The notes under the pieces are model-generated. The model searched no databases, was not told the origin of the DNA, and saw only the letters and a list, made by a program, of their open reading frames with translations. This document shows, in pieces, positions 1 to 64,000 of a stretch of DNA of 64,000 nt. The stretch spans positions 20 through 64,019 of the forward strand of contig JAFWEE010000006.1 in the NCBI GenBank assembly GCA_017515795.1, read 5' to 3'. How positions within the stretch are numbered: the first letter of the stretch is position 1; each line of letters opens with the position of its first letter. This DNA is from Bacilli bacterium. Its GTDB lineage: Bacteria; Bacillota_I; Bacilli_A; RF39; UBA660. The position numbers and the translations under genes are program-made.

Positions 1-2423
1 CCAACACCTTTTTGATCAAGTGTCTTAAATGGATCTTCTTCATAAATTTTCTTTTCATAGTATGCAGGTAAGAATTTACCAGCATCATCTCTAGAGAATC
101 CAAATGTCATTTGAGTTAAGTCATTAGTACCAAATGAGAAGAATTCAGCTTCTTTAGCTATTTCATCAGCAGTTAAAGCAGCTCTTGGAATTTCAATCAT
201 AGTACCAACTTGATACTTCATATCTACTCCAGCATTCTTTATTTCTTCATCAGCTGTAGCAACAACTATATCTTTAACATATTTTAATTCTTTTACTTCA
301 CCAGTTAATGGAATCATAATTTCTGGAGTAATATTCCAGTCAGCATGTTTCTTTTGAACATTAATAGCAGCTCTAATAACAGCCTTAGTTTGCATCTTAG
401 CTATTTCTGGATAAGTAACAGCAAGTCTACAACCTCTATGACCCATCATTGGATTAAATTCATGTAATGAAGCAATAATTTCTTTAATTCTTTCAACTGA
501 TTTACCTTGAGCTTTAGCAAGCTTTTCGATATCAGCTTCTTCTGTAGGAACAAATTCATGTAGTGGAGGATCTAAGTATCTAACTACCACAGAATCACCT
601 TCTAATGCTTCATATAATTCTTCAAAGTCACCTTGTTGATATGGAAGAATTTTTTCTAGAGCAGCTTCTCTTTCTTCTACAGTGTCAGAACAAATCATTT
701 CTCTAAATGCAGCTATTCTGTCTTCTTCGAAGAACATGTGCTCAGTTCTACAAAGACCAATACCTTCAGCTCCTAATTCATGTGCTTTTTTAGCATCTCT
801 TGGAGTATCAGCATTAGTTCTAACTTTTAATGTTCTAAATTTATCAGCCCATTCCATAACTCTACCAAATTCACCTGAAATAGTAGCGTCAACAGTTGGA
901 ACAATACCATCATAGATAGCACCAGTAGTACCATCAATAGAGATTTCATCTCCTTCATGGAATGTTTTACCAGCTAATGTAAATTGTTTGTTTTCTTCGT
1001 CCATTGCGATATCACCACAACCAGATACGCAGCAAGTTCCCATACCTCTAGCAACTACTGCAGCATGTGAAGTCATACCACCTCTAACTGTAAGAATACC
1101 TTGAGCAGCTTTCATACCAGTTATATCTTCTGGAGAAGTTTCTAATCTAACTAAAACAACTTTTTTACCATTTTCTTTCCACTTAACAGCGTCTTCAGCA
1201 GTAAATACTATTTGACCACAAGCAGCTCCTGGAGAAGCTCCAAGACCTTTTCCTAATTGTTTAGCATCTTTTAATTTAACTGCATCAAATTGTGGATGTA
1301 ATAATGTATCTAAGTTTCTTGGATCAATCATTTCAACTGCTTCTTCTTCTGTTCTCATTCCTTCATCAACTAAATCACAAGCAATTTTTAAAGCAGCTTT
1401 AGCAGTTCTTTTACCATTTCTAGTTTGAAGCATATATAGTTTACCATGTTCAACAGTAAATTCCATATCTTGCATATCTCTATAATGTTCTTCTAGAGTT
1501 TTACATACATCTTTAAATTGTTTAAATGCTTCTGGGAATTTTTCTTCCATTTCAGTTATATGCATTGGAGTTCTAACACCAGCAACAACGTCTTCACCTT
1601 GTGCATTAGTTAAGAATTCACCAAATAAACCTTTTTCACCAGTAGCTGGGTCTCTTGTGAATGCAACACCTGTACCACAATCATCACCCATATTACCAAA
1701 TGCCATAGATTGAACATTAACAGCAGTCCCCCATGAATAAGGAATATCGTTATCTCTTCTATAAACATTAGCTCTTGGATTATCCCATGATCTAAATACA
1801 GCTTTAATAGCTCCCATTAATTGTTCTTTTGGATCATCTGGGAAATCTGTACCTATTTTAGATTTATATTCAGCTTTAAACTCATTAGCTAATTCTTTTA
1901 AATCATCAGCAGATAATTCTACGTCTTGTTTAACTCCCTTAGCTTCTTTCATCTTATCAATTAATTCTTCAAAGTATTTTTTTCCAACTTCCATAACAAC
2001 GTCAGAATACATTTGAATGAATCTTCTATAACAATCCCAAGCCCATCTTGGATTATTTGATTTTTCAGCTAATACATTAACTACTTCTTCATTTAATCCT
2101 AGGTTAAGAATTGTATCCATCATACCTGGCATAGATGCTCTAGCACCAGATCTAACTGATACTAATAATGGATTTTCTTTATCTCCAAATTTCTTACCAG
2201 TAATTTCTTCCATCTTGATGATATATTCATCAATTTGAGATTTAATTTCATCATTAATTTCTCTACCATCTTCATAATACTTAGTACAAGCTTCTGTAGT
2301 AATAGTAAATCCTTGAGGAACTGGTAAACCAATGTTAGTCATTTCTGCTAAGTTGGCACCTTTACCACCAAGAAGATTTCTCATACTAGCATTACCTTCG
2401 GTAAATAAGTATACGTATTTCAT
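1..2423 (-). CDS. ppdK: pyruvate, phosphate dikinase, partial (C-terminus lies beyond the left window edge)
   Basis: Absent from the ORF track because its stop is outside the window. My reverse translation from ATG 2423-2421 gives MKYVYLFTEGNASMRNLLGGKGANLAEMTNIGLPVPQGFTI. Around 1030-1090 it gives the phospho-His motif GGMTSHAAVVARGMG. SD AGGAGG lies 8 nt upstream. Confidence 0.9.
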   Translation of the reverse strand, partial: MKYVYLFTEGNASMRNLLGGKGANLAEMTNIGLPVPQGFTITTEACTKYYEDGREINDEIKSQIDEYIIKMEEITGKKFGDKENPLLVSVRSGARASMPGMMDTILNLGLNEEVVNVLAEKSNNPRWAWDCYRRFIQMYSDVVMEVGKKYFEELIDKMKEAKGVKQDVELSADDLKELANEFKAEYKSKIGTDFPDDPKEQLMGAIKAVFRSWDNPRANVYRRDNDIPYSWGTAVNVQSMAFGNMGDDCGTGVAFTRDPATGEKGLFGEFLTNAQGEDVVAGVRTPMHITEMEEKFPEAFKQFKDVCKTLEEHYRDMQDMEFTVEHGKLYMLQTRNGKRTAKAALKIACDLVDEGMRTEEEAVEMIDPRNLDTLLHPQFDAVKLKDAKQLGKGLGASPGAACGQIVFTAEDAVKWKENGKKVVLVRLETSPEDITGMKAAQGILTVRGGMTSHAAVVARGMGTCCVSGCGDIAMDEENKQFTLAGKTFHEGDEISIDGTTGAIYDGIVPTVDATISGEFGRVMEWADKFRTLKVRTNADTPRDAKKAHELGAEGIGLCRTEHMFFEEDRIAAFREMICSDTVEEREAALEKILPYQQGDFEELYEALEGDSVVVRYLDPPLHEFVPTEEADIEKLAKAQGKSVERIKEIIASLHEFNPMMGHRGCRLAVTYPEIAKMQTKAVIRAAINVQKKHADWNITPEIMIPLTGEVKELKYVKDIVVATADEEIKNAGVDMKYQVGTMIEIPRAALTADEIAKEAEFFSFGTNDLTQMTFGFSRDDAGKFLPAYYEKKIYEEDPFKTLDQKGV

Positions 2424-2449
2424 ACCTTCATCCTCCTAATACAATGAAT

Positions 2450-2478
2450 ATTATATAAAATATAGAAACTTCTATCAA
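2450..2478 (-). promoter_or_regulatory. candidate sigma-A promoter of ppdK
   Basis: On the minus strand: TTGATA (2478-2473), 17-nt spacer, TATAAT (2455-2450), about 25 nt upstream of the ppdK SD. Confidence 0.45.
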
Positions 2479-2502
2479 GAGTTATTTACATAAAAAAACA
2501 AA

Positions 2503-2527
2503 AAGTAGTTTCTACATGAAACTACTT
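2503..2527 (-). terminator. hairpin terminator after the HAD-like gene
   Basis: 10-bp stem aagtagtttc / gaaactactt with a 5-nt loop, overlapping the stop codon at 2512-2514. Followed on the minus strand by a T-rich run (tttgttttttt). Confidence 0.45.
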
Positions 2528-3012
2528 ATATGCATAGTTGTATATTTAGAATTATTCATAACATAATTTAGTACTTCATCAACATTATCATCTACCATAA
2601 TAATATGTTCATCATCAGTATCAGGATTAAGTTTTTTAACTAAATTTAATGCCTCTAATTTATCTTTAAAATCTCTAACATACATTATATTTTCTTTTTT
2701 TACATTATAATTTCTAAGAAGAAAATCATCTTTAATATCTTGCTCTTCAGTAGATAATACTCTAGATAATACATATACCTTATTAGAATCTAATTTATCT
2801 AGAAATTTCTTCATAGTATCATTTACCAAATCATCAGTATAAAAGTTTCTTCCTCCTACTACAGCATCTCTAAATTGTTCATCACTATCAATACTTGAAT
2901 CCTCATTATAATAGTGATTATTATCTCCAAATTCCATTTTAGCTAGAACTCCATCAACATCAAATACAAATATACTTTTTTCATCATTTAATAATTCATT
3001 TAATCTAGTCAT
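2512..3012 (-). CDS. HAD-superfamily hydrolase, 5'(3')-nucleotidase-like
   Basis: HAD motif I FVFDVDGVLA and motif IV IIMVDDN. Overlaps the tex stop by 8 nt. Confidence 0.6.
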   Translation of the reverse strand: MTRLNELLNDEKSIFVFDVDGVLAKMEFGDNNHYYNEDSSIDSDEQFRDAVVGGRNFYTDDLVNDTMKKFLDKLDSNKVYVLSRVLSTEEQDIKDDFLLRNYNVKKENIMYVRDFKDKLEALNLVKKLNPDTDDEHIIMVDDNVDEVLNYVMNNSKYTTMHISSFM

Positions 3013-5143
3013 TATTATCTCCTTTCATAGTTAAAGCAACCTTTTCTTTATCTTTAAATATTTCTTTAACATATACTTTTACTATATCTCCTACTGACAA
3101 TACATCAGATGGATGTTTAATATAACTATCAGATATTTCAGATATATGAACTAGTCCATCATTATGAAGACCTATATCTATAAAGGCTCCAAAAGGTGCT
3201 ACATTTCTAACTGTACCTTCTAATTCCATACCTTCTTTTAAATCATCAATAGTAAGTACATCACTCTTTAAGATAGGTCTAGGTAACTCATCTCTTGGAT
3301 CTCTATTTGGTTTTTCTAAAGATTCTATAATACCTTCTAAAGTATATATATCTATATTTAAATCTTTAACTAATTCATCTTTATTAACACTTTCTAGTTT
3401 ATTAATTAATTTATCAGTACCAATATCTTCTAGAGTTAAATCTAAGTTAGATAATAACTTTTTAGTAACATCATAACTCTCTGGATGGATAGATGTTTTA
3501 TCTAAGATATTATCTCCATCTACTATTCTAATAAAACCAATAGCTTGTTCATATGTTTTATCTGTTAATAATTTAGAAATTTCTTCTCTAGATTTTATTT
3601 TACCTTTATCTTCTCTATACTTAATTAATTTATCTATACTTCTTTTTGTTAGTCCTGAAATATATTTAAGAATAGACCCTGATGCTGTATTAATATTAAC
3701 ACCTACTTGGTTAACAGTTTTTTCTACTACGAAGTCTAATCTATCTTTTAATTTACTATCAGGTACATCATGTTGATATAGACCTACTCCTATTCCATCA
3801 GGTGGAATCTTAACTAGTTCTGCTAATGGATCTTGAAGTCTTCTTCCAATAGATACTGCACTTCTTTCATTTGGTGTAAGATTTGGAAACTCTTCTTGTG
3901 CAATTGGTTCAGTACTATAAATAGATGCCCCAGCTTCATTAGTAATAATATATTTGCAGGTCAAGTTATATTCTTTAATAAGCTCTGAAACTAGTTTTTC
4001 AGACTCTCTAGAGGCTGTTCCATTACCAATAGATATAATATCTATCTTATAGTCTTTTATTAATTTAACTAGTGTATTCTTTGATGTAATTAATCCATTA
4101 TTAGAGGATGCAAATGGATTAATTACACATGAATATAAATACTTACCAGTTTCATCTAAAACTGCTAATTTACATCCGTTAGAGTATCCAGGATCAAAAC
4201 CTAATACTCTTTGATTTTTAATTGGAGGTTGCATTAATAAACTTTCTAAATTCTTACCAAAGTTCTCTATAGCTTCATCCCCTGCTACTTCAGATAACTC
4301 ACTTCTTATTTCTCTTTCTATACTAGGTTCTATTAATCTAGTATAAGAGTCCTCTATAGCATTTCTAACATACTCTGCACATTTATTTTCTTTCTTAATC
4401 ATTTTAGATTCTAAAAACTTAATAATATATTCTTTAGAAGACTTAATTGATACTGTTAATATATTTTCTTTTTCTCCTCTATTAAGAGCTAATACTCTAT
4501 GAGGTTTAATCTTCTTAATCTCTTCTTCAAAGTCATAATACATTTCATATGTCTTTTTAGGATCTTCAGCATTCTTTTTTAATTTAGAAGTAATAGTTCC
4601 ATGATTAAATGTATTATCTCTAATATATTTTCTATAATATGCATTATCCGAGATATACTCTGCAATTATATATTTAGCACCTTGAATAGCATCTTCTTCA
4701 GTCTTAACTTTATCATTTAAAAACTTATCTACATATAAAGTATCTGGAAAAGATAATATAATTTTAGCTAGAGGCTCTAATCCATTATTAATAGCATCAG
4801 TAGCCTTAGTCTTTTTCTTTTCTTTATATGGTCTATAAATGTCTTCTACATCTACTAACTTTTTACATTTAAGAATACTTGTCTTTAGTTCATCAGTAAG
4901 TAAACCTTTTTCATCTATTAATCTAATTACATCTTCTTTTCTTTTTAAAAGATTGCATTCATATTCATATACTAAAGAAATAGACTTTATCTTGTCCTCA
5001 TCTAATCCTCCAGTAAACTCTTTTCTATATCTTGCTATAAAAGGAATAGTATTTCCTTCTTCTAATAAAGACAAAGTCTTACTTACTTGATCTGTTGTTA
5101 TATTTTGCTCTAATGCAATACTGTTGATTATTTCGTCATTCAT
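3005..5143 (-). CDS. tex: Tex-like transcription accessory protein (YqgF/HhH/S1 domains)
   Basis: N-terminal GNTIPFIARYRKE motif and a C-terminal S1 domain (GTVRNVAPFGAFIDIG...GLVHISE). I place the start at ATG 5143. The track start at 5152 is a GTG inside the SD AGGGTGA. Confidence 0.9.
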   Translation of the reverse strand: MNDEIINSIALEQNITTDQVSKTLSLLEEGNTIPFIARYRKEFTGGLDEDKIKSISLVYEYECNLLKRKEDVIRLIDEKGLLTDELKTSILKCKKLVDVEDIYRPYKEKKKTKATDAINNGLEPLAKIILSFPDTLYVDKFLNDKVKTEEDAIQGAKYIIAEYISDNAYYRKYIRDNTFNHGTITSKLKKNAEDPKKTYEMYYDFEEEIKKIKPHRVLALNRGEKENILTVSIKSSKEYIIKFLESKMIKKENKCAEYVRNAIEDSYTRLIEPSIEREIRSELSEVAGDEAIENFGKNLESLLMQPPIKNQRVLGFDPGYSNGCKLAVLDETGKYLYSCVINPFASSNNGLITSKNTLVKLIKDYKIDIISIGNGTASRESEKLVSELIKEYNLTCKYIITNEAGASIYSTEPIAQEEFPNLTPNERSAVSIGRRLQDPLAELVKIPPDGIGVGLYQHDVPDSKLKDRLDFVVEKTVNQVGVNINTASGSILKYISGLTKRSIDKLIKYREDKGKIKSREEISKLLTDKTYEQAIGFIRIVDGDNILDKTSIHPESYDVTKKLLSNLDLTLEDIGTDKLINKLESVNKDELVKDLNIDIYTLEGIIESLEKPNRDPRDELPRPILKSDVLTIDDLKEGMELEGTVRNVAPFGAFIDIGLHNDGLVHISEISDSYIKHPSDVLSVGDIVKVYVKEIFKDKEKVALTMKGDNND

Positions 5144-5191
5144 TTTATTCACCCTAAAATAATTATATCATAAAGCAAATAAAAAAGAAGA

Positions 5192-5482
5192 CTATTTGCC
5201 TCCTTTACCTCCAAAATCATCATGCGGAAAATTATCATACAATTTTGATTTTTTTAGACTTGCTTGTAAAAAATTTAAACCATCTTTTTCAATAACTTCT
5301 AATTCACAGTCTACACCAGGTTCTCTAGCATTTCCAATTTGAGACACAATAGATAAAACGCTAGTTGCCTTACTAACGTCACTCATTGGACCAATTAAAG
5401 CTTCAAATTTTCCTTTTTCTCTTATTTCATCAAATATTTTTCCTGAATCTATTTCTTCAGGACTTATAATTCTTTCTTTCAT
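5192..5482 (-). CDS. hypothetical protein (96 aa)
   Basis: ORF with SD AGGAGTGA 5 nt before ATG 5482. The track start at 5491 is a GTG inside that SD. No motif recognised. Confidence 0.5.
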   Translation of the reverse strand: MKERIISPEEIDSGKIFDEIREKGKFEALIGPMSDVSKATSVLSIVSQIGNAREPGVDCELEVIEKDGLNFLQASLKKSKLYDNFPHDDFGGKGGK

Positions 5483-5493
5483 ATTTATCACTC

Positions 5494-6147
5494 CTATTTT
5501 TTAGATTTCTTAGTACTTTTAGTATCTATTAATGTATTAAACATAGATATTAGTGCACAAGATATAATTACTCCTCCTAGGATATCACTAACCCAGTGTA
5601 CACCAGAAATAATTCTACCTGCTATTACTAATGTTAATAATGTTAATACAATTACTTTTAAGAATTTAGAATATTTACCAAAGTATTTATCTGATACCAT
5701 ACAAAAACTAATTGCTACACACATTGCAAGTACAGTATGACTTGATGGATAAGAAGCTTCTAATACTTTATCTATAAGTATTGGTCTATAATTTATTATT
5801 ACTTTTTCAAAACCAACATATACTATTGCCATACATGCATATAGAGCTCCAAGAGATAAAATTTCTTTATCAACCTTTAATGGATTCTTTCTTTTTATTA
5901 ATTGAATTAAACCTATAATAGCAAATACTACAACTATTAATAATAAAGCATAACCAAGATATTCAGTTACTTTATATATAGTCATATTCTTTCCTATTAC
6001 ATTTTTAAACCATTTGTTTACTACTGCAAATCCAACTTTTGATTTTTGTGGACCAATAGCTTTAACATTAATAGTTTTAACTAAATATGTATATACCCCA
6101 AATATTATAAAGAGTATACCTGTTAATATAATATTCTTCTTTTTCAT
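5494..6147 (-). CDS. PAP2-family membrane phosphatase
   Basis: Multi-TM protein with acid-phosphatase motifs PSSHT and SGVHWVSDILGG. Confidence 0.8.
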   Translation of the reverse strand: MKKKNIILTGILFIIFGVYTYLVKTINVKAIGPQKSKVGFAVVNKWFKNVIGKNMTIYKVTEYLGYALLLIVVVFAIIGLIQLIKRKNPLKVDKEILSLGALYACMAIVYVGFEKVIINYRPILIDKVLEASYPSSHTVLAMCVAISFCMVSDKYFGKYSKFLKVIVLTLLTLVIAGRIISGVHWVSDILGGVIISCALISMFNTLIDTKSTKKSKK

Positions 6148-6202
6148 ATTTAAACCTCTCTACTATATATAATTATAACACAATTTATAACATGATTCAA
6201 TT

Positions 6203-6862
6203 TTATTTCTTTATTATATTTTTAGTCCATTCTTTTGCTTCTTCAAATAATATATTTGCTTTTTCCATTAAATAATTAGGATCCTTTATAAATCTATTTA
6301 TTTCTTCTTTACTATAATTATTTAATATATAATTTACAATCGTATATGCATATGGATATTTTAATTTCATAATTGATGGATTAAAATTATTTACTAACTC
6401 ATTAAAATCACATTCATTTAAACTACATATAGAATACTGGAATTGATTAGATAAATTAGTAGCTAATCCTTCACTAAACCATATACATTCTCTTGGAAAT
6501 TTCTTTACTAATAACTGACATTTATGAATTATTTCATGTAAGAGAGTCCCCTTAAATTCATCAAGATTAGCATTTTTATGAGTAGTATATTTTTTTTGAT
6601 CATCTATATTTAATAATTTAATAGTCATTGAATAATCAGAAAAACCTCGTTCATAACCTAGAATCTTATGATTTTTTTCCTTAGCATATTCCATAAAACC
6701 ATCATAACTCATAATTCTAATAGTAATCTTATCAGGTAAATTATCTAATTCAAAAAATTCAAATATTCTTTTTTCATTTTCTAAAACATGATTAACTATA
6801 TCATCAAAATAATCTATCTTAATATCACTTTCAATTATAAAATTATTTAACTCTCTTCTCAT
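6203..6862 (-). CDS. putative zinc metallopeptidase (HExxH, MA-clan-like)
   Basis: LLHEIIHKCQ (HExxH) followed by WFSEGLATN, resembling the HExxH...EGlA arrangement of peptidase MA-like domains. SD AGGAGA. Confidence 0.5.
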   Translation of the reverse strand: MRRELNNFIIESDIKIDYFDDIVNHVLENEKRIFEFFELDNLPDKITIRIMSYDGFMEYAKEKNHKILGYERGFSDYSMTIKLLNIDDQKKYTTHKNANLDEFKGTLLHEIIHKCQLLVKKFPRECIWFSEGLATNLSNQFQYSICSLNECDFNELVNNFNPSIMKLKYPYAYTIVNYILNNYSKEEINRFIKDPNYLMEKANILFEEAKEWTKNIIKK

Positions 6863-6910
6863 ATATTTCTCCTAAAAAAATTATAACATAAAAAAAGAGA
6901 ATAATTCTCT

Positions 6911-7723
6911 TTAATCATTAAAATCAGGCTTAGGCATTTTATTTCTTGATTTAATTAATATACGATAATTATTCTCATCAAATTTAATATCTCTTTTTGA
7001 ATAGTTCCATAAATCTACCACTTTTTGGTATTTAGTACTAATATCTGAAGTTGTATCTAATGCAGCATCTAAATAGAGTCTTCTAAATTCTTCATCAGGA
7101 AGATTTCCTCTACAAAGAAGATCACCATATGCTTCATCAGTATATACTCTAAATACTTTACTAGTAGCTATTTGAGTTATACCATTTAATTTATGATAAA
7201 ACTTTCTTATCTTTTCAATTGTTAAATGATATAAATGGATAAATTGTGGATCATTATTCTCAAATGCTATTTTTAATTTTTCCATTCTATTATTTATTAT
7301 AGAAACATATTCTTTAGATGTTTCTTCATCTAATTTAGGTAATGGTTTAGAGAACTTATCAATAGCATATTCTTTTAATTCATGTAAATCACCATGTTTA
7401 TCAAATATAATTCTTGCTCTTCCAACTATTGCAAATAAAGCACTATTTTGATTATTAAAATCATTATCTATTGATTCATACATATCACTAATAGGCTTTT
7501 CAAAATATTCAACTCTTATACCATCAACAATGGTGTTACCTCTAATTAATCTATCAGGTTCTTCATCATCATATATTATATGTAAATCTAAATCAGAGTA
7601 TTTATTATTATAGCCAGTTAAAAAACTTCCATAAAAGAAACATCCAAGTACATGTTCATCATCTAGATATCCCATTATATTAATAAATTTAGTAATTGTA
7701 TCGCTTATATTAACTTTTTCCAT
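6911..7723 (-). CDS. nucleotidyltransferase-domain protein (KNTase/ANT-like fold)
   Basis: Pol-beta NTase signature FFYGSFLTGYNNKYSDLDLHIIY (GS...DxD) plus a helical C-terminal half of about 150 aa. SD AAGGAG. Confidence 0.65.
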   Translation of the reverse strand: MEKVNISDTITKFINIMGYLDDEHVLGCFFYGSFLTGYNNKYSDLDLHIIYDDEEPDRLIRGNTIVDGIRVEYFEKPISDMYESIDNDFNNQNSALFAIVGRARIIFDKHGDLHELKEYAIDKFSKPLPKLDEETSKEYVSIINNRMEKLKIAFENNDPQFIHLYHLTIEKIRKFYHKLNGITQIATSKVFRVYTDEAYGDLLCRGNLPDEEFRRLYLDAALDTTSDISTKYQKVVDLWNYSKRDIKFDENNYRILIKSRNKMPKPDFND

Positions 7724-7732
7724 ATATACTCC

Positions 7733-8233
7733 TTAACTTATATGTTTTTTACTTTCATATACTAGTCTTTTTATATTTTCGTATTGTGTTTCACCAAATA
7801 GATTTGTAATAACAGTTTGAGAATCAGGAAAATATTCTAATAAAACATCACACATAAAATCTAAAAATACTCCATTATTTCCTTGATTACAAGCAACATC
7901 TTTTACTTCTTCCCAAGGCATTCCTTTAGATATACATTCCATTATTTGAGCAGCATCCTCATATGCAGATAGTCTTACTGCTATTAAATAATCTGTTTCA
8001 GGATTTCCAGAAGCATAAAGAAATTGTCTTATATCATGAGTCCAAGAATCTACTTTATCCTCTTTACATAAATCTTTATATTTAGACATATTTCTAATAT
8101 ATTCTTCTGCTATTAAACTATATGGTTTCCCATCCTTAGTTAAACATATCATTTTAGAAAGTTGAACATCTCTCATAGCGTTCATAATAGTAGCTTCCAT
8201 TAGTTCTTCTACTCTTTCTTTATATTTTTTCAT
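7733..8233 (-). CDS. hypothetical protein (166 aa)
   Basis: ORF 9 nt downstream of the NTase gene. ATG 8233 is preceded by GGGGG. The track start at 8245 is a TTG. Confidence 0.5.
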   Translation of the reverse strand: MKKYKERVEELMEATIMNAMRDVQLSKMICLTKDGKPYSLIAEEYIRNMSKYKDLCKEDKVDSWTHDIRQFLYASGNPETDYLIAVRLSAYEDAAQIMECISKGMPWEEVKDVACNQGNNGVFLDFMCDVLLEYFPDSQTVITNLFGETQYENIKRLVYESKKHIS

Positions 8234-8264
8234 ATATACCCCCAAAAAGCATAATTATTATAAC

Positions 8265-8290
8265 AAAAAAACTAGTCAAAGACTAGTATT
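8265..8290 (-). terminator. hairpin terminator after tRNA-Pro
   Basis: Stem actagtc / gactagt with loop aaa. The A-run on the plus strand gives UUUUUU after the hairpin on the minus-strand transcript. Confidence 0.5.
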
Positions 8291-8297
8291 TTTTAAA

Positions 8298-8374
8298 TGG
8301 TCGGGAAGACAGGATTTGAACCTGCAACCTCTTGGTCCCAAACCAAGCGCACTGCCAAGTTGTGCTACTTCCCG
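8298..8374 (-). tRNA. tRNA-Pro (anticodon UGG)
   Basis: Reverse complement CGGGAAGTAGCACAACTTGGCAGTGCGCTTGGTTTGGGACCAAGAGGTTGCAGGTTCAAATCCTGTCTTCCCGACCA folds as a cloverleaf. Anticodon loop is TTTGGGA and the 3' CCA is encoded. Confidence 0.93.
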
Positions 8375-8389
8375 ATATAATTTTAAAAA

Positions 8390-8466
<77 letters not shown>

Positions 8467-8490
8467 ATACGCACTTCAAAGAACATATAA

Positions 8491-8519
8491 ATAATATCAT
8501 TTTATTTATTTAAAGTCAA
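8491..8519 (-). promoter_or_regulatory. candidate sigma-A promoter of the tRNA-Arg/tRNA-Pro pair
   Basis: Minus strand: TTGACT (8519-8514), 17 nt, TATTAT (8496-8491), about 25 nt upstream of tRNA-Arg. Confidence 0.5.
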
Positions 8520-8530
8520 TAATAATAAAA

Positions 8531-8559
8531 AAAATAAAGAATTTTTCATTCTTTATTTT
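8531..8559 (-). terminator. hairpin terminator after the YjgR-like gene
   Basis: 12-bp AT-rich stem aaaataaagaat / attctttatttt with loop ttttc. It contains the stop codon at 8553-8555 and is followed by a T-run on the minus strand. Confidence 0.45.
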
Positions 8560-10073
8560 TTAAACATTTTTTCAATAGCATTTAATGCTCTAGTAATTAA
8601 TCTTCCTTCTACTCTAGAAGCTACTCTTCTTCCAACTTTTCTTGGAACAGAGTTTTTCTTTTTTCTTTCAGCTTCTCTTTCTTCTTTTTCTTTTTGTTTT
8701 CTAGCTTTCTCATCTAGTTTTTCTTGTTCTTTTTTAGCTTTTTCTTCATCTTTAATTCTTTGTTCTTCTGCTTTTTTATTTTCTTCTTCTAACTCTTTTT
8801 CTTTAAGTTTTTCATGAGCAGAAGTTCTATCTTCACCATCTAAATAAGCCACATCATCAAATGAATAATTATTCATTATTCTAAGTCTTGTCGAATCATC
8901 TATTACTCCAATCTTACTTTGAGGAGGTAATATAAATACTCTTTCACATACTTCTGGTTCGCCTTTTTCATTTTGGAAACTTACTATAGCTTCACCAGTA
9001 CCAAGTTCTAGAATAGTATCATAAGTTTTAAATTCAGGATTAGTTCTAAATGAATCTGCTGCTGCTTTAGCAATCTTTTGATCAGCAGGTGTATATGCTC
9101 TTAAGTTATGTTGAACTCTATTACCAAGTTGATCTAATACTGTAGCAGGTATATCAGTTGTATAGTGAGATATAAAGTATAAACCAATACCTTTAGATCT
9201 AATTAATCTAACTATCTTTTCAACTTGTTTTAGTCTATATGAAGGCATTTCTCTAAATAAGAAATATGCTTCATCAAAGAAGAATACAATCTTTGGTTTA
9301 TCTAAGTCACCTACTTCAGGCATATAATCATATAATTTAGTTAATAAACAAAGCATAACAGCAGAATATAAATCTGGATTCTTATATAATTCTACTGCAT
9401 CTAAAATATTAATTACACCTTTTTCATCTTTATGTCTTAATAAATAATCAATCTTAAATTCTGGAGTACCAAAAAAATTATCTAATCCTTGATTTTCTAA
9501 AACAGATAAACTACGAATAATAACACCTACACTTTGTGTAGTTACGTTACCAAGTTCACTATAATCTTTTTTATTATTACTTACATGATTTAACATGTGT
9601 TTTAAATCATCTAAATTATCTAGTTCATAATTATCCTTTTCTGCAGCTTTAAATATAATATTTAAAACTCCCTCTTGGACCTCAGATAGTCCAAGCATTA
9701 TTGATAATATACTTGGCCCAATTTCAGATACTTTAAATCTTATTGGATTTCCTTTTTGTTTATATACATCCCAGAATGCTACTGGAAATGCTTTTGGTTC
9801 AAATCCATCTAGTTTTAATTTATCAACTCTTTTTTGAATGTTTTCAGTAATTCCTTCATCACAAGTAGCTGTACCAGAAAGATCTCCCTTTACATCTGCC
9901 ATAAATACTGGTACACCTAAATCAGATAAACTTTCTGCCATTACTTTTGATGTAATAGTTTTACCAGTTCCTGATGCTCCAGTTATTAGACCATGTCTAT
10001 TAGCCATACTAGGAAGTAAATATACTTCCTTCTTATCATTTTTACCTATTAATAAACCTTCATTCTTATACAT
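8553..10073 (-). CDS. YjgR-like DUF853 / HerA-like P-loop ATPase with a Lys/Glu-rich C-terminal tail
   Basis: N-terminus LLPSMANRHGLITGASGTGKTITSKVMAESLSDLGVPVFMADVKGDLSG matches the YjgR family as I remember it. Walker B reads VFFFDEA. The last ~90 aa are a K/E-rich low-complexity tail. Confidence 0.8.
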   Translation of the reverse strand: MYKNEGLLIGKNDKKEVYLLPSMANRHGLITGASGTGKTITSKVMAESLSDLGVPVFMADVKGDLSGTATCDEGITENIQKRVDKLKLDGFEPKAFPVAFWDVYKQKGNPIRFKVSEIGPSILSIMLGLSEVQEGVLNIIFKAAEKDNYELDNLDDLKHMLNHVSNNKKDYSELGNVTTQSVGVIIRSLSVLENQGLDNFFGTPEFKIDYLLRHKDEKGVINILDAVELYKNPDLYSAVMLCLLTKLYDYMPEVGDLDKPKIVFFFDEAYFLFREMPSYRLKQVEKIVRLIRSKGIGLYFISHYTTDIPATVLDQLGNRVQHNLRAYTPADQKIAKAAADSFRTNPEFKTYDTILELGTGEAIVSFQNEKGEPEVCERVFILPPQSKIGVIDDSTRLRIMNNYSFDDVAYLDGEDRTSAHEKLKEKELEEENKKAEEQRIKDEEKAKKEQEKLDEKARKQKEKEEREAERKKKNSVPRKVGRRVASRVEGRLITRALNAIEKMFKK

Positions 10074-10082
10074 AATATCCTC

Positions 10083-10502
10083 CTAATTATTATTAAGTAT
10101 ATCCTCTATTATATTAATACCTAGTGTTGCACATGTTTTTCTAGATTCTTGTTTCCATATTTCATCAAATGCAAGTAAATCTTCTAAAATAGTTTTATCA
10201 TATTCTTCTTCATTAACCATCTTTTTATAGTTATCTATAATATTTAAAACTTCTTCTTTTGATTTACCTATAAATCTATGAATTGCAATTGATAAAGAAG
10301 ATGTTGCTATAGCACATGCTTCACCATCAAATCTAATGTCTTTTACTACTCCATCTTCTAATTTTAATTCTATATCAAAATGATCTATACAAGATGGATT
10401 CTTATCACTCTTTTTAATATAACTAGGATCATTAGTTAATCCTTTATTATTAGGATAATTAAAATTGTCTAATATTAATTCTCTTTTTATATTACTATCC
10501 AT
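10083..10502 (-). CDS. sufU: SufU/IscU-type Fe-S cluster assembly scaffold
   Basis: NifU N-terminal-like with conserved Cys contexts NPSCIDHF, GEACAIATSS and RKTCATLG. Lies 1 nt after sufS. Confidence 0.8.
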   Translation of the reverse strand: MDSNIKRELILDNFNYPNNKGLTNDPSYIKKSDKNPSCIDHFDIELKLEDGVVKDIRFDGEACAIATSSLSIAIHRFIGKSKEEVLNIIDNYKKMVNEEEYDKTILEDLLAFDEIWKQESRKTCATLGINIIEDILNNN

Positions 10503-10503
10503 A

Positions 10504-11688
10504 TTAAATACCTAAACTTTCTTCTAATATATTTGGATTATTTAATGCTTCTATTAATTTATCACATTCTTCTATAGTGTTATAGAAGTATAAACTAACT
10601 CTAACAGTATTTTTAACTCCTGTTACTTCATGAAGCATCTTATCACAATGATCACCAGATCTAACACATATGTTTTTCTTATCTAAATATAAAGATGTAT
10701 CCTGAGCAAATACTCCTTTTACATTAAATATAATTGTAGATCCTTCTACATTAGAATTTAATATTTCTAAATTATCTAATTTAGATAATTTATTTATTAA
10801 ATATTTCTTTAAATCAGTAATATATTCTTCTATATTATTAACTCCAATTAAATTAATAAGGTCTATTGCTTTACTAAATGCAATTACTCCAGGAACATTT
10901 CTAGTACCTGATTCTAAATTATATGGAATATCTTTATATACTATTTCATCTTCATTAAATGAAACTGTTACTCCACCACCAGTATAAACAGGTTTAATTT
11001 CTCTCATTAATTCTTCTTTAGCATATAGAATACCTACTCCCATAGGTCCACACATTTTATGAGCAGAGCCAGCTAAAAAGTCTATATCCATATCTTGTAC
11101 ATCTACCAAAGTATGTCCTAAACTTTGAGCAGCATCTACTACTACTAAAATATTATTTTTATGAGCAAATTCTATAATAGATTTAATATCTCTTTTATCA
11201 CCTATTACATTAGATATATGAGAAAGTCCTATTACTTTAGTATTTGGAGTTACTTCCTTCGAAATATTATCTAGTGTTAATTTATAGTCCTCATCAAGGT
11301 TAGCATATTTTATTTTTACTCCTAATTCCATAAATGGAAGTATTAAAGAAGCATGTTCACTTTTAGATAGTATTACTTCATCATTAGATGATAACTTATC
11401 TTTAAAGTAACCATTTATAATCATATTTAAACTTTCAGTAGAACCACTAGTGAATACTATTTCTTCTTTTTTATTAGCATTAATAAAATCTTTTACTTTA
11501 ACTCTTGTTTCTTCATATAGATTACTAGTAAGTAAACTAAGTTTATAATCTCCTCTATGAGCATTCATAGGATACTCTTCATAATACTTAAGTATAGAAT
11601 CTATTACTGCTTTAGGTTTTAAACTAGTTGCACCGTTATCAAAATATATAATATCAGTATTTAATAAATTAAAATCCTCTCTATGCAT
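10504..11688 (-). CDS. sufS: cysteine desulfurase (class V aminotransferase)
   Basis: PLP lysine motif SAHKMCGPMGVGILY and catalytic Cys motif VRSGDHCDK. Confidence 0.85.
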   Translation of the reverse strand: MHREDFNLLNTDIIYFDNGATSLKPKAVIDSILKYYEEYPMNAHRGDYKLSLLTSNLYEETRVKVKDFINANKKEEIVFTSGSTESLNMIINGYFKDKLSSNDEVILSKSEHASLILPFMELGVKIKYANLDEDYKLTLDNISKEVTPNTKVIGLSHISNVIGDKRDIKSIIEFAHKNNILVVVDAAQSLGHTLVDVQDMDIDFLAGSAHKMCGPMGVGILYAKEELMREIKPVYTGGGVTVSFNEDEIVYKDIPYNLESGTRNVPGVIAFSKAIDLINLIGVNNIEEYITDLKKYLINKLSKLDNLEILNSNVEGSTIIFNVKGVFAQDTSLYLDKKNICVRSGDHCDKMLHEVTGVKNTVRVSLYFYNTIEECDKLIEALNNPNILEESLGI

Positions 11689-11755
11689 TTTGCACCTCTT
11701 TTTATACTGTAATTATATCACATTTGTGATAAAATATATATGGGAGATGAAATAA

Positions 11756-12139
11756 ATGGACAATTGCATTTTTTGTAAAATAGTAAAAGGAGATATTCCT
11801 TCATATACTATATATGAAGATGAAATAGTTAAATGTTTTTTAGATATTAATCCTGTTAATGATGGACATGCATTAATAATACCTAAGAAGCATTATACAA
11901 ATTTAGATGATATTGATTTAGATACTCTAAATCATATTATGAAAGTTGCTAAAGATATTAAAAAGAAATTAGATGAAAAATTAAATATGGGAGGACTTAG
12001 ACTTTTTCAAAATAATGGATCAGTTCAAGAAGTTAAACACTTTCATTTACATTTAGTACCATCTAATGGAAATGATATTGAATTAATAACAAACACTAAT
12101 AAAAAGGATGTTAAAGAAGTGTTTGATTTATTAAAGTAA
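11756..12139 (+). CDS. HIT-family (histidine triad) protein
   Basis: CIFCKI N-terminus and triad HFHLHLVP. SD GGGAGATGA. Confidence 0.85.
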   Translation: MDNCIFCKIVKGDIPSYTIYEDEIVKCFLDINPVNDGHALIIPKKHYTNLDDIDLDTLNHIMKVAKDIKKKLDEKLNMGGLRLFQNNGSVQEVKHFHLHLVPSNGNDIELITNTNKKDVKEVFDLLK

Positions 12140-12179
12140 TTTTGTTATTATATATTTATACGTTTATAGGAGGATAAAG

Positions 12180-13133
12180 ATGAAAAACAAAATATTATTA
12201 AGCGTAGGAATAACTATGGGTGCAGTATTATTACTTACTGGTTGTGGTAAAGCAGATTTAAAAAATGGATCCGAAGTAGCTATTAAAGTTAATGGAGAAA
12301 AATTATCTGCAGATGATATCTATAAGATATTAAAAGAAAAATATTCTAAACAAGTTATAGTAGATGAAATTGATAAAATTATTTTTAATACTATGTATAA
12401 AGATGATGAAGAAATAGAAAAACAAGTTGAAGAACAAATAGAATATTATAAAGCTCAATACTCTACTAATTGGGAAGACACTTTAAAGAGTGCTGGTTAT
12501 GAATCAGAAGATGAATTAAAAGATGAAATGAGATTATCTTACCAAAGAGATAAAGCTGTTAAAGATTATTTAAAAGATAACCTAAGCGAAAATGAAATTA
12601 ATACTTATTATAAAGATGAAATATCTGGCGAAATATCTGCTAAGCATATTTTAATATCTACTAGTGATAGAGAAGAATCAGAAGCTGAAAGTTTAGCTAA
12701 AGATATAATTAAAAAGTTAGATAAAGGTGAAAAGTTTGAAGACCTAGCAAAAGAATATTCAGATGATACTGGTTCTAAAGACAGTGGTGGTGATCTTGGA
12801 TATTTTGGTAAAGGTGAAATGGTATCAGAATTTGAAGATGCTGCATATGGTTTAAAAGTTGATGAATATACTAAAGAACCTGTTAAAACTACTTATGGAT
12901 ATCATATTATTTTAAAAACTGGTGAAAAAGAAAAACAAGAATTAAAAGATATTAAAGATACTGTTAAAGAAAAACTTGTTGAAAAGAAATTATCTGATGA
13001 TAAAACTTTAAAAGTTACTACTCTTCAAGATATTAGAAAAGATTATGGATTAAAGATTAAAGATTCAGTTTTAAAAAGTAAATATAATGAATATATTGAA
13101 GAAGAAATAGAATACTACAATAGTGCAAATTAA
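12180..13133 (+). CDS. prsA: foldase lipoprotein PrsA (parvulin-type PPIase)
   Basis: Lipobox LLLTGCGK. PPIC rotamase core ISAKHILIS...GGDLGYFGKGEMVSEFEDAA...GYHIIL. SD AGGAGGA. Confidence 0.85.
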   Translation: MKNKILLSVGITMGAVLLLTGCGKADLKNGSEVAIKVNGEKLSADDIYKILKEKYSKQVIVDEIDKIIFNTMYKDDEEIEKQVEEQIEYYKAQYSTNWEDTLKSAGYESEDELKDEMRLSYQRDKAVKDYLKDNLSENEINTYYKDEISGEISAKHILISTSDREESEAESLAKDIIKKLDKGEKFEDLAKEYSDDTGSKDSGGDLGYFGKGEMVSEFEDAAYGLKVDEYTKEPVKTTYGYHIILKTGEKEKQELKDIKDTVKEKLVEKKLSDDKTLKVTTLQDIRKDYGLKIKDSVLKSKYNEYIEEEIEYYNSAN

Positions 13134-13158
13134 AAAGGAATATTAAATATTCCTTTTT
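13132..13158. terminator. bidirectional hairpin terminator between convergent prsA and recX
   Basis: 12-bp stem aaaaaggaatat / atattccttttt with a 3-nt loop. A and T runs on both sides. The recX stop (13143-13145) is inside it. Confidence 0.55.
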
Positions 13159-13889
13159 ATTTCGTCCAAATCAAATCCTTTAGAATATAATTTACTTCTT
13201 ATAAAAGCTTCTAATTTATAATCATCATATTTATTCTTATACTTATTTAATAATTTATTATATTCTTTTATACCATCCTCTATATTAACTAAGTTCTTAG
13301 AGTTTAATATTTCTATAATCATATCTTTATCATATCCTAGATTAATAAAATAACTTAATAATCTTTGTTTAAGTACATTACCAGAATAACCTTTGGTAAT
13401 TTTTATTTTTTTATCTATTAAATGATTTAATTTATCAAATATTACTGTGTTATCCACAGTAATATTTTTATTTATTATATCTTCATTAATACCCAGTTTT
13501 AATAAATTATCTTTTATTTTATTAGGACCATCATTAGATAAATTAATCTTATCTTGATAATATGCTATTACGTAATTAGAGTCATTTATAAGACCATTTT
13601 TAAGTAGTTTATCTATTATCTTGTTAACTATATTATCTTCATATATTTTGCTTAAATAAGTCTTTATTTCTTTTTTGGAACGCATTTTAGTACTAATATA
13701 TTTAACTGCTTTATCATATGCTTCATATTCTAAATTATCTTCTTTAATAGATGTTAAATCATTTATTTCTTTGCTTAAAAGTAAATTATTATTTAATATA
13801 ACATCTTCATATAAAGTAATATTTTCATTATTATCTAAATATACTTTATATTTATTACCTCTTTGTTTTTCATATTTAATTATTTTCAT
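13143..13889 (-). CDS. recX: RecX-family regulatory protein
   Basis: Repeated three-helix modules, with AYDKAVKYISTKMRSKKEIKTYLSK resembling the RecX core pattern. recA is not adjacent. Confidence 0.65.
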   Translation of the reverse strand: MKIIKYEKQRGNKYKVYLDNNENITLYEDVILNNNLLLSKEINDLTSIKEDNLEYEAYDKAVKYISTKMRSKKEIKTYLSKIYEDNIVNKIIDKLLKNGLINDSNYVIAYYQDKINLSNDGPNKIKDNLLKLGINEDIINKNITVDNTVIFDKLNHLIDKKIKITKGYSGNVLKQRLLSYFINLGYDKDMIIEILNSKNLVNIEDGIKEYNKLLNKYKNKYDDYKLEAFIRSKLYSKGFDLDEIKRNI

Positions 13890-13917
13890 ATATCACCTTA
13901 TAAAAAAACTTAATACA

Positions 13918-14109
13918 TTATTTAACATGTATTAAGCCATTTTGAACTTCTTCTAATGCTCTATCTAAACTCTTCTTAGATTTATAATCTTTTTCTTTCA
14001 TTTGATAATGTTTTGTTTCATCCATTTGAGTAGCTCTTTTAGCTGCTACATAAACAAGTTGATATTTAGAATTAACAGTACTAAGAATTTTATCAATAGA
14101 ATAATTCAT
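13918..14109 (-). CDS. rpoZ: DNA-directed RNA polymerase subunit omega
   Basis: 63 aa with the SKYQLVYVAAKRATQM motif typical of RpoZ. Confidence 0.75.
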   Translation of the reverse strand: MNYSIDKILSTVNSKYQLVYVAAKRATQMDETKHYQMKEKDYKSKKSLDRALEEVQNGLIHVK

Positions 14110-14111
14110 AA

Positions 14112-14837
14112 TTATGCCCCCTTAACCATTATATTAGTTTTTGGTACTAATTTTACCTTTAATTTTTCATTAATTAATTTTAAATCTTCAGCATATAATC
14201 TCTTGAAATCAGAATCAAATTCTTCTTTTGGTGATTTATATTCTTTTTTCTTAAAATCACTTTCAACAAGTCTTATATCTGATCTACCATTATCTGAAGC
14301 ACCTTCCATTTTTATAAGAAGAGCTGTGTCTCCAAATAATTGAGTAAACTCTTTTCCTCTTCCAGTTATAAATAAATGGAATAGTAAACTAACATTTTCT
14401 AATAATCCTGATGCATTATGTCCAATAATATCATTTACATTTATTAATGTTACCTCTTCATCAGTATCTTTTGGATCATAATCTAAAGCAGCATTTAATA
14501 ATTGTTCAGATAATATCATATTTAGTCTTCCATTAGTTGGATGACTATCAGGAACATATAATCCAAAATTAGTTATATCTTCTTCAGATTCAACATCTAA
14601 TGGACATGAAAAATATCTCATTATATCTTTTAATAAAAGTTTATCTTTACCTTCAGTTAATTTATGTACTTGTGATTTTTTATAATCTAGGAATAGTGTA
14701 TAGTCTTCGATACCTTCAGGTTGAAGAATATCTCTATAGTATGCTAGTAATACATCATCTACTATATAATCTATAAATACTTTTCCTTCAATTTCTTTTT
14801 CTAGTAAATCTTTAGAACTGTTTTCACTTATAGCCAT
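14112..14837 (-). CDS. hypothetical protein (241 aa), translationally coupled to rpoZ
   Basis: Long ORF ending 2 nt before the rpoZ start. No P-loop and no recognisable motif. Confidence 0.6.
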   Translation of the reverse strand: MAISENSSKDLLEKEIEGKVFIDYIVDDVLLAYYRDILQPEGIEDYTLFLDYKKSQVHKLTEGKDKLLLKDIMRYFSCPLDVESEEDITNFGLYVPDSHPTNGRLNMILSEQLLNAALDYDPKDTDEEVTLINVNDIIGHNASGLLENVSLLFHLFITGRGKEFTQLFGDTALLIKMEGASDNGRSDIRLVESDFKKKEYKSPKEEFDSDFKRLYAEDLKLINEKLKVKLVPKTNIMVKGA

Positions 14838-14898
14838 ATCACTACTCTCCTATTACATAATTCATTATAACATATTTTTAAAAAATATTTAATATTTT

Positions 14899-16206
14899 TT
14901 AAAAAGGTAATTTCATATTTCCATTACTCATCATTTTCATCATCTTTTTAGATTCTTCAAATTGTTTAAGTAATTTATTTACTTCTTGTACAGAGGTACC
15001 TGATCCTTTAGCTATTCTTTCTTTTCTAGAAGCTTTAATTATATCAGGATCTTTTCTTTCTCCTGGTGTCATAGATAAAACTATAGCTTCTATTCTAGCT
15101 ATTTGTTTAGGATCTATTTGTATATTACTAAGTCCCATCTTTTTAGCACCTGGTATCATTTTTAAAATACTTTCAATAGAACCCATCTTCTTAATTTGTT
15201 TAAATTGTTTTAAGAAATCTTCTAGGTCATATTTACCTTTTTTCATCTTTTTATATGTGCTTAATGATTCTTCCTCATCCATTACAGATTCAGCTTTTTC
15301 AATAAGAGACATTATATCTCCCATACCAAGAATTCTACTAACCATTCTTTCTGGATCAAATTCATCAAGTCCATCTAATTTTTCAGATGTACCTATAAAC
15401 TTAATTGGTATACCAGTTAAATATTTAGCAGATAATGCTACACCACCTCTAGTATCACCATCTAACTTAGTTAAAATAGTTCCTGTAAGTGGTAACTTAT
15501 CATTAAAACCAGTAATAACATTAATAGCATCTTGTCCCATCATACTATCTATTACTAACATTACTTCATTAGGTTTAACTTCATTATTAATGTTCTCTAA
15601 TTCATCCATTAGTTTTTCATCTATTTGAAGTCTTCCTGCAGTATCTATTAATACATAGTCTAAACCATTTTCTTTAGCATAAGCAATTGAGTCTCTAGCT
15701 ATTTGAACAGGATCTTTAGTACCCTCTTCAAATACTGGTATATTTAAACTTTTACCAAGTGTTTGCAATTGATTAATAGCAGCTGGTCTATATATATCTG
15801 CTGCTACTAATAATGGTTTTTTATTATATTTTTTTCTAAGTAAATTAGCTAGTTTACCTATAGTAGTAGTTTTACCTGAACCTTGTAGACCTACTAACAT
15901 AAGAATACTAGGATTACCCTTAGTATAAATATCTGCTTTATCACTACCAAGAAGTTCTAATAATTCATCTTTTAATATCTTTAGGAATACTTCATCAGGT
16001 TTTAAACTTTTTCTTATTTCTTCTCCTAAAGCTTTTTCTTTTACTTTGTTAGTAAACTCTTTAACAACTGTATAGTTAACATCTGCCTCTAATAAAGCAA
16101 GTCTTACTTCTCTTAAAACATCTTGTATATTTTCTTCAGTAATAGATCCATATCCTCTAATTTTACCTATAGCACTATCTAATCTATCTGATAAACTTTC
16201 AAACAT
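14899..16206 (-). CDS. ffh: signal recognition particle protein Ffh
   Basis: MFESLSDRL N-terminus, GLQGSGKTTT P-loop, DTAGR, TKLDGD, and a Met-rich M domain. Confidence 0.95.
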   Translation of the reverse strand: MFESLSDRLDSAIGKIRGYGSITEENIQDVLREVRLALLEADVNYTVVKEFTNKVKEKALGEEIRKSLKPDEVFLKILKDELLELLGSDKADIYTKGNPSILMLVGLQGSGKTTTIGKLANLLRKKYNKKPLLVAADIYRPAAINQLQTLGKSLNIPVFEEGTKDPVQIARDSIAYAKENGLDYVLIDTAGRLQIDEKLMDELENINNEVKPNEVMLVIDSMMGQDAINVITGFNDKLPLTGTILTKLDGDTRGGVALSAKYLTGIPIKFIGTSEKLDGLDEFDPERMVSRILGMGDIMSLIEKAESVMDEEESLSTYKKMKKGKYDLEDFLKQFKQIKKMGSIESILKMIPGAKKMGLSNIQIDPKQIARIEAIVLSMTPGERKDPDIIKASRKERIAKGSGTSVQEVNKLLKQFEESKKMMKMMSNGNMKLPF

Positions 16207-16215
16207 AGTTGCCTC

Positions 16216-16515
16216 CTATAAATCTAGTATATTATTTATTTTCTCTATTAATTCTTCATTTCCTGTTTCTTTGATTAATTTAGTAATCTTTTTATCTTTA
16301 TCAATTAATTTAAGTTTAGAATCAAAATCTTCAAGTTTACTGGTAGCAAGCTTTAAATCCTTTGAAACTGCATTCTTACTAACACCATTATTTTCTGCTA
16401 TTTCACTTAAAGTTAAATTATGAAAATAATAATCAATAAAATAATTTTTTTGAGAATCAGTAAGTAATTCTCCATAATAATCAAATAATATTATTAATCT
16501 ATCTTGTAATTCCAT
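16216..16515 (-). CDS. ylxM: YlxM/p13-like putative DNA-binding protein (UPF0122)
   Basis: LFDYYGELLTDSQKNYF...LSEIAENNGVSKNAVSKDLK, in the conserved position between ftsY and ffh. Confidence 0.8.
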   Translation of the reverse strand: MELQDRLIILFDYYGELLTDSQKNYFIDYYFHNLTLSEIAENNGVSKNAVSKDLKLATSKLEDFDSKLKLIDKDKKITKLIKETGNEELIEKINNILDL

Positions 16516-17502
16516 TTACATCATTTCCTTAAATAATCCATATATATATTTTTCAATATCAAAAGTTCTTAAATCTTCTTCTTTTTCACCCATACCTACA
16601 TATTTAACAGGTATATTAACCTCTTCTTTAATAGCTAAAACTATTCCACCTTTAGCAGATCCATCTAATTTAGTTAATACTATTCCTGTAACATCAGTTA
16701 TTTCTTTAAAAGCTTTTGCTTGAGATATACCATTTTGACCAGTAGTAGCATCAATAACTAATAAAGTTTCTTCTGGAGAACCTTCTTGATGATTATTAAT
16801 TACCTTTTTAATCTTCTCCAACTCATTCATTAAGTTAACTTTATTTTGAAGTCTTCCTGCAGTATCAATAAGTACTAAATCATAGTCTTTAGACTTTTCC
16901 ATACCAGTATAAACTACTGAAGCAGGATCTACTCCTTCTTCACCATTAACTATATCTACATTTAGTCTCTTAGCCCATTCAGATAATTGTTCTACTGCGC
17001 CTGCTCTAAATGTATCTGCAGCTACTAATAATACTTTTTTACCTAAATCTTTCTCTTTCTTAGCAATTTTAGCTATAGTAGTAGTTTTACCTACTCCATT
17101 AACTCCAACAAATAGAATAACTGTAGGTCCATTATCTCTATAATTAATTTTATTTACTAACACTTCATCATTAACATAGATAATAAATAATTCATCAACG
17201 ATTAATTCTTTCAATTCTTCTGGATCATCAATTTTTTCTTTCTTAGCTCTATCTACTAATCTATCCATAAACTTAATAACAGTATTAACACCAATATCTG
17301 CCATTATAAGTATTTCTTCTAATTCTTCAAAATATTCCTGATTAACTTTAGAATATTTCTTGTTCAACTTATTTAATTTATCTGAGAAATCTTTTCTAGT
17401 TTTTTCTAAACCTTTTTCATATATTTCAGTTTCTTTTTTATCAACTTTATTAACTTCTTTATTACTAGAAAATTTTTCTTTTATTTTGCTAAATAATCCC
17501 AT
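16516..17502 (-). CDS. ftsY: SRP receptor FtsY
   Basis: GVNGVGKTTT, DTAGR and TKLDGSAKGG motifs. Start placed at ATG 17502 (MGLFSKIKEKF). The track start at 17511 is a GTG inside the SD AGGTGA. Confidence 0.93.
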   Translation of the reverse strand: MGLFSKIKEKFSSNKEVNKVDKKETEIYEKGLEKTRKDFSDKLNKLNKKYSKVNQEYFEELEEILIMADIGVNTVIKFMDRLVDRAKKEKIDDPEELKELIVDELFIIYVNDEVLVNKINYRDNGPTVILFVGVNGVGKTTTIAKIAKKEKDLGKKVLLVAADTFRAGAVEQLSEWAKRLNVDIVNGEEGVDPASVVYTGMEKSKDYDLVLIDTAGRLQNKVNLMNELEKIKKVINNHQEGSPEETLLVIDATTGQNGISQAKAFKEITDVTGIVLTKLDGSAKGGIVLAIKEEVNIPVKYVGMGEKEEDLRTFDIEKYIYGLFKEMM

Positions 17503-17534
17503 GTTTATCACCTAATAAATATTATATCATATAA

Positions 17535-17566
17535 TAAAAAAAACTACATCAATTGATGTAGTTTTT
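17535..17566 (-). terminator. hairpin terminator after the 390-aa repeat-module gene
   Basis: 12-bp stem aaaaactacatc / gatgtagttttt with loop aatt, 3 nt after the stop. A T-run follows on the minus strand. Confidence 0.55.
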
Positions 17567-17568
17567 AA

Positions 17569-18741
17569 TTACATAGATCTTCCTGAAGAAATATCTTCAT
17601 CTATTGTAGTAAACATATTGTTGTTATCATATTTTTTATAAAATTGATCTATTTTAGATTTTTTAGATTTTACACTAGCTATAGTTTTATAATAATCTAA
17701 AATAATTTGTTTATTAACAGTTCTCTCATTTATCATTTGATCAAATTCTGGATCTCCTGGTTCTATCCATTCTGAATTAGCATCTTCTATAAACATCTTT
17801 CCGTAGTCATCTAATTCTTCAAATGCTTTCTTTTGATCTATATCATATAATGAATCAAAGTATAAAATAATCTTATCAATATTAATTGCTCTTTCATTAA
17901 GCATTTGTTCAAACTCAGGATCTCCTGGTTCTAATCCTTCAGCTTTACTATCATCTATAAATGCTTTTTCATAATCATCTAATTCATTATATAATCTCAT
18001 TTTTTCTTCATTATATTTTTTATTGATTTCTTCTAATCTAGCTTTTTCCTTTTCAACAGTTGGATTAGGTACCTCTACAGGTTTTTCTATAGGAGTATCA
18101 TTACTTGTTCCTCCAGTAGATGATGAACCACCATTATTACTTAATGTACCTACAGTAAATCCTCCATAAGAAGTTTTCCTTCTCTTTTTATTAGTAATTC
18201 CACCACCAACTACATTAGAAGTATTATTATTAGTAATACCCTTCTTTATTTCATCAATCTTATTTTTTAAATACTCTATTTGATTATCTTTTATATCGTT
18301 ATTTTTAATATTAAAAAATAATTCAGCTTGTTTAGAAGGACAATCATCTAATAAATCACAAATATCATTAAAAATGCCTTCAAAAGCTTCATCAGTATAT
18401 TTTGGATCTTTCTTGGCAAAATCATGATATCCTTTTATTAAAGCAAAATCATAAACCATTTGAGATAATCCTTCAGGATCTTTCTTTAATGTTTCTACCC
18501 AATCTTCATTTAATGCTTTTTTCATTTTACCTAAAATATATTCATCAGATCCTATTACATTTAAATTATTATTAATACATTTTAGAGTTTCATTAAACTT
18601 TTCTTCTTGTTCTTTTTGCTCTCTTCTTTCTTGGTTCTTTTCTTTTGCATTATTGTATCCGTCTTTAAACTTATCTTTTACTCTTCCAAATAATCCTACT
18701 GCTTTTGTTCTTAATTTTGATTTAGGTTTACTTATACTCAT
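17569..18741 (-). CDS. hypothetical protein (390 aa) with two tandem copies of a FIDD-x-AEGLEP-x-DPEFEQMLNERT module
   Basis: Module copies at about aa 241-298 and 303-352 (DNA 17686-18021). A G/S/N-rich basic low-complexity centre. No signal peptide or TM segment. Confidence 0.7.
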   Translation of the reverse strand: MSISKPKSKLRTKAVGLFGRVKDKFKDGYNNAKEKNQERREQKEQEEKFNETLKCINNNLNVIGSDEYILGKMKKALNEDWVETLKKDPEGLSQMVYDFALIKGYHDFAKKDPKYTDEAFEGIFNDICDLLDDCPSKQAELFFNIKNNDIKDNQIEYLKNKIDEIKKGITNNNTSNVVGGGITNKKRRKTSYGGFTVGTLSNNGGSSSTGGTSNDTPIEKPVEVPNPTVEKEKARLEEINKKYNEEKMRLYNELDDYEKAFIDDSKAEGLEPGDPEFEQMLNERAINIDKIILYFDSLYDIDQKKAFEELDDYGKMFIEDANSEWIEPGDPEFDQMINERTVNKQIILDYYKTIASVKSKKSKIDQFYKKYDNNNMFTTIDEDISSGRSM

Positions 18742-18795
18742 TTATAATACACACCTCTATTCTATATATATTATATCATACAATGAATAGATAGC

Positions 18796-18825
18796 AAAAA
18801 AGATGTCAAATATGACATCTTTTTT
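18796..18825 (-). terminator. hairpin terminator after the 509-aa repeat-module gene
   Basis: 13-bp stem aaaaaagatgtca / tgacatctttttt with loop aata, 5 nt after the stop at 18830. Confidence 0.55.
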
Positions 18826-18829
18826 TACA

Positions 18830-20359
18830 TTATAAGGTTAATCTTTTAATAATTTCTTTTTCTTGTTTTTTAGAATCTATTCTATTTAAGATTTCAACAA
18901 GTTCTGCTTTTGTAAAAGCACTTACCTTATGTTTTTCAAGTTCAGCACCTGTTAACATATTTTTGTTTTCAGCAGCTTCTCTTCTTAATTCATTAATAGT
19001 ATATAAGCTATAATCTTTTGATTCAGTACCAGTTAATTTAGAGTATTCATCAATTACTTTCTTTTGTTCTAATAAAGCAACATCATAAATCATCATAAAT
19101 GCCCATATTTGTACATCATTAACTGTTCTTTCGCTTAACATTTGTTCAAATTCAGGATCATATATATCTAGACCTTCTGCAAAAGCATCATCTATAAACA
19201 TTCTTTCATATTCACCTAAACGAGCATATGCGTTTTTAACACCTAATTTAAAATTATTATATTTATTTGTTAATAATTCTTTATTCATATCTAAATCTAG
19301 ATTATTTAATGTTTTATAGTATTCATATATAGCGTTCTTATCAACTGTTCTTTCATTTAACATTTGTTCAAATTCATTATCAGTTGGCTCTAAACATTCA
19401 GCTAATGCATCATCTATAAACATTTTTTCATATTTACCTAATTTAGCATATTCAGCTTTTTTAAGTTCATTATATTTATTAACAGTTTCATCATGTTGAA
19501 TATCTTCTGCAGTAGGTTCTGTTGGTTCCACTGGTGTTACTGTTGGTTCCACTGGTGTTACTGTTGGAGTAACTGTTGGTTCTGTTGGAACTGTAATTAA
19601 TGTATTTATTGGTTTAGTTGAAGTTGTTGGAGTTGTTGGAATTGTTGGAGTAACTATTTTATTAGTTTTATCATCTTCAACTTTTGCTCTCTTACTAAAT
19701 AAATAAGATAATCTATTTTTTAGATTTAAACTTGTTTTAGTTTTTTTAATCTTTTTAAATGTCCCAATTCCACCATTCTTAGATTTAGTCTCAGTATCTT
19801 TTGGTTCAAGTTTAAGATTTTTACTTAATGAATATTGAACTTTATTCTTTAAGTTACTAAATACATTAGTTTTATTCTTTTTAATCTTTTTAATAGATCC
19901 TATACCGCCATTATTATTCTCTTTAGTTTTAACAGTATTTTCTTTTGGTTCAACTTCTGCTCTCTTACTAAATGTATAAGATATTCTATTAGTAATATTA
20001 TTATGTTTAATAGCATTTTTAATATTACTTAGTCTTTGTTTCATTGTTGGTATTTCAACAGGAATAAAGTCATTATAAATATCTTCTTTCTTAGTGTTTT
20101 TCATATCATCTACATATAGTAAACCAATAGGTCTATTATATCTACTATTAATTATACTTCCTGACTTTGGTTCAACTTTAAAAGTTTTCATTCTAGAATT
20201 AATAATATATCCTCCAGGAACAATTAAGTCTTCTGGATCTATATCTTCTTTAGTATCTAATACTAGATCATTTCCTTTATATGCAAACCTATAATCTGGA
20301 TTAAGTCTAGCTATTTCTTGTATTAATTTTTTAAAATCTCTTTCACTAGAATAATTCAT
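18830..20359 (-). CDS. hypothetical protein (509 aa), paralog of 17569-18741 carrying the same duplicated module
   Basis: Modules at about aa 294-350 and 366-425 (DNA 19085-19480): YEKMFIDDALAECLEPTDNEFEQMLNERTV and YERMFIDDAFAEGLDIYDPEFEQMLSERTV. Also basic GGIG-KKIKK repeats and a PT-rich linker. SD AAGGGGGA. Confidence 0.7.
   Translation of the reverse strand: MNYSSERDFKKLIQEIARLNPDYRFAYKGNDLVLDTKEDIDPEDLIVPGGYIINSRMKTFKVEPKSGSIINSRYNRPIGLLYVDDMKNTKKEDIYNDFIPVEIPTMKQRLSNIKNAIKHNNITNRISYTFSKRAEVEPKENTVKTKENNNGGIGSIKKIKKNKTNVFSNLKNKVQYSLSKNLKLEPKDTETKSKNGGIGTFKKIKKTKTSLNLKNRLSYLFSKRAKVEDDKTNKIVTPTIPTTPTTSTKPINTLITVPTEPTVTPTVTPVEPTVTPVEPTEPTAEDIQHDETVNKYNELKKAEYAKLGKYEKMFIDDALAECLEPTDNEFEQMLNERTVDKNAIYEYYKTLNNLDLDMNKELLTNKYNNFKLGVKNAYARLGEYERMFIDDAFAEGLDIYDPEFEQMLSERTVNDVQIWAFMMIYDVALLEQKKVIDEYSKLTGTESKDYSLYTINELRREAAENKNMLTGAELEKHKVSAFTKAELVEILNRIDSKKQEKEIIKRLTL
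19512..19650 (-). repeat. in-frame tandem repeats encoding a Pro/Thr-rich linker
   Basis: Perfect 21-nt tandem duplication gttggttccactggtgttact at 19521-19541 and 19542-19562. Flanked by 9/12-nt gttgg-type periodic units (gttgttgga three times near 19622-19648). Encodes TVTPTVTPVEPTVTPVEPTEPT and PTIPTTPTTST. Confidence 0.85.
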
Positions 20360-20502
20360 TATAATTTCCCCCTTTGAAAATATGCGCTATATGATACCAC
20401 CAAGGCCTTTTTTTGTCAAATAATTTGCCCTTTTTTTAAAAGAGTAGTATAATCTTATTTGTGAAACGCATTAACTTTATATTTTGGTAGAAAGGAAAGA
20501 AT

Positions 20503-22188
20503 ATGAAATTTTTTGAAAATAATACTGATACTAAAGTATTTGCGCTTGGAGGTCTTGGAGAAGTCGGAAAAAACATGTATTGTATAATGCATGGTAATGA
20601 ACTTGTTATCGTTGATTCTGGAGTACTATTTCCGGAAGCTGATTTATTAGGTATTGATTATGTAATACCAGACTTCTCATTTTTAAAAGAAAACGAGAAT
20701 AAAATTAAGGGATTATTTATTACACACGGTCATGAAGATCATATTGGAAGTATACCTTTTTTACTTCAAACAGTGAATATTCCTGCGATTTATGCGCCTA
20801 ATCAAGCTGCAAATCTTATCAAAAAGAAATTAGCAGACAGAAATATTAGATTTGATAATATTATTGTTTATAATGAAAAAGACAAATATAAGTTTAAAAA
20901 TATAGAAGTAGAATTTATAGCAACTACTCACTCTATTCCAGATAGTTATGCTATTGTTATTAGAACACCAGATGGTGTAATAGTAGAATCAGGAGACTAT
21001 AAATTTGATATGACTCCTATTGGACCTATGGCTAACTTACAAAAGATGGCTAAAATAGGATCTGAAGGTGTTACTCTACTTATGAATGAAAGTACTAATG
21101 TAGAAAGAGAAGGAGTTTCTCTTTCAGAATCTAAAGTAGACGAAGCTTTATCTGATTTATTTAGAAGACAAACTGGAAGAATAATTGTTGCTACATTTGC
21201 ATCTAATGTATTTAGATTAAAACATATTATAGAAACTGCTAAAAGAAATAATAGAAAAGTAGTACTATTTGGAAGAAGTATGGTTAACCAAGTAGAAATA
21301 GCTATAGAATCTGGAATAATAGAAAATAATGGTACTATTATTTCTCCAGAAGAATCTAATAACTTAAAACCAGAAGAAGTATGTTTACTTTGTACTGGTA
21401 CTCAAGGAGAACCTTTAGCAGCCTTATCTAGAATGGCAAATGGTACTCATAAACAAATAAAACTAGTTCCAAGCGATATAGTTATATTCTCATCATCACC
21501 TATTCCTGGTAATGGTGAAGCAGTAGCTATTACTCTTAATAAACTAGCTTTAAATGGAATTAAAACATACACAAATGCAATTTTAGGAGACATTCATTCA
21601 TCAGGACATGGTAATCAAGAAGAATTAAAGTTAATGATAAGATTATTAAAACCAAAATACTTAATGCCTATCCACGGTGATTATAGATACCTAAGAAAAC
21701 ATGAAGAAATAGCTATAGCATGTAAAATGCCAAAGAACCATATATTCCCTATGATGAATGGTGAAATATTATCTATTAAAAATGGTGTATGTAAAAGAGC
21801 AGGATCATTTCCTTGCTATGACATATATGTAGATGGTAATAGAATTGGTGATGTTGGTGGAGCTGTTATTAAAGATAGAAAAATAATGTCTAATGATGGA
21901 ATACTAGTTCTAGTATGTAATCTAGATATTAAAGGTAAGAAACTTCTTGGAAAAGTTAATCAAGCAACAAGAGGATTTGTTTTAGTAAATGAAAATGAGG
22001 AATTACTTTCTCAAATAGAAAATAAAGCTGAAGAAGTTATTAAAAGAGAACTTAATAATAAGAAGTTTAATATAGCTGATTTAAAGAATAAAATAATAAC
22101 AGATGTTAATGATTTCATAATAGAAAAAACTGGTAGAAAACCAATTATTATGCCTGTTATTATGGATATAAAAAGTAGTGATAAATAA
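20503..22188 (+). CDS. rnj: ribonuclease J
   Basis: Metallo-beta-lactamase/beta-CASP: FALGGLGEVGKNMY, HGHEDHIG, and a typical 555-aa-class length. Confidence 0.92.
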   Translation: MKFFENNTDTKVFALGGLGEVGKNMYCIMHGNELVIVDSGVLFPEADLLGIDYVIPDFSFLKENENKIKGLFITHGHEDHIGSIPFLLQTVNIPAIYAPNQAANLIKKKLADRNIRFDNIIVYNEKDKYKFKNIEVEFIATTHSIPDSYAIVIRTPDGVIVESGDYKFDMTPIGPMANLQKMAKIGSEGVTLLMNESTNVEREGVSLSESKVDEALSDLFRRQTGRIIVATFASNVFRLKHIIETAKRNNRKVVLFGRSMVNQVEIAIESGIIENNGTIISPEESNNLKPEEVCLLCTGTQGEPLAALSRMANGTHKQIKLVPSDIVIFSSSPIPGNGEAVAITLNKLALNGIKTYTNAILGDIHSSGHGNQEELKLMIRLLKPKYLMPIHGDYRYLRKHEEIAIACKMPKNHIFPMMNGEILSIKNGVCKRAGSFPCYDIYVDGNRIGDVGGAVIKDRKIMSNDGILVLVCNLDIKGKKLLGKVNQATRGFVLVNENEELLSQIENKAEEVIKRELNNKKFNIADLKNKIITDVNDFIIEKTGRKPIIMPVIMDIKSSDK

Positions 22189-22203
22189 TCACTACTTTTT
22201 TTA
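22171..22203 (+). terminator. intrinsic terminator of rnj
   Basis: 12-bp stem aaaagtagtgat / atcactactttt with loop aaata, containing the rnj stop at 22186-22188. Followed by a T-run. Confidence 0.55.
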
Positions 22204-22208
22204 AAAAT

Positions 22209-22236
22209 AAAAGATAGTGATTACTCACTATCTTTT
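22209..22236 (-). terminator. hairpin terminator at the pnp 3' end
   Basis: 10-bp stem aagatagtga / tcactatctt with loop ttac, spanning the last pnp codons and the stop at 22221-22223. T-runs on both sides, so it may act bidirectionally. Confidence 0.45.
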
Positions 22237-24389
22237 TTATCTTTTGTTTCAGGATTTAAAGCTTCTTTTCTAGATAAGTTAAGTTTACCTCTCTTATCAA
22301 AACCAGTAGCTTTAACTAAGATTTCATCTCCTACAGAAACTACATCAGATGGTTTTTCAACTCTTTCATTTGCAAGTTGTGAAACATGTACAAATCCATC
22401 TAATCCTTCCCATAAGTTAACAAAGCATCCATAGTCTTCAACTTTAACTACAGTACCCTCATAAATCTTACCTATTTCAACTTCTTTTACACAGTTTAAG
22501 ATCATATCTTTAGTTTTATTAATAACATCTCTATCAGTATGATAAATAATTACTCTTCCATCATCATCTATATCTACTTTAACAGCATTTATATCACTAA
22601 CAGAATTTACATTAGAAGCTTCTAATATAATCTTAGTAATCATTTCTCCGCCTTTACCAATAACATCTTTAATTCTTGAAGGATTAATCATGAATGTATC
22701 AGTCTTAGGAGCATACTTAGAAACATCTTCTCTAGGTGCTGGAATTTGTTTTTCCATAACATCTAAGATTTCAAATCTAGCTTTCTTAGCTTGTGCTAAA
22801 GCTTCTTTTAATATTTGTTTTGTAATACCTTTAATCTTGATATCCATTTGTAGAGAACAAATACCTTTTCTTGTTCCACCTACTTTAAAGTCCATATCAC
22901 CAAGGTGATCTTCCATACCTTGGATATCAGTTAAGATTGTATAGTCTTTTCCATCAGCAGATGTAATAAGACCCATAGCAATACCAGCAACTGGAGCTTT
23001 AATTGGAACACCAGCAGCCATTAATGACATACAACCAGCACAGATAGTAGCTTGTGAACTAGAACCATTAGATTCTAATATTTCAGAAACTACTCTAACT
23101 GTATATGGGAACTCTTCTTCAGATGGCATAACTTGTTTTAAACATCTTTCACCAAGAGCACCATGTCCAATTTCTCTTCTTCCTGGACTACCATATCTTC
23201 CTGTTTCTCCAACTGAGAATTGTGGGAAGTTATAATGAAGCATAAAATGTTTTTCTGCTTCTAGGCTTAATCCATCTAATGCTTGATATTCATTTAATGC
23301 ACCAAGAGTAGTAACTGCAAGTGCTTGAGTTTCTCCTCTTGTAAATACAGCAGAACCATGAGTTCTAGGAAGTACATCTATTTCAGTAGATAGAGGTCTA
23401 ATTTCATCCATCTTTCTACCATCTGATCTACTCTTTTCATTAACTGTAATAGATCTAAATAAATCATATTCAATTGATTCTAAAACTAATTTAACTTTAG
23501 TAATTAATTCAACTAATTCTTCTTTATCTAAATCAGCATTTTCTTCTTCATATTTAGCTACTACTTCAGCTTTAACATTATCAATAGCTTCATATTTAGC
23601 TAATTTTTCTTTTATTCTAAGAGCTGCATCTAATTTATCAGAAGCTAACTCTTTAATTTCATTTCTAAGTTCATCAGATATTTCAAGATGTTCATATTCC
23701 ATCTTTTCCCCACCAATTTCGCTAATAATCTTTTCTTGGAATTCACATAATTCTTTAACAGCTTCATGTCCAAACATTAAGGCTTCTAACATATCTTCTT
23801 CAGATACTTCTTTAGAACCAGCTTCAACCATGTTGATAGCTTCTTTTGTACCAGCAACTGTTAAATCAATATCAGATACTTCTAGTTCAGCAGGAGTTGG
23901 GTTAATAACAAATTCTCCATTAACTCTACCTACTTTAACACCAGCTATTGGTCCATCAAATGGAATTTTAGATATTGATGTACAAAGTGAAGATCCAAAC
24001 ATAGCAGTTAATTCTGGTGAATAATCAGGATCTACTGATAATACAGTATTAACTACTTGTACTTCATTTCTGAAGTCTTCTGGGAACATAGGTCTCATTG
24101 GTCTATCGATCATTCTAGCAGCTAATGTAGCAGCATCTGTAGGTCTACCTTCCCTCTTAATAAATCCACCAGGTATTTTACCTACTGAATATAATTTTTC
24201 TTGGTATAAAACCATTAATGGAAAGAAATCACTAAGTACATTAGCATTTGGAGATACTACTACTGTAGAAAGTATTACAGTATCACCATATCTAACTAAA
24301 ACACTACCATGTGCTTGTTTAGCATACTCTCCATTTTCAACTATTAATTTTCTTCCACGAAAATCCATTTCAAATGTTTTCTTACTCAT
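22221..24389 (-). CDS. pnp: polyribonucleotide nucleotidyltransferase (PNPase)
   Basis: Two RNase PH domains plus KH and S1 ([15 protein letters not shown]...GFVHVSQL), 722 aa, downstream of rpsO as in most bacteria. Confidence 0.95.
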
Positions 24390-24461
24390 CTTTTTTCCTC
24401 TTTCTTAAATCCTCTTTCTTTTTTCCTCTTACAAAGACTATTCTATCACAAAACAAAAGAA

Positions 24462-24482
24462 AAAACACTATAAAAGTGTTTT
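24462..24482 (-). terminator. rpsO-pnp intergenic hairpin (weak terminator/processing site)
   Basis: 8-bp stem aaaacact / agtgtttt with a 5-nt loop, overlapping the rpsO stop at 24481-24483. Followed on the minus strand by TTCTTTTGTTTTG. An extended -10 (TGATAGAAT, 24448-24440) downstream could be a separate pnp promoter. Confidence 0.4.
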
Positions 24483-24750
24483 ATTTTCTTAAACCTAATT
24501 TTTTAATTATTTCTCTATATCTGTTTACATCAGTTCTCTTAAGATATTCTAGAAGTCTTCTACGTCTTCCAACTTTCTTAAGTAAACCTCTCTTAGAATG
24601 AAAATCATGAATATTAACTTTTAAATGTTCAGTTAAAGTATTAATTTCTTCAGTTAATAAAGCAATTTGTACTTCTGCAGAACCAGTATCTTTATCATTA
24701 ATACCATATTTCTTAATTAATTCTAATTTCTTATCTGCTTTTAAAGCCAT
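24481..24750 (-). CDS. rpsO: 30S ribosomal protein S15
   Basis: 89 aa with [48 protein letters not shown], a canonical S15 sequence. Confidence 0.95.
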
Positions 24751-24863
24751 AATTTAGTTCTCCTTTCTTAATAATTCGCCTTTGTACTGAGTATTGGTTG
24801 GAGTTTCCAAATACCAAGAACAAGGTACGTAATAAATTATATCATAAAACTCTTATAAATCAA
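24751..24863 (-). promoter_or_regulatory. rpsO promoter and structured 5' leader (possible S15 autoregulatory element)
   Basis: Minus strand: TTGATT (24863-24858), 16 nt, extended -10 TGATATAAT (24844-24836). The ~80-nt leader contains hairpin TTGG-tat-TTGGA / TCCAA-CCAA (24794-24817). The S15-binding role is inference only. Confidence 0.35.
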
Positions 24864-25404
24864 GAGGTTTTAATATTTTTTTGTTATCTCCTTTTTTACT
24901 AGTATCTCTTGCAGTTCTATACATTTCTTGAAGACCATACTCTGAAACTAGTCTTAATGTTAACATTACATATCTTTTAGATGCCAAATCTTTTTTACCA
25001 CTATTAACTAAATCTGCTATTTTTTCTAGTCTTGGATATATCATCATTGCTCTTAAATAATTATCATCTGAATCCATTAATTTTTCAGCAATTACTGGCC
25101 CAGTAGCATTATAAGCACTCATAAATCTATTATAATTTTCATTTTTATCAAATACATCTTTTAAACTCATTAAACTAGTATAAAAAGAAGCATTTTTATC
25201 AATTGTTAATATATTACTTACTGCATTTACTATATACCAACCATATTCTTTTACAAGAGGACAATTAGCATATGCTCTTATTTCATCATAACAATAATAT
25301 TTATCATAAGTATAAGGAACATCTTCCTCTTTACCTGATATTATGCATTTATAACATGTAGTAATGCAAGAACCTCTATCTATACAATATTTACACCAAG
25401 TCAT
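24853..25404 (-). CDS. hypothetical Cys-rich protein (183 aa)
   Basis: The N-terminal 50 aa carry 8 Cys (CKYCIDRGSCITTCYKCI...YYCYDEIRAYANCP). The rest looks helical. No family recognised. Confidence 0.6.
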   Translation of the reverse strand: MTWCKYCIDRGSCITTCYKCIISGKEEDVPYTYDKYYCYDEIRAYANCPLVKEYGWYIVNAVSNILTIDKNASFYTSLMSLKDVFDKNENYNRFMSAYNATGPVIAEKLMDSDDNYLRAMMIYPRLEKIADLVNSGKKDLASKRYVMLTLRLVSEYGLQEMYRTARDTSKKGDNKKILKPLDL

Positions 25405-25462
25405 AAAAAATCACCCTTTTCTTGAGTGATTATATTATACTAAATCATATATATAGTCAATA

Positions 25463-25810
25463 TTATTTATATTCTATATCAGTAATACTTGCAATAGCAG
25501 CTATTAAACCCATAGATGCTTTACATGTAATTTCTACTGTATCATTCTTATCTAATGTTACTTCTTGAGTAATAGTTTTTTCAACACATCTAAATTCAAC
25601 TACGTGTTTTCCTGGAGATACTACTTTTTCTAATGACTTACCATTACCAAGATTATCTAATTTTTCTCCATCAATAAATACTGGAAATGAAATGGCAAAT
25701 CCCATTACTTTCTTTTCTCTAGTTACTATTATCTTTTTAGTTTTATTCTTTTCACAAGCATCACATATACCTGCTTCATTTAATGCTTTTCCACATTCTG
25801 TACAATACAT
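25463..25810 (-). CDS. hypothetical zinc-ribbon protein (115 aa)
   Basis: N-terminal CTECG...CDAC zinc ribbon. Start at ATG 25810. The track start at 25819 is a GTG inside the SD AGAGGTGA. Confidence 0.55.
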   Translation of the reverse strand: MYCTECGKALNEAGICDACEKNKTKKIIVTREKKVMGFAISFPVFIDGEKLDNLGNGKSLEKVVSPGKHVVEFRCVEKTITQEVTLDKNDTVEITCKASMGLIAAIASITDIEYK

Positions 25811-25854
25811 ATTATTCACCTCTATTTAATTATATAAAAAAAATAGACATAAGT

Positions 25855-26169
25855 CTATTTTCTTTTTATAAGAATTCTCACTATATAAAATAATAAACAA
25901 GCATACATTAAGAACATAAACCATATAACAAGAGTATATAAAAGTCCTCCAGTACCAGTATATTTACTGATCATAGATACTACTGATTCTGGTATATACT
26001 TATTTACTAGATTAGATAATTCTTTAACATGAATATTACTTACTAGAAAATGAAGTAATCTATATAAAATATCTAAACTACATACTGCATATACAAATGA
26101 CGAAAATCTTCTAAATAAGAATACTATTATTAATACTACTATTATAAATACAATTAAATTAACTAACAT
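25855..26169 (-). CDS. hypothetical small membrane protein (104 aa)
   Basis: Three hydrophobic helices. ATG 26169 is preceded by AGAGGTAG. Confidence 0.5.
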   Translation of the reverse strand: MLVNLIVFIIVVLIIVFLFRRFSSFVYAVCSLDILYRLLHFLVSNIHVKELSNLVNKYIPESVVSMISKYTGTGGLLYTLVIWFMFLMYACLLFYIVRILIKRK

Positions 26170-26191
26170 ACACACTACCTCTAATTATATT

Positions 26192-27067
26192 TTAATTAGA
26201 ATTAGAATCAATATCAATATCACTGTTAAATACCTTTACAGGTTTTACGAGATTATTATCCTGTTTATAAATAGCTATCACATCATGGTTATATGTAAAT
26301 ATAAACTCTGGATAATTATATATGTTTTCTAATTTATTACCATTTATAACCTTTTTTAATAGTTCATTATTAGTTATTTCTACTTTAGGTATATCTAGTG
26401 CATCTATTATAGGAATAAGCTTATAATTGCCTTCTTTTATGTCTTCTAGAGTATATGAATCCTCTATAGAATATTTACCTTGTTTAGTTCTATTTAGTTC
26501 TTCCATAACTCCAATAGTACCTAGATTCTTACATATATCATTTATTAAACTTCTTATATAAGTACCTTTACTAACATGACATTTAATATAAAAACTATTA
26601 TCTTTTATATCTGATATTCTTTCTAATGAATACACTGTTACTTTATGATGAGGTAATTCCACAGGAATATTATTTCTTGCATATTCATATAATTTTTTAC
26701 CATTTACTTTAACTGCACTATATAATGGTACTTCCATATCATAATCATGTGGAAAACTAGATAATACTTTATCTATATCTTCATTAGTAATATTTACTTC
26801 TTTAGTATCTAATACTTTTCCTGTAATATCTAAAGTATCTGTTTTAATGCCTAGTTTTACCTTAGCAATATATTCTTTATCTAAAGATGTAATATGATCT
26901 ACTATCTTTAATGCTTTACCTATAGCAATTACTAATACTCCAGTAGCAAGTGGATCTAACGTTCCAGTATGACCTACTTTCTTAGTATTAAATATATGAC
27001 ACATTTCATTTACTACATCTCTACTAGTTAAATTTTTATCTTTATTTACTATTATTAATCCATTCAT
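26192..27067 (-). CDS. truB: tRNA pseudouridine(55) synthase
   Basis: GLIIVNKDKNLTSRDVV...VGHTGTLDPLATGVL catalytic Asp motif. Confidence 0.92.
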   Translation of the reverse strand: MNGLIIVNKDKNLTSRDVVNEMCHIFNTKKVGHTGTLDPLATGVLVIAIGKALKIVDHITSLDKEYIAKVKLGIKTDTLDITGKVLDTKEVNITNEDIDKVLSSFPHDYDMEVPLYSAVKVNGKKLYEYARNNIPVELPHHKVTVYSLERISDIKDNSFYIKCHVSKGTYIRSLINDICKNLGTIGVMEELNRTKQGKYSIEDSYTLEDIKEGNYKLIPIIDALDIPKVEITNNELLKKVINGNKLENIYNYPEFIFTYNHDVIAIYKQDNNLVKPVKVFNSDIDIDSNSN

Positions 27068-27849
27068 TTTAATACAAGTTTTTTTATTGTAGATTCAGAA
27101 TCATATGGTATTTCTTTTAACTCATATTTATCTGCTATCTCCAATACTTTCTCCCCTAAATATTCATTATCTATTTGATCATTATCAGCACATAATACTC
27201 TATCTATCATATCATCATCTAAACCAAAGAATTTTAATGCTCTAGCATTTCTATTTGTAAATCTTCCAAACAAAGATCTTAAATAATAATGAGTTAATGA
27301 TAACATATCTAATTGCTTTGTATAATGACCATGTTCACCATATTTAACTAATCTTTCTGACATTCCTCCTAATATAAAAGGTATTTCAGAAGTTACTTGA
27401 TCACCTATTTGAATATCTTCATAATCAGTTATATGTACTTTTCCTTCTTTATCTACAATAATAGAAGTATCTAATAAATGTGGAAATACTATATCCTCTC
27501 CTGCGCCTTTAACTATTCCTTCTAATTGTAAATATCTATCTGCTAGTTTATATAAATCTAATCTATCTTTATCATTAGATTCCTTATCCATTCTTTTTAC
27601 ATAGTCCATAGTATAACCAATAAACTTACCATCATCAATTACTATTTTTTTTGGAAGAACTACACCATTTAAATCTATAGGATTAGATACTCTTTTTTCT
27701 ATTTCTTCTCCCTTAGCATCTAATATCTTTGGAGAAAAAATCTTAGCTACTTGATTATCCTTAGTTTTATAATATATAATTCCCGTTTTAGTAATAAAAG
27801 GTTTTTCTACAACTTTTAATTTTAAATCATCTGAAAATACTTTTTCCAT
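27064..27849 (-). CDS. atypical protein-kinase-like protein, paralog 1 (261 aa)
   Basis: Kinase-like N-lobe (TGIIYYKTKDNQVAKIF), hinge GYTMDYV, degenerate catalytic region IVFPHLLDTSIIVDKEGKVHITDYE. Overlaps the truB start by 4 nt. Start at ATG 27849 with SD AGGAGGG. Confidence 0.55.
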   Translation of the reverse strand: MEKVFSDDLKLKVVEKPFITKTGIIYYKTKDNQVAKIFSPKILDAKGEEIEKRVSNPIDLNGVVLPKKIVIDDGKFIGYTMDYVKRMDKESNDKDRLDLYKLADRYLQLEGIVKGAGEDIVFPHLLDTSIIVDKEGKVHITDYEDIQIGDQVTSEIPFILGGMSERLVKYGEHGHYTKQLDMLSLTHYYLRSLFGRFTNRNARALKFFGLDDDMIDRVLCADNDQIDNEYLGEKVLEIADKYELKEIPYDSESTIKKLVLK

Positions 27850-27907
27850 AAAACCCTCCTGCACTTTTAATATAACACAGCATAATAAAAAGAGCAATTG
27901 AATTGCT

Positions 27908-29029
27908 CTACTTTATCTTTAAAATACCATTAATTGTATTACTAATCCATGTATCTATATCATTATCATTAACAGTTTCTTTATTAGTAAGAGATCCTAT
28001 TAAATAATAAGTATCATTTATATTAAATACAAATGAATCATATTTTATTCCATCAGAAGATACACTATTATCATCATATATAAGCATAGTACTTATACCA
28101 TTATAATTATAATCTTTTAACTTATAATTCTTACTTTTAATATATGACTCAAATTTATCTTTATCATCTAATTCAGAGAATGATATTAATGAATTATCTT
28201 TAATATATGTTGCAGTTGTAAATGATAAGCCACTTGTTTTATCAGTTGTAGAATAATATTGAATTATATTTGCATCTTTTACTAAAAGAGTTACATTATC
28301 ATTTAATTTAATATTTTTATTATCTAAATTAACATAATTAGTATTAAATTCTTTTGTTTCTTCTACTGATATAGAATTCATTATTTTATTTTTTAGTTCT
28401 TCATAAATAGATTCAGTTATTTTAGATTCATTATATACAGATGGTAATTCTAAATGAATAGCTACTTTATCATCTATTACTTTATAGAATGTATTAGGAT
28501 AAATAGATAAATTAGATTTTCCATTTTCTTTCCATTCTTTGTCTGATAAATCCATTTTATCATCTTTTAATCCAACATAAATATTCATAGTATAATACTT
28601 TAAATCACTACCTAATATTGCAAAACTTATTACGTTATCTTTTTGATTTAAACTATATAAATTTAAATATTTAATATCTTTTAAAGATAATTTATAATAC
28701 TTTGGATTATCAACAGAATTAATAAAATAATAATCAATATTTGATGGATTAAATAATAATTTACCTTTATAATTGTCTCCTGTAGTTTTAGAGTAATTCA
28801 TATTAATTACTACTTCATTAGTTCTATTACTATCATATTTAGCTTCTAAATTTTCTTTACTTAATAAACTAACATCATATATAAAATTAAATGAACCGTC
28901 TTTACTGAATGCTACTCCTTTACTAGTACCATCATTAAAGAAACTCTTTACAAGAGAATAAGATAATATTAAAAATAATCCAATTATACAAATTGTTATA
29001 AATTTACTATTCTTTCCCGAGTTATTCAT
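27908..29029 (-). CDS. hypothetical membrane-anchored extracytoplasmic protein (373 aa)
   Basis: N-terminal TM (FITICIIGLFLILSYSLV) followed by a beta-rich N/S/Y/K-rich region. Start at ATG 29029 with SD AGGTGA. Confidence 0.6.
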   Translation of the reverse strand: MNNSGKNSKFITICIIGLFLILSYSLVKSFFNDGTSKGVAFSKDGSFNFIYDVSLLSKENLEAKYDSNRTNEVVINMNYSKTTGDNYKGKLLFNPSNIDYYFINSVDNPKYYKLSLKDIKYLNLYSLNQKDNVISFAILGSDLKYYTMNIYVGLKDDKMDLSDKEWKENGKSNLSIYPNTFYKVIDDKVAIHLELPSVYNESKITESIYEELKNKIMNSISVEETKEFNTNYVNLDNKNIKLNDNVTLLVKDANIIQYYSTTDKTSGLSFTTATYIKDNSLISFSELDDKDKFESYIKSKNYKLKDYNYNGISTMLIYDDNSVSSDGIKYDSFVFNINDTYYLIGSLTNKETVNDNDIDTWISNTINGILKIK

Positions 29030-29078
29030 ATTATCACCTAAAATAATTATACCATGAAAATAAAAAAATAAGAGCAAA

Positions 29079-29693
29079 TTATTTTGCTCTTATTTGTGCC
29101 ATATAGTTTCTAACTTTCATAGCCCAAGTATTAGATTCTGCATATCTTGGATTCATTAATTCTGGTGTATTTAAACCTTTAGCATAATATCCTGCTAAGT
29201 TATCTATAAACTTAGTAATACCATCTTCCATAGAATCAAATTTTCTATATGATCCACCACCACAACTTGGAGTACCTTTTATACCACCTAAGTTATAACA
29301 GTTTCTAGCTAATGAACTACATCCCCATTTACATCCTGTTTCAAGTAATACTATACCTAATGCAAGATATGGGTCAACACCTTTTTCTAAACAGTATGAT
29401 GCAAAGAATTCACCATAACCATCTATAGAAGATCCCATAGATCTATCTAGTTTTTCACCAAGCTCTTTTAAAGTCATACCATCATATACGATTTTACGAA
29501 CTTCTAGATTAGAATCTTTACTCATCTCGGATGTATCTAATACTAATTCTTTAGAATTAGATAAATCTGCTTTTAATAAAGCTATTTCATTAGTATCAAT
29601 GCTTCCTAGCACTACTGCTAATGAAGTTAAAAAAACCATGCAAATAGTAAAAACAATAATAATTCTCTTATTTAAATGTTTTACTAATTTCAT
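29079..29693 (-). CDS. secreted glucosaminidase-domain peptidoglycan hydrolase
   Basis: Signal anchor, then VDPYLALGIVLLETG...NLGGIKG, resembling the mannosyl-glycoprotein endo-beta-N-acetylglucosaminidase domain. Has an unusual Cys-rich insertion (GCKWGCSSLARNC...PSCGGG). Confidence 0.65.
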   Translation of the reverse strand: MKLVKHLNKRIIIVFTICMVFLTSLAVVLGSIDTNEIALLKADLSNSKELVLDTSEMSKDSNLEVRKIVYDGMTLKELGEKLDRSMGSSIDGYGEFFASYCLEKGVDPYLALGIVLLETGCKWGCSSLARNCYNLGGIKGTPSCGGGSYRKFDSMEDGITKFIDNLAGYYAKGLNTPELMNPRYAESNTWAMKVRNYMAQIRAK

Positions 29694-29771
29694 AGATATT
29701 CACCTACTTTTCGCCTTTTTCAAAGCTACTTTATAATACCATAAATAAGGGCTTTAGTCAAATAAAGAACC

Positions 29772-30650
29772 TTATTTAAGTATAAGGTTCTTTCTATTTT
29801 TTCCTAGTATAAAATCATAATAATATATTAGATTTCCTTCTTCTGTAATATAGTCTACAAAGTCATCTATATATTCATTATCTTCATATTCATCAAATAA
29901 TAATCTTATTTTTTCTCCTATATGAGTTATATTATCATCTTTAATACCAAGAGCATATAAAGACTTTTGAATTTGATGTTCTAATTCTCCTTCTTCAAAA
30001 GATGAGAAATAACTTAAATTAAAGTTTAATGCTAATAAAAAGTAAATATATATTAAACTTCTTATATCCATATTCTTAGTATATAATCCATCTTTATAAT
30101 ACTTTTCTGTTCTTAATATTGGTCCACCATAATTACATTCTATATCAGAGGCAATATATCCCTCTACATTACCTATTTGCATATCATCAAAACATACAAA
30201 CGACATTCCATTTTTAGTTAAGAATACATTTCTTAAATCTAATAAATTTGGAAATACTATATTGTCTCCTGCTTTTTGAATAAATTCTTTTAAACCATAA
30301 TATATTTCTCTATATCTATATAAATCTGTTTTATCAAAAGAAGAACATTCATTCTCATATTGATCTATATTAATTCCATCTACTTTATCCATAGTATAAC
30401 CATTTAATAATCCTTTATTATCTAAAACAGCTAATTTAGGAACTACAAGACCTGATGGCATATGTTCAACAAATTGCATTTTTTTAGTTAAGTAATTTAC
30501 TCTATGCCTATTTTCATGCATTAATGGTCCTTTAAAACATTTATATAGTTTATCATCAGGTAATATAAATAGTTCTGATTTAGATGAATAATAATTAGGT
30601 ATATATATATGTTTTTTATTCTTAATACTTTCCTTACTAATTGCTTTCAT
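29772..30650 (-). CDS. atypical protein-kinase-like protein, paralog 2 (292 aa)
   Basis: Shares GYTMDKV, AGDNIVFPNLLDLRNVFL and VCFDDMQIG with paralog 1. Confidence 0.55.
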   Translation of the reverse strand: MKAISKESIKNKKHIYIPNYYSSKSELFILPDDKLYKCFKGPLMHENRHRVNYLTKKMQFVEHMPSGLVVPKLAVLDNKGLLNGYTMDKVDGINIDQYENECSSFDKTDLYRYREIYYGLKEFIQKAGDNIVFPNLLDLRNVFLTKNGMSFVCFDDMQIGNVEGYIASDIECNYGGPILRTEKYYKDGLYTKNMDIRSLIYIYFLLALNFNLSYFSSFEEGELEHQIQKSLYALGIKDDNITHIGEKIRLLFDEYEDNEYIDDFVDYITEEGNLIYYYDFILGKNRKNLILK

Positions 30651-30700
30651 AATAACACCCCTAAAGCAAGATGTATTATATCATAAATATAAATATATGC

Positions 30701-30724
30701 AAATAAAAAGACCCTAAAGGGTCA
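30701..30724 (-). terminator. hairpin terminator after the 322-aa gene
   Basis: GC-rich 5-bp stem gaccc / gggtc with loop taaa, containing the TGA stop at 30722-30724. Followed on the minus strand by TTTTTATTT. Confidence 0.4.
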
Positions 30725-31690
30725 ATCTCTAAATTTAAAATATAACATAATAATAGCTATTATAATAGTTATTACTATCATAGAAATAATAACTATAGAA
30801 GAATATCCACTTTGATTAGATGTACTAAAGTCATATTCTTCTTCAGTATCTTTTTCATTAATCTCAGTATAATTATCTAATGACATTAATTGATTATTTC
30901 TTTTTTGATTTATTAAATATTCAAATTTTCTATATTTCTTTTTTACTTCTTCTATTTCTTTATCTGTTTGTAATAATACTATTGGATCTATATTATTCTC
31001 TATAGATTTAGATAATACTCCATCAAATATAGATACTGCATTATCTACATCTGTTACTTTTAATAATTTTAAATTATTACCTAAAATATTAAACCATTTA
31101 GTATATTCATTTATATTTTCATATAATTTAGTAATATTAAGAGAGACTCCTATAGACTCATCTGCTTTCTCTCTAGAATAATCATAATTTCTTATTAATG
31201 TATTTTTAGTATACATTAATACATCTGACAGATTCTCTACTCTTTTTCCAAAATAAGATACATTATTTTCATCTTTAACATTTTCTATATACAAAGTAAT
31301 ACCATTAGATATTAATTGAGCTAGTCCATTAGAAATTGTTTTTATATAATCCTGTTGTTCTTCCATTGTAGACCAATCATATACATCAAGAGGTAAATTA
31401 GATAGATCTATAACAGCATATTTAACTCCATATTTTACAAGTATATAAATAAAATTAGTTATTTGTTTTAAATTAGTTAAATCATATCTTAATGTAGGTA
31501 AATGAAATAATAATGTTCCATGATATATTTTATTTAATGACTCTAAATCTAATTCTTTTCCATCTTTTCTTACTACTAATTCAGTATATTTAGCAGATAA
31601 CTTTTCAGATTTCATGCATTTATCTATATTACTTCCTTGAATAATATAATCCCCAGTATAAGAAATACCTATATTCTTAAAATAGTCCAT
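30722..31690 (-). CDS. hypothetical C-terminally tail-anchored protein (322 aa)
   Basis: No signal peptide. A single TM at the extreme C-terminus (SSIVIISMIVITIIIAIIMLYFKFRD). The N-domain has faint TIM-barrel/xylose-isomerase-like motifs (LFHLP, LYIEN), too weak to call. Stop is TGA. Confidence 0.55.
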   Translation of the reverse strand: MDYFKNIGISYTGDYIIQGSNIDKCMKSEKLSAKYTELVVRKDGKELDLESLNKIYHGTLLFHLPTLRYDLTNLKQITNFIYILVKYGVKYAVIDLSNLPLDVYDWSTMEEQQDYIKTISNGLAQLISNGITLYIENVKDENNVSYFGKRVENLSDVLMYTKNTLIRNYDYSREKADESIGVSLNITKLYENINEYTKWFNILGNNLKLLKVTDVDNAVSIFDGVLSKSIENNIDPIVLLQTDKEIEEVKKKYRKFEYLINQKRNNQLMSLDNYTEINEKDTEEEYDFSTSNQSGYSSIVIISMIVITIIIAIIMLYFKFRD

Positions 31691-31768
31691 GAAATCACCA
31701 CCTACTATATAACTATATTATATTATAAAATATAATTCATTTCAATTAAAAAATAGACAGATATCTGT

Positions 31769-32401
31769 CTATTCATTTAACCAATCATAATCATATATTT
31801 CTTCGATTTTTTCATCTTTTTCTGGTTTTCTTTTTATATCACTTACTTCTTTATATCCTTTTTTAGTCCATTCAAATAATATTTTATCTATATATCTCAT
31901 ATTATGAACACCAGATAATACAGCTTCTTTTAGAGCTTCTTTTATTAAAACCTCTGGTATATCACTTTCTATCCAATTACCTATTATTTGAGTTTCTGTT
32001 GGACTAAGAGTTCTACCAAATTCTGATTCAAATAGTGAATATACATCATTATTATCAGATTCTTCATTTGAAGACATAATAATACTTTCTATTTTATTAA
32101 AGAATAATTCAGTAGATATAAATTCTTCAATTACTCCATTAGTCTTTTTCATTTCTATAGAAATATAATTCTTTTCATTAAGAGAACTAATTAATTCTAG
32201 CACTCTATTACTTTCCATATATAATTTAGAGGATAAACTATTAATATCAAACATAACTAAATCTTTTTGATTAATTAAAAATACAAGTAATATAAATTCA
32301 TCTAATTCTAGATCTAATTTATCTCTATATTTTAATAAATAATCTGGAATAATAATATTATTATTTATTTTTAATACATCTTTTAATATCTTATCTTTCA
32401 T
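31769..32401 (-). CDS. dnaD: DnaD-domain replication initiation/membrane attachment protein
   Basis: C-terminal DnaD repeat FESEFGRTLSPTETQIIGNWIE...NMRYIDKILFEW. Start at ATG 32401 with SD AGGAGGA. Confidence 0.75.
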   Translation of the reverse strand: MKDKILKDVLKINNNIIIPDYLLKYRDKLDLELDEFILLVFLINQKDLVMFDINSLSSKLYMESNRVLELISSLNEKNYISIEMKKTNGVIEEFISTELFFNKIESIIMSSNEESDNNDVYSLFESEFGRTLSPTETQIIGNWIESDIPEVLIKEALKEAVLSGVHNMRYIDKILFEWTKKGYKEVSDIKRKPEKDEKIEEIYDYDWLNE

Positions 32402-32434
32402 ATTATCCTCCTTTAAGAGCATTATAACATATTT

Positions 32435-33223
32435 TTATTCATTATCTATATATGACTTTAAAATTCTCTTTTCTTCTCTAGTAAACGGATAATTATCATC
32501 ATATTCTATTTTAGACCATACTTTTAAATAATTATCTCCATATATATTATTACCTATTTTAATAGATAAAGCCTCTTCTAAACCATATTCTTTTATTAAA
32601 TCTATACCTCTTTGATAATTTATATTAGAAAATATTTTATCTAATTCTTCTTTTTTTCTAAAGAAGGATAAATTTCTTATTAACTCTTTATTATTATGTA
32701 TTGCTTTAGATACTTCATCATCTATATTAAAATTCAATATAGAAGCAAATCTAATACATCTAAGAATTCTTAGAGAATCTTCCTTAAATGATATATTTGG
32801 ATTTTTAACTGTTCTAATAATTTTATTATCAATATCATTTTTAGCACCAAGTATATCTAAGTATTTACCATCTTTATTAATACATAAAGTATTAATAATA
32901 AAATCTCTTCTTTTTAAATCTTCTTCAATAGTATCTACAGTTTCTTGAATATCAGGTTTTCTATTATCTATATAAGATATATCTTTTCTAAAAGTAGTTA
33001 TTTGATATTTATATGATTTATAGTCTACTATATATGACATATAACCATTTTCTTTAACATTATCAAATATTCTTACTAGATCATCATATTTAGCATTAGT
33101 AGTAATATCTATATCATTACTATATTTACCAATATATTTATCTCTAGGATAACCACCTACTATATAGCCTCTAAACCCATTAAAGAATAATTTGTTTAAA
33201 ATTTCTAACCCCATTTCGTACAT
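32435..33223 (-). CDS. cca: class II tRNA nucleotidyltransferase (CCA-adding/poly(A) polymerase family), short 262-aa form
   Basis: Motif A GGYPRDKYIGKYSNDIDI, motif B RRDFIINTL, then DILGAKNDI, EDSLRILRCIRFAS and FRKKEELDK. The ~130-150 aa body/tail region of typical enzymes is absent. Confidence 0.75.
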   Translation of the reverse strand: MYEMGLEILNKLFFNGFRGYIVGGYPRDKYIGKYSNDIDITTNAKYDDLVRIFDNVKENGYMSYIVDYKSYKYQITTFRKDISYIDNRKPDIQETVDTIEEDLKRRDFIINTLCINKDGKYLDILGAKNDIDNKIIRTVKNPNISFKEDSLRILRCIRFASILNFNIDDEVSKAIHNNKELIRNLSFFRKKEELDKIFSNINYQRGIDLIKEYGLEEALSIKIGNNIYGDNYLKVWSKIEYDDNYPFTREEKRILKSYIDNE

Positions 33224-33253
33224 AGTATCACCACAATTATATTATAACATATA

Positions 33254-33280
33254 AAAAAAGACATTAATAATGTCTTTTTT
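33254..33280 (-). terminator. hairpin terminator of hup
   Basis: 12-bp stem aaaaaagacatt / aatgtctttttt with loop aat, 6 nt after the hup stop. Confidence 0.55.
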
Positions 33281-33285
33281 CTCTA

Positions 33286-33561
33286 TTATTTATTAACAGC
33301 TTCTTTTAATTTAGAACCAACTTTGAAAGTAACAGCTTTTCTTGCAGGAATCTTAACTGTTTCACCAGTTCTTGGATTTCTACCACTTCTAGCTTTTCTA
33401 GTTGATACTGCGTATGTACCAAATCCTGTTAAAGTAATTTTTTTACCACCTTTTAATGCTTTTGCAACAACTGATTGGAATGCATTTAAAGCTCTTTCAG
33501 CATCAGCTTTAGTAATTCCAGCTTCTTTAGCAATTGCTTCTACGATTTCTGTTTTGTTCAT
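33286..33561 (-). CDS. hup: DNA-binding protein HU
   Basis: [11 protein letters not shown]...[28 protein letters not shown], a canonical HU arm. Confidence 0.95.
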
Positions 33562-33612
33562 ATCAAATTCCTCCTATTATGAAACCATAAGCACATCTAT
33601 GCTTACAACTTA

Positions 33613-33641
33613 AATATACCATTTTTTTGTTATAAAATCAA
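33613..33641 (-). promoter_or_regulatory. candidate sigma-A promoter of hup
   Basis: Minus strand: TTGATT (33641-33636), 17 nt, extended -10 TGGTATATT (33621-33613). The leader contains the small hairpin taagca-N6-tgctta. Confidence 0.5.
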
Positions 33642-33654
33642 CGTTTTTAAAGAA

Positions 33655-33679
33655 AAAAATGTGTTTTTAACACATTTTT
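33655..33679 (-). terminator. hairpin terminator after the 317-aa gene
   Basis: 11-bp stem aaaaatgtgtt / aacacattttt with loop ttt, abutting the stop at 33678-33680. Confidence 0.45.
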
Positions 33680-34631
33680 ATGCTACTAAAGCTAGTTTTT
33701 TATCTTCTTGCTCAGTTTTTTTAGAATTAAATACATTAATTGTAGAAGTTATACCTTTATTATTAGAGTCTGCAATCTTATCAAGTTTACTTGTTAATAA
33801 TGGTTTTATTTCAACTTTTGGCTCTACAATTGTTATATTATCAAATGATGGAATAGATTCATTTACTGGAGTTTCTATAGTAGGAACTTCATTAACTTCT
33901 TCTTTAGATTCTATTTCATCTACTTTTACTTCACTAAGTTCAATAGGAGCTTCTTCTACCTTTACTTCTTCAGCTTTTTCTTCTATTGGAGCTTCAACCT
34001 TTTGTTCTTCAACTATAGGTTCTTTAATCTCCTCTTGTTTAGTTTCTTCTTTTATTTCCTTAGTTTCTTCTATCTTTTCAGTTTTAATTTCATTTTGTTT
34101 TAATATATCTTCGAAACTAGCATATTTTTTATATTTTTTAATTTCATCAGCTAATTTATTTGCTTCTTCTAAATCAGATTGTTTAGATTCAAATAAATAA
34201 CTATCAACTGCTTTAACTTGTTTTTTTACTAATTCATCATATGCTTTAGTAAATTCTTCTACCATCTTTTTAGCAGTTGCTTCTAAAGCAGTTTTATCTT
34301 CTTCAAGATTTCTTAGTTCTCCATATATATCTTCTAATTCAACTTTTAGTTTATCTAGTTCAGCATTTAATTCACTAAGTATCTTAAGATTATAAGTTAC
34401 TTTTTCAATCTGATCCCCAGTATTAATAATACCTATTTCTTCAGATTTATTTCTTTTATTTTCTACTGCCTTATCTACTTCTTCTTCCTTAGCTTCTTTT
34501 TCTTTTGTAGTTTTATCTATTTCTTCTTGTAATTCATTTAAAGCTAATATATCTGGGATAGAATCTTCTAAAACATATACAGGAGTCTCTTCTTTAATTT
34601 CTTCAATTAATTCTTCTTTTACTTCTTCCAT
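33678..34631 (-). CDS. hypothetical Glu/Lys-rich coiled-coil protein (317 aa)
   Basis: Highly charged E/K-rich sequence with a heptad-like character. No TM and no recognised family. Confidence 0.6.
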   Translation of the reverse strand: MEEVKEELIEEIKEETPVYVLEDSIPDILALNELQEEIDKTTKEKEAKEEEVDKAVENKRNKSEEIGIINTGDQIEKVTYNLKILSELNAELDKLKVELEDIYGELRNLEEDKTALEATAKKMVEEFTKAYDELVKKQVKAVDSYLFESKQSDLEEANKLADEIKKYKKYASFEDILKQNEIKTEKIEETKEIKEETKQEEIKEPIVEEQKVEAPIEEKAEEVKVEEAPIELSEVKVDEIESKEEVNEVPTIETPVNESIPSFDNITIVEPKVEIKPLLTSKLDKIADSNNKGITSTINVFNSKKTEQEDKKLALVA

Positions 34632-34640
34632 AGTAACCTC

Positions 34641-34949
34641 CTATCCTTGATTTTGGCTAACTAATTCTTTATAACTTTCAGCAAATGCATTATATACAGT
34701 TTTCTTTTCTGCATCATCTGTTAAGTTAGAAAGTTTTTCATTACCATTTTCATCTAAATCAATTCTTGCAGCCATGATAAATACTTTCTTTTCATCTTCA
34801 GGAACATCTCTAGTATCTTCAATATCGTCGATAGAATAAATAAGATATTTCTTATCAGTTCCTTTGATTTCAAGTCTAGTAACAACTGTTGCTACAAGTT
34901 CATTTCCTTTTTCATCAATTACTTTAAATGTTTCTAACTCTCTATCCAT
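34641..34949 (-). CDS. DUF1292-family small acidic protein
   Basis: FKVIDEKGNE...KKYLIYSIDD...FIMAARI pattern typical of DUF1292 (YrzB-like). Confidence 0.6.
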   Translation of the reverse strand: MDRELETFKVIDEKGNELVATVVTRLEIKGTDKKYLIYSIDDIEDTRDVPEDEKKVFIMAARIDLDENGNEKLSNLTDDAEKKTVYNAFAESYKELVSQNQG

Positions 34950-35021
34950 TTTTATTCTCTCCTATTATGTATATATAATAACATTTTTTGAAGTAAAAAA
35001 CAACCATTTTTGGTTGTTTTA

Positions 35022-36332
35022 TTATTCTTCAGATCTATTTTTGAAGTTAAATTCTATTGGAGTCCCCTCTAAATCAAAATTAGCTCTTAATTGATTTTCT
35101 AAATATCTTAGATATGAGAAATGAACTAGTCCTTTATCATTAACAAACATATCTATTCTAATAGGAGCCACTCCTGTTTGAGTACAATAATATATCTTTA
35201 ATCTTCTTCCTTTATATGAAGGAGGTATATTACTTTCATAAGCATCTCTAATTACATTATTTAAAACACTTGTTTTAAGTTCTTTTCTAGAATTTTCATA
35301 TACTCTGATTATTTCAGGCATTAAAGTATGTAATCTAGTTCCTTTTAATGCACTTAAATATACTATTGGAATATAACTTAAGAATTGGAATTCTCCTCTT
35401 ACTTTCTTTTCAAATTCTTTTTTATCAAAATTAGGAATAGTATCTATTTTATTAACTACTATTACTAATGGTTTACCTTCATCTAATGCATATGAAGCAA
35501 TATGTTTATCATGTTCTACTATTCCCTCTTCTGCATTAATTACTAATGCACATACATCAGATCTAACTATTGATTTCATTGCTCTAAGTAAACTATACTT
35601 TTCTACATTTTCGTATACTCTACCTTTTTTTCTCATACCTGCTGTATCAATAATTATATATTCTTTATGATCATAATTAAATGGAGTGTCTATAGAGTCT
35701 CTTGTAGTACCTGCTTCATTAGATACTATTACTCTCTCTTCTTTTAAAATAGCATTGACAAGTGAACTCTTACCAACATTAGGTCTACCTATTACGCAAA
35801 ATTTAATCTTATCTTCATCCCATTCAAAGTTATCTTGCTTACTAAAATCTGATACTACTTCTTTAAATAGTTCATTAAATCCAGTACCATGTTCTGCACT
35901 AATACCTATTACTTTTTCAAATCCTAATTCATAGAAATCATATAGATTGTCTTTAGATGCTTTAGCATCCATTTTATTAACCGCTACTATAACTTTTTTA
36001 TTTGCTTTATATAATATATTTCTAACTTCAATATCGTTTTGGTTAATACCCTCTATACCATCTACTACAAATATAACCACATCAGATTCATCTATAGCAA
36101 GTTCTGCTTGCATTTTAATTTGTTCATTAAATGTTTCATTAGATAAATCTATTCCACCAGTATCTATTACATTAAATTTATAGTCTTCATAATGACCTAC
36201 CCCATATATTCTATCTCTAGTAACACCTGGAGTATCTTCTATAATAGATATCTTTTTACCCATAAGTCTATTAAATATAGTAGATTTACCTACATTAGGT
36301 CTACCTACTAATGCTACTGTTGGTAACTTCAT
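35022..36332 (-). CDS. der: ribosome biogenesis GTPase Der (EngA)
   Basis: Two tandem G domains (GRPNVGKST twice, DTGG/DTAG, NKMD/NKID) plus a KH-like C-terminus. Start at ATG 36332. The track start is a GTG in the SD GGGAGGTGA. Confidence 0.93.
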   Translation of the reverse strand: MKLPTVALVGRPNVGKSTIFNRLMGKKISIIEDTPGVTRDRIYGVGHYEDYKFNVIDTGGIDLSNETFNEQIKMQAELAIDESDVVIFVVDGIEGINQNDIEVRNILYKANKKVIVAVNKMDAKASKDNLYDFYELGFEKVIGISAEHGTGFNELFKEVVSDFSKQDNFEWDEDKIKFCVIGRPNVGKSSLVNAILKEERVIVSNEAGTTRDSIDTPFNYDHKEYIIIDTAGMRKKGRVYENVEKYSLLRAMKSIVRSDVCALVINAEEGIVEHDKHIASYALDEGKPLVIVVNKIDTIPNFDKKEFEKKVRGEFQFLSYIPIVYLSALKGTRLHTLMPEIIRVYENSRKELKTSVLNNVIRDAYESNIPPSYKGRRLKIYYCTQTGVAPIRIDMFVNDKGLVHFSYLRYLENQLRANFDLEGTPIEFNFKNRSEE

Positions 36333-36369
36333 ATAATTCACCTCCCTTTACTCAAAAAAAGAATAGAAA

Positions 36370-36963
36370 CTATTCTTTATTATAAACTATTTTATCTAGC
36401 TCAGAATGTATATCACTCTTACCAAGTTTAGTCTTGTTTGAGAATAATACCATATTATCTTCATCAAATACATTTAAAGTACTCTTTATAAGATTAATTT
36501 GTTTTTCTCTATCATTTCTAGATACCTTATCTACTTTAGTCATAACTATAGTAACAGGTAATTCGTGATACTTTAAGAAATTGTACATAAGCATATCATC
36601 ATTTGTTGGTTTAATTCTAAAGTCTACTAACATATATACTCTTTCTAAATTATCCCTATTTGCTAAATATTCTTCAATCATTAATCCAAATTTTTGTTGC
36701 ATTTCCTTAGATACATTTGCATATCCATAACCAGGAACATCAACAATATAGAAATCATTATTAACATTATAAAAGTTTAATGTTTGAGTTTTACCTGGAT
36801 TAGAAGATACTCTTGCAATATCTTTCCTTTCCACTATTGCGTTGATAAAACTGCTTTTCCCTACATTACTTCTACCAACCAATAAAAACTCAGGTTTCTT
36901 ATCTTCTGGATATTGACTTTGTCTAACAGCCACTATCGGCTCAGATACACTAATAATTTTCAT
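36370..36963 (-). CDS. engB: ribosome biogenesis GTP-binding protein EngB/YsxC
   Basis: GRSNVGKSSFINA, DVPGYGYA and TKVDK motifs. Confidence 0.9.
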   Translation of the reverse strand: MKIISVSEPIVAVRQSQYPEDKKPEFLLVGRSNVGKSSFINAIVERKDIARVSSNPGKTQTLNFYNVNNDFYIVDVPGYGYANVSKEMQQKFGLMIEEYLANRDNLERVYMLVDFRIKPTNDDMLMYNFLKYHELPVTIVMTKVDKVSRNDREKQINLIKSTLNVFDEDNMVLFSNKTKLGKSDIHSELDKIVYNKE

Positions 36964-37014
36964 ACTAATCTCCTGTGTGCAATAATTATAACAAATAATA
37001 AAAAATAAAGCAAA

Positions 37015-37971
37015 TTAGTCATTTGCTTTATTATATTCCATACATACTTTATCTAAATCTTTAATTATATTTTTTACTTTAGAATCATCTTTTAGTCTAA
37101 CACCAGAAGCTAGAGCATGTCCTCCTCCACCATAATTTTCAAGTATATGGCTTATAACAGGTCCTCTACTTCTTACATTTACTTTAACTAAATCATTTTT
37201 TACATCATAAGTAAATATAGACCATACTATTACTTCATCTATATTATTTAAATTACTTACTATATCACCAGGATATGATGTATCATCACCATATTTCTTA
37301 ATAATATCATCAGTAAGAATTATATATGCAAATCCATTATCAGTAACAGTCATATTTTCTTCTATATAACCTTGAAGTCTTACTTCTTCTAAAGATCTTG
37401 AATATAACATATTAAATATTTCTGTTGTATTAATTTTATGATCACTAAGTAATTTAGATACTAATTCATATGTCTTTGGAGTAGTATAGTCATAAAGAAA
37501 TCTTCCTGTATCAGATACTATTCCTGTAAAGAACTTTTCAGAAGCTTCTTTACCTACTTTAAGATTATTATCATATGCAAATGATAATATCATTTGACAT
37601 ACTGAAGACTCTTTAGTATCTACCCAAGATATATCTCCAAATTTATCTATTGTTGGATGATGATCTATTTTAATAACATATTTAAAATCATTTATATTAC
37701 TAATACCATCTATTCTAATTAAATTTGGAGTATCTAATACAAATAATAATGCATTAGATGTATCTAAGTTATCTATATTATCTAATTTACCCATAGATTT
37801 AAATTTAGAAGCATAAACTCCTATTACATATACTTTCTTCTTAGGAAAATTATCTAATATTAGATGTTTTAATCCTATTGAAGCACCAAGAGCATCTGGA
37901 TCGGCTCCTATATGTCTTGATATAACAATAGTATTAAATTCCTTTATTTTTTCTAATATTTTTTCTTTCAT
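37015..37971 (-). CDS. nrnA: DHH/DHHA1 phosphoesterase (NrnA-like oligoribonuclease/pAp phosphatase)
   Basis: ISRHIGADPDALGAS, IDHHP and GGGGHALASG motifs. Start at ATG 37971 (MKEKILEKI). The longer track ORF would overlap ackA by 32 nt and starts at a non-ATG codon. Confidence 0.85.
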   Translation of the reverse strand: MKEKILEKIKEFNTIVISRHIGADPDALGASIGLKHLILDNFPKKKVYVIGVYASKFKSMGKLDNIDNLDTSNALLFVLDTPNLIRIDGISNINDFKYVIKIDHHPTIDKFGDISWVDTKESSVCQMILSFAYDNNLKVGKEASEKFFTGIVSDTGRFLYDYTTPKTYELVSKLLSDHKINTTEIFNMLYSRSLEEVRLQGYIEENMTVTDNGFAYIILTDDIIKKYGDDTSYPGDIVSNLNNIDEVIVWSIFTYDVKNDLVKVNVRSRGPVISHILENYGGGGHALASGVRLKDDSKVKNIIKDLDKVCMEYNKAND

Positions 37972-37984
37972 TTTATTCTCTTTT

Positions 37985-39172
37985 CTATTTTGCAAAATCA
38001 TAGGCGTCTCTTCCAATCATTACTTCTTCATCTGTTGGAATAACATAAACTGGTATACTAGAATCACTAGTAGTTATTAATCCTTCATGTTTTTCTTTAA
38101 AACCTGCGATTTCGTCATTGGCATTATTATCTATTTTTACTCCTAAAAAGTCAAGTCTTTCAAGTATTTCTTTTCTAGTAGCTATATTATTTTCTCCAAC
38201 ACCTGCAGTAAGAACTATAGCATCTACTCCCTTTAATTCAAAATAATATTTAGCTATATAATCTACTATTCTATCTACATACATATTAAGAGCAGTTCTA
38301 GCTATATTAGAACCTTCATCTGCTAGTTTTCTTACATCTCTCATATCAGATTCACCAGTTAATCCAACTAAACCCGATTCTTTATTAATAAGCATAGCTA
38401 TATCATCTTTAGAATAACCTTTTTTACTCATTATATAAGGAATAATAGATACATCTATATCGCCACATCTAGTACCCATTATAAGACCTGCATTTGGAGT
38501 AAATCCCATAGAAGTATCTACACATTTACCATCTTTAACAGCAGATACAGAACCACCTGAACCTATATGACAAATAATTAATTTCTTATTAGATTCTAAT
38601 ACTTCTTTCATGTGTTCAGTTATATATTTATGTGATGTTCCATGAGCACCATATTTTCTTACATGATATTCAGTATACCAATTAAGTGGTAATGCATATA
38701 AATATCTTTCTTTATCTATTGTTTGATGAAATGCAGTATCAAATACACATACATGTACAGCACTTTTTATTACTTCTTTAGCTCCTTTTATACCTTGTAC
38801 AGCAGCTTTATTATGTAGAGGTGCTAAAGATGCTAAATCAAGAATATCTTTTACTACTTCATCAGTAGCTATAACAGATGATTTATAATGATCTGCTCCT
38901 TGTACTATTCTATGACCTACTGCTTTTATTTCATCAAATGATGAAATAATATTTAATTGTAATAATTCTTCCATTAATTTAGAAAATGCTTTCTTATGAT
39001 CAGGAAGTTCACATTTCTTTTCTCTTTTTTCTCCATTAAACTTAATAGTATATATACCTCCAGATATACCTATTCTTTCAAATACTCCAGAAGCTAATAC
39101 TTTTTCTTCAGGCATTTCATAACATTTAAATTTTAATGATGAACTACCAGCATTTACAGATAATACTTTCAT
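37985..39172 (-). CDS. ackA: acetate kinase
   Basis: MKVLSVNAGSSSLKF, GHRIVQG and HIGSGGSVSAV motifs. Confidence 0.95.
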   Translation of the reverse strand: MKVLSVNAGSSSLKFKCYEMPEEKVLASGVFERIGISGGIYTIKFNGEKREKKCELPDHKKAFSKLMEELLQLNIISSFDEIKAVGHRIVQGADHYKSSVIATDEVVKDILDLASLAPLHNKAAVQGIKGAKEVIKSAVHVCVFDTAFHQTIDKERYLYALPLNWYTEYHVRKYGAHGTSHKYITEHMKEVLESNKKLIICHIGSGGSVSAVKDGKCVDTSMGFTPNAGLIMGTRCGDIDVSIIPYIMSKKGYSKDDIAMLINKESGLVGLTGESDMRDVRKLADEGSNIARTALNMYVDRIVDYIAKYYFELKGVDAIVLTAGVGENNIATRKEILERLDFLGVKIDNNANDEIAGFKEKHEGLITTSDSSIPVYVIPTDEEVMIGRDAYDFAK

Positions 39173-39228
39173 AAAATACCTCCTACATAACTTTATTATA
39201 CAATAAAAAAAACATATATAAAATATGT

Positions 39229-40002
39229 TTATTTTATTCTTATTACTAAATTTACTATTATTGCTATATAAACTATTACAATTACAGAAATTATAATAGC
39301 ATCTGCAATACCAGATTCTTTTTCATTAGTTTTAGGAACTAATTTTTTAGTTTGTGGAGCTATATTAGGAGCCTCAGTTATAACAGGAGTTGCTGTTTCA
39401 ACTATACCTGTTTTAGGAGGTTCTGGAATCTTTTCTTCCACAATTTTAATACTTTCTTCTGTAATAGGGCCTTTACTAATAACTTGTGTATATCCAGTAT
39501 TAGTAAGCATATCAGGAGAATCTTTATATTTACCTAAATCTACTTCAGGAACATTATCTGATTTGGTTACTTTTGATTCTGGTGGGTTAGTTATATATTC
39601 TTCAGCAAGTTGAATCATATGTGGTTTTTCACCAGGTTTATATTCATTATCTTTAACATCTCTTTGATTATAACCAGTTATATTTTGATTATTAGGAATC
39701 TCAATATTATTTTTAACATATTCTTTTTCTTGTCTTATAAAATCATCATTAACTTGGATACCTTTTGATTTAAGAAATGCTTTATATGATTCTTCGCTAG
39801 TAATACGATTTAACTCATCAACAGTAAAGTCCTTAATATCAGGATAAGCAGTAAAGAAAAATCTAATGAAGCCATCTATTGTTGCAGTTCTACTCATTCT
39901 AGTTGTTTTCCAACCTATTCGATCAAACAAAAATACTTTTGCAGAATCATTTAATTTATTATCATAAAAATCCCTTGCTTCAGGTAAACTTTTAAAAAGC
40001 AT
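39229..40002 (-). CDS. hypothetical tail-anchored protein with a Pro-rich linker (257 aa)
   Basis: No signal peptide. P/T/E-rich linker, then a C-terminal anchor GIADAIIISVIVIVYIAIIVNLVIRIK that closely matches the anchor of 60155-60820. Start at ATG 40002 with SD AGGTGG. Confidence 0.6.
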   Translation of the reverse strand: MLFKSLPEARDFYDNKLNDSAKVFLFDRIGWKTTRMSRTATIDGFIRFFFTAYPDIKDFTVDELNRITSEESYKAFLKSKGIQVNDDFIRQEKEYVKNNIEIPNNQNITGYNQRDVKDNEYKPGEKPHMIQLAEEYITNPPESKVTKSDNVPEVDLGKYKDSPDMLTNTGYTQVISKGPITEESIKIVEEKIPEPPKTGIVETATPVITEAPNIAPQTKKLVPKTNEKESGIADAIIISVIVIVYIAIIVNLVIRIK

Positions 40003-40089
40003 CCTAACCACCTACTTTTCTACTATAACATTATTATATCATAAGTATAGAAGAAAATAAATAAAAAAAATAACTAGTTACACTAGTTA

Positions 40090-40950
40090 TTATTTGTTTT
40101 CTCCGTTAATAACACTTAGGATTCCATCCATCTTTTTATTAACACTATCAATTTTTTCTTGAAGAGCAGCTTTTTCATTATTTAATGATAAAGTTTCTTT
40201 TTGCTTTTCAAATAAATCAAATTTAGTTTTAGAAAGTTCTTCTTCTAATTCTTCTATTCTCTTTTGTTGTTTAGCATATACATCTAAAAGAACTGGTTCA
40301 ACATCTTTCTTAAATTGTTCTTCATAATCTCTACTATTAACACTAGAATTATTAATAACTGGTTTTGGTTCAGAAACAGGTTTTACTGGTTCTTCGCTAG
40401 TAACAGTATTCATAGCATTTTGAATAGTTTTAGATCTTGCTTGTAATTCTTCAAATGTAGGTATCTTGATTGTTTTTTCAAGTTTTAATTCATTATCAGA
40501 TATATTACTTACAACTGGTTCAGATACTTTTGGCTCTACTACTGGAGCTACTGGAGTTTCAGGAACTACAGGAGCACTAACTTCTTCTCCATATTTAGAA
40601 GCTAATGTATTAGCAAACTTTTGAGATACTAATAATTTTTTGGCTTTTCTAATAGAGATCTCTTCTCCTAATACTTTTATATTAGAAATAAAGTTATCTC
40701 CAAGAGGACTAGAATCTTTAGCAAATACCTTTAAAGCATCTTTAACATTATTCCATTCTTCATCACTAACTATTTCTTTATATGAATCAGATGCAATACC
40801 AGTTACATATATTTTAATCATATCATTCTCATTGATTTCATTATATGTATATACTAAATAATCATTATCATTTAATTTAAATTTAATTAACGCTTTAGCA
40901 TCTACTGGAGTTCCATCTTCATTAATTACGTAAAATAAATTCTTATCCAT
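40090..40950 (-). CDS. hypothetical protein: DUF1292-like N-terminus, PV-rich linker, C-terminal coiled coil (286 aa)
   Basis: N-terminus FYVINEDGTPVDA...DYLVYTY resembles DUF1292. Linker SAPVVPETPVAPVVEPKVSEPVV. C-terminal heptad-rich segment. Confidence 0.6.
   Translation of the reverse strand: MDKNLFYVINEDGTPVDAKALIKFKLNDNDYLVYTYNEINENDMIKIYVTGIASDSYKEIVSDEEWNNVKDALKVFAKDSSPLGDNFISNIKVLGEEISIRKAKKLLVSQKFANTLASKYGEEVSAPVVPETPVAPVVEPKVSEPVVSNISDNELKLEKTIKIPTFEELQARSKTIQNAMNTVTSEEPVKPVSEPKPVINNSSVNSRDYEEQFKKDVEPVLLDVYAKQQKRIEELEEELSKTKFDLFEKQKETLSLNNEKAALQEKIDSVNKKMDGILSVINGENK
40538..40575. repeat. dispersed 38-nt near-identical segment (copy A); partner at 60421-60458
   Basis: ctactggagctactggagtttcaggaactacaggagca versus ctactgaagctactggagtttcaggaactacaggagca: 37/38 identical. 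Both lie inside otherwise dissimilar minus-strand genes and encode PVVPETPVA. Confidence 0.9.
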
Positions 40951-40987
40951 TTATAACACCTACCTACTATAATAAATTATATCATGT

Positions 40988-41260
40988 TTATAGCTTTTTA
41001 GCAATAAAATATTTGCATCCATAAGCACAGTTTTCTTCTATATATTTATCTAATAAACTATACTTATTTATATTATTTGATTTAGGATTCTTATCATTAT
41101 AGAAACCTTTTAATCTAAGTTTACTATATGCATAGTCACCTACTATATAATCATAACCTTCAAAATAATCAGTATATCTATTTAAGAATTCTTCTTTATC
41201 AAATGCATCTCTATAATCTTTAATAATTTCATATTCTGTATTTTCTACTTTAATCTTCAT
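40988..41260 (-). CDS. yutD: YutD-like protein (DUF1027)
   Basis: EYEIIKDYRDAFDKEEFLNRYTDYFEGYDYIVGDYAYSKLRLKGF matches the YutD family pattern as I remember it. Confidence 0.7.
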   Translation of the reverse strand: MKIKVENTEYEIIKDYRDAFDKEEFLNRYTDYFEGYDYIVGDYAYSKLRLKGFYNDKNPKSNNINKYSLLDKYIEENCAYGCKYFIAKKL

Positions 41261-41301
41261 ATTATCACCAATTTAATTATAACAAAAAAATAGTCATATG
41301 A

Positions 41302-42066
41302 CTATTTTAATATATAATTTTTAATAAAGAATATAGTGGCTGCTATAAATAATATAACAAATATTATTATTAAAGTTTTAGCTAAAGTATTAGATTTTTT
41401 AAGATCATCGTATTCATCACTAACCATTTCTCTATCAAAGTCTTTAGTATCAAACATAAATGTACTAGAATTATATTCTTGAGATTTATCCTTATTATCA
41501 GTATCATCTTCTATTTGTTGTATCTCTATAGTATGTTCCTTCTTAATAGCATTCTCAGTTAAATCACTAAATATATCCATAGCTAAGTCTTCCTTAGTAG
41601 CATTAGTTAATGTATTCATAAGTTCTAATAATTCAGTTTCTTCATGTTTTAAATCAACATATGCATTCTTAGCTTTATCTAATTCTTTTTGAATATCTAT
41701 ATGACTTGCATAATTACTTTTTATTTTTCTCTTTTCATTAGCGTCTTCTAATATATCACGACTGCTTTTAGCGCTCTTTAAAACCTCATTTATATCATAT
41801 ACTCTATTTATATCAGTGGTCTTAGAAAGGTCCTCTAAATCGGCATATAAATCGTTTGTAGGGTTATATGTTTTCTTTTCTTTATACTTTTTTTCTTTTT
41901 CAAGTATTTCTTTAATTTTATTAAGATCTATTTCTTTAGATTCATCTAAAACTACAGAGTTAGAATAACTAGTATCACTATATAAATCATCGTATAATTG
42001 TCTATTTCTAGCTTGTCTACTAGTATTAGTAGCATTTTTAGAATATTTCTCTACTCTAGAACTCAT
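41302..42066 (-). CDS. hypothetical tail-anchored protein (254 aa)
   Basis: Charged, helical N-terminal ~220 aa without a signal peptide. Single C-terminal TM TLAKTLIIIFVILFIAATIFFIKNYILK. Confidence 0.6.
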   Translation of the reverse strand: MSSRVEKYSKNATNTSRQARNRQLYDDLYSDTSYSNSVVLDESKEIDLNKIKEILEKEKKYKEKKTYNPTNDLYADLEDLSKTTDINRVYDINEVLKSAKSSRDILEDANEKRKIKSNYASHIDIQKELDKAKNAYVDLKHEETELLELMNTLTNATKEDLAMDIFSDLTENAIKKEHTIEIQQIEDDTDNKDKSQEYNSSTFMFDTKDFDREMVSDEYDDLKKSNTLAKTLIIIFVILFIAATIFFIKNYILK

Positions 42067-42115
42067 ATATAATCACCTACTTTACTATATAAAATAATAA
42101 CATATTTTTTAAATA

Positions 42116-42144
42116 TTTACAAATTAGATTTAATCTACTATAAT
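42116..42144 (+). promoter_or_regulatory. candidate sigma-A promoter of the ferredoxin gene
   Basis: TTTACA (42116-42121), 17 nt, TATAAT (42139-42144). Confidence 0.5.
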
Positions 42145-42164
42145 TTAATTAAAGGAGAATAATA

Positions 42165-42176
42165 ATGCAAGATTAA
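42165..42176 (+). other. 3-codon leader mini-ORF (ATG CAA GAT TAA) carrying the only good SD upstream of the ferredoxin gene
   Basis: AAAGGAGA (42151-42158) lies 7 nt before ATG 42165 but 20 nt before the ferredoxin ATG 42178. The mini-ORF stop TAA is separated by 1 nt from that ATG. Confidence 0.35.
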
Positions 42177-42177
42177 T

Positions 42178-42390
42178 ATGGGATTAAGAATAGATAACAA
42201 TAGATGTTTAAGATGTGGAATGTGTACTGGTATAGAACCAGATGTATTTGAATTTAATGATGCTGGAGATATTGAAATAAAAGAAGACAAAATAACAGAA
42301 GAAAACAAAAAATTAGTTGAAGAAGCTAAAAACACATGTCCAGTTAAAGCTATTGAAGAAGTAGAAGAAGAAAAAGTAGATACTGAATAG
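42178..42390 (+). CDS. small 4Fe-4S ferredoxin
   Basis: CLRCGMCTGIEP ... CPVKAI, a single-cluster ferredoxin pattern, 70 aa. Confidence 0.8.
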   Translation: MGLRIDNNRCLRCGMCTGIEPDVFEFNDAGDIEIKEDKITEENKKLVEEAKNTCPVKAIEEVEEEKVDTE

Positions 42391-42393
42391 TAT

Positions 42394-43110
42394 CTACTTT
42401 TTTATTAACATTAATAAATCATTAATTTCTTGTTTAGATAGAGGTCTATATTCTCCAAATCTAAGAGTACCTAATCTTAAATTACCATAAGATATTCTAG
42501 TTAATTTTAAACAATCATAACCTAATTTCTCAAATATTTTTCTAACTTCATGATTTCTACCTTCATGAATAGAAATTTCCACTAAACATTTGTTATTCTT
42601 TTTATCTATTTCTTTTATTTTAACTTTATTAGGAGTACATTTAACTTTATCTATAACTATTCCACCAAGTAATTTATCTATATCTTCTTTAGTTAAAATA
42701 GAATCCAATTTTGCTAAATAAGTCTTAATAATATTACTACTTGGTTTCATCATTTTATTAGCAAAATCACCATCATTAGTAAGAAGTATTAAACCAGTTG
42801 TATCATAGTCTAATCTACCTATTGGATAAATTCTTTTATCAGTATCAATATATTCTACTACTGTTCTTCTTCCTTTATCATCAGAGGCTGATGAAATAAC
42901 TTCTCTTGGTTTATTTAACATATAGTATTCTTTTTCTTCATAAGAAATAGAATGACCCTCTACTACAATAATATCTGATGAATTAACTTTAGTACCTAGT
43001 TCTTTTACTACTTCACCATTTACTATTACTTTTCCTTGAGTTATTAATTCTTCCGCTTTTCTTCTAGAACAGTATCCAGAAGCAGCAATAACCTTTTGTA
43101 ATCTTTCCAT
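42394..43110 (-). CDS. rluB: pseudouridine synthase, RsuA/RluB family
   Basis: N-terminal S4 domain (RLQKVIAASGYCSRRKAEELI) and catalytic GRLDYDTTGLILLTNDG. Confidence 0.85.
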   Translation of the reverse strand: MERLQKVIAASGYCSRRKAEELITQGKVIVNGEVVKELGTKVNSSDIIVVEGHSISYEEKEYYMLNKPREVISSASDDKGRRTVVEYIDTDKRIYPIGRLDYDTTGLILLTNDGDFANKMMKPSSNIIKTYLAKLDSILTKEDIDKLLGGIVIDKVKCTPNKVKIKEIDKKNNKCLVEISIHEGRNHEVRKIFEKLGYDCLKLTRISYGNLRLGTLRFGEYRPLSKQEINDLLMLIKK

Positions 43111-43150
43111 AATATACTCCCCTTTGCGATAAAGATTATAACATATAAAT

Positions 43151-43180
43151 AAAAAAAAGAGAAATTATTTTCTCTTTTTT
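43151..43180 (-). terminator. hairpin terminator after the thioester-domain adhesin gene
   Basis: 10-bp stem aaaagagaaa / tttctctttt with loop ttat containing the stop at 43165-43167. A long T-run follows on the minus strand. Confidence 0.5.
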
Positions 43181-45861
43181 GATATAAATATTAAAGCACC
43201 CATTAAACCAGTAATTGCTATTAATACTCCAGTAATAATTAAACCATATCTAATAACAGTTTGACCTGTTTGAATTTCTATTATTAATTCAACTTGTGCT
43301 GTTGAACCTTCTAAAGATCTCTTTTGGTTTATTATAGTTGCAGATCCTTTAGCATAACCATTAGCATCTATTTTAATTACTGCAGCATTTTCAATACCTG
43401 TAAGTTCAAATCCTTTTGGAGCTTCTAATTCAACTACTCTATATGTAGAGTTAGCAGCCATATCTATAAATGTAGCAATACCATGAGATAAAGTAAATTG
43501 TACTTTACCATTAGCATCTTCTTTAAAGATATCAGCTTCTGCAGGATAAGTACCATCATTAGCTACTGATTTAACTTTAATATCTTCATATTTAGCTTTA
43601 TCAGCATTATATTTTTGTAGTTTAAATTTACCACCAGCTAAATAATTACCATTTTCATCTACTTTATAGAAATTAAATACTTTTGTAGCATTAGTTATTT
43701 GGATTAATGACATGTTTTCTTTGCCATCATCTATTGTTACTTTTTGACCTGCCTTAGTCATTGTAATTGTAACTTTAGTAAATGCATCATCACCTTCTGG
43801 AAGTACATATGGAGGTACAGTTTCAATTTCTTTGAAATAATAAGTACCAGTTGGTAAACCATTTACTGTAAACATTCCATTGCTTCCTGTTACATAAACA
43901 GTAGCATCAGAAAGACTATTTACAATACTATTATATTTATATACTCCGCCAGTTTGAGTTGATTTAATATATTTTGTTTTATCACTATTAAATAATACAA
44001 ATTTTACTCCAGGAAGTGAATTACCACCATTACCAATTTTCTTAACACTAACTGTTGTAGTATGGTTAACAGCCTTAATAGAATTTTGGTCTGTTAGTAT
44101 TCTACTATTACATGTAGAATCTGTACATGTATGTATATTAGAATCTTTATCTACATATATATAAATTGTTCTATCTGCTTCTGATGTAGGCATTACATAT
44201 GGAGATGGTACAGAAATCTCAACTATTTTATATTTTCCTTCTGGAAGTTTAGAAATAGAATAAGTAGAACACTCAACTCCTGATAATGTGTCAGTTAATC
44301 CTACTCCACTAGTAGCATAAGCATAACCACAGCCAAATCCATTTTGGAAACTTACAAAATTTACTTGAGTACTGTAATTGTTTCCAGTATACATTTTAAA
44401 TTGTGCTCCAGCTATTGCATTATCTTGAGGATCAACTTTATTAATTAATAATGGTTTAAGTGTATCATAAGCAGTTATTTCAAATGTATTATTTACATAT
44501 TTAATACTTATTTTACCACCTTGACAAATAACTGAACCATTTTCTACTCTACCATTATTACAACTAACTGTATGATTTGATAAATCAAATTCTAGAATTG
44601 TCGCAGGTACACGATCATATCCAGCAGGAATAGTATATTCCTCTAATAGATATCTTCCTGATTGAGTTATAGTACTCGCTGCTCCATTACCATCTAAATA
44701 TATTCTTTTACCCTCTGGTGTTACAAGATCAAAAACTGCACCACTTAATGGACCACCACCACTGGCTAATTTTATAACTTTAACACTAGATCCTTCTGAA
44801 ACTACATTAAATGTTCTAGTAATTGTAGTACCAGCAGTACCATTAACTATATCTTGCCAACAATCTTGCCAGTTATTTGCACAAGATGGAAGATTTACAA
44901 ACTTATAATATGTCCATTTGTTACTACCATTACCTGTAACAAGTTTACATGTAATAGTTGCTGATTGATTAGTTTTTGTTGTATAAACAGTAACAGTTTT
45001 ATTTACTGCATCAACTGATACTCCCACATCGGCATTAGAACTTGTACATGAAGTAAAGTTTCCAAGACCAGTTTTAGCACCAGTAGTGAAACGTTTTTCA
45101 TTTGAATTCCATTTCATTGTATATGTTTGTCCAAATATTGGACTATCACCAGCTGAATCTTTTTTATTTAAATAATCTCTAGCAGCATCTACAAATGATT
45201 TGTAATATGCAAACACATTATCATTTTGTGTTACTACTACACTATATGCACTAGTATCTGATGGATTATAATCAGGTGCATATGAGGTAAATTGTGTTCT
45301 ACCACTTTCAACAATTTCCCAAACTAGAATTTGCATAGCAGCCATTTTTTGAGCTTCTTCAACTGACATATTTTCAATTGATCTAGAATTTTGCTCATCA
45401 AAATGATATCCAGATGCAAGTAAAGCTTGTAATAATTGTATTTGATGATCATTTAATCCTACACCATATTTATTCTTAATATATTCTCCAGAAAAATTAT
45501 CATCAAATGTATAAGCAGTTAAATCTCCTTCATATCTTTCATTAGCTTTTAAAGAAATATGTAAGCAATATCCAGAATAGTATTTACCACCTTTAGTAGC
45601 TTCATGGAAATACCAACTAGATGACTCTAAGTGAGCAGAGTCACTAGCAGAAGCTACTCTAAAGTATGGTAATTTACTTTTTCCAAATACAAATGAAGTA
45701 GTTTTTTTAACTTTGTTATATGTATATCCAGGATCAGTAGTTACTGCACCAGATAGTTTTCTTAATATAGAACTACCTGATATATTTCCAAATATTATAG
45801 TTACAGGAATAACAATAATTAATAATAATGATAATGCAAATAAAATCTTTTTCTTCTTCAT
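43165..45861 (-). CDS. cell-surface adhesin: N-terminal thioester domain (TED) plus multiple Cna-B/SpaA-type domains and a C-terminal sorting-like signal (898 aa)
   Basis: Signal peptide MKKKKILFALSLLLIIVIPV. TED motifs GYCLHIS (Cys) and AAMQILVWEI (Gln-x-x-hydrophobic-Trp). Repeated domains GAVFDL..., GAQFKMY..., GVKFVLF...LPTGTYYFKEIETVPPY, GGKFKLQ...YRVVELEAPKGF. Tail EIQTG + TM + KKRK. Start at ATG 45861 (SD GGAGAAGGTG), 1 nt after the upstream stop. Confidence 0.75.
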   Translation of the reverse strand: MKKKKILFALSLLLIIVIPVTIIFGNISGSSILRKLSGAVTTDPGYTYNKVKKTTSFVFGKSKLPYFRVASASDSAHLESSSWYFHEATKGGKYYSGYCLHISLKANERYEGDLTAYTFDDNFSGEYIKNKYGVGLNDHQIQLLQALLASGYHFDEQNSRSIENMSVEEAQKMAAMQILVWEIVESGRTQFTSYAPDYNPSDTSAYSVVVTQNDNVFAYYKSFVDAARDYLNKKDSAGDSPIFGQTYTMKWNSNEKRFTTGAKTGLGNFTSCTSSNADVGVSVDAVNKTVTVYTTKTNQSATITCKLVTGNGSNKWTYYKFVNLPSCANNWQDCWQDIVNGTAGTTITRTFNVVSEGSSVKVIKLASGGGPLSGAVFDLVTPEGKRIYLDGNGAASTITQSGRYLLEEYTIPAGYDRVPATILEFDLSNHTVSCNNGRVENGSVICQGGKISIKYVNNTFEITAYDTLKPLLINKVDPQDNAIAGAQFKMYTGNNYSTQVNFVSFQNGFGCGYAYATSGVGLTDTLSGVECSTYSISKLPEGKYKIVEISVPSPYVMPTSEADRTIYIYVDKDSNIHTCTDSTCNSRILTDQNSIKAVNHTTTVSVKKIGNGGNSLPGVKFVLFNSDKTKYIKSTQTGGVYKYNSIVNSLSDATVYVTGSNGMFTVNGLPTGTYYFKEIETVPPYVLPEGDDAFTKVTITMTKAGQKVTIDDGKENMSLIQITNATKVFNFYKVDENGNYLAGGKFKLQKYNADKAKYEDIKVKSVANDGTYPAEADIFKEDANGKVQFTLSHGIATFIDMAANSTYRVVELEAPKGFELTGIENAAVIKIDANGYAKGSATIINQKRSLEGSTAQVELIIEIQTGQTVIRYGLIITGVLIAITGLMGALIFISKKRK

Positions 45862-45862
45862 A

Positions 45863-48800
45863 TTAATCACCTTCTCCTGTATTAGTAGTGCCTCCGACAT
45901 CATCATCTGTAGCTCCGAAGCCTCCAGATTCATTATCTCCAACACCCATAGAAACATCTCCTGGATTAAATGGAACTACATCATCACCCATTAATGAAGG
46001 TAATTGAGCGGCTACTATATTTACATATGTACCACCTTTATTAGTATCTATATCAAGTACTAAATTAAAGTAGTGTTTTTCTCCAGGTAATAATAATATG
46101 TTTTGTAATCCTTTATAATATAGAATATTATCCATTAATACCCAATCACCATTTTCTTCAAGTGTATTATCAAATGTTGCTCCTTCAGGCATTAAATCCA
46201 TTATTACACCAATATATCCTGGGAAATATTTAGTATTAGAAATATCAAAACTATAAGTAACTCTAAACTTAGTATTTTTTAAGTTTTTAATATCTATATT
46301 TACTTTTGTAGCTTTATCATATTCATATGTCTTAGTTCCTTGATTAGATGTTTGAACTATTTTTGTAATATATTTATTAATTTCAACAGCAAATTCTTTT
46401 CTAATTCTAAGGCCTAAATTAATATATCTTTCATTTGCGGAAGAACTTTCAGATAAAGTAATAATATCTGATACTGCAGCATCATCAACTCCATTTAAAG
46501 CTACTGCTTTGGAGTTAATAGCATTCGCATTAGTAACTCCTGTTGCTTCTCCACCATATTTATCTGATGGTGTATATTTAGCTCCATCATATCTATATAA
46601 AACATAATAATAACCAGCTTTTAATCCTGCAAATGAATATGCTCCAGTTGATGATGTAGATTTAGTTGCAATTAACTCGTCTACTTCTGGATTAACATAA
46701 GCATTTGGATTCTTACTATCAGATTCATTAGTATATTCACTATTATTTAATTTATATAATTCAACAACTATATCTTGTAATTGGTCTTCTCCACCTTCAT
46801 ACATATTACTATAGTTATAATCTTCAAATACAAATCCTGATATTTTTCTACTATAAACTTCTACTAAAGACTTAGATGATTGATAGTATAATTTTGCACT
46901 AGGAGTTGTACTACAATCTTCAGGATCACCAACACATGCTTCAATATAATTATCTGGTCTATTAACAGTTACAGTAAATCCATTATAATAAGCATCAGCT
47001 TGTTCATTATTAATAGGAGTTACACTAACTACTACACCATTCTCATTTAAGAAATATGTATCAATATTCCAATTATCATTTTTAACTATCTTAATAGCAG
47101 TTGCTCCTTCTAATTCATCAGATGGATTATTCCAAGGTTTCCATACTGTTGTAGTATCTGAATTAGTACTATTATAAATATCACTAGATACATTCTTACC
47201 ATCATCTGTTGTATAGTATGCTGTATATCCAGCATTTAATGCACTTAATAATTTAATTTTAAACTTACTATTAGTAAATGTCTTATCATAAATCCTGTAA
47301 TTAGAATCTTCTATATAAGGAAGAACATAATATAATGCAGCTCCACTATAAGAATAACCTGTTCCTTCACCTATACTTGAGTTATTATATGATTTCATAG
47401 TAAATACATAAGGTGAATTTGTTTCTATATATCTGTGATCAACATTACTATAAGTTGTAATTGATGATCCATTATATAGAGTTACTATATTTGAATTATA
47501 TTTATAAGCATCATCTCTTGGATCACTTAATCTTATAATATTTGTTCCATCAATTTTACTTCCTTCAAAATCTACAGTTACTATAATACCAGTTTGAGTA
47601 CCAGATTTAGTATCTAAATAAATATCTGTAAATATTGATAAAGTATTTATCATATTATTATTTATTTCATTTTGATTAAATACATATGTGTAAGTATCAT
47701 ATGATGAACCTTCTACTTTAGTACCAGTTTTATTAACTCTTTTACCATCTACCATAGTTTCAGCATATAAATAATTTAATTTTTTTGGAATAGCTACAAC
47801 TACAGTTGCTTTATCAAATACAATTGAATCATCTGATGTAGTAGCATTAGCATCAATTCTCCATTCAATTGGATAATCATAGAATACAGTTCTTTCAATA
47901 TCATTATGATATGCATGGACTTCTGGTTGATTAACTGTATATGCTATTACATGAATTGTATTACCATTGATAGCACATTTTGCTGCATGACATAGATTTG
48001 AATAATCTCTAGATATTAATTTATTATTAAAATCATATACTGTTTTAATATAACTATCTTTATTCTTAGCAGCACTAACATTATTATCATTAATAGCACT
48101 AGACATATAGAATTTATTACCATTAAATGTTCCTACTGAAGAAGAAACAACTTGATGTGATGTATTTCTTAATGAAGCATTATTTCTTACAGTAGCATTT
48201 AATGTAACAGTAGCTATTGTACCTTCATTAAAGTTTAATGTTTCATCTGAAGCATCGCCAAATACTGTATCAACAATTATTAAAGGCAATGTAGTATTCT
48301 CATCTTCGTTCCATTTAACAGTGTTCTTTGCTCTTAAACATGGCCCACCAAATAGATTCATAAGATTTTCTTTTGTTAAACTACTTATATTAGTAGGACA
48401 ACCAGATTCTCCAGTTAATTCAAAATAATTTGAATTCCATTCACCATAACCATATCTCATAATAGCAGTTGGTTCTGATACTGAATTACCTTCTCTACTT
48501 ACTATAAATGCATCTGAATCAATTTTAATATAGTTATGTAATTCATCTAATGTATCTCCAACACCATTAGTAGCATATTCAACTTGCTCAACTATAGCAA
48601 ATTGTTCACCATAATTTAAGAATACATTCCCAGCAGTTTCATAGCCTTCAGCTTGACCTTTAACTATATCAACACTTGCATTGAAGGCTCCTACCATTTT
48701 ATGAGCATAATCTGTAACAACTATTTCATCACCAGTTTGTTTAACTAATGTATCATTAGCTTTTAAATTAGAAACTGTAACAGTAATACTACTATCAGTA

Positions 48801-49900
48801 GTAGCACTATCTCTTACACTATTAATTTCAAATGCAGCAGTACCAATAACTGAACTACCAGCTTTTAAATTACCTACAGTTATTACTCCACTATCATATG
48901 ATACAACGTTAGGAATATCTACAAGTTCACCTGTAGCTTCAGTATAATAAATTGCATAATTCTTATTAGGGTCTTTATAATTAACAAATGAATCAGCAAC
49001 ATATGATACTGTAATATCTGTATCAGTAGTAGCATAAGCAACATCAAATGATACAGTATTTGGAATATATATACCTAATCCATTTCTTGGTATCTTTATT
49101 TCAATACCTATTGGATAATTCTTATTTAAATTTGTATTAGTAGAATTAAAATATACACCTTGGTATAAAGTTACATCATAATCATAAATACCAGTAAATG
49201 TAGTCGAACACTCAATTGTATTTGGATCACAAGCAACTCTATTATTAGTTAAATTACTTATAAATGATTCTTTTTCTGAATCACTCATTTCAGAGATTGC
49301 TTTATAATTCTCATCAGTAGCTTCTTTAATTAAAATAATAGGAGTAAATGATGCATCAACTACTTTTGTATTAGCGTTATATAAAATAAAATCAAAAATA
49401 TTTGGTTCACTTGATGTAGTAGTAACGTTATCTAAAACAAATTCATAATAGTCATTATTAGCATCTAATGCTACTGGACTAATAAATTCATCACTTTGAG
49501 AATTACTACTTCCAAGACTTGCTTTAATTGTATTTGGAAGTATTACGTCTACTATTACATTTCTTCCTTCAACTTGAGTTACTTCAGGATCAGCTTCTTT
49601 TAATTCTAGATTATAAGATGCTCTATAAGTAATACTATCAAAATTTCTTACTATACCATTATCTCCAGCAGAATCCTTACCATTTCCAGTAGTAGAATCA
49701 AATTCATATAAACCACCATCTTCAATAGATGTTATAGCAGCATTCTTAACTACTAACTTATTTGCAAATTCATCATCATTAGCTAAAACATTAAATAATA
49801 TTAATGATGTAGCAATTCCAATAGCAACAAAAAACGATATAAACTTATGTTTATATACTAATTCTATTGTTTTCCATAAACCACTTTTAACTTTTTTCAT
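45863..49900 (-). CDS. very large secreted/surface protein (1345 aa) with SdrD-B/Cna-B-like and DUF11-like beta-sandwich domains
   Basis: N-terminal signal anchor FISFFVAIGIATSLILFNVLA. SdrD-B-like segment ISGFVFEDYNYS...STGAYSFAGLKAGYYYVLY. Gly/Asp-rich C-terminal tail. No C-terminal TM or LPxTG. Confidence 0.75.
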   Translation of the reverse strand: MKKVKSGLWKTIELVYKHKFISFFVAIGIATSLILFNVLANDDEFANKLVVKNAAITSIEDGGLYEFDSTTGNGKDSAGDNGIVRNFDSITYRASYNLELKEADPEVTQVEGRNVIVDVILPNTIKASLGSSNSQSDEFISPVALDANNDYYEFVLDNVTTTSSEPNIFDFILYNANTKVVDASFTPIILIKEATDENYKAISEMSDSEKESFISNLTNNRVACDPNTIECSTTFTGIYDYDVTLYQGVYFNSTNTNLNKNYPIGIEIKIPRNGLGIYIPNTVSFDVAYATTDTDITVSYVADSFVNYKDPNKNYAIYYTEATGELVDIPNVVSYDSGVITVGNLKAGSSVIGTAAFEINSVRDSATTDSSITVTVSNLKANDTLVKQTGDEIVVTDYAHKMVGAFNASVDIVKGQAEGYETAGNVFLNYGEQFAIVEQVEYATNGVGDTLDELHNYIKIDSDAFIVSREGNSVSEPTAIMRYGYGEWNSNYFELTGESGCPTNISSLTKENLMNLFGGPCLRAKNTVKWNEDENTTLPLIIVDTVFGDASDETLNFNEGTIATVTLNATVRNNASLRNTSHQVVSSSVGTFNGNKFYMSSAINDNNVSAAKNKDSYIKTVYDFNNKLISRDYSNLCHAAKCAINGNTIHVIAYTVNQPEVHAYHNDIERTVFYDYPIEWRIDANATTSDDSIVFDKATVVVAIPKKLNYLYAETMVDGKRVNKTGTKVEGSSYDTYTYVFNQNEINNNMINTLSIFTDIYLDTKSGTQTGIIVTVDFEGSKIDGTNIIRLSDPRDDAYKYNSNIVTLYNGSSITTYSNVDHRYIETNSPYVFTMKSYNNSSIGEGTGYSYSGAALYYVLPYIEDSNYRIYDKTFTNSKFKIKLLSALNAGYTAYYTTDDGKNVSSDIYNSTNSDTTTVWKPWNNPSDELEGATAIKIVKNDNWNIDTYFLNENGVVVSVTPINNEQADAYYNGFTVTVNRPDNYIEACVGDPEDCSTTPSAKLYYQSSKSLVEVYSRKISGFVFEDYNYSNMYEGGEDQLQDIVVELYKLNNSEYTNESDSKNPNAYVNPEVDELIATKSTSSTGAYSFAGLKAGYYYVLYRYDGAKYTPSDKYGGEATGVTNANAINSKAVALNGVDDAAVSDIITLSESSSANERYINLGLRIRKEFAVEINKYITKIVQTSNQGTKTYEYDKATKVNIDIKNLKNTKFRVTYSFDISNTKYFPGYIGVIMDLMPEGATFDNTLEENGDWVLMDNILYYKGLQNILLLPGEKHYFNLVLDIDTNKGGTYVNIVAAQLPSLMGDDVVPFNPGDVSMGVGDNESGGFGATDDDVGGTTNTGEGD

Positions 49901-49964
49901 ATGGGCACACTCCTAGTATCATATTCTATATATAATTAAACCATTTTTTATGAAAATATGCAAT

Positions 49965-49990
49965 AAAAAAGAGGATATTAATCCTCAATT
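49965..49990 (-). terminator. hairpin terminator of rmuC
   Basis: Stem gaggat / atcctc with loop atta containing the rmuC stop at 49978-49980. A T-run follows on the minus strand. Confidence 0.45.
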
Positions 49991-51039
49991 TTTTCTATTT
50001 CAACTCCATTAATACTATCAAATCTCTTTGATATTTTATCTGTAGTTATATGAATATCCTCAACATCTCTTGATACTGTTTCAATACTTCTAGATAGTTT
50101 ATCCCATCTTTCTTTATATCTACCAAACTCTATAGATAGTTTTGTAAGTTCAGATTGAATAACTTTAGCATACTTATCTCTTTCACTATTTTTAATAATT
50201 ACTTCTATCGTAGTTAGAGTACTCATTAAAGTAGTTGGAGAGGTAATCCATACTCTCTTTTTATAAGCATATTCAATTATGTCTGTATGATAAGCATTTA
50301 GTTCTGCAAATATAGCTTCAGCAGGTAAAAACATAATTGCTTGATCTGATGTAACACCTGGTATTATATATTTACTAGCAATAGCATCTATATGCTTTTT
50401 AACATCTGATTTAAATAATTTAGCAGCTGTTTCTCTAGATGCTTTATCAAAGTTCTTATCTACCATAATTCTATAGTTTTCTAAAGGAAACTTAGAGTCT
50501 ATTGCTACCAAACCAAGAGGCTCTGGAGCAAATACTACAGCATCAGCGATAGTGTTATTATCAAAAGAGAATTGTGTTTGATATACTTTATCATTTTTAT
50601 CTCCAAATACAGAAGATAATATATGATTTAGATTAACTTCGCCGTAAATACCTCTACTCTTTTTATCAGTCAAAATTCCTTGAAGAGATACTATATCAGA
50701 TGATAAACTATCTATTTTCTTTTGAGCTTCATCAATCTTACCAAGTCTTTCTAATACACTATTAAATGTTTTATTAGTCTTTTCAAAATTAACATCTATT
50801 CTTTCATTTACTTTAGTATCTATCTGATTTAATCTATTTTCTATTCTTTCATTCATCTTAGTAAAATCTTCATTAAAATTTCTATTAATATCAGATTTAA
50901 AATCTCCTAGTTCCTTAGTTAAATTAACATGCATATCATTTACTTTATCAGTTATTCTACCTTCATTTATATTCTTAAATAAAGATATTACCGTTAATAT
51001 AACTACTAAAACTAATAAACCTATTATTATATATTCCAT
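49978..51039 (-). CDS. rmuC: DNA recombination protein RmuC
   Basis: N-terminal TM, long coiled coil, and a C-terminal RmuC nuclease-like region (MFLPAEAIFAE...VWITSPTTLMSTL). Confidence 0.8.
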   Translation of the reverse strand: MEYIIIGLLVLVVILTVISLFKNINEGRITDKVNDMHVNLTKELGDFKSDINRNFNEDFTKMNERIENRLNQIDTKVNERIDVNFEKTNKTFNSVLERLGKIDEAQKKIDSLSSDIVSLQGILTDKKSRGIYGEVNLNHILSSVFGDKNDKVYQTQFSFDNNTIADAVVFAPEPLGLVAIDSKFPLENYRIMVDKNFDKASRETAAKLFKSDVKKHIDAIASKYIIPGVTSDQAIMFLPAEAIFAELNAYHTDIIEYAYKKRVWITSPTTLMSTLTTIEVIIKNSERDKYAKVIQSELTKLSIEFGRYKERWDKLSRSIETVSRDVEDIHITTDKISKRFDSINGVEIEKIED

Positions 51040-51040
51040 G

Positions 51041-51616
51041 TTATACCTCCCATTTAAATATCTTAGTTAATACTTTACTTATAACATAAGTAAAAACTAG
51101 CATTCCAATAATTATTAATATTGTTTTATAATCAGTTACACTATCCATAAAACTCTTTCCTATAATACACCAGAATAGTACTAAAGGAACCTTACCAAAG
51201 CATATTCCAATAATAAACTTTTTGGTATCTACTCGAGAAAGACCTGCTGCTATATTTATTAAATATGCAGGAAAGAATGGTAGTGCAGTTACAGTAGCTA
51301 AAGATGGTATAGTAATATTATTCATCTTGCCTTTAATCTTTTTTATTCTTTCTCTTTCATTAAATTTCTTAAATTTACTATCAAATTTTTTAAATAATAT
51401 AAAAGAAATTATACATCCAATAATAGTCCCTATATAAGATATTATAGTTCCTAGTATTAAACCATATGCATGAACATTAAACGCCATATAAACACCTAAT
51501 GGGACTGCTATAGGATATATAGAATTAATTATAATTATTAATAATCCTCCAAGAGGACCAAATTTAGAAAAATAATCTGTTATTATTTGTATAAAGTTTG
51601 AAAATTTTGTAATCAT
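51041..51616 (-). CDS. TVP38/TMEM64 (DedA-related) family membrane protein
   Basis: About 5 TM helices with an FPAYLINIAAGLS-type motif. Lies 1 nt upstream of rmuC. Confidence 0.65.
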   Translation of the reverse strand: MITKFSNFIQIITDYFSKFGPLGGLLIIIINSIYPIAVPLGVYMAFNVHAYGLILGTIISYIGTIIGCIISFILFKKFDSKFKKFNERERIKKIKGKMNNITIPSLATVTALPFFPAYLINIAAGLSRVDTKKFIIGICFGKVPLVLFWCIIGKSFMDSVTDYKTILIIIGMLVFTYVISKVLTKIFKWEV

Positions 51617-51675
51617 AATAATGTCCTCTATTCATAGGAATATTATAACATAAAAAAACAGGTTTTAACCTGTTT

Positions 51676-52071
51676 TTATTGAATATCTATTTGTTTTCTA
51701 TTAGATTCAATTTCTTTCTTAGAAGCTTCTATTTTAAGAACACCATTATTAAAGTTTGCTTTAATAGATGATTCATCTATATCTCCTAAATAGAATGCTC
51801 TTTGTACTCTAGAAGATGAATGTCTTTCTCTTCTTAGATATTTTTTATTATCATTATCTTTGAAGTCTTCATTCTTTTCAGCAGTAATAATAATAGATCC
51901 ATCTTCAGTTTCTATTTTAATATCTTCTTTATTAAAACCATATACTGAAGCTTCTACTACATACTTACCATCCTCTTCATAGATATCACAATCCATTCTT
52001 TCTTTTGGTGGATGCATTCTAGGAGCATCTAAATCAAAAATATCATCAAAAAATCTATCTGGTAACATCAT
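51676..52071 (-). CDS. Hsp20/alpha-crystallin small heat-shock protein
   Basis: Alpha-crystallin domain: DIYEEDGKYVVEASVYGFNKEDIKIE...ERHSSSRVQRAFYL...I.ANFNNGVLKI. Confidence 0.88.
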   Translation of the reverse strand: MMLPDRFFDDIFDLDAPRMHPPKERMDCDIYEEDGKYVVEASVYGFNKEDIKIETEDGSIIITAEKNEDFKDNDNKKYLRRERHSSSRVQRAFYLGDIDESSIKANFNNGVLKIEASKKEIESNRKQIDIQ

Positions 52072-52125
52072 ATAACATCTCTCCTTTCGTTACACGGATA
52101 ATATAATTATTACCTCCATGATTAA

Positions 52126-52154
52126 AGTATAGCACTATAATTAGCACTTGTCAA
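52126..52154 (-). promoter_or_regulatory. sigma-A promoter of hsp20
   Basis: Minus strand: TTGACA (52154-52149), 17 nt, TATACT (52131-52126). SD AAAGGAGAG lies 7 nt before ATG 52071. Confidence 0.65.
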
Positions 52155-52167
52155 TAGAGAGTGCTAA
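52141..52167 (-). promoter_or_regulatory. CIRCE operator (HrcA binding site) overlapping the hsp20 -35 box
   Basis: Minus strand TTAGCACTC-TCTATTGAC-AAGTGCTAA against consensus TTAGCACTC-N9-GAGTGCTAA (1 mismatch). The spacer contains the -35 TTGACA. It also covers the TAG stop (52164-52166) of the upstream gene. Confidence 0.8.
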
Positions 52168-53228
52168 TTTGTTATATTTAATTTACCTATAATCTTAATA
52201 AGATCTAATGTCATATTTTTTACTAAAGGATCAACATCCTTAACAGATTTTAAAACATCTAATATAAGTCTTTTGTTACTAATAAAATCTATTAAAGTAA
52301 TAACTCCATTCTTCTTTAATACTTGTCCTAAACTATTAACAAATTCTCTTTTAGAATCATTATCATATTTATCTATCCAAGTATTAACTCCTTCATCTAT
52401 TACTTTACTAAATTTACTAATTTCTCTTGTTTTAAAATGATCATAATCTATTTTCCAATTAGTTATTAAATGAGATACACCTGGTTTTTTATCAGAATCT
52501 ACACTTAAGTAATACATATCATGATATAAAAGCATTCCTACAATAGAATTATATGGAACTATATGAATATACTTCTTTAATAAATCATTATATCTTTTTA
52601 AATTTGTTTCTTCTTTTCTTAAACCTTGTCCATCATTACTATATATATTTATTATTCTTTTATATATACTTTTTTTGCATCCTAAAGCAGATACTAATGC
52701 TAGATTACCACCTTTAGAATGACCACCCACAATAATTCTTTTATAGGTATGTTTAAAATATTTATTCAAGTAATTAATAGCATAACTATGTGCTAAAACA
52801 GGATATTCATAAGACATTTTTGCATTTTCTATCCATCCACTTATTACTTTATCTGTTCCCTCAAAAGATACATAAACTAGCCTCTTGTTAATTTCAAATG
52901 TTAAACAAGAAAACTGACATTTATCGGTTATATTATTCTTGTAATTATATAATAGTATATCTTTAAATCTATCTGTATCTTTAGCAGCTATTAAAAGTTT
53001 TAATGATTCTTTAACAGTAATAATATCATTAGTAATAATATTACCTTTAAAATCTAAATATGCTTTAGCAGCATCTTTTAATCTAATTTTATGTTTATTA
53101 TCATTTGATACAATTCCATTAAAATCTACATAAGCAAGTTCTGAAAATATAGCATTATCTATTTCGTTAAATGGTTTATCATCAAATGTATATTTTCCGT
53201 AATAATTTAAATAATCAAATATATTCAT
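52164..53228 (-). CDS. Mbeg1-like (DUF2974) alpha/beta-hydrolase, lipase-like
   Basis: Nucleophile elbow IVGGHSKGGNLA in a 354-aa protein. Confidence 0.65.
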   Translation of the reverse strand: MNIFDYLNYYGKYTFDDKPFNEIDNAIFSELAYVDFNGIVSNDNKHKIRLKDAAKAYLDFKGNIITNDIITVKESLKLLIAAKDTDRFKDILLYNYKNNITDKCQFSCLTFEINKRLVYVSFEGTDKVISGWIENAKMSYEYPVLAHSYAINYLNKYFKHTYKRIIVGGHSKGGNLALVSALGCKKSIYKRIINIYSNDGQGLRKEETNLKRYNDLLKKYIHIVPYNSIVGMLLYHDMYYLSVDSDKKPGVSHLITNWKIDYDHFKTREISKFSKVIDEGVNTWIDKYDNDSKREFVNSLGQVLKKNGVITLIDFISNKRLILDVLKSVKDVDPLVKNMTLDLIKIIGKLNITN

Positions 53229-53236
53229 AATATCAC

Positions 53237-53917
53237 CTATTTCTTATCTATATAACTGCCTAAATAATCAATAAGTTTTTTTGTTTGAGTAAATGGAAAT
53301 AAAAACGAATATTTTTCTTTAGCATTCTTTTGAACATCTTTTATATGTATTTTAAGTTTTTCATACATAACAGTGACATTATTCTCTTTAGCATATTTTC
53401 TAATTTTAATATATAGTTTAGTAGAATAAACAAAGTCTATTATTAGAAAACCTGATAAAATACCTATTACATAAGAAAAAGATATATTTTCATTAAACCA
53501 ATTTACTGCATACATAAGAGGATCATATAAGAAGAAATAATATATAGTTCCTATAAATAACCACATAGCAGAATAATAAGGACATATTATTCCTTTAAAG
53601 TTTAACCAGTTCTTACTATAATCCCATAATCTTACTTTTTGAGATAATGCAAATAAACCTCCAATTAACTCTATTAAAGTCATAACTATACCCATTAATA
53701 ATATAATTACCACTGGATATAAATTTAATCTTGTTAATAGTATATGAAGTATAGTTAATGATAATAAACCAAATCCATATATAGGTAAATATGGGCCAAC
53801 TAAAAAACCAGGATTAACTAATTTGCCATGAAGAATTCTTCTATAAACTAGTTCTAAAATCCAACCAACTACACTCCCTAGGAAAAAAATAAATACTGAT
53901 AATAAATATAAATTCAT
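53237..53917 (-). CDS. membrane protein of the 'putative ABC-transporter type IV' (DUF1113-like) family, paralog A
   Basis: VGWILELVYRRILHGKLVNPGFLVGPYLPIYGFG, paralogous to 59567-60127. Start at ATG 53917 with SD GGGTGG. Confidence 0.6.
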   Translation of the reverse strand: MNLYLLSVFIFFLGSVVGWILELVYRRILHGKLVNPGFLVGPYLPIYGFGLLSLTILHILLTRLNLYPVVIILLMGIVMTLIELIGGLFALSQKVRLWDYSKNWLNFKGIICPYYSAMWLFIGTIYYFFLYDPLMYAVNWFNENISFSYVIGILSGFLIIDFVYSTKLYIKIRKYAKENNVTVMYEKLKIHIKDVQKNAKEKYSFLFPFTQTKKLIDYLGSYIDKK

Positions 53918-53985
53918 ATAACCACCCATTTTATTATAATATAAAAAAAGTGTAATCACTTATGTGATTACATCTTTTTTACATA

Positions 53986-54333
53986 TTAATAATATGATGC
54001 TGTAATTAAAGCTAATACTAAGAAGAATAAGAATATTATAATAAATCCTAATAAAACTGAACTAATTATAATACCTGCTATAGCAAGACCTCTTCCTTCT
54101 TCTCCAGTTTTTTTAATTTGATTTAAACCTACAATTGAAAGTATCAAACCTGGAATAGCACTTAATACTCCAAGAAGAAGTGTTGTTAAAGATAATACAA
54201 ATCCTGTAATAGCTAAAGCATTAGTACCAGTTTTAGTTTCATTGTTTTCTACTTTTTTTACTTCTTTAACATCACATTTTGGACATTTATTATCTTCAAG
54301 CATACTTCCACATTGTCCACAAAACTTTGCCAT
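53986..54333 (-). CDS. zinc-ribbon plus DUF4190-like two-TM membrane protein
   Basis: CGQCG...CPKC ribbon followed by two hydrophobic helices with Gly-rich turns. SD AAGGAGGA. Confidence 0.6.
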   Translation of the reverse strand: MAKFCGQCGSMLEDNKCPKCDVKEVKKVENNETKTGTNALAITGFVLSLTTLLLGVLSAIPGLILSIVGLNQIKKTGEEGRGLAIAGIIISSVLLGFIIIFLFFLVLALITASYY

Positions 54334-54383
54334 AATAGTCCTCCTTAAATATATTTTATCAAATAATAATTATTACTTCAATA

Positions 54384-55184
54384 TTATCTGTAAACCAATC
54401 TTTTAGCAACCTCTTCATATCTTTCAGGAGTTATTTTCTTAAATGTATATAAACCTTTTTCTTTAGTTAACTCAAATTGAATACATTCGTCTTCTATATT
54501 TACTATCCTATGGAATACTAAATCTTTATCTACAATATCTTCAAATGGTATACTCATTAGTTGTGGAAATATATGTATAAAATATGATGCATCTGTAAAA
54601 TGTTTATTTACTTTAGTAGTATCTAATAACTCTCCTACTTCTTTAGCAGCACCATATTGAGAAGGACTCATGATTTTAGTTTCATATTCTGATCTCTTAA
54701 TAAAACGATATCCTAGATCAGGATCCATATATCTAAAATCAAAATCATATTCCTCAAGTCTTACTCCTCTTTTTTTAACATAATACATACCTGTTGGTAA
54801 TATACCTAATTTTACTCTTGGCATATCTCCATACATTGGATCTAATTTCCATCTATTGTTATAATCATCTGTTACTTCAGTATAGAAATGATTTCCAAGA
54901 GAAATAATATTAGTATGTAAATTAGTTAATTCTCTAATTAAAGGAGATATAACTTCATAAGCTCCTGAACGACATATTATAGAAAAATCATCTATATTCT
55001 CTAAATCTATTTTTCTATAAAAAATTGAGTCTTCTAATTTTTTGTCTTCTATTATATCTGCAGCAGACCATTTAGAATCAAAATGAAATAATTCACAAAA
55101 TCTTAAATAAATATATCTCATTTTTTCTAAATCAGATAAATGCTTCTCTTTTAATTCATTATCTAATGTATTAATTAAATCCAT
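54384..55184 (-). CDS. transglutaminase-like (papain-fold Cys-His-Asp) protein
   Basis: IICRSGAYEVISPLIRE...GNHFYTEV...RWKLDPMYG parallels the TGase-core pattern G-C...H-A-W-x-E...W-x-x-D-P. Starts 2 nt after the stop of the kinase-like gene, with SD GGAGGA. Confidence 0.55.
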   Translation of the reverse strand: MDLINTLDNELKEKHLSDLEKMRYIYLRFCELFHFDSKWSAADIIEDKKLEDSIFYRKIDLENIDDFSIICRSGAYEVISPLIRELTNLHTNIISLGNHFYTEVTDDYNNRWKLDPMYGDMPRVKLGILPTGMYYVKKRGVRLEEYDFDFRYMDPDLGYRFIKRSEYETKIMSPSQYGAAKEVGELLDTTKVNKHFTDASYFIHIFPQLMSIPFEDIVDKDLVFHRIVNIEDECIQFELTKEKGLYTFKKITPERYEEVAKRLVYR

Positions 55185-55186
55185 TT

Positions 55187-55942
55187 TTATTCCTCCATAT
55201 TTCTTACATAAGAAGAATAACTATTTATACGTTTTTCATGAAGAGTCTTTCTTCTTATTTCATAAAGCATAGGATTCTTCTTTCTACATACTCTTTCAAA
55301 TTCTTCTTTTAATTCTCTTAAAGTATCCGCATTTATATCTTTACGATATAAAAACTCATGAATATCAACACCTGTATATACTCCTTCATTCCAAGGTTTA
55401 AATCTATATATTACATTTAAAATAGTCTTTAATAATTCTTGTTTATTAAACTTTTCTAAGTCTTCAGGTGTATCCTTTTCTTTAGCCATATTACTTTTAT
55501 CCATATCTATTACATGAAAAGAACCATCTACAAGAATATTCTTTCCATGAATATCATATAAATCTACTCTATTTTCTGTTAAAGATTTAATGTCATCAAA
55601 TAAAATACCTATATTTTTAAATAAAGTATCTATTCTAGTAAATCTACTAACACTTGCTACTTCTATTCCATTTATATATTCATATATATAACCTACAAAC
55701 TTTTTGTCTTGATATACTAAAGTTTTAGGTCCTACAATAGATTCATTTGATGATTTACATAAAGCTTCCATTAGGACTTCTAAATCTTTTCTATTTACTA
55801 TTTTTTGTCCTTCTTCATTATTTTTAAATTTCTTAAAAACATTACCATCTTTACATCTATAACAGTGCGCACAAAAACCACTGCCTATAGGAATAGGAGA
55901 CTTAATAATATCATACATACTATCAATTTGTATTTTTTGCAT
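55187..55942 (-). CDS. atypical protein-kinase-like protein, paralog 3 (251 aa)
   Basis: VFKKFKN (beta3 Lys), hinge GYIYEYINGIE, catalytic loop LYDIHGKNILV (D-x4-N as in APH/choline-kinase-type kinases), HVIDMDKS. Start at ATG 55942 with SD GGTGAT. Confidence 0.6.
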   Translation of the reverse strand: MQKIQIDSMYDIIKSPIPIGSGFCAHCYRCKDGNVFKKFKNNEEGQKIVNRKDLEVLMEALCKSSNESIVGPKTLVYQDKKFVGYIYEYINGIEVASVSRFTRIDTLFKNIGILFDDIKSLTENRVDLYDIHGKNILVDGSFHVIDMDKSNMAKEKDTPEDLEKFNKQELLKTILNVIYRFKPWNEGVYTGVDIHEFLYRKDINADTLRELKEEFERVCRKKNPMLYEIRRKTLHEKRINSYSSYVRNMEE

Positions 55943-56008
55943 ATAAATCACCGTGAAAATATAATACCACAATTATAATATATGTCAAAAAAAGACCTAT
56001 TGGTCTTT

Positions 56009-56311
56009 TTATGCTTCAACTTTTTGCATTACTCCATTTATTTCTTTATAAACTCTTTTACTATTTTTAAGCATCTTGTTTTCTATTTCTTTTCCTAGAT
56101 CAAATCCAAGTAATTCAGATATTCCAAGAAGATAAATAGCTACATCTGCAAGTTCTTCTCCTAAATCATCTTTCTTTTTAAGATAAGCCATATAAGCCTC
56201 TCCTAGTTCACCATAAGCTAAACAGAATTCAAAATTAATATCAGTAGTATTAAATCCATGATTAATCTTATTTTGAATAACCTCTTTTTGTAAAACTTTT
56301 AAGTCTCTCAT
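56009..56311 (-). CDS. MazG-type all-alpha NTP pyrophosphohydrolase (100 aa)
   Basis: LAYGELGEAYMAY...LGEELADVAIYLLGISELLGFDL, with the EExxE/D metal motifs of small MazG-like proteins. 4-nt overlap with the upstream Nudix gene. Confidence 0.7.
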   Translation of the reverse strand: MRDLKVLQKEVIQNKINHGFNTTDINFEFCLAYGELGEAYMAYLKKKDDLGEELADVAIYLLGISELLGFDLGKEIENKMLKNSKRVYKEINGVMQKVEA

Positions 56312-56721
56312 AATAACTCCTTTAATTTATTAACTATTTCTATGTCTGCTCCTAACCACTCTACTGTATCTAATTCTTCTTTAGAAAGCCATTTCATAGC
56401 TTCGTGTTCTAGTTTTTCTTCATCATGATATACAAGTTCCATATGATCATTTAATAAAGTACAAAAATAAGTATGCATAGTTAAATGAAAATCAGGATCT
56501 TTATAATCATATTCTACAGTACATATATAATCATCTACTTTAATATCAGCATTTAATTCTTCTTTTATTTCTCTAACTAGAGCTTCTTCCTTAGTTTCTC
56601 CTTCTTCAGGTTTTCCACCAGGAAATTCCCACATTCCTTTGAAATGTCCATATCCTCTAGCAGTTCCTAGAATTTTGTTATCCTTTTTAATAACTGCTGC
56701 TACTACTTCTACTACTTTCAT
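56308..56721 (-). CDS. Nudix hydrolase, MutT/NudG-like (intact Nudix box)
   Basis: GMWEFPGGKPEEGETKEEALVREIKEELNADI fits GX5EX7REUXEEXGU apart from Gly to Asn. Confidence 0.8.
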   Translation of the reverse strand: MKVVEVVAAVIKKDNKILGTARGYGHFKGMWEFPGGKPEEGETKEEALVREIKEELNADIKVDDYICTVEYDYKDPDFHLTMHTYFCTLLNDHMELVYHDEEKLEHEAMKWLSKEELDTVEWLGADIEIVNKLKELL

Positions 56722-56729
56722 AATTTCTC

Positions 56730-57377
56730 CTATAATGAATAAGGTCTAAATCCATCTTTCTTTTTTTGTGCAGTTAAAGATTTAGTATATCTTTTAGTAA
56801 ATGGATCTCTCGGAATCATTTTTTCTTTTTTAGCAGTCTCTAACGATTTATTAAATCTTTGATTAAATAAAGCTTCAGATTCTTTCATTAATTTAGCTCC
56901 TTTTGTTGGTTTTGAATTAATAAAATTCTTAACAACTCTTTCTTCAGCTAAATCAGAATAAATACCTTTAAATATTATATATGGTTCTTCATCATATTCT
57001 TCTTCACAAGCATCTTCTTCATACTCAACGCCATAATATTCTTCCATTGGATTATGCATAAATACTTCATCTGGATCTAATTCTAATAGGTCTCCTATAA
57101 AATCAAACTCTTTATCACTTAATGCACTTAATGATCTTCTTAATTCTTCTCTATCAGATATAGGATTTCTATCTCTATTACCTAAATTTCTTTCCTTTTC
57201 TTCTTTTACAGAATCAAATACCTCTTTAAGTATTGTTCCATCTTCTTCATATTCATATTGCCATGCTTCTATTACTGAAGTTAATGATTCCATCCCATAA
57301 ATATTTAAACTATCAAAAACGTTTCTTAATTCTTCCCTAGTTAATCCTTTATATGTTAATACATTAATATTATTCAT
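56730..57377 (-). CDS. hypothetical acidic protein (215 aa)
   Basis: E/D-rich with a basic C-terminal tail. No recognisable motif. Wedged between the two Nudix genes with gaps of 15 and 8 nt. Confidence 0.6.
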   Translation of the reverse strand: MNNINVLTYKGLTREELRNVFDSLNIYGMESLTSVIEAWQYEYEEDGTILKEVFDSVKEEKERNLGNRDRNPISDREELRRSLSALSDKEFDFIGDLLELDPDEVFMHNPMEEYYGVEYEEDACEEEYDEEPYIIFKGIYSDLAEERVVKNFINSKPTKGAKLMKESEALFNQRFNKSLETAKKEKMIPRDPFTKRYTKSLTAQKKKDGFRPYSL

Positions 57378-57392
57378 TTTAAACCTCCTATA

Positions 57393-57989
57393 TTAATCAA
57401 TAATACTATTATTTCTTGATTCTTCTAATGCTCTTTTTATTAAGAACTTAGATAAAATAACATCAGCATCTGCTAAATCATAATCTAATAATTCTTCAAT
57501 ACTAACCCATTTATATTCAGAGTGGATATCTAACTTGAATTCTCCGCTTACATAATCACATTCATATATTTTCAGATCTACTATATGACCTGGATATTCA
57601 CATATACTATGAGTTAAATAATCTTTAATATCTACTTTCATCTTAAATATTTCATTAAATGCTCTTTCTAGAGTTTTCTTTTCATCTTCAAGACCTTGTC
57701 TTCTTCCTCCAGGAAATTCCCATCTACCATTTAAATGGTCATTTTTGTTTCTTCTAGCTATTAAACATTTACCATCTTTCATAATTAATGCGCATACAAC
57801 ATCAAGTATCTTTTTGTTATCTACTACATTAGTTACTTCAAATGGAAGACCATTTTTCTTAACTACTTGTTTTAAGAATAAGTTAATAGCAGAACTCATA
57901 GATAAGCCAAGATCTGTTAAAACTAAAGTAGCATCTTTTTTAACATCACTATCAACTTGTATGTTAATAGCACTTGTTTTATTAGCCAT
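57393..57989 (-). CDS. RelB/DinJ-type ribbon-helix-helix domain fused to a degenerate Nudix domain (198 aa)
   Basis: aa 6-52 SAINIQVDSDVKKDATLVLTDLGLSMSSAINLFLKQVVKKNGLPFEV (RelB/DinJ pattern). aa ~62-185 MutT-like (GRWEFPGG...) with box GRRQGLEDEKKTLERAFNEIFKM, which has lost two box Glu and the Gly. SD GAGGTG. Confidence 0.7.
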   Translation of the reverse strand: MANKTSAINIQVDSDVKKDATLVLTDLGLSMSSAINLFLKQVVKKNGLPFEVTNVVDNKKILDVVCALIMKDGKCLIARRNKNDHLNGRWEFPGGRRQGLEDEKKTLERAFNEIFKMKVDIKDYLTHSICEYPGHIVDLKIYECDYVSGEFKLDIHSEYKWVSIEELLDYDLADADVILSKFLIKRALEESRNNSIID

Positions 57990-58008
57990 TTTATCACCTC
58001 TTGATTAG

Positions 58009-58037
58009 ATAATAACACTATAAAAAATGCTTGTCAA
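58009..58037 (-). promoter_or_regulatory. sigma-A promoter of the RHH-Nudix operon
   Basis: Minus strand: TTGACA (58037-58032), 17 nt, TATTAT (58014-58009), about 20 nt upstream of the start codon region. Confidence 0.6.
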
Positions 58038-58042
58038 TAGAA

Positions 58043-58071
58043 AACTACAAAAATACTACAATTTTACTACA
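58043..58071 (-). promoter_or_regulatory. three direct heptamer repeats at 11-bp phasing, candidate operator
   Basis: Minus strand TGTAGTA-aaat-TGTAGTA-tttt-TGTAGTT, at 58071-58065, 58060-58054 and 58049-58043. The last ends 5 nt upstream of the -35 box. Confidence 0.45.
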
Positions 58072-58098
58072 TCGCGTTTTTATATAAAAAAAGAAGCA

Positions 58099-59334
58099 TT
58101 AAGCTTCTTTTTTTGGATCTTCTTTAGGCTTCATTGTATATTTTTTTGATTCTGGACCACAATCACTTTTTGTTAAATCAACTGTAGTCATTATACGAAG
58201 CATTCTTTCTCGTCTCATTTGATTTAACTTTCTTTCTCTTTCTTCCATAAATAATTCAGAATCAATAGCACTCTTAATATAATTCTTAGATTCTTCTTCT
58301 ACTTTCCATAAATCAGTAATATAAGTTTCATTAGAAGTATCCATACATAATAAGTCACTTTCCATTCTTTTTTTCTTATCATATCTAAAGAAATATGGGT
58401 AATAAAATAACTTACTTACTATATTTCCTTCTTTATCTAAATATACTGCTGTAGTTATTTTATCCTCTTTATCTAATCTAATTGTAGTAGTTCCTATTAA
58501 TAAATTATTTTCTTCTAGAGTTTTTTTAATTCCTATCCAAGCTTCATCTAATAAGACTCCCATATATGGAGTTTTAATAACAGGATAAGTATAGTCAATT
58601 ATATTATCAAATTCTAAATCATTTACAAAATCACCTTTTGAAACACTATATAGTCTTCCATAGCATACTCCAAGTTCACCATCACCTAATTGTAATTTTT
58701 TATATGTGGCATATTCATTATCATCTACTTTTTTACTGGTACTATCTGCACTAGTAAATTCATGTTTTTCCACATATTTTTTTCCATTAAATTTATAATG
58801 AGCATATTTAGGAATCCATATACTACCTAAATTAATAATAACATCATCTTTTGTAACAAATATATTATCAGGACTTATTTCTACAAAATCATCAAGATCT
58901 TGAAAGTTTAGATAAAAATTATTTGATGTATCTAAATCTAATAATAGTTCTCCTTTATCATCAAATATAAGTTTTCCACATATTTCATTTAATTCATCTT
59001 CATCTTCTGATTCATGAAAGTTTTGCATATAATACTCTATATATTTTTTATCTTCATATTTAGCTAATTTAAATGCATAAGAAATATCCTGAGATTCCAT
59101 ATCAAATTTTATTCCTATTGATTCAAAATATGGTAAAACTAAACCAAATATTTCTTTTTCTAATAATAATCTTCTTATTTTTTTATTAGTTTCATCAATA
59201 TATCCTTGAATATAACCTACTTCTCTTTGATTATGATCCTTTGTAATTGAGTTCATTCTTACTTCATAATAATTACGTGTACTTTTTAGTATTTCTAATT
59301 CTTCATCATAGTTTCTTTTTTTAATAATTGCCAT
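58099..59334 (-). CDS. hypothetical protein (411 aa)
   Basis: Start at ATG 59334 (MAIIKKRNY) with SD AGGAGG 6 nt upstream. The longer track ORF (to 59472) would run through the tRNA-His gene and its terminator. Confidence 0.65.
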   Translation of the reverse strand: MAIIKKRNYDEELEILKSTRNYYEVRMNSITKDHNQREVGYIQGYIDETNKKIRRLLLEKEIFGLVLPYFESIGIKFDMESQDISYAFKLAKYEDKKYIEYYMQNFHESEDEDELNEICGKLIFDDKGELLLDLDTSNNFYLNFQDLDDFVEISPDNIFVTKDDVIINLGSIWIPKYAHYKFNGKKYVEKHEFTSADSTSKKVDDNEYATYKKLQLGDGELGVCYGRLYSVSKGDFVNDLEFDNIIDYTYPVIKTPYMGVLLDEAWIGIKKTLEENNLLIGTTTIRLDKEDKITTAVYLDKEGNIVSKLFYYPYFFRYDKKKRMESDLLCMDTSNETYITDLWKVEEESKNYIKSAIDSELFMEERERKLNQMRRERMLRIMTTVDLTKSDCGPESKKYTMKPKEDPKKEA

Positions 59335-59373
59335 ATAAACCTCCTGAAATATAAAACTATTATAACATAATAA

Positions 59374-59406
59374 TAAAAAAACGAACTTAAAAAAGTTCGA
59401 TTTTTT
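59374..59406 (-). terminator. hairpin terminator after tRNA-His
   Basis: Stem cgaactt / aagttcg with loop aaaa. The A-run on the plus strand gives a U7 tail on the minus transcript. Confidence 0.55.
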
Positions 59407-59410
59407 CAAA

Positions 59411-59487
59411 TGGGGCGAAATAAGGGAGTCGAACCCTTGCATAATAGAGCCACAATCTACCGTGTTAACCACTTCACCAATTCCGCC
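59411..59487 (-). tRNA. tRNA-His (anticodon GUG) with encoded G-1 and CCA
   Basis: Reverse complement GGCGGAATTGGTGAAGTGGTTAACACGGTAGATTGTGGCTCTATTATGCAAGGGTTCGACTCCCTTATTTCGCCCCA. Anticodon loop TTGTGGC. The extra 5' G pairs with the discriminator C. Confidence 0.9.
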
Positions 59488-59566
59488 ATGAAATTACTTA
59501 ATAAATATATCACATATTTTTTAAATATACAAGTAATTTATGATATAATTTATTTAAGGTGGTTGT

Positions 59567-60127
59567 ATGAAAAAATTCAATATAAATAAATTTAATGAAT
59601 ATATACTACTATTCTTTGTTTCATGTTTTATCGGATGGGCTTGGGAAGTTCTATGGGAATTTCTTAAAGAAGGTAATCTAATAAATAGTGGTACTATGAG
59701 AGGACCATGGTTACCAATATATGGAACAGGAACTGTATTAATATATTTATTATTATATGAATATAAAGAAAAGAAATGGATGATATTTATAGGATCCTTT
59801 GTTATATGTACTATATCAGAATACTTAACAAGTTTATACCTAGAATATACATATGGCATGTCTTGGTGGAATTATACTGATAAACCATTTAATATTAACG
59901 GAAGAATTTGTTTACCATATTCAATAGTATTTGGTTTTACAGGATTAATAGTTATATATTTAATAGTTCCATTTATAAAAAAATTTATAGAAAAACATAA
60001 TAAAAAAGTATTATTTGTTGTATGTTTAATACTTTTATCAATATTCACATTTGATTTTGTATTTTCTACTATTAACCCTTATGTATCTAAAAAGATTCAA
60101 GTAATTAATATGGATAAATTTAAATAA
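59567..60127 (+). CDS. membrane protein of the 'putative ABC-transporter type IV' (DUF1113-like) family, paralog B
   Basis: IGWAWEVLWEFLKEGNLINSGTMRGPWLPIYGTG matches paralog A at 53237-53917. SD AAGGTGG, with an extended -10 TGATATAAT about 25 nt upstream. Confidence 0.7.
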   Translation: MKKFNINKFNEYILLFFVSCFIGWAWEVLWEFLKEGNLINSGTMRGPWLPIYGTGTVLIYLLLYEYKEKKWMIFIGSFVICTISEYLTSLYLEYTYGMSWWNYTDKPFNINGRICLPYSIVFGFTGLIVIYLIVPFIKKFIEKHNKKVLFVVCLILLSIFTFDFVFSTINPYVSKKIQVINMDKFK

Positions 60128-60130
60128 TAA

Positions 60131-60156
60131 AAAAAACTATCATATGATAGTTTTTT
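60131..60156. terminator. bidirectional hairpin terminator between convergent genes
   Basis: Near-perfect palindrome aaaaaactatc-atat-gatagtttttt, flanked by A and T runs. Touches the stop at 60155-60157. Confidence 0.55.
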
Positions 60157-60820
60157 ATTTTAATCTAATAATTGAATACATTATTACAATACCAATTATT
60201 ATTGTAATAATACTTATTATAATTGCATTTGCGTTTCCTTTTTGACTATCAGCTTCATCTGGACTAATTTCCATTTGATTATCATCAAATAAAGGATTAG
60301 CTTCTACTGTGTTAGAGAATGGTGTAACATCAGGAGTTATTTCTTCATCTGCTGCATTAATTTCAATATTAACTGGAGCTTCTTCAACTGCAGGAGTTTC
60401 AGTAATAGTTATTTCTGGTTCTACTGAAGCTACTGGAGTTTCAGGAACTACAGGAGCAGGAGTTTCAGGAATTGGAGCAGGAGTAGGAACTTCTACTGCT
60501 TTAGCTCTTTCCATCTCTTCATACTTTGCTTTCATTTCTTTATCAAATGCATCTATATCATTAATAATAGAATCAAATGGTATTTCAAGATTATCATTAC
60601 TATATTTCTTAAGCATAGAAATATATACTTCTTGAGTAATAGTAGGATTATCTTTAGCACATGCATTTAATCTATTTATGATTTCAGTTTTTCTTTCAGA
60701 TAGTAAGGTTTCTTTATAAGAATCAAATGCTGCCTTTTTTTGTTCATCAGTCTTAGTTGCGTCACTTAAGATCTTCATTACTTCTTCTTCATTGTAATCG
60801 AATTTGTTTCCCATAATCAT
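60155..60820 (-). CDS. hypothetical tail-anchored protein with a Pro-rich linker (221 aa; alternative start ATG 60814)
   Basis: No signal peptide. Linker VEVPTPAPIPETPAPVVPETPVASVEPE. C-terminal anchor GNANAIIISIITIIIGIVIMYSIIRLK is homologous to that of 39229-40002. The SD GGAGAC spacing favours the second ATG. Confidence 0.6.
   Translation of the reverse strand: MIMGNKFDYNEEEVMKILSDATKTDEQKKAAFDSYKETLLSERKTEIINRLNACAKDNPTITQEVYISMLKKYSNDNLEIPFDSIINDIDAFDKEMKAKYEEMERAKAVEVPTPAPIPETPAPVVPETPVASVEPEITITETPAVEEAPVNIEINAADEEITPDVTPFSNTVEANPLFDDNQMEISPDEADSQKGNANAIIISIITIIIGIVIMYSIIRLK
60421..60458. repeat. dispersed 38-nt near-identical segment (copy B); partner at 40538-40575
   Basis: 37/38 identity to copy A, read directly from the sequence. 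Confidence 0.9.
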
Positions 60821-60903
60821 CGTCTCCTATCTTATATATTCATTATACTAGTTTTATCCTTATTTTGTAAAGCATTTTACGAATTTTTTTTAATTATTTT
60901 TTA

Positions 60904-62127
60904 TTAAAAATTAAACATTAATAATTCAGGTTTTAATAATAAAAGTATTCCTATTATTATCATTAATATGCCTCCAATTAAATGAGAGTACTTAGTATAC
61001 TTAGTAGATATTCCTGTTACTTTTAAAGTCTTCATAGATATAGCAAATATAATAATATCATCTATTAAGAAGAAGAATATATATATAAGCATATATATCA
61101 TATATCTAAATGTACTTAGATCATTCATAGAAAGAATTTGAGTAAATATCATAGGTATACCTATAGAACACATAAGTTCTATTATATTTACTGAAGCTGC
61201 TAAAAGCATTATACCTAATAATGCTATTATAAACTTCTTATTAGATGTTATCTTTATAATTCTTTTAATAATCTTTTTTCTTTTCTTATCATCTACTACT
61301 TCACAACCATCATCCTTAGATAAAGATTTAATATAATTATTTAAGTTCAATATGCCTGCTCCAAGGGCTATTATAGCCACAAATAAGCGTATATATTGAA
61401 GCTTAGTAACAAATGACGTAAGATTTAACCAAGTAAGCATAAATGCCAAATAAACTAGTCCAGAAGTAAATATAAATGTAATACCAAGTATCCACATTTT
61501 CTTTCTATTTTTCATATTAAATAACATTGTTATTAAGAATATAAGTATCCACATAGCACATGGATTAAAACCATCTACAAGACCTAATAGAACTGCTATT
61601 ACAGGTATAGATACTTTCTTAGTATCTATAGTTCTTTTTTTACCAAATAACTTAAATGATACTTTAGTATCTTTCTCTTCTTTTTTATCTTCTTTCTTAG
61701 GTTCTACTATTTCTTTTTCCTCTATTTTTTCTCCAGTTTCAAGAAATACTTTTACCCTATCAGTATATTCTTTATTCCTATATATATTTATATAAGATCT
61801 TATTTGTTCTCCTGTTGTATCATTAGACATAAAACCACTAACAACATCGTCTCCTATTACAGTATAAGGAACTCCATTAGGAGTAACTCCAAGAAGATCT
61901 CCTACATCTTTTAATAGTTTTATATTTTCTTCGTTATACCATACTTCATATCTATGTACTACTACATCTTCATTTGATTTAAGGTATGATTCTAAGAACT
62001 TTTCTTCTGCTGCACAGTGAGGACATCCATCACCATAAAACAAATAAATATCCACTGTTTTAGCATGTACAAATACTGGAATAAATAAAAGTATAGCAAA
62101 AACTAAAAACTTAATTATTTTCTTCAT
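60904..62127 (-). CDS. fusion of an exported thioredoxin/glutaredoxin-like domain (CPHC) with a CcdA/DsbD-like polytopic membrane domain (407 aa)
   Basis: Signal peptide MKKIIKFLVFAILLFIPVFVHA. YLFYGDGCPHCAAEEKF. K/E-rich linker. At least 6 TM helices with Cys in GFNPCAMW and ELMCSIGIP. Confidence 0.65.
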   Translation of the reverse strand: MKKIIKFLVFAILLFIPVFVHAKTVDIYLFYGDGCPHCAAEEKFLESYLKSNEDVVVHRYEVWYNEENIKLLKDVGDLLGVTPNGVPYTVIGDDVVSGFMSNDTTGEQIRSYINIYRNKEYTDRVKVFLETGEKIEEKEIVEPKKEDKKEEKDTKVSFKLFGKKRTIDTKKVSIPVIAVLLGLVDGFNPCAMWILIFLITMLFNMKNRKKMWILGITFIFTSGLVYLAFMLTWLNLTSFVTKLQYIRLFVAIIALGAGILNLNNYIKSLSKDDGCEVVDDKKRKKIIKRIIKITSNKKFIIALLGIMLLAASVNIIELMCSIGIPMIFTQILSMNDLSTFRYMIYMLIYIFFFLIDDIIIFAISMKTLKVTGISTKYTKYSHLIGGILMIIIGILLLLKPELLMFNF

Positions 62128-62371
62128 ATTTATCTATCTCCATTAATAATTCATTATAGTTTTTTTCACCAATAATTCTGCCTATTTCTTTATCATCTTT
62201 AAAAACTATTATTTCAGGTAAAGTTCGACCTACATTATATTTGCTTATATCATCAAAATCATAATCTAATCTAGTTACATCTATATGTTTTTCATCTATT
62301 AATTTATCCGTTGCATTATTAGTAATAATACAAGCAGGACACCATAGTGCACTAACCATAATGTATTTCAT
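62111..62371 (-). CDS. small thioredoxin-family protein (WCPAC)
   Basis: MKYIMVSALWCPACI...LPEIIVF. Overlaps the downstream fusion gene by 17 nt. Start at ATG 62371. The track start is a GTG inside the SD AGGTGA. Confidence 0.7.
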   Translation of the reverse strand: MKYIMVSALWCPACIITNNATDKLIDEKHIDVTRLDYDFDDISKYNVGRTLPEIIVFKDDKEIGRIIGEKNYNELLMEIDKYEENN

Positions 62372-62441
62372 ATATATCACCTTTTTAAATTATATCATTT
62401 AAACAAAAAAAACGATAGGTATTTACCTATCATTTTTTTAA

Positions 62442-62852
62442 TTATTTATTAAAACCACATTCAAGAGTAACATCAATTGTGTAATCAGTTTTACCATATG
62501 GTTTCTTTGGTTTAATGACTACGTATGAAGCAGTCTTATCACAATCTTTTTTAGTCTTTTTATTAACCATAGATTTAACTAATTCTTGATCAATTTTACT
62601 AACTTTAGCAATATTTTCTAAGTTAACTTTAATACCAGTCTTTTCAAATTTCTTAACAAATGCTTTAACATCTTCTTGAGATTTTTCTTGACTTGGATAA
62701 TAGAATTCTTCATAGAATTGTTTTCCTAATTTAGATAAATTAGAATTTAATTCTTTTTCATTATTTCCACCTAGTAAAAGTACTAAAGCAACAACTATGC
62801 CAATAACAATAATAGCAGCCCCTACGATTATCCCTATTTTCTTTTTACTCAT
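62442..62852 (-). CDS. hypothetical membrane-anchored protein (136 aa)
   Basis: N-terminal TM IGIIVGAAIIVIGIVVALVLLL, then a soluble domain with 2 Cys. SD AGGAGG. Confidence 0.6.
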   Translation of the reverse strand: MSKKKIGIIVGAAIIVIGIVVALVLLLGGNNEKELNSNLSKLGKQFYEEFYYPSQEKSQEDVKAFVKKFEKTGIKVNLENIAKVSKIDQELVKSMVNKKTKKDCDKTASYVVIKPKKPYGKTDYTIDVTLECGFNK

Positions 62853-62899
62853 ATTAGCCTCCTATAATTAAATTATAACATATTTCCTATAAATTACAA

Positions 62900-64000
62900 C
62901 TATTCTTCATCATAATCATCATAATTATCAGCTGAATGTTCAGGCTCATAATCATCATCATTAGATTCATTTTCTTCTCTTGCTTCTTCTCTTTTTTTCA
63001 TTCTCTTTTTCTTACGATTAAGATTTTCTTGATCTAGAAGCATTTGTAATTTATCAACATTTTTAGTTCTTATACCTTCATTTAATGCATCTACCAATTC
63101 GTCTTTAGTAACTACATCATCATAAATATCATATTTAGCATCTACAACTGTTTCTTGATTATCTAGTAGTTTCTTTTCATCCATACCATTAAGCATTGGA
63201 CCATTTGCATATACTACATCATCGTCAGTACCATTTTTAGAATTAAAGTTAAATTCAGGTTTAAAATCAATATGAACAGGAGCTTCTTGTTTAACTACAT
63301 CATCATCAGATGATTCTTTAGCTATTAAAGCTGCCCTTCTTTCTTTTTTATTCTTTCTTCTTCTTAAAAGTAATAATAAAAGTAATAATAAGATTAATAA
63401 CAAGAATAATATTATTAGGAATGGAATTAAACCAAGTCCAAATATATTAAATCCTTTTTTTCTAGTAATATCAATTTGATAATACTTAGTAAAATCTTTT
63501 TCATCAGTTACTTTAACTAAAACCACATTATTTCCAACTTGTAAATTTTTATTACCAGTAATCTTATATGTAGCACCTTTTGGAGCTTTAACTAATACTG
63601 TAACATTTCTTACTTTATGAGGAACTGTAACTTTATAGTTAGTAGTACTAGCTTTAAATACAGGACTCATTTCATAGTCTCTTACTTTTAAATCTAATAA
63701 GTCAGTATTAGCCTTATATTCAGATCTCTTAACTTTAAGAGTTATAGTTTTAGTTGATCCATCTTCTGCAGTTACTTTAATCTTAACTATATTATCTCCT
63801 TCAGTAGAGAACTTTTCATTTCCAGTAATTTCTACTTTAGTATTTGAATCATATGGAATTACACTTAAATCTAATTTCTTAACATCATAAGGAACAGTTA
63901 CATTGTAATCATTCTTATCATTACTGAAGTTAGGATCAATTGTATGTGGAGAATAAATCTTGAAATCTACATTTTTATCACTAGATTTCTTCTTTTCAGA
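62900..64000 (-). CDS. surface protein with cadherin-like beta-sandwich repeats, one TM and an acidic cytoplasmic tail; partial (N-terminus beyond the right window edge)
   Basis: The reading frame stays open upstream of the track start at 63670. My translation of 63671-63850 gives ...TKVEITGNEKFSTEGDNIVKIKVTAEDGSTKTITLKVKRSEYKANTDLLDLKVRDYE, continuing into MSPVFKASTTNYKVTVPHKVRNVTVLVKAP...GNNVVLVKVTDEKDFTKYYQIDITR. These are two repeats of the L-x-L-x-V...Y-x-V-x-V...G-x-N...Y-x-I type. Followed by TM LGLIPFLIILFLLLILLLLLLLLL and a D/E-rich tail. Confidence 0.7.
   Translation of the reverse strand, partial: SEKKKSSDKNVDFKIYSPHTIDPNFSNDKNDYNVTVPYDVKKLDLSVIPYDSNTKVEITGNEKFSTEGDNIVKIKVTAEDGSTKTITLKVKRSEYKANTDLLDLKVRDYEMSPVFKASTTNYKVTVPHKVRNVTVLVKAPKGATYKITGNKNLQVGNNVVLVKVTDEKDFTKYYQIDITRKKGFNIFGLGLIPFLIILFLLLILLLLLLLLLRRRKNKKERRAALIAKESSDDDVVKQEAPVHIDFKPEFNFNSKNGTDDDVVYANGPMLNGMDEKKLLDNQETVVDAKYDIYDDVVTKDELVDALNEGIRTKNVDKLQMLLDQENLNRKKKRMKKREEAREENESNDDDYEPEHSADNYDDYDEE

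Follow-up and report, generated by a model that had tools for sequence, protein, structure and literature searches.

RocS of S. pneumoniae is reportedly a DNA-membrane tether. Noc of B. subtilis is such a tether as well (PMC4331003), and in both systems a cytoplasmic protein joins a nucleic-acid-binding domain to a short basic amphipathic membrane element. A membrane-targeting sequence is established at the N-terminus of FtsY (PMC8082313, which cites Weiche 2008 and Parlitz 2007). Two genes, A and B, located next to ftsY in an uncultured rumen bacterium, code for proteins that recall these systems in several respects and add to them an acidic module with no described relatives. Both were analysed within a window of 64,000 nucleotides (the whole stretch of DNA under study), where they lie between rnj and ftsY-ylxM-ffh. 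The idea of a wall-less, mollicute-like host was discarded, Mur ligases and FtsZ being present. The locus comprises:

20503-22188, plus strand: rnj (RNase J), divergent upstream neighbour
20391-20419, minus strand: promoter-like site of gene A, TTGACA-17-TATCAT with TG extension
18830-20359, minus strand: gene A, 509 aa; N-terminal domain, three basic motifs, PT linker, two modules, HeH/Rho_N-like C-terminus ending RLTL
18796-18825, minus strand: terminator of gene A, a hairpin with a 13-bp stem and a T run behind it; extends into the -35 element of gene B
18770-18797, minus strand: promoter-like site of gene B, TTGCTA-16-TATAAT with TG extension
17569-18741, minus strand: gene B, 390 aa; basic motif, helical domain, G/S linker, two modules, tail ending SSGRSM
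17539-17566, minus strand: terminator of gene B, a hairpin with a 12-bp stem and a T run behind it
14899-17511, minus strand: ftsY, ylxM and ffh, directly downstream of gene B

The two open reading frames, of 390 and 509 aa, were found on the minus strand exactly where the first-pass annotation had placed them, and its description of adjacent monocistronic paralogs, each with a hairpin terminator, holds: the module pairs of A and B match each other by BLASTP with E = 2e-25 and 45% identity across the tandem region, and each gene has its own promoter and terminator. A scan gave three terminator-like sites, against 0.4 in shuffles. Genes A and B are adjacent monocistronic tandem paralogs. Their position directly upstream of ftsY-ylxM-ffh was confirmed from the open reading frames; ftsY itself occupies 16516-17511 on the minus strand, though translation probably begins at the ATG at 17502 (MGLFSK...). 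As noted earlier, neither protein has a signal peptide or a TM segment (top 19-residue Kyte-Doolittle mean 0.42 in B and 1.18 in A); a sorting motif is absent from both as well.

The two proteins share an acidic module of about 60 aa, present in two tandem copies in each:

19298-19483, minus strand: module 1 of A (residues 293-354), HMM 100.7 bits, pLDDT 82-92
19079-19270, minus strand: module 2 of A (residues 364-427), HMM 84.3 bits, pLDDT 82-90
17839-18024, minus strand: module 1 of B (residues 240-301), HMM 91.8 bits, pLDDT 86-95
17671-17856, minus strand: module 2 of B (residues 296-357), HMM 95.9 bits, pLDDT 86-94

The pairs placed by the HMM (17671-18024 in B, 19079-19483 in A) agree with the 17686-18021 and 19085-19480 assigned at first, and each of the four copies matches every other one by BLASTP. 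The KYN element said to precede each copy is found before three of the four, while the second copy of B has SLYDIDQKK instead. The module had been left outside any known family, and it stays there. In scans of A, B and ten relatives against Pfam-A, NCBIfam and PHROGs, no score for the module reached a curated cut-off; the best were COX6C (15.2 bits, cut-off 22), STI1-HOP_DP (12-15, cut-off 29.1), HSV_VP16_C (12-18, cut-off 27) and RQC_minor_2 (19, cut-off 300). A profile search of PDB sequences with the module returned nothing significant (best E = 0.023), and three Foldseek searches with whole-protein models as queries gave no match at or below E 0.001, the best E being 0.75-1.1 against PDB and 0.13 against BFVD. 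When 1.84 billion representatives were searched exhaustively with a profile, as the first-pass annotation had proposed for taxonomic spread, 57 proteins were retrieved, of which a few with the weakest scores are repeat proteins of no relation; a profile search with full-length A-type proteins was unproductive, low-complexity words having saturated the candidates. One sequence (L041, Ga0138321), in which half a module pair is fused to unrelated sequence, was set aside as a probable chimeric contig. Genome searches located the module in 4 of 14 species of a single genus of ~1 Mb rumen Bacilli. By these comparisons the module is a new domain family without described relatives. No relative was found in IMG/VR, and every locus examined lies among core genes (rpsO, pnp, rnj, ftsY, ffh); the idea of phage or mobile-element cargo was therefore rejected.

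Structure prediction with AlphaFold2, also suggested at the outset, returned confident all-helical modules in the models of A and B (pLDDT 82-95), with four helices per ~60-aa unit in the model of A and, in both models, the last helix of module 1 continuous with the first helix of module 2. Tandem small helical bundles joined by a continuous helix are found likewise in spectrin-like and EzrA-type scaffolds, and A and B likely have a kindred role as membrane-associated scaffolds; the module, however, is half the length of a spectrin repeat and has no structural match, and an N-terminal TM helix is absent. Locally, the module core FxxDAxAEGLxPGDxEFxxMLN reads like the junction of helix B, GIxPD turn and helix A in PPR proteins, and weak matches were obtained to P0062, a protein with PPR-like repeats low down in the profile-search results (E = 1.4e-5), to rPPR5 in PDB (E = 0.05) and, for the A/B family, to STI1-DP (E = 0.02-0.18), every score falling short of the family thresholds. 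Unlike PPR units, which have 35 aa and two helices, the module has about 60 aa and four; Foldseek gave no PPR or TPR, and no PPR family is listed for P0001/P0002 at E up to 1 or for six relatives at E up to 0.1. The local resemblance to PPR, STI1-DP and alpha-hairpin proteins is probably convergent.

Over 104 module copies 15 positions are near-invariant, and the alignment of the four window copies has 15 invariant columns. L15, E19, F22, D25, E29, D35, E37, M41, E44 and R45 are conserved at 84-98%, with D35, E37 and R45 kept at 96-98% and L15, D25 and M41 at 95%; no Cys, His, Ser or Lys is conserved in the module over these copies. The dN/dS ratio is 0.28 for A and 0.18 for B, compared with 0.16 for rnj and 0.19 for pnp; both genes evolve under purifying selection, comparable to their neighbours. 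The module is an all-helical repeat, strongly acidic, real and kept by selection, and not drifting low complexity: it maps to no characterised family, and its conserved positions are maintained in homologs.

The modules might still be a mere helical spacer or stalk, fast-evolving and interchangeable with coiled coil, whose conserved polar residues would serve as helix caps and internal salt bridges and form no binding surface. Such a role is unlikely. It would fit the occurrence of one to four scoring copies per protein, the best Foldseek neighbours (designed helical repeats and protein-A repeat arrays) and the position of D35, N/D48 and G/D16 at the N-termini of helices 3, 4 and 2 in the model of A. 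Module-less proteins with coiled-coil or acidic helical regions, moreover, occupy the same slot beside ftsY in two genomes of the same genus (G001 and G009), and the module is therefore dispensable for the role of the slot. A spacer, however, does not need E19, D25, E29, E37, E44 and R45 at 89-98% across proteins otherwise less than 30% identical, nor a dN/dS of 0.05 in the modules of B, nor an acidic charge retained family-wide (mean -5.5, range -11 to +1).

The acidic and aromatic positions had been read at first as a binding or enzymatic motif, and they are indeed kept in homologs across the 104 copies; an enzymatic role is unlikely, because the unit is 60 aa long and all-helical, has no conserved Cys, His or Ser, scores in 1-4 copies per protein and is missing from some slot proteins of the genus. 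The invariant D25, E29, D35, E37, E44 and R45 could form an active site or a Ca/Mg/Fe site, and several carboxylates would lie near the hydrophobic face, as fits a carboxylate cluster, surface and core positions being assigned from helical periodicity only. Against this, conserved Lys is absent as well, and no enzyme or metalloprotein appears among the sequence or structural neighbours; with a variable copy number and a module dispensable within the genus, such a site is highly improbable.

The modules are joined in each protein to other regions:

20048-20359, minus strand: N-terminal domain of A (residues 1-104), helix and beta strands, LNPD...LxxPxGY
19676-20047, minus strand: basic region of A (residues 105-228), net charge +21, three motif copies
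19511-19675, minus strand: Pro/Thr linker of A (residues 229-283), predicted disordered
18634-18723, minus strand: basic motif near the N-terminus of B (residues 7-36), KAVGLFGRVKDKFKDGY; similar to MGLFSKIKEKFSS at the N-terminus of FtsY
18229-18552, minus strand: helical domain of B (residues 64-171), DEYIxGKMK...DPExL...HDFAKKDPKY, pLDDT 78-90
18064-18228, minus strand: Gly/Ser-rich linker of B (residues 172-226), disordered, pLDDT <50
17572-17589, minus strand: extreme C-terminus of B, SSGRSM; conserved, SGG(R/M)S(K/R) in orthologs

The N-terminal domains of A and B had been described as different, which is true of this genome only: the domain of A (pLDDT 57-75 for residues 1-50) is common to B-type orthologs (hhalign 94.3%, E = 1e-7), and the B of the window has lost it. 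The helical domain of B is kept in B-type orthologs. The GGIG-x-(I/F)KKIKK repeats, the G/S stretch of B and the PT linker of A, all recognised at first sight, are present; a perfect 21-nt tandem repeat (19519-19567) lies within the Pro/Thr linker, and P0004, an ortholog of A, has 9 aa fewer in all. Three features escaped the first-pass annotation: the conserved extreme C-termini, the basic motif that resembles FtsY, and the HeH/Rho_N-like tail of A.

The basic motif of A, (GGIGxFKKIKK...)(R/K)(I/L)SYxFSKRAxVE, occurs in three copies. Like the FtsY targeting sequence and the C-terminal amphipathic helices of MinD and FtsA, the A/B motif is short and rich in Lys/Arg, with Phe/Leu/Ile at helical spacing; GLFGRVKDKF of B may be set beside MGLFSKIKEKF of the adjacent FtsY, while FFARVKRFFG and LLRRLFARPK in relatives resemble MinD-type helices. 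When a motif HMM was run against 900 ORFs of the genome, the top match besides gene A was the FtsY N-terminus, whose E of 0.12 has the value of a rank and not of significance. Unlike the known elements, the motif extends into a conserved YxFSKRxxVE part and is, in the A/B family, internal and present in up to three or four copies; the copies of the window are moderately amphipathic (muH 0.29-0.52). With a HeliQuest-type lipid-binding discriminant (threshold >1.34), D was 1.8-2.1 for two stretches of A, 1.15 for the motif of B, 2.25-2.53 in relatives and 1.06 for the N-terminus of FtsY itself. Five relatives (P0012, P0022, P0024, P0041, P0056) end in a C-terminal tail-anchor TM helix (KD19 2.8-3.4), which is absent from P0001 (B) and P0002 (A), neither of which has a hydrophobic segment. 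In the tail-anchored relatives the modules are N-terminal of the single C-terminal TM helix, that is, on the cytoplasmic side.

This placement bears on another possibility, namely that A and B are exported or cell-surface proteins, since PT-rich and G/S-rich linkers are typical of wall-spanning segments. The PT linker is there and the host is walled (Mur ligases are present); signal peptide, TM segment and sorting motif are missing, however, the relatives put the modules inside the cell, and HeH/Rho_N is a cytoplasmic nucleic-acid-binding module. A surface location is thus extremely improbable.

The C-terminus of A is the region that points to nucleic acid:

18833-18997, minus strand: HeH/SAP/Rho_N-like domain of A (residues 455-509), with a 9-aa insertion, LTGAELEKH; ends KRLTL

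The last ~55 residues of A align with the C-termini of family members that pass Pfam Rho_N, and show the two helices expected of Rho_N/HeH/SAP domains (PF07498, PF12949, PF02037), in which an extended linker connects the pair: helices are predicted at 455-464 and 484-506, with short ones in the insertion (pLDDT 69-87, model of A). The relatives of a distant subgroup score 24.6-38.4 bits on Rho_N, 8 of 10 passing the 24.9 cut-off (25.5-38.4), and one carries the NCBI name 'Rho termination factor N-terminal domain-containing protein'; hhalign links the tails of the window clade to those of the Rho_N-scoring subgroup with 88.9% and E = 2.4e-6. Unlike the described domains, the copy of A has the 9-residue inter-helix insertion and falls below every Pfam HeH/SAP/Rho_N threshold, its 72-residue tail giving SAP with E = 0.043. 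On sequence grounds A probably ends in a divergent HeH/Rho_N-type domain. The likeness concerns the tail of A only; it is uninformative on the module and does not apply to B. Binding of nucleic acid is not universal among HeH-type modules. If it occurs here, A may work like Noc and RocS; unlike them, A has no ParB/CTPase or HTH domain in Pfam scans and no sequence relationship, so that the likeness is one of architecture, the putative membrane element is repeated inside a disordered region, and DNA and membrane binding are predicted.

The same C-terminus raises the question of a replication or repair adaptor, in which the conserved A-type ending, QLGL(V/I/M)K for the Rho_N subgroup, would be a beta-sliding-clamp motif and the HeH domain would bind DNA. 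The beta-clamp-binding consensus is QL[SD]LF or QLxLxL, usually C-terminal; the tails of the Rho_N subgroup read DRQLGLVK, DKQLGLMK, DKQLGLIK and DRQLELVK, and in this genome PolC has the canonical QLSLF at its end. The motif is found in the distant subgroup only and is absent from the A of the window, which ends KRLTL, its close relatives ending K(T/K)LGL, without the Gln and the fifth hydrophobic residue. The trailing Lys is also atypical, and the tail is just as similar to the C-terminal KKLGLRK of ribosomal protein S15; a clamp adaptor is very improbable.

A further question concerns the slot beside ftsY. The downstream order ftsY-ylxM-ffh recurs in eight other loci (L016, L017, L038-L040, L042-L044) and partly in L046, and the family gene keeps a position beside ftsY, rnj or both across divergent lineages. 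Upstream of ftsY the distant subgroup is found too, and there its gene is followed directly by one for a Lys/Thr-rich tail-anchored protein; this partner gave no tblastn match in the genome of the window, which is 66% complete. Kinship of the G001 slot protein rests on position and shared basic motif only, hhalign giving no statistical link with the N-terminal domain (E = 0.025, probability 2%). A replacement of smc by A/B upstream of ftsY was considered and dropped, SMC being encoded at another place, both in this genome and in four relatives.

Such constancy could mean that A and B are SRP accessories, the YxFSKRxxVE motif docking to FtsY, SecYEG/YidC or the ribosome with no lipid anchor and a role in co-translational targeting; mRNA or ribosomes would then be held at the membrane, and the position upstream of ftsY-ylxM-ffh would be functional. 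Two subgroups with 42-59% identity, different N-termini and different upstream neighbours both sit directly upstream of ftsY-ylxM-ffh, and the motif, which resembles the N-terminus of FtsY, is the single constant of very different slot proteins within the genus. However, every one of the genes has a promoter and a terminator to itself, and in one locus (L045) the pair adjoins rnj and a PBP gene, with no ftsY. Linkages of the smc-ftsY type in Firmicutes indicate, moreover, that neighbours of ftsY need not serve SRP targeting. As A and B are each monocistronic, their adjacency to ftsY may reflect history and not function. An SRP accessory role is decidedly unlikely.

The explanation preferred here, held tentatively and at somewhat under an even chance, is that A and B are membrane-peripheral nucleic-acid-binding scaffolds whose acidic repeats bind partners. 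Both would be elongated, partly disordered cytoplasmic proteins, probably on the inner face of the membrane, to which the basic motif (GLFxR(I/V)KxKFxYxFSKRxxVE or GGIGxFKKIKK) would attach them as the N-terminal targeting sequence attaches FtsY; relatives with a tail-anchor helix would reach the membrane by other means. The HeH domain of A would bind DNA or RNA, and the acidic modules, non-catalytic, would offer a rod-like platform for binding or oligomerisation. The charges (-14 to -16 for the modules, +21 for the middle of A, +22 to +29 for the Lys/Thr-rich tail-anchored neighbours) are compatible with A-B pairs or with basic partners, for example the +21 middle region of the proteins themselves; for the distant subgroup a candidate partner is the Lys/Thr-rich product of the next gene downstream. 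As a net effect, nucleic acid would be tethered at the membrane, near the SRP/translocon genes in the genome and perhaps near their products in function. A bolder extension, speculative and improbable as it stands, makes the ftsY slot of these reduced rumen Bacilli a hitherto unrecognised membrane-proximal tethering system, in which the acidic repeat clamps basic partners (the basic region of the paralog here, the Lys/Thr-rich tail-anchored protein in the sister subgroup) and HeH holds mRNA or the nucleoid, coupling it to the SRP/translocon as a scaffold for 'transertion' or RNA localisation; on this view the basic motif could be a copy taken from the 5' end of the ftsY gene.

Sharply conserved and very narrow in host range, confined as it is to uncultured ~1 Mb rumen Bacilli, the module is a compact target for structure determination and for a family model, through which about 57 metagenomic protein clusters, unnamed at present, could be annotated; until a partner or a phenotype emerges, its practical impact stays modest. 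The placement at the side of ftsY, together with the alternation between an FtsY-like motif and a tail anchor, hints at how streamlined Gram-positive bacteria may organise nucleic acids or the targeting machinery at the membrane.

Two adjacent genes, A and B, are located in a window with a G+C content of about 26%, on a metagenome-assembled genome (MAG) of 684 kb that is 66% complete:

18830-20359, minus strand, gene A (P0002), 509 aa
17569-18741, minus strand, gene B (P0001), 390 aa

They are flanked by the divergently transcribed rnj and by ftsY-ylxM-ffh. Both genes are preceded by a good sigma-70-like promoter, extended by TG, and by a Shine-Dalgarno sequence, and each is followed by a long hairpin terminator of its own. 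The closest public relatives were obtained from ruminants, among them samples of water-buffalo reticulum, and the genomes of the family measure about 0.8-1.3 Mb. The host genome encodes Mur ligases, FtsZ and SMC, indicating a walled, streamlined Gram-positive bacterium.

The match between the two proteins is confined to their C-terminal halves (E = 2e-25), where each carries two tandem acidic modules; in all-against-all comparison each module matches every other, and 15 positions are invariant among the four copies. The first-pass annotation had placed these copies and described the linkers correctly, while the KYN that it put ahead of every copy precedes three of them and is missing from the fourth. 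Its view that A and B have neither a signal peptide nor a TM segment was confirmed, and export to the surface is highly improbable. That the module stands outside any known family was also borne out: Pfam-A, NCBIfam and PHROGs returned sub-threshold noise only, a 19-copy module profile gave a best E of 0.023 against all PDB sequences, and Foldseek searches of the A and B models in PDB and BFVD produced no match at E ≤ 0.001, the nearest shapes being designed helical repeats and protein-A repeat arrays. AlphaFold2 modelled the modules of both proteins with a pLDDT of 82-95, as a long helix, a 12-residue helix, a loop reading (G/C)LxPxD, a 9-residue helix and a second long helix, which continues into the following module. 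PPR repeats, at the point where helix B passes through GIxPD into helix A, bear a recurrent likeness to the module (matches to P0062 and rPPR5); the likeness is only local, and the module failed all criteria for membership in the PPR family.

When the module profile was run exhaustively by HMMER against 1.84 billion representative proteins, 57 were retrieved at E ≤ 1e-3, 43 of them at E ≤ 1e-10; a few of the weakest (P0049, P0053, P0062, P0064, P0065) are unrelated repeat proteins. Among GTDB representatives, the module is present in 4 of the 14 species of the window's genus, and a sample of 145 genera of the order yielded no copy; it was likewise absent from 24 further genomes of the class and from IMG/VR, and the matches in JGI metagenomes belong to the same rumen lineage. 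The family members derive mostly from short metagenomic contigs without taxonomy. Over 104 distinct copies, with a mean net charge of -5.5, positions L15, E19, F22, D25, E29, D35, E37, F38, M41, E44 and R45 are kept in 83-98%. In a comparison with a 94%-identical strain (L035), A has a dN/dS of 0.28 and B one of 0.18, and rnj and pnp give 0.16 and 0.19, respectively; the ratio is 0.05 in the modules of B and 0.04 in the C-terminal domain of A. Conservation and dN/dS together identify a new, genuinely constrained, acidic helical repeat domain, and the unconstrained, fast-evolving repeat that the first-pass annotation had considered as an alternative does not agree with the conserved positions maintained in the homologs. 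The modules of A and B have a net charge of -14 to -16, against +21 for the middle of A, and they may have a non-catalytic binding or oligomerisation role, possibly towards basic partners. That modules with such conserved positions serve purely as a spacer is unlikely, and a metal or enzymatic site formed by them is highly improbable.

Fusion of the module to an enzyme was seen in one case only, P0055, which is a calcineurin-like metallophosphoesterase of 398 aa from an ENA metagenome with a single C-terminal copy (FVMDARAEGIEPGDPEFDQMVQERGLNKQKLLEYYKYL). Two other metagenome proteins, P0054 and P0063, contain repeats of WHPDLTQEQIDE(L/M)KAEG(L/I)xPGDPEYxxYLKNHG, which have the core AEGLxPGDPE(F/Y) in common with the module, in a shorter unit, and are possibly distant sisters of it. 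A 420-aa ORF on contig Ga0138321_10030273 (L041, 15-1277) has a zinc-ribbon-like N-terminus, a dipicolinate-synthase-like C-terminus and, between the two, one and a half modules of the A type, in which it is identical to the L017 lineage; this contig is most likely a metagenomic chimera.

The relationship between A and B extends beyond the modules. In other species the orthologs of B are longer (574-656 aa) and start with a domain xxLIxEIxxLNPD...LxLPxGxY, homologous to the N-terminal domain of A (hhalign 94.3%, E = 1e-7) and missing from B of the window and of its close strain; thus, A and B are full paralogs, with more in common than a shared tail. The PT linker of A includes a perfect 21-nt tandem repeat (window 19519-19567, 2.3 copies, 100% match), set among related 9- and 12-nt units. 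P0004, the ortholog of A in the 94%-identical strain, is 9 aa shorter overall, mainly in this linker, whose length therefore differs among strains.

A-type proteins end in a HeH/Rho_N-type tail, which in A reads LTINELRxxAxxNxxxLTGAELEKxKxSxxxKAELVEILNRI. In a distant subgroup of the family (P0027-P0038, P0045), 8 of 10 proteins pass the Pfam Rho_N threshold in the equivalent region, one being named after Rho_N by NCBI, and profile-profile alignment of the tails of the two groups gave 88.9% with E = 2.4e-6, the window clade having a 9-residue insertion relative to the subgroup. The HeH domain of A would bind nucleic acid. The extreme C-termini are also conserved, as (K/R/Q)L(G/T/S)L(x)(K) in the A type and SGG(R/M)S(K/R/M) in the B type. 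By sequence the A-type ending recalls a clamp-binding motif, and PolC of the host genome has QLSLF as its last residues; to the same degree the A-type ending recalls ribosomal protein S15, whose tail is KKLGLRK. A clamp-binding adaptor is very unlikely. The rpsO gene of the window (24481-24750, minus strand) codes for an S15 ending in IIKKLGLRK; its last seven residues, KKLGLRK, recur at the extreme C-terminus of P0033 and are similar to the A-type tails, (K/Q)LGLxK, which may be due to chance.

Both types contain a basic motif, G(L/F)(F/Y)x(R/K)(I/V)KxK(F/L)xYxF(S/T)KRxxV(E/D), present in three copies in A, two of which are preceded by GGIGxFKKIKK, and in one N-terminal copy in B. An HMM of the motif, run over the 900 ORFs of the genome, had its best match outside A in the adjacent FtsY, at the N-terminus (MGLFSKIKEKFSS, E = 0.12), and its next in GLFGRVKDKF of B. 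The FtsY N-terminus is an established membrane-targeting sequence (PMC8082313). In the mechanical ORF call, ftsY begins with a GTG codon (MINMGLF..., window 17502-17511); an AGGTGA Shine-Dalgarno sequence lies 6 nt ahead of the ATG at 17502, so that FtsY most likely starts with MGLFSKIKEKF, a predicted amphipathic membrane-targeting motif at its very beginning. In relatives the basic motif reads VGNFFKKLKSKF, LLRRLFARPK or FFARVKRFFG and is MinD-like, with lipid-binding discriminants of 2.25-2.53, compared with 1.15-2.1 for the copies of the window. Alternative tail anchors occur within the family: five members (P0012, P0022, P0024, P0041, P0056) have a strongly hydrophobic C-terminal anchor instead. 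The main argument for a membrane association is that the family has two different devices for reaching the cytoplasmic side of the membrane; in the proposed arrangement, A and B would sit membrane-peripherally through the basic motif; a docking role of this FtsY-like motif in the SRP pathway is rather improbable.

The anchors of P0012, P0022, P0024 and P0041 read GF(T/I)D(I/L)F..S(I/V)..II.G(I/V)L...(K)L, and two unrelated ORFs of the window (39229-40011 and 60155-60820, minus strand) share the anchor G(I/N)A(D/N)AIIIS(V/I)I(V/T)I(V/I)...; their likeness suggests a tail-anchor sequence typical of the lineage.

The position beside ftsY and/or rnj is conserved. The order rnj, A, B, ftsY-ylxM-ffh, with rnj divergent, recurs in five related loci (L016, L017, L038-L040) and, up to the contig end after B, in L035; P0067, an A-type gene with one module, stands alone between rnj and ftsY. 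The Rho_N subgroup differs in N-terminus and upstream genes, yet lies directly upstream of ftsY-ylxM-ffh (L042-L044), or, in L045, together with its partner adjoins rnj and a PBP gene instead. This partner, always next after the Rho_N-subgroup gene, is a Lys/Thr-rich tail-anchored protein of 112-144 aa with a net charge of +22 to +29, an N-terminal (KKTTT/AKK)n region and a nearly invariant anchor, FNVWIDALILVFI(I/V)LMFVLILYGYVMSA; the 66%-complete genome of the window, when searched, gave no homolog. In same-genus species without the module, unrelated-looking proteins of 658 aa (G001) and 580 aa (G009) occupy the slot. The partner proteins and these two module-less proteins lie at:

L042, 1395-1799, Lys/Thr-rich tail-anchored protein
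L043, 2051-2389, Lys/Thr-rich tail-anchored protein
L044, 4222-4605, Lys/Thr-rich tail-anchored protein
L045, 3001-3435, Lys/Thr-rich tail-anchored protein
L031, 4727-6703, module-less protein between rnj and ftsY (G001)
L034, 1984-3726, module-less protein between rnj and ftsY (G009)

The last two retain only the basic motif, as three copies of GIGGFFGHFGKRKNIEVED in G001, whose protein has three exact-looking repeats of about 60 aa containing ERKHIFRNGLYAIGNGIGGFFGHFGKRKNIEVED, and as GYFVASKFYSKKDIEFVD in G009. The slot is thus hypervariable and fast-evolving; what persists most in it within the genus is the basic motif, with the module as one among several helical 'bodies'.

A reading of A and B as membrane-peripheral, nucleic-acid-binding proteins, with the module as a non-catalytic platform, is put forward tentatively, as somewhat short of an even chance. 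In architecture they come closest to Noc (PMC4331003) and RocS, which tether DNA to the membrane, but A and B are not members of their families. The module is real and forms a domain family that had not been described before, carried by a gene pair that is restricted to one lineage and evolves fast; the general type of protein, a membrane-associated helical-repeat scaffold with a HeH tail, is familiar.

Follow-up and report, generated by a model that had tools for sequence, protein, structure and literature searches.

Organization of the locus

The window, by which we mean the whole 64,000-nucleotide stretch of DNA that was analyzed, contains a cluster of four ORFs, all on the minus strand, whose coordinates were confirmed and which lie between two predicted terminators:

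57393-57989, minus strand: fusion ORF, 198 aa, first gene of the operon
56730-57377, minus strand: X, 215 aa, acidic and mostly helical protein with the modules EELxxFFxKYxxxEL and LsxKELxFL
56308-56721, minus strand: free NudG/MutT-type Nudix hydrolase (predicted), 137 aa, optional cargo with an intact box
56009-56311, minus strand: MazG-like all-alpha NTP pyrophosphohydrolase (predicted), 100 aa, invariant enzymatic partner of the fusion
58086..58114, minus strand: intrinsic terminator of the upstream gene, 5' boundary of the unit, 12-bp stem and then a U-run
55986..56013, minus strand: intrinsic terminator, 3' boundary of the operon, overlapping the MazG stop codon

The spacings that an earlier note had read from the sequence, namely a 15-nt gap, an 8-nt gap, and then a 4-nt ATGA overlap, proved to be right. 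The minimum free energies of the upstream and downstream terminators were -13.0 kcal/mol (z = -4.9 against shuffles) and -11.4 kcal/mol (z = -4.3), respectively, and with its own promoter and terminators the operon is predicted to be a discrete transcription unit. The next gene has its own promoter at 55988..55961, after the operon terminator. No ORF of at least 25 aa in or beside the window operon encodes a RelE/YafQ/ParE-family toxin, and none was found in the approximately 55 related loci; the absence of such a toxin noted earlier thus agrees with both the ORF list and the profile search. The window locus lies in a variable hotspot adjoining tRNA-His. Among 144 flanking ORFs from 18 loci, most are housekeeping genes and a few match Abi_2/AbiD, HamA, or YhcG, and the flanking genes form no consistent defence island.

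A DinJ-type DNA-binding domain fused to a Nudix domain

The first gene encodes two domains, which the earlier note had assigned as RelB/DinJ and Nudix and which both scored above curated profile cut-offs:

57816..57989, minus strand: RelB/DinJ ribbon-helix-helix (RHH) DNA-binding domain, residues 1-58, beta-strand SAINIQVD
57393..57815, minus strand: NudG/MutT-type pseudo-Nudix domain, residues 59-198, presumed effector/sensor domain
57639..57707, minus strand: degenerate Nudix box, residues 95-117, GRRQGLEDEKKTLERAFNEIFKM

Residues 6-62 matched Pfam RelB (PF04221) with 48.1 bits (cut-off 22.4), residues 65-176 matched Pfam NUDIX_4 (PF14815) with 50.1 bits (cut-off 35), and the protein matched TIGR02384 RelB_DinJ with 64.4 bits (cut-off 45.65). 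The NudG model NF007834 gave 82.6 bits, which is below the model cut-off, and a sequence search of the PDB returned E. coli NudG (2rrk, 62.6 bits) and DinJ (9lew, 29.7 bits). The fused Nudix domain best matched NudG/CTP pyrophosphohydrolase and MutT, not ADP-ribose pyrophosphatases, and no winged-HTH profile of Pfam or NCBIfam matched the fusion. The AlphaFold model of the fusion was of low confidence (pLDDT 58). In the NCBI annotation, the protein is a RelB/DinJ antitoxin (MBR2603646.1).

The RHH domain is 56-69% identical to free DinJ antitoxins with the same beta-strand, and its mean identity across loci is 87.5%. From approximately residue 59 onward the fusion is a Nudix fold with no C-terminal toxin-wrapping tail, whereas free DinJ relatives (L094, P0193, and P0216) carry the usual tail of about 40 aa at this place. 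The RHH-Nudix architecture was found in 1073 protein clusters from independent assemblies, the exact window protein on 23 contigs, and the fusion in 24 species-level genome loci at 73-89% identity. All clusters trace to a single lineage of uncultured Bacilli living in gut and rumen (the Clostridium sp. CAG:433 group), and the fusion was not found in the phage, plasmid, and IMG/VR collections searched. Both domains are under purifying selection, and few genes of the locus evolve as slowly as the fusion, whose whole-protein dN/dS is 0.03-0.09. The possibility raised earlier that the fusion is unique to this assembly is refuted by the same full-length architecture in more than 1000 clusters; together with the 23 contigs, the 24 genome loci, and the purifying selection, this makes an assembly or frameshift artefact or a decaying pseudogene virtually inconceivable.

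The Nudix box in the window reads G95-x5-E101-x7-R109-A110-F-N-E113-I114-F-K116-M, so the losses seen earlier were read correctly: Ala stands for E16, Ile for E20, and Lys for G22. The degeneration is fixed in the family, since neither E16 nor E20 is Glu in any of the 122 homologs, in which position 110 is A, S, T, or V and position 114 is V, L, I, or F. Two of the three catalytic glutamates of the box are thus replaced throughout, and an intact GX5EX7REUXEEXGU box is absent. G95, E101, R109, and E113 are kept in most members and the acidic triplet E101-D102-E103 is invariant, although in the most divergent member (L023) R109 and E113 are also lost. In contrast, the nearest free-standing Nudix relatives all have an intact box, RE(I/L)xEE. 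Outside the box, the motifs WEFPGG, HSEYKWV, and DYDLADAD are retained as in active NudG-like relatives; by analogy with MutT they would cover the segment around the base-recognition site, which fits a retained nucleotide pocket. At the sequence level, the catalytic box is destroyed while purifying selection on the remainder of the Nudix fold is very strong. Relatives of the fused Nudix domain also occur in defence-like architectures (Nudix-SRA-HNH, HNH-Nudix, and Nudix adjoining a reverse transcriptase gene).

Putative operator and promoter

Upstream of the fusion gene, two adjoining elements were predicted:

58045..58071, minus strand: putative operator of three direct TGTAG(T) repeats at exactly 11-nt spacing, TGTAGTAAAAT TGTAGTATTTT TGTAG
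58009..58037, minus strand: sigma-70-type promoter, TTGACA, 17-nt spacer, and TATTAT with an extended -10 TG, 11/12 consensus matches

The array ends 7 nt before the -35 box in the window, and the same 7-nt distance is kept in 52 of 57 loci, so that the repeat centres stand at about -45, -56, and -67. It is unique in the 64-kb window, where 0.01 matches are expected by chance. In 22 of the 24 genome loci, which were retrieved by protein similarity and hence are not biased by the operator, it occurs once per locus and always at the operon head; in L022 and L024 it precedes an extra upstream X gene and is still at the operon head. The TGTAG columns are at least 90% conserved across loci whereas the spacers drift, and the promoter is conserved as well. 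The stretch that the earlier note had proposed for EMSA, 58009-58071, therefore holds both the conserved array and a near-consensus promoter, which supports its suggestion of an RHH repressor acting at its own promoter. The position of the putative operator upstream of the -35 box would also be compatible with activation, although the promoter is already near consensus.

Arrays of short, non-palindromic, phased direct repeats by or over the -35 box are also bound by the RHH repressors omega (of the omega-epsilon-zeta system, pSM19035), Arc, MetJ, and CopG; there, each repeat takes up one RHH dimer, and the dimers bind cooperatively. The phased repeats beside the -35 box here are similar, but only the fusion family has this repeat sequence and 11-nt period, and to our knowledge none of these four repressors has a Nudix domain.

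On one metagenome contig, L094, an operator-promoter of identical design heads a canonical DinJ-YafQ pair. The antitoxin of this pair has an RHH beta-strand identical to that of the fusion, lacks the Nudix domain, and is accompanied by YafQ. This places a toxin-antitoxin (TA) pair under the same cassette and indicates that the regulatory cassette is TA-derived, in favour of the alternative that the earlier note had offered; the ancestry is documented by the sequence of this single contig. A similar TGTAG array precedes a 45-aa phage RHH gene in L030/L078. In L061 and L122, the operator and promoter are followed by MazG without the fusion, and in L014 the fusion occurs without the operator, MazG, or X. 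Regulator and target are thus separable, as is common for transcription factors but unusual for TA pairs.

Enzymes and the hypervariable protein downstream of the fusion

In 23 of the 24 genome loci, the fusion gene is followed within its operon by the MazG-like gene, in most of them directly. The profile matches of the MazG-like protein are close to the cut-offs: it falls just below for PF12643 (25.3 bits, cut-off 27) and below for PF03819 (17 bits, cut-off 22), for which the L061 ortholog is just above with 22.6 bits. The PHROG pyrophosphatase phrog_3301 gave 41.6 bits, and weak PDB matches were found to 1vmg, 4qgp, MazZ (7ody), and DCTPP1. The motifs E34xxE37 and E52E53xxD56 (EXXE...EEXXD) are invariant in the window protein and its orthologs, 24 loci in all. 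In E. coli, Gross et al. are said to have described in 2006 a mazE-mazF-mazG operon in which MazG is co-transcribed behind a TA-type antitoxin-repressor. The window operon likewise places a MazG-type NTP pyrophosphohydrolase behind a TA-type antitoxin-repressor, but it has no MazF-like toxin, its MazG is a 100-aa single-domain protein, and its antitoxin part, a RelB/DinJ-type domain, is joined to a pseudo-Nudix domain.

The free Nudix protein matches PF00293 with 66.1 bits as well as the NudG and MutT models, and its intact REIKEEL box was recognized correctly, as G-x5-E-x7-REIKEELNA contains all catalytic glutamates. It had been called clearly paralogous to the fused domain, but it is not a recent duplicate: the two are only about 30% identical, whereas the fused domain is 46-53% identical to other free-standing Nudix proteins. 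It is present in about 17 of 55 loci at differing positions. Both match the single-gene PADLOC candidate PDC-S07 (free Nudix 149.7 bits, fused domain 118.1 bits), for which the papers retrieved contained no functional validation. Furthermore, dCMP-deaminase-like domains occur in six operons, once fused to X, and match the anti-phage dCTP deaminase model far below its equivalog cut-off (60-82 bits versus 400).

X (pI 4.76) matched nothing in Pfam, NCBIfam, PHROGs, PADLOC, or the PDB. Among 5.8 billion proteins, a sequence search recovered no cluster but that of X itself, but X of the window aligns with the X genes following MazG in other loci (hhalign probability 94.3%, E = 1e-7), and a profile search found 161 clusters with Clostridium sp. 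CAG:433 as the sole source name. No Pfam domain occurs in these 161 clusters apart from one X-fusion read-through, an odd 327-aa X+RelB+Nudix ORF on a single short contig (P0322), so the locus is not free of read-through artefacts. Almost every operator-headed locus has X, which evolves with a dN/dS of 0.4-1.1 (0.41-1.13) and shows duplications and internal repeats within the family. The description of an acidic protein with no recognizable domain therefore stands, but X is a hypervariable, lineage-specific family found in almost every locus, not an isolated orphan.

The four genes had been taken as one module. The fusion, the MazG-like protein, and X form the invariant core, but the free Nudix is optional, so that the four-gene cluster of the window is not what is conserved; the gene order of the window was seen only in this one of about 55 operator-headed loci. 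The cargo is modular, and other genes are often inserted between the fusion and the MazG-like gene.

Discussion

The first gene is predicted from its sequence to be a transcription factor built from a DinJ-type RHH domain and a dead-box NudG/MutT-type Nudix domain. The RHH domain appears to have come from a DinJ-YafQ module together with its promoter and its three-TGTAG operator, phased at one helical turn. On the reading that we prefer and to which we give even credence, the fusion represses its own operon and senses a pyrimidine (deoxy)nucleotide through its pseudo-Nudix domain, with NrtR-like logic in a different architecture; it is probably a nucleotide-sensing switch that has not been described previously. 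Bound at the three repeats along a single face of the helix, directly ahead of the -35 box, RHH dimers would keep the strong promoter repressed. The pseudo-Nudix domain, which would replace the toxin-binding tail of the ancestral antitoxin, may act as an effector domain that binds a nucleotide without hydrolysis, and binding would alter dimer cooperativity and induce the operon. Because of the NudG ancestry and the cargo genes, the likely ligand would be a pyrimidine (deoxy)nucleoside triphosphate such as dCTP, CTP, or modified dCTP. The cargo, in which the MazG-like enzyme is always present, X almost always, and the NudG-like active Nudix and the dCMP-deaminase-like enzyme optionally, could together convert (modified) dCTP to dCMP and then to dUMP, so that the outcome would be control or cleaning of the pyrimidine deoxynucleotide pool. 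The earlier proposal of nucleotide-pool sanitising is thus narrowed, as the recurrent deaminase-like cargo points to cytosine deoxynucleotides and not to generic sanitising. We infer these steps, including binding, ligand, and induction, from sequence.

The closest precedent is NrtR, a family defined by an N-terminal Nudix-like domain and a C-terminal winged HTH, in which Nudix domains with perturbed signatures are the effector domains of repressors (Rodionov et al. 2008, PMC2330246; including BtAraR, PMC4666351). The fusion likewise combines a perturbed-signature Nudix domain with a DNA-binding domain and would serve as a repressor adjoining the metabolic genes it controls. However, the domain order is reversed, with the DNA-binding domain N-terminal and the Nudix domain C-terminal, and the DNA-binding domain is a RelB/DinJ RHH instead of a winged HTH. 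Moreover, the Nudix domain belongs to the NudG/MutT (NUDIX_4) branch whereas that of NrtR comes from ADP-ribose pyrophosphatases, the putative operator consists of three direct repeats and not a palindrome, and the cargo encodes dNTP hydrolases in place of NAD or sugar genes. The fusion therefore looks like an independent invention of the NrtR logic. With DinJ-YafQ, the fusion shares its RHH domain, the promoter and operator, and its place as the first gene of the operon; it differs in having a globular pseudo-enzyme domain in place of the toxin-binding tail, nucleotide-metabolising enzymes downstream and no YafQ/RelE/ParE toxin, and very slow evolution.

Other readings of the same locus were weighed. 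A TA-like or anti-phage module that depletes nucleotides is fairly unlikely in our judgment. Here, the conditionally toxic effector would be the MazG-like enzyme, alone or joined by the Nudix and the deaminase, and it would drain dNTPs such as dCTP; the fusion would restrain it as a labile repressor resembling an antitoxin, as a direct inhibitor, or as both, and X would be a phage-interacting part. The direct descent of the regulatory cassette from DinJ-YafQ, the MazG-like gene in the toxin's position downstream of the fusion, the arms-race-like dN/dS of X with its duplications and repeats, the modular cargo, and the hotspot by tRNA-His all suit this reading. So do the matches to PDC-S07, a candidate defence family, the weak deaminase matches, and the Nudix relatives fused to SRA-HNH or HNH or adjoining a reverse transcriptase gene. 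However, the dN/dS of the fusion is unlike that of typical antitoxins, genes often intervene between it and the MazG-like gene, and MazG stands behind the operator with no fusion in cis in L061 and L122, as the fusion stands without MazG in L014. The fusion is also absent from the searched phage, plasmid, and IMG/VR collections, and the flanks are mostly housekeeping. Tal et al. are said to have reported in 2022 a nucleotide-depletion defence by anti-phage dCTP deaminase and dGTPase. The MazG, NudG-like Nudix, and dCMP/dCTP-deaminase-like domains of our loci could likewise lower dCTP, and their Nudix proteins match the PDC-S07 profile, but the deaminase matches remain at 60-82 bits versus 400, with no kinase-like domain and no consistent defence-island context.

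If the pseudo-Nudix domain instead senses no small molecule, it would be a domain for oligomerisation or for docking a protein such as MazG or X, as the ancestral tail bound YafQ, with feedback by conditional cooperativity. It stands exactly where the DinJ toxin-binding tail was, its strongest co-conserved partners, MazG and X, are proteins, and the residual box residues decay further in L023. Nevertheless, this is quite improbable, considering that WEFPGG, HSEYKWV, and DYDLADAD are conserved as in active NudG-like enzymes and fit a nucleotide pocket, that X evolves too fast for stable docking on an almost invariant surface, and that L014 has the fusion without MazG or X. We regard it as very improbable that the fused Nudix domain is still an active hydrolase using non-canonical residues, for example E101-D102-E103, and that the protein combines enzyme and repressor functions as BirA and PutA do. 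While this would account for the invariant triplet and for G95, E101, R109, and E113 in most members, all 122 homologs have small or hydrophobic residues in place of two of the three glutamates that bind metal or catalyse, and L023 lacks R109 and E113. Perturbed signatures in NrtR are accompanied by lost activity, and a repaired signature gave a 600-fold higher rate (PMC2330246), which also argues against an active enzyme.

A house-cleaning operon gives no obvious reason for X, which is conserved in presence and evolves near neutrally, nor for the variable cargo. A further possibility, which we consider unlikely, is a hitherto unrecognised tripartite conflict system evolved from DinJ-YafQ: a labile repressor-sensor made of the RHH and pseudo-Nudix parts would respond to a nucleotide or a signal derived from one, X would recognise phage components, and upon infection enzymes centred on MazG, optionally including the NudG-like Nudix and the dCMP/dCTP deaminase, would deplete cytosine deoxynucleotides or detoxify them. 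If true, this would be an antitoxin that, instead of neutralising a protein toxin, has come to gate a metabolic effector via a pseudo-enzyme.

Returning to the preferred reading, the nucleotide-sensing autorepressor, the locus would represent a clean natural case of TA exaptation, where the operator, promoter, and DNA-binding domain of DinJ-YafQ appear almost unchanged and a pseudo-enzyme domain and metabolic enzymes replace the toxin-binding tail and the toxin. The apparent convergence with NrtR supports Nudix pseudo-enzymes as a general route to nucleotide-responsive regulators. More than 1000 database clusters are at present misleadingly labelled as type II TA antitoxins, which makes TA systems in gut and rumen MAGs seem more numerous than they are. 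The locus also offers a testable set of a regulator, a 27-bp putative operator, and a few candidate ligands, found in a gut lineage that is abundant, has small genomes, and is uncultured. X is a striking component, with its presence conserved and its sequence almost neutral.

A discrete operon led by a RelB/DinJ-Nudix fusion

On the minus strand of the window, a gene fusing a RelB/DinJ ribbon-helix-helix (RHH) domain to a pseudo-Nudix domain leads an operon. The operon is a discrete unit, bracketed by two terminators, and comprises the following features:

58086-58114, terminator of the upstream gene, 5' bracket of the unit (z = -4.9)
58045-58071, minus strand, putative operator of three direct TGTAG(T) repeats at exactly 11-nt spacing, directly upstream of the promoter
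58037..58009, minus strand, near-consensus promoter (TTGACA, 17 nt, TATTAT, extended -10 TG)
57393-57989, minus strand, fusion, 198 aa
56730-57377, minus strand, acidic protein (X), 215 aa
56308-56721, minus strand, free Nudix, 137 aa
56009-56311, minus strand, MazG-like protein, 100 aa
55986-56013, the operon's own terminator, 3' bracket, overlapping the MazG stop codon (z = -4.3)

From the fusion to the MazG-like gene, the ORFs are separated by gaps of 15 nt and 8 nt and then overlap by 4 nt. The four-ORF description in an earlier note on this DNA is thereby borne out; its account of the feature was accurate, and the feature is real. Its statement that there is no RelE/YafQ/ParE-like toxin ORF also held within and beside the cluster in ORF and profile checks. 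GenBank has exact window proteins as MBR2603646.1 (a RelB/DinJ antitoxin by NCBI annotation), MBR2603645.1 (hypothetical protein) and MBR2603644.1 ((deoxy)nucleoside triphosphate pyrophosphohydrolase), and no NCBI record for the MazG-like gene was found in the collection searched.

Both domains of the fusion score above their profile cut-offs, in agreement with the two-domain assignment made earlier: RelB (PF04221) over residues 6-62 at 48.1 bits (cut-off 22.4), RelB_DinJ (TIGR02384) at 64.4 bits (cut-off 45.65) and NUDIX_4 (PF14815) over residues 65-176 at 50.1 bits (cut-off 35). Among solved structures, those nearest by sequence are 2rrk, the NudG/CTP pyrophosphohydrolase of E. coli (62.6 bits), and the DinJ structure 9lew (29.7 bits). 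An AlphaFold2 model built from a 27-sequence alignment reached a pLDDT of 58 overall and below 50 in the RHH part, as expected when an obligate dimer is modelled as a monomer.

Distribution and constraint of the fusion

In a search of 5.8 billion proteins, the fusion matched 1073 clusters, the top 120 of which are 83-100% identical, 193-204 aa long and all of RelB + Nudix architecture. In a library clustered at 50% identity, the full-length fusion falls in one cluster only (P0121), the remaining matches being fragments, free Nudix proteins, Nudix domains in other fusions and free DinJ. It is present in 24 species-level genome loci at 73-89% identity, whose sources are Clostridium sp. CAG:433 and MAGs of rumen, rabbit and human-gut origin that go under the labels Bacilli, Erysipelotrichaceae or Mollicutes. 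Searches of phage, plasmid and IMG/VR collections yielded no fusion, and scanning IMG/VR with the operator and DinJ relatives returned neither the fusion nor a close DinJ. One hit in the phage and plasmid collections (H3) seemed to span the domain junction and proved to be a plain 104-aa DinJ.

For the fusion, pairwise dN/dS between close loci was 0.03-0.09; MazG gave 0.10-0.33, the free Nudix 0.08-0.56 and the acidic protein 0.41-1.13. The fusion is thus strongly constrained, narrowly distributed and real, and its explanation as an artefact was excluded. In a single 2.4-kb ENA contig, one ORF of 327 aa (cluster P0322) joins X, RelB and Nudix. The CAG:433-like lineage has the gene order X-fusion, and the joined ORF probably arose from it by read-through or through a sequencing error.

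A degenerate Nudix box

The Nudix box of the fusion reads G95-x5-E101-x7-R109-A110-F-N-E113-I114-F-K116-M, in which glutamates 1 and 3 of REUXEE and the glycine are lost, just as the earlier note had read the window's box. Across 122 homologs, position 110 (box E16) is Ala, Ser, Thr or Val and position 114 (box E20) is Val, Leu, Ile or Phe, never Glu in either case, and the neighbouring positions vary freely. In the most divergent ortholog, that of locus L023, the arginine and the final glutamate of the box are gone as well, and its Nudix domain outside the box is nearly identical. All the closest free-standing Nudix relatives (46-53% identity) keep RE(I/L)xEE. Outside the box, the fused domain shares the blocks WEFPGG, HSEYKWV and DYDLADAD with active NudG-like enzymes, and by analogy with MutT the last of these would span the base-recognition region. 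Judged from these substitutions, the fused Nudix domain is very probably non-catalytic.

The fused domain and the operon's own free Nudix are only ~30% identical, so that a recent local duplication of the neighbouring gene was ruled out. Inspection by eye of the N-terminal extensions of Nudix relatives revealed no evident hidden RHH. The closest active relatives (clusters P0128, P0143, P0134 and P0136) occur as Nudix-SRA-HNH, HNH-Nudix, HIT-Nudix and HAD-like-Nudix proteins, and in locus L025 (6001-7514) one such Nudix has genes for a reverse transcriptase (PF00078) and a DUF2779 protein as neighbours. Judging by these cases, the Nudix subfamily seems to act as a promiscuous module that often turns up in restriction- or defence-like contexts.

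Conservation of the operator and promoter

The 64-kb window contains a single copy of the TGTAG triplet, where chance alone would give 0.01. Among the 24 loci retrieved by protein similarity alone, 22 carry it once each; of the other two, one has a single mismatch and one (L014) is without it. Its position is always the operon head: L022 and L024 have an additional gene ahead of the fusion, and there the triplet stands before that gene. Across 53 distinct sequences, conservation of the TGTAG columns is at least 90% while the spacers and flanking bases diverge, and the operator lies 7 nt from the -35 box in 52 of 57 loci; many of these sequences and loci were picked by the motif itself, the 24 genome loci being the unbiased set. 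A metagenome scan for the operator gave 120 hits, mostly unrelated 11-nt microsatellites, and the genuine ones were pattern-selected. In classic binding by Arc/omega-type repressors, one RHH dimer occupies each repeat along one helix face. We consider it highly probable from the sequence pattern that the fusion is a DNA-binding autoregulator at the TGTAG operator.

In L061 (1930-2343) and L122 (1914-2326), operator and promoter lead straight into a MazG-like gene, behind which lies a gene that by eye resembles a glycosyltransferase, and no fusion gene is present within ~2 kb; the repressor either acts in trans or has been lost. The converse is found in L014 (5989-6579), where a fusion gene 87% identical follows a thioredoxin-like gene, also identified by eye, with neither the operator nor a downstream MazG or X. 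Regulator and target can therefore be separated.

Descent from a DinJ-YafQ module

A human gut metagenome contig (L094, ORSI01004404) carries the fusion-type operator-promoter cassette, including the 7 nt to TTGACA, at 7362-8019 (operator oriented +). There it heads a plain DinJ antitoxin gene (RelB, 51.2 bits) and then a YafQ toxin gene (98.3 bits), and the pair adjoins a Fic-domain gene. This is the sole DinJ-YafQ pair found with this operator. Free DinJ relatives have the same beta-strand as the fusion RHH, TSAIN(I/V)QVDS, and are 56-69% identical over the RHH domain. Considering the cassette together with this likeness, the promoter, operator and DNA-reading head of the fusion appear, on the example of one contig, to be inherited from a DinJ-YafQ module, in which the toxin-binding tail and the toxin would have been swapped for the pseudo-Nudix domain and other genes. 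Plasmid DinJ homologs are only 37-40% identical, too distant for their operators to be compared.

In a viral contig (L030 2869-3050, IMG/VR UViG_3300009772_000127; L078 is identical), three TGTAGTA repeats spaced 11 nt apart lie between a TTGACA -35 box and an RBS. They precede a 45-aa CopG/Arc-type RHH gene (RHH_1, 22.1 bits; cut-off 20.5) whose beta-strand reads ALNIKIP where the fusion has AINIQVD. By sequence, we regard this RHH gene as an independent case in which a similar operator array occurs.

Partner genes and surroundings

Cargo was tallied over ~55 operator-headed loci. In 23 of the 24 genome loci a MazG-like gene lies downstream of the fusion, and its motifs E34xxE37 and E52E53xxD56 are invariant. 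The X family, to which the acidic protein belongs, occurs in nearly every locus, usually after MazG; some loci have it in front of the fusion as well, and some have an internally duplicated X. Alignments of the window type and the post-MazG type match each other in hhalign (94.3% probability, E = 1e-7), and X is composed of EELxxFFxKYxxxEL and LsxKELxFL modules. X had no match in Pfam, NCBIfam, PHROGs, PADLOC or PDB, profile searches of PDB from the X alignments gave nothing meaningful, and the only annotated relative is an "unknown" protein of Clostridium sp. CAG:433. A single-sequence AlphaFold2 model of X was unusable (pLDDT 38). The free Nudix is optional, being present in ~17 loci at two different positions. 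The order fusion-X-Nudix-MazG is found in the window alone among the ~55 loci, and over 20 independent contigs from the window's own organism show it too. The true conserved core is fusion, MazG and X.

Six operons contain a dCMP-deaminase-type domain, which matches PF00383 and stays below cut-off for the ComEB and anti-phage dCTP deaminase models. It is joined to the C-terminus of X in L023 (986-1972) and forms the last operon gene in L005 (6689-7276) and L021 (7736-8248). In L021, a truncated extra Nudix ORF (8245-8466) follows the deaminase and a split deaminase-like gene (5429-5931) lies upstream. The CAG:433-like lineage has a conserved 203-aa gene 13-67 nt after X or MazG (L024 6978-7586; ~15 metagenome loci), without a match in NCBIfam, which may be a further operon member.

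Upstream of the window operon lies tRNA-His (59411-59486, minus strand). An ORF listed as 457 aa (58099-59472) runs through this tRNA; the real ORF is ~411 aa (58099-59334, minus strand, Met at 59334) and has no family match. In L003 this tRNA directly precedes the operator, and the ~411-aa ORF is therefore an insertion in the window. Three genes at 53986-55972 (minus strand), between MazG and the conserved downstream genes, are extra relative to L002-L004: one of ~251 aa with a kinase-like HGKNILVD...IDMD motif and no family match, one of 266 aa with a weak PADLOC LmuA match (E = 5e-4), and one for a membrane protein of 115 aa with a zinc ribbon and DUF4190. These insertions and the tRNA-His side together mark the locus as a variable hotspot. 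On each side of the variable region lies a CmpB-like membrane protein (PF06541, ABC_trans_CmpB), at 59567-60127 (plus strand) and 53237-53959 (minus strand); the two are paralogous, and an Mbeg1-like lipase-fold gene (PF11187) comes next (52164-53228).

Proposed mechanism and alternatives

We propose that RHH dimers would occupy the three repeats and thereby keep the strong promoter repressed, and that the pseudo-Nudix domain would bind a nucleotide and modulate repression. Considering the NudG ancestry and the deaminase cargo, the ligand would most plausibly be a (deoxy)nucleoside triphosphate of cytosine, modified or not. The operon enzymes would hydrolyse dCTP, or a modified dCTP, to dCMP, which operons with the deaminase would take on to dUMP. 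For the pseudo-Nudix domain as a nucleotide sensor, the case is evenly balanced, and we give an even chance to the whole chain of operator repression, nucleotide sensing and dCTP hydrolysis. The earlier interpretation, a nucleotide-sensing repressor over a nucleotide-related module, is thus supported in part, and is sharpened by the operator, the toxin-antitoxin ancestry and the fusion-MazG-X core.

A toxin-antitoxin-like or anti-phage nucleotide-depletion module is a rather unlikely reading, though one with several points in its favour: the descent from a toxin-antitoxin module, an X family that evolves near-neutrally or under diversification, the modular cargo, the window's variable hotspot beside tRNA-His, and Nudix relatives found as Nudix-SRA-HNH or HNH-Nudix or beside a reverse transcriptase gene. 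Matches to the PADLOC profile PDC-S07 point the same way, but this profile is an unvalidated candidate. The very slow evolution of the fusion, the genes intervening between fusion and MazG, the unlinked cases (L061, L122 and L014), the mostly housekeeping flanking genes and the absence of the fusion from the mobile-element collections searched all argue against it. That the pseudo-Nudix domain is a ligand-free docking or oligomerisation domain seems improbable, and residual catalysis by the fused Nudix very improbable.

Compared with known systems, the proposed sensor would resemble the NrtR repressors, which carry a degenerate Nudix effector domain (PMC2330246), in function. The two differ in domain order, in having an RHH in place of the NrtR wHTH, and in a NudG-like rather than ADPR-pyrophosphatase-like ancestry. 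The fusion belongs to the RelB/DinJ superfamily through its N-terminal domain only; unlike RelB/DinJ antitoxins, it has neither a toxin-binding tail nor a toxin, and the antitoxin label is therefore not justified. In the literature searched, on RelB/DinJ or RHH with Nudix and on MazG with antitoxin and Nudix, no protein of RelB/DinJ-Nudix or RHH-Nudix type is described. Taken together, the fusion operon offers a testable case of antitoxin exaptation and, if the proposed sensing holds, of convergent "dead Nudix" sensing.
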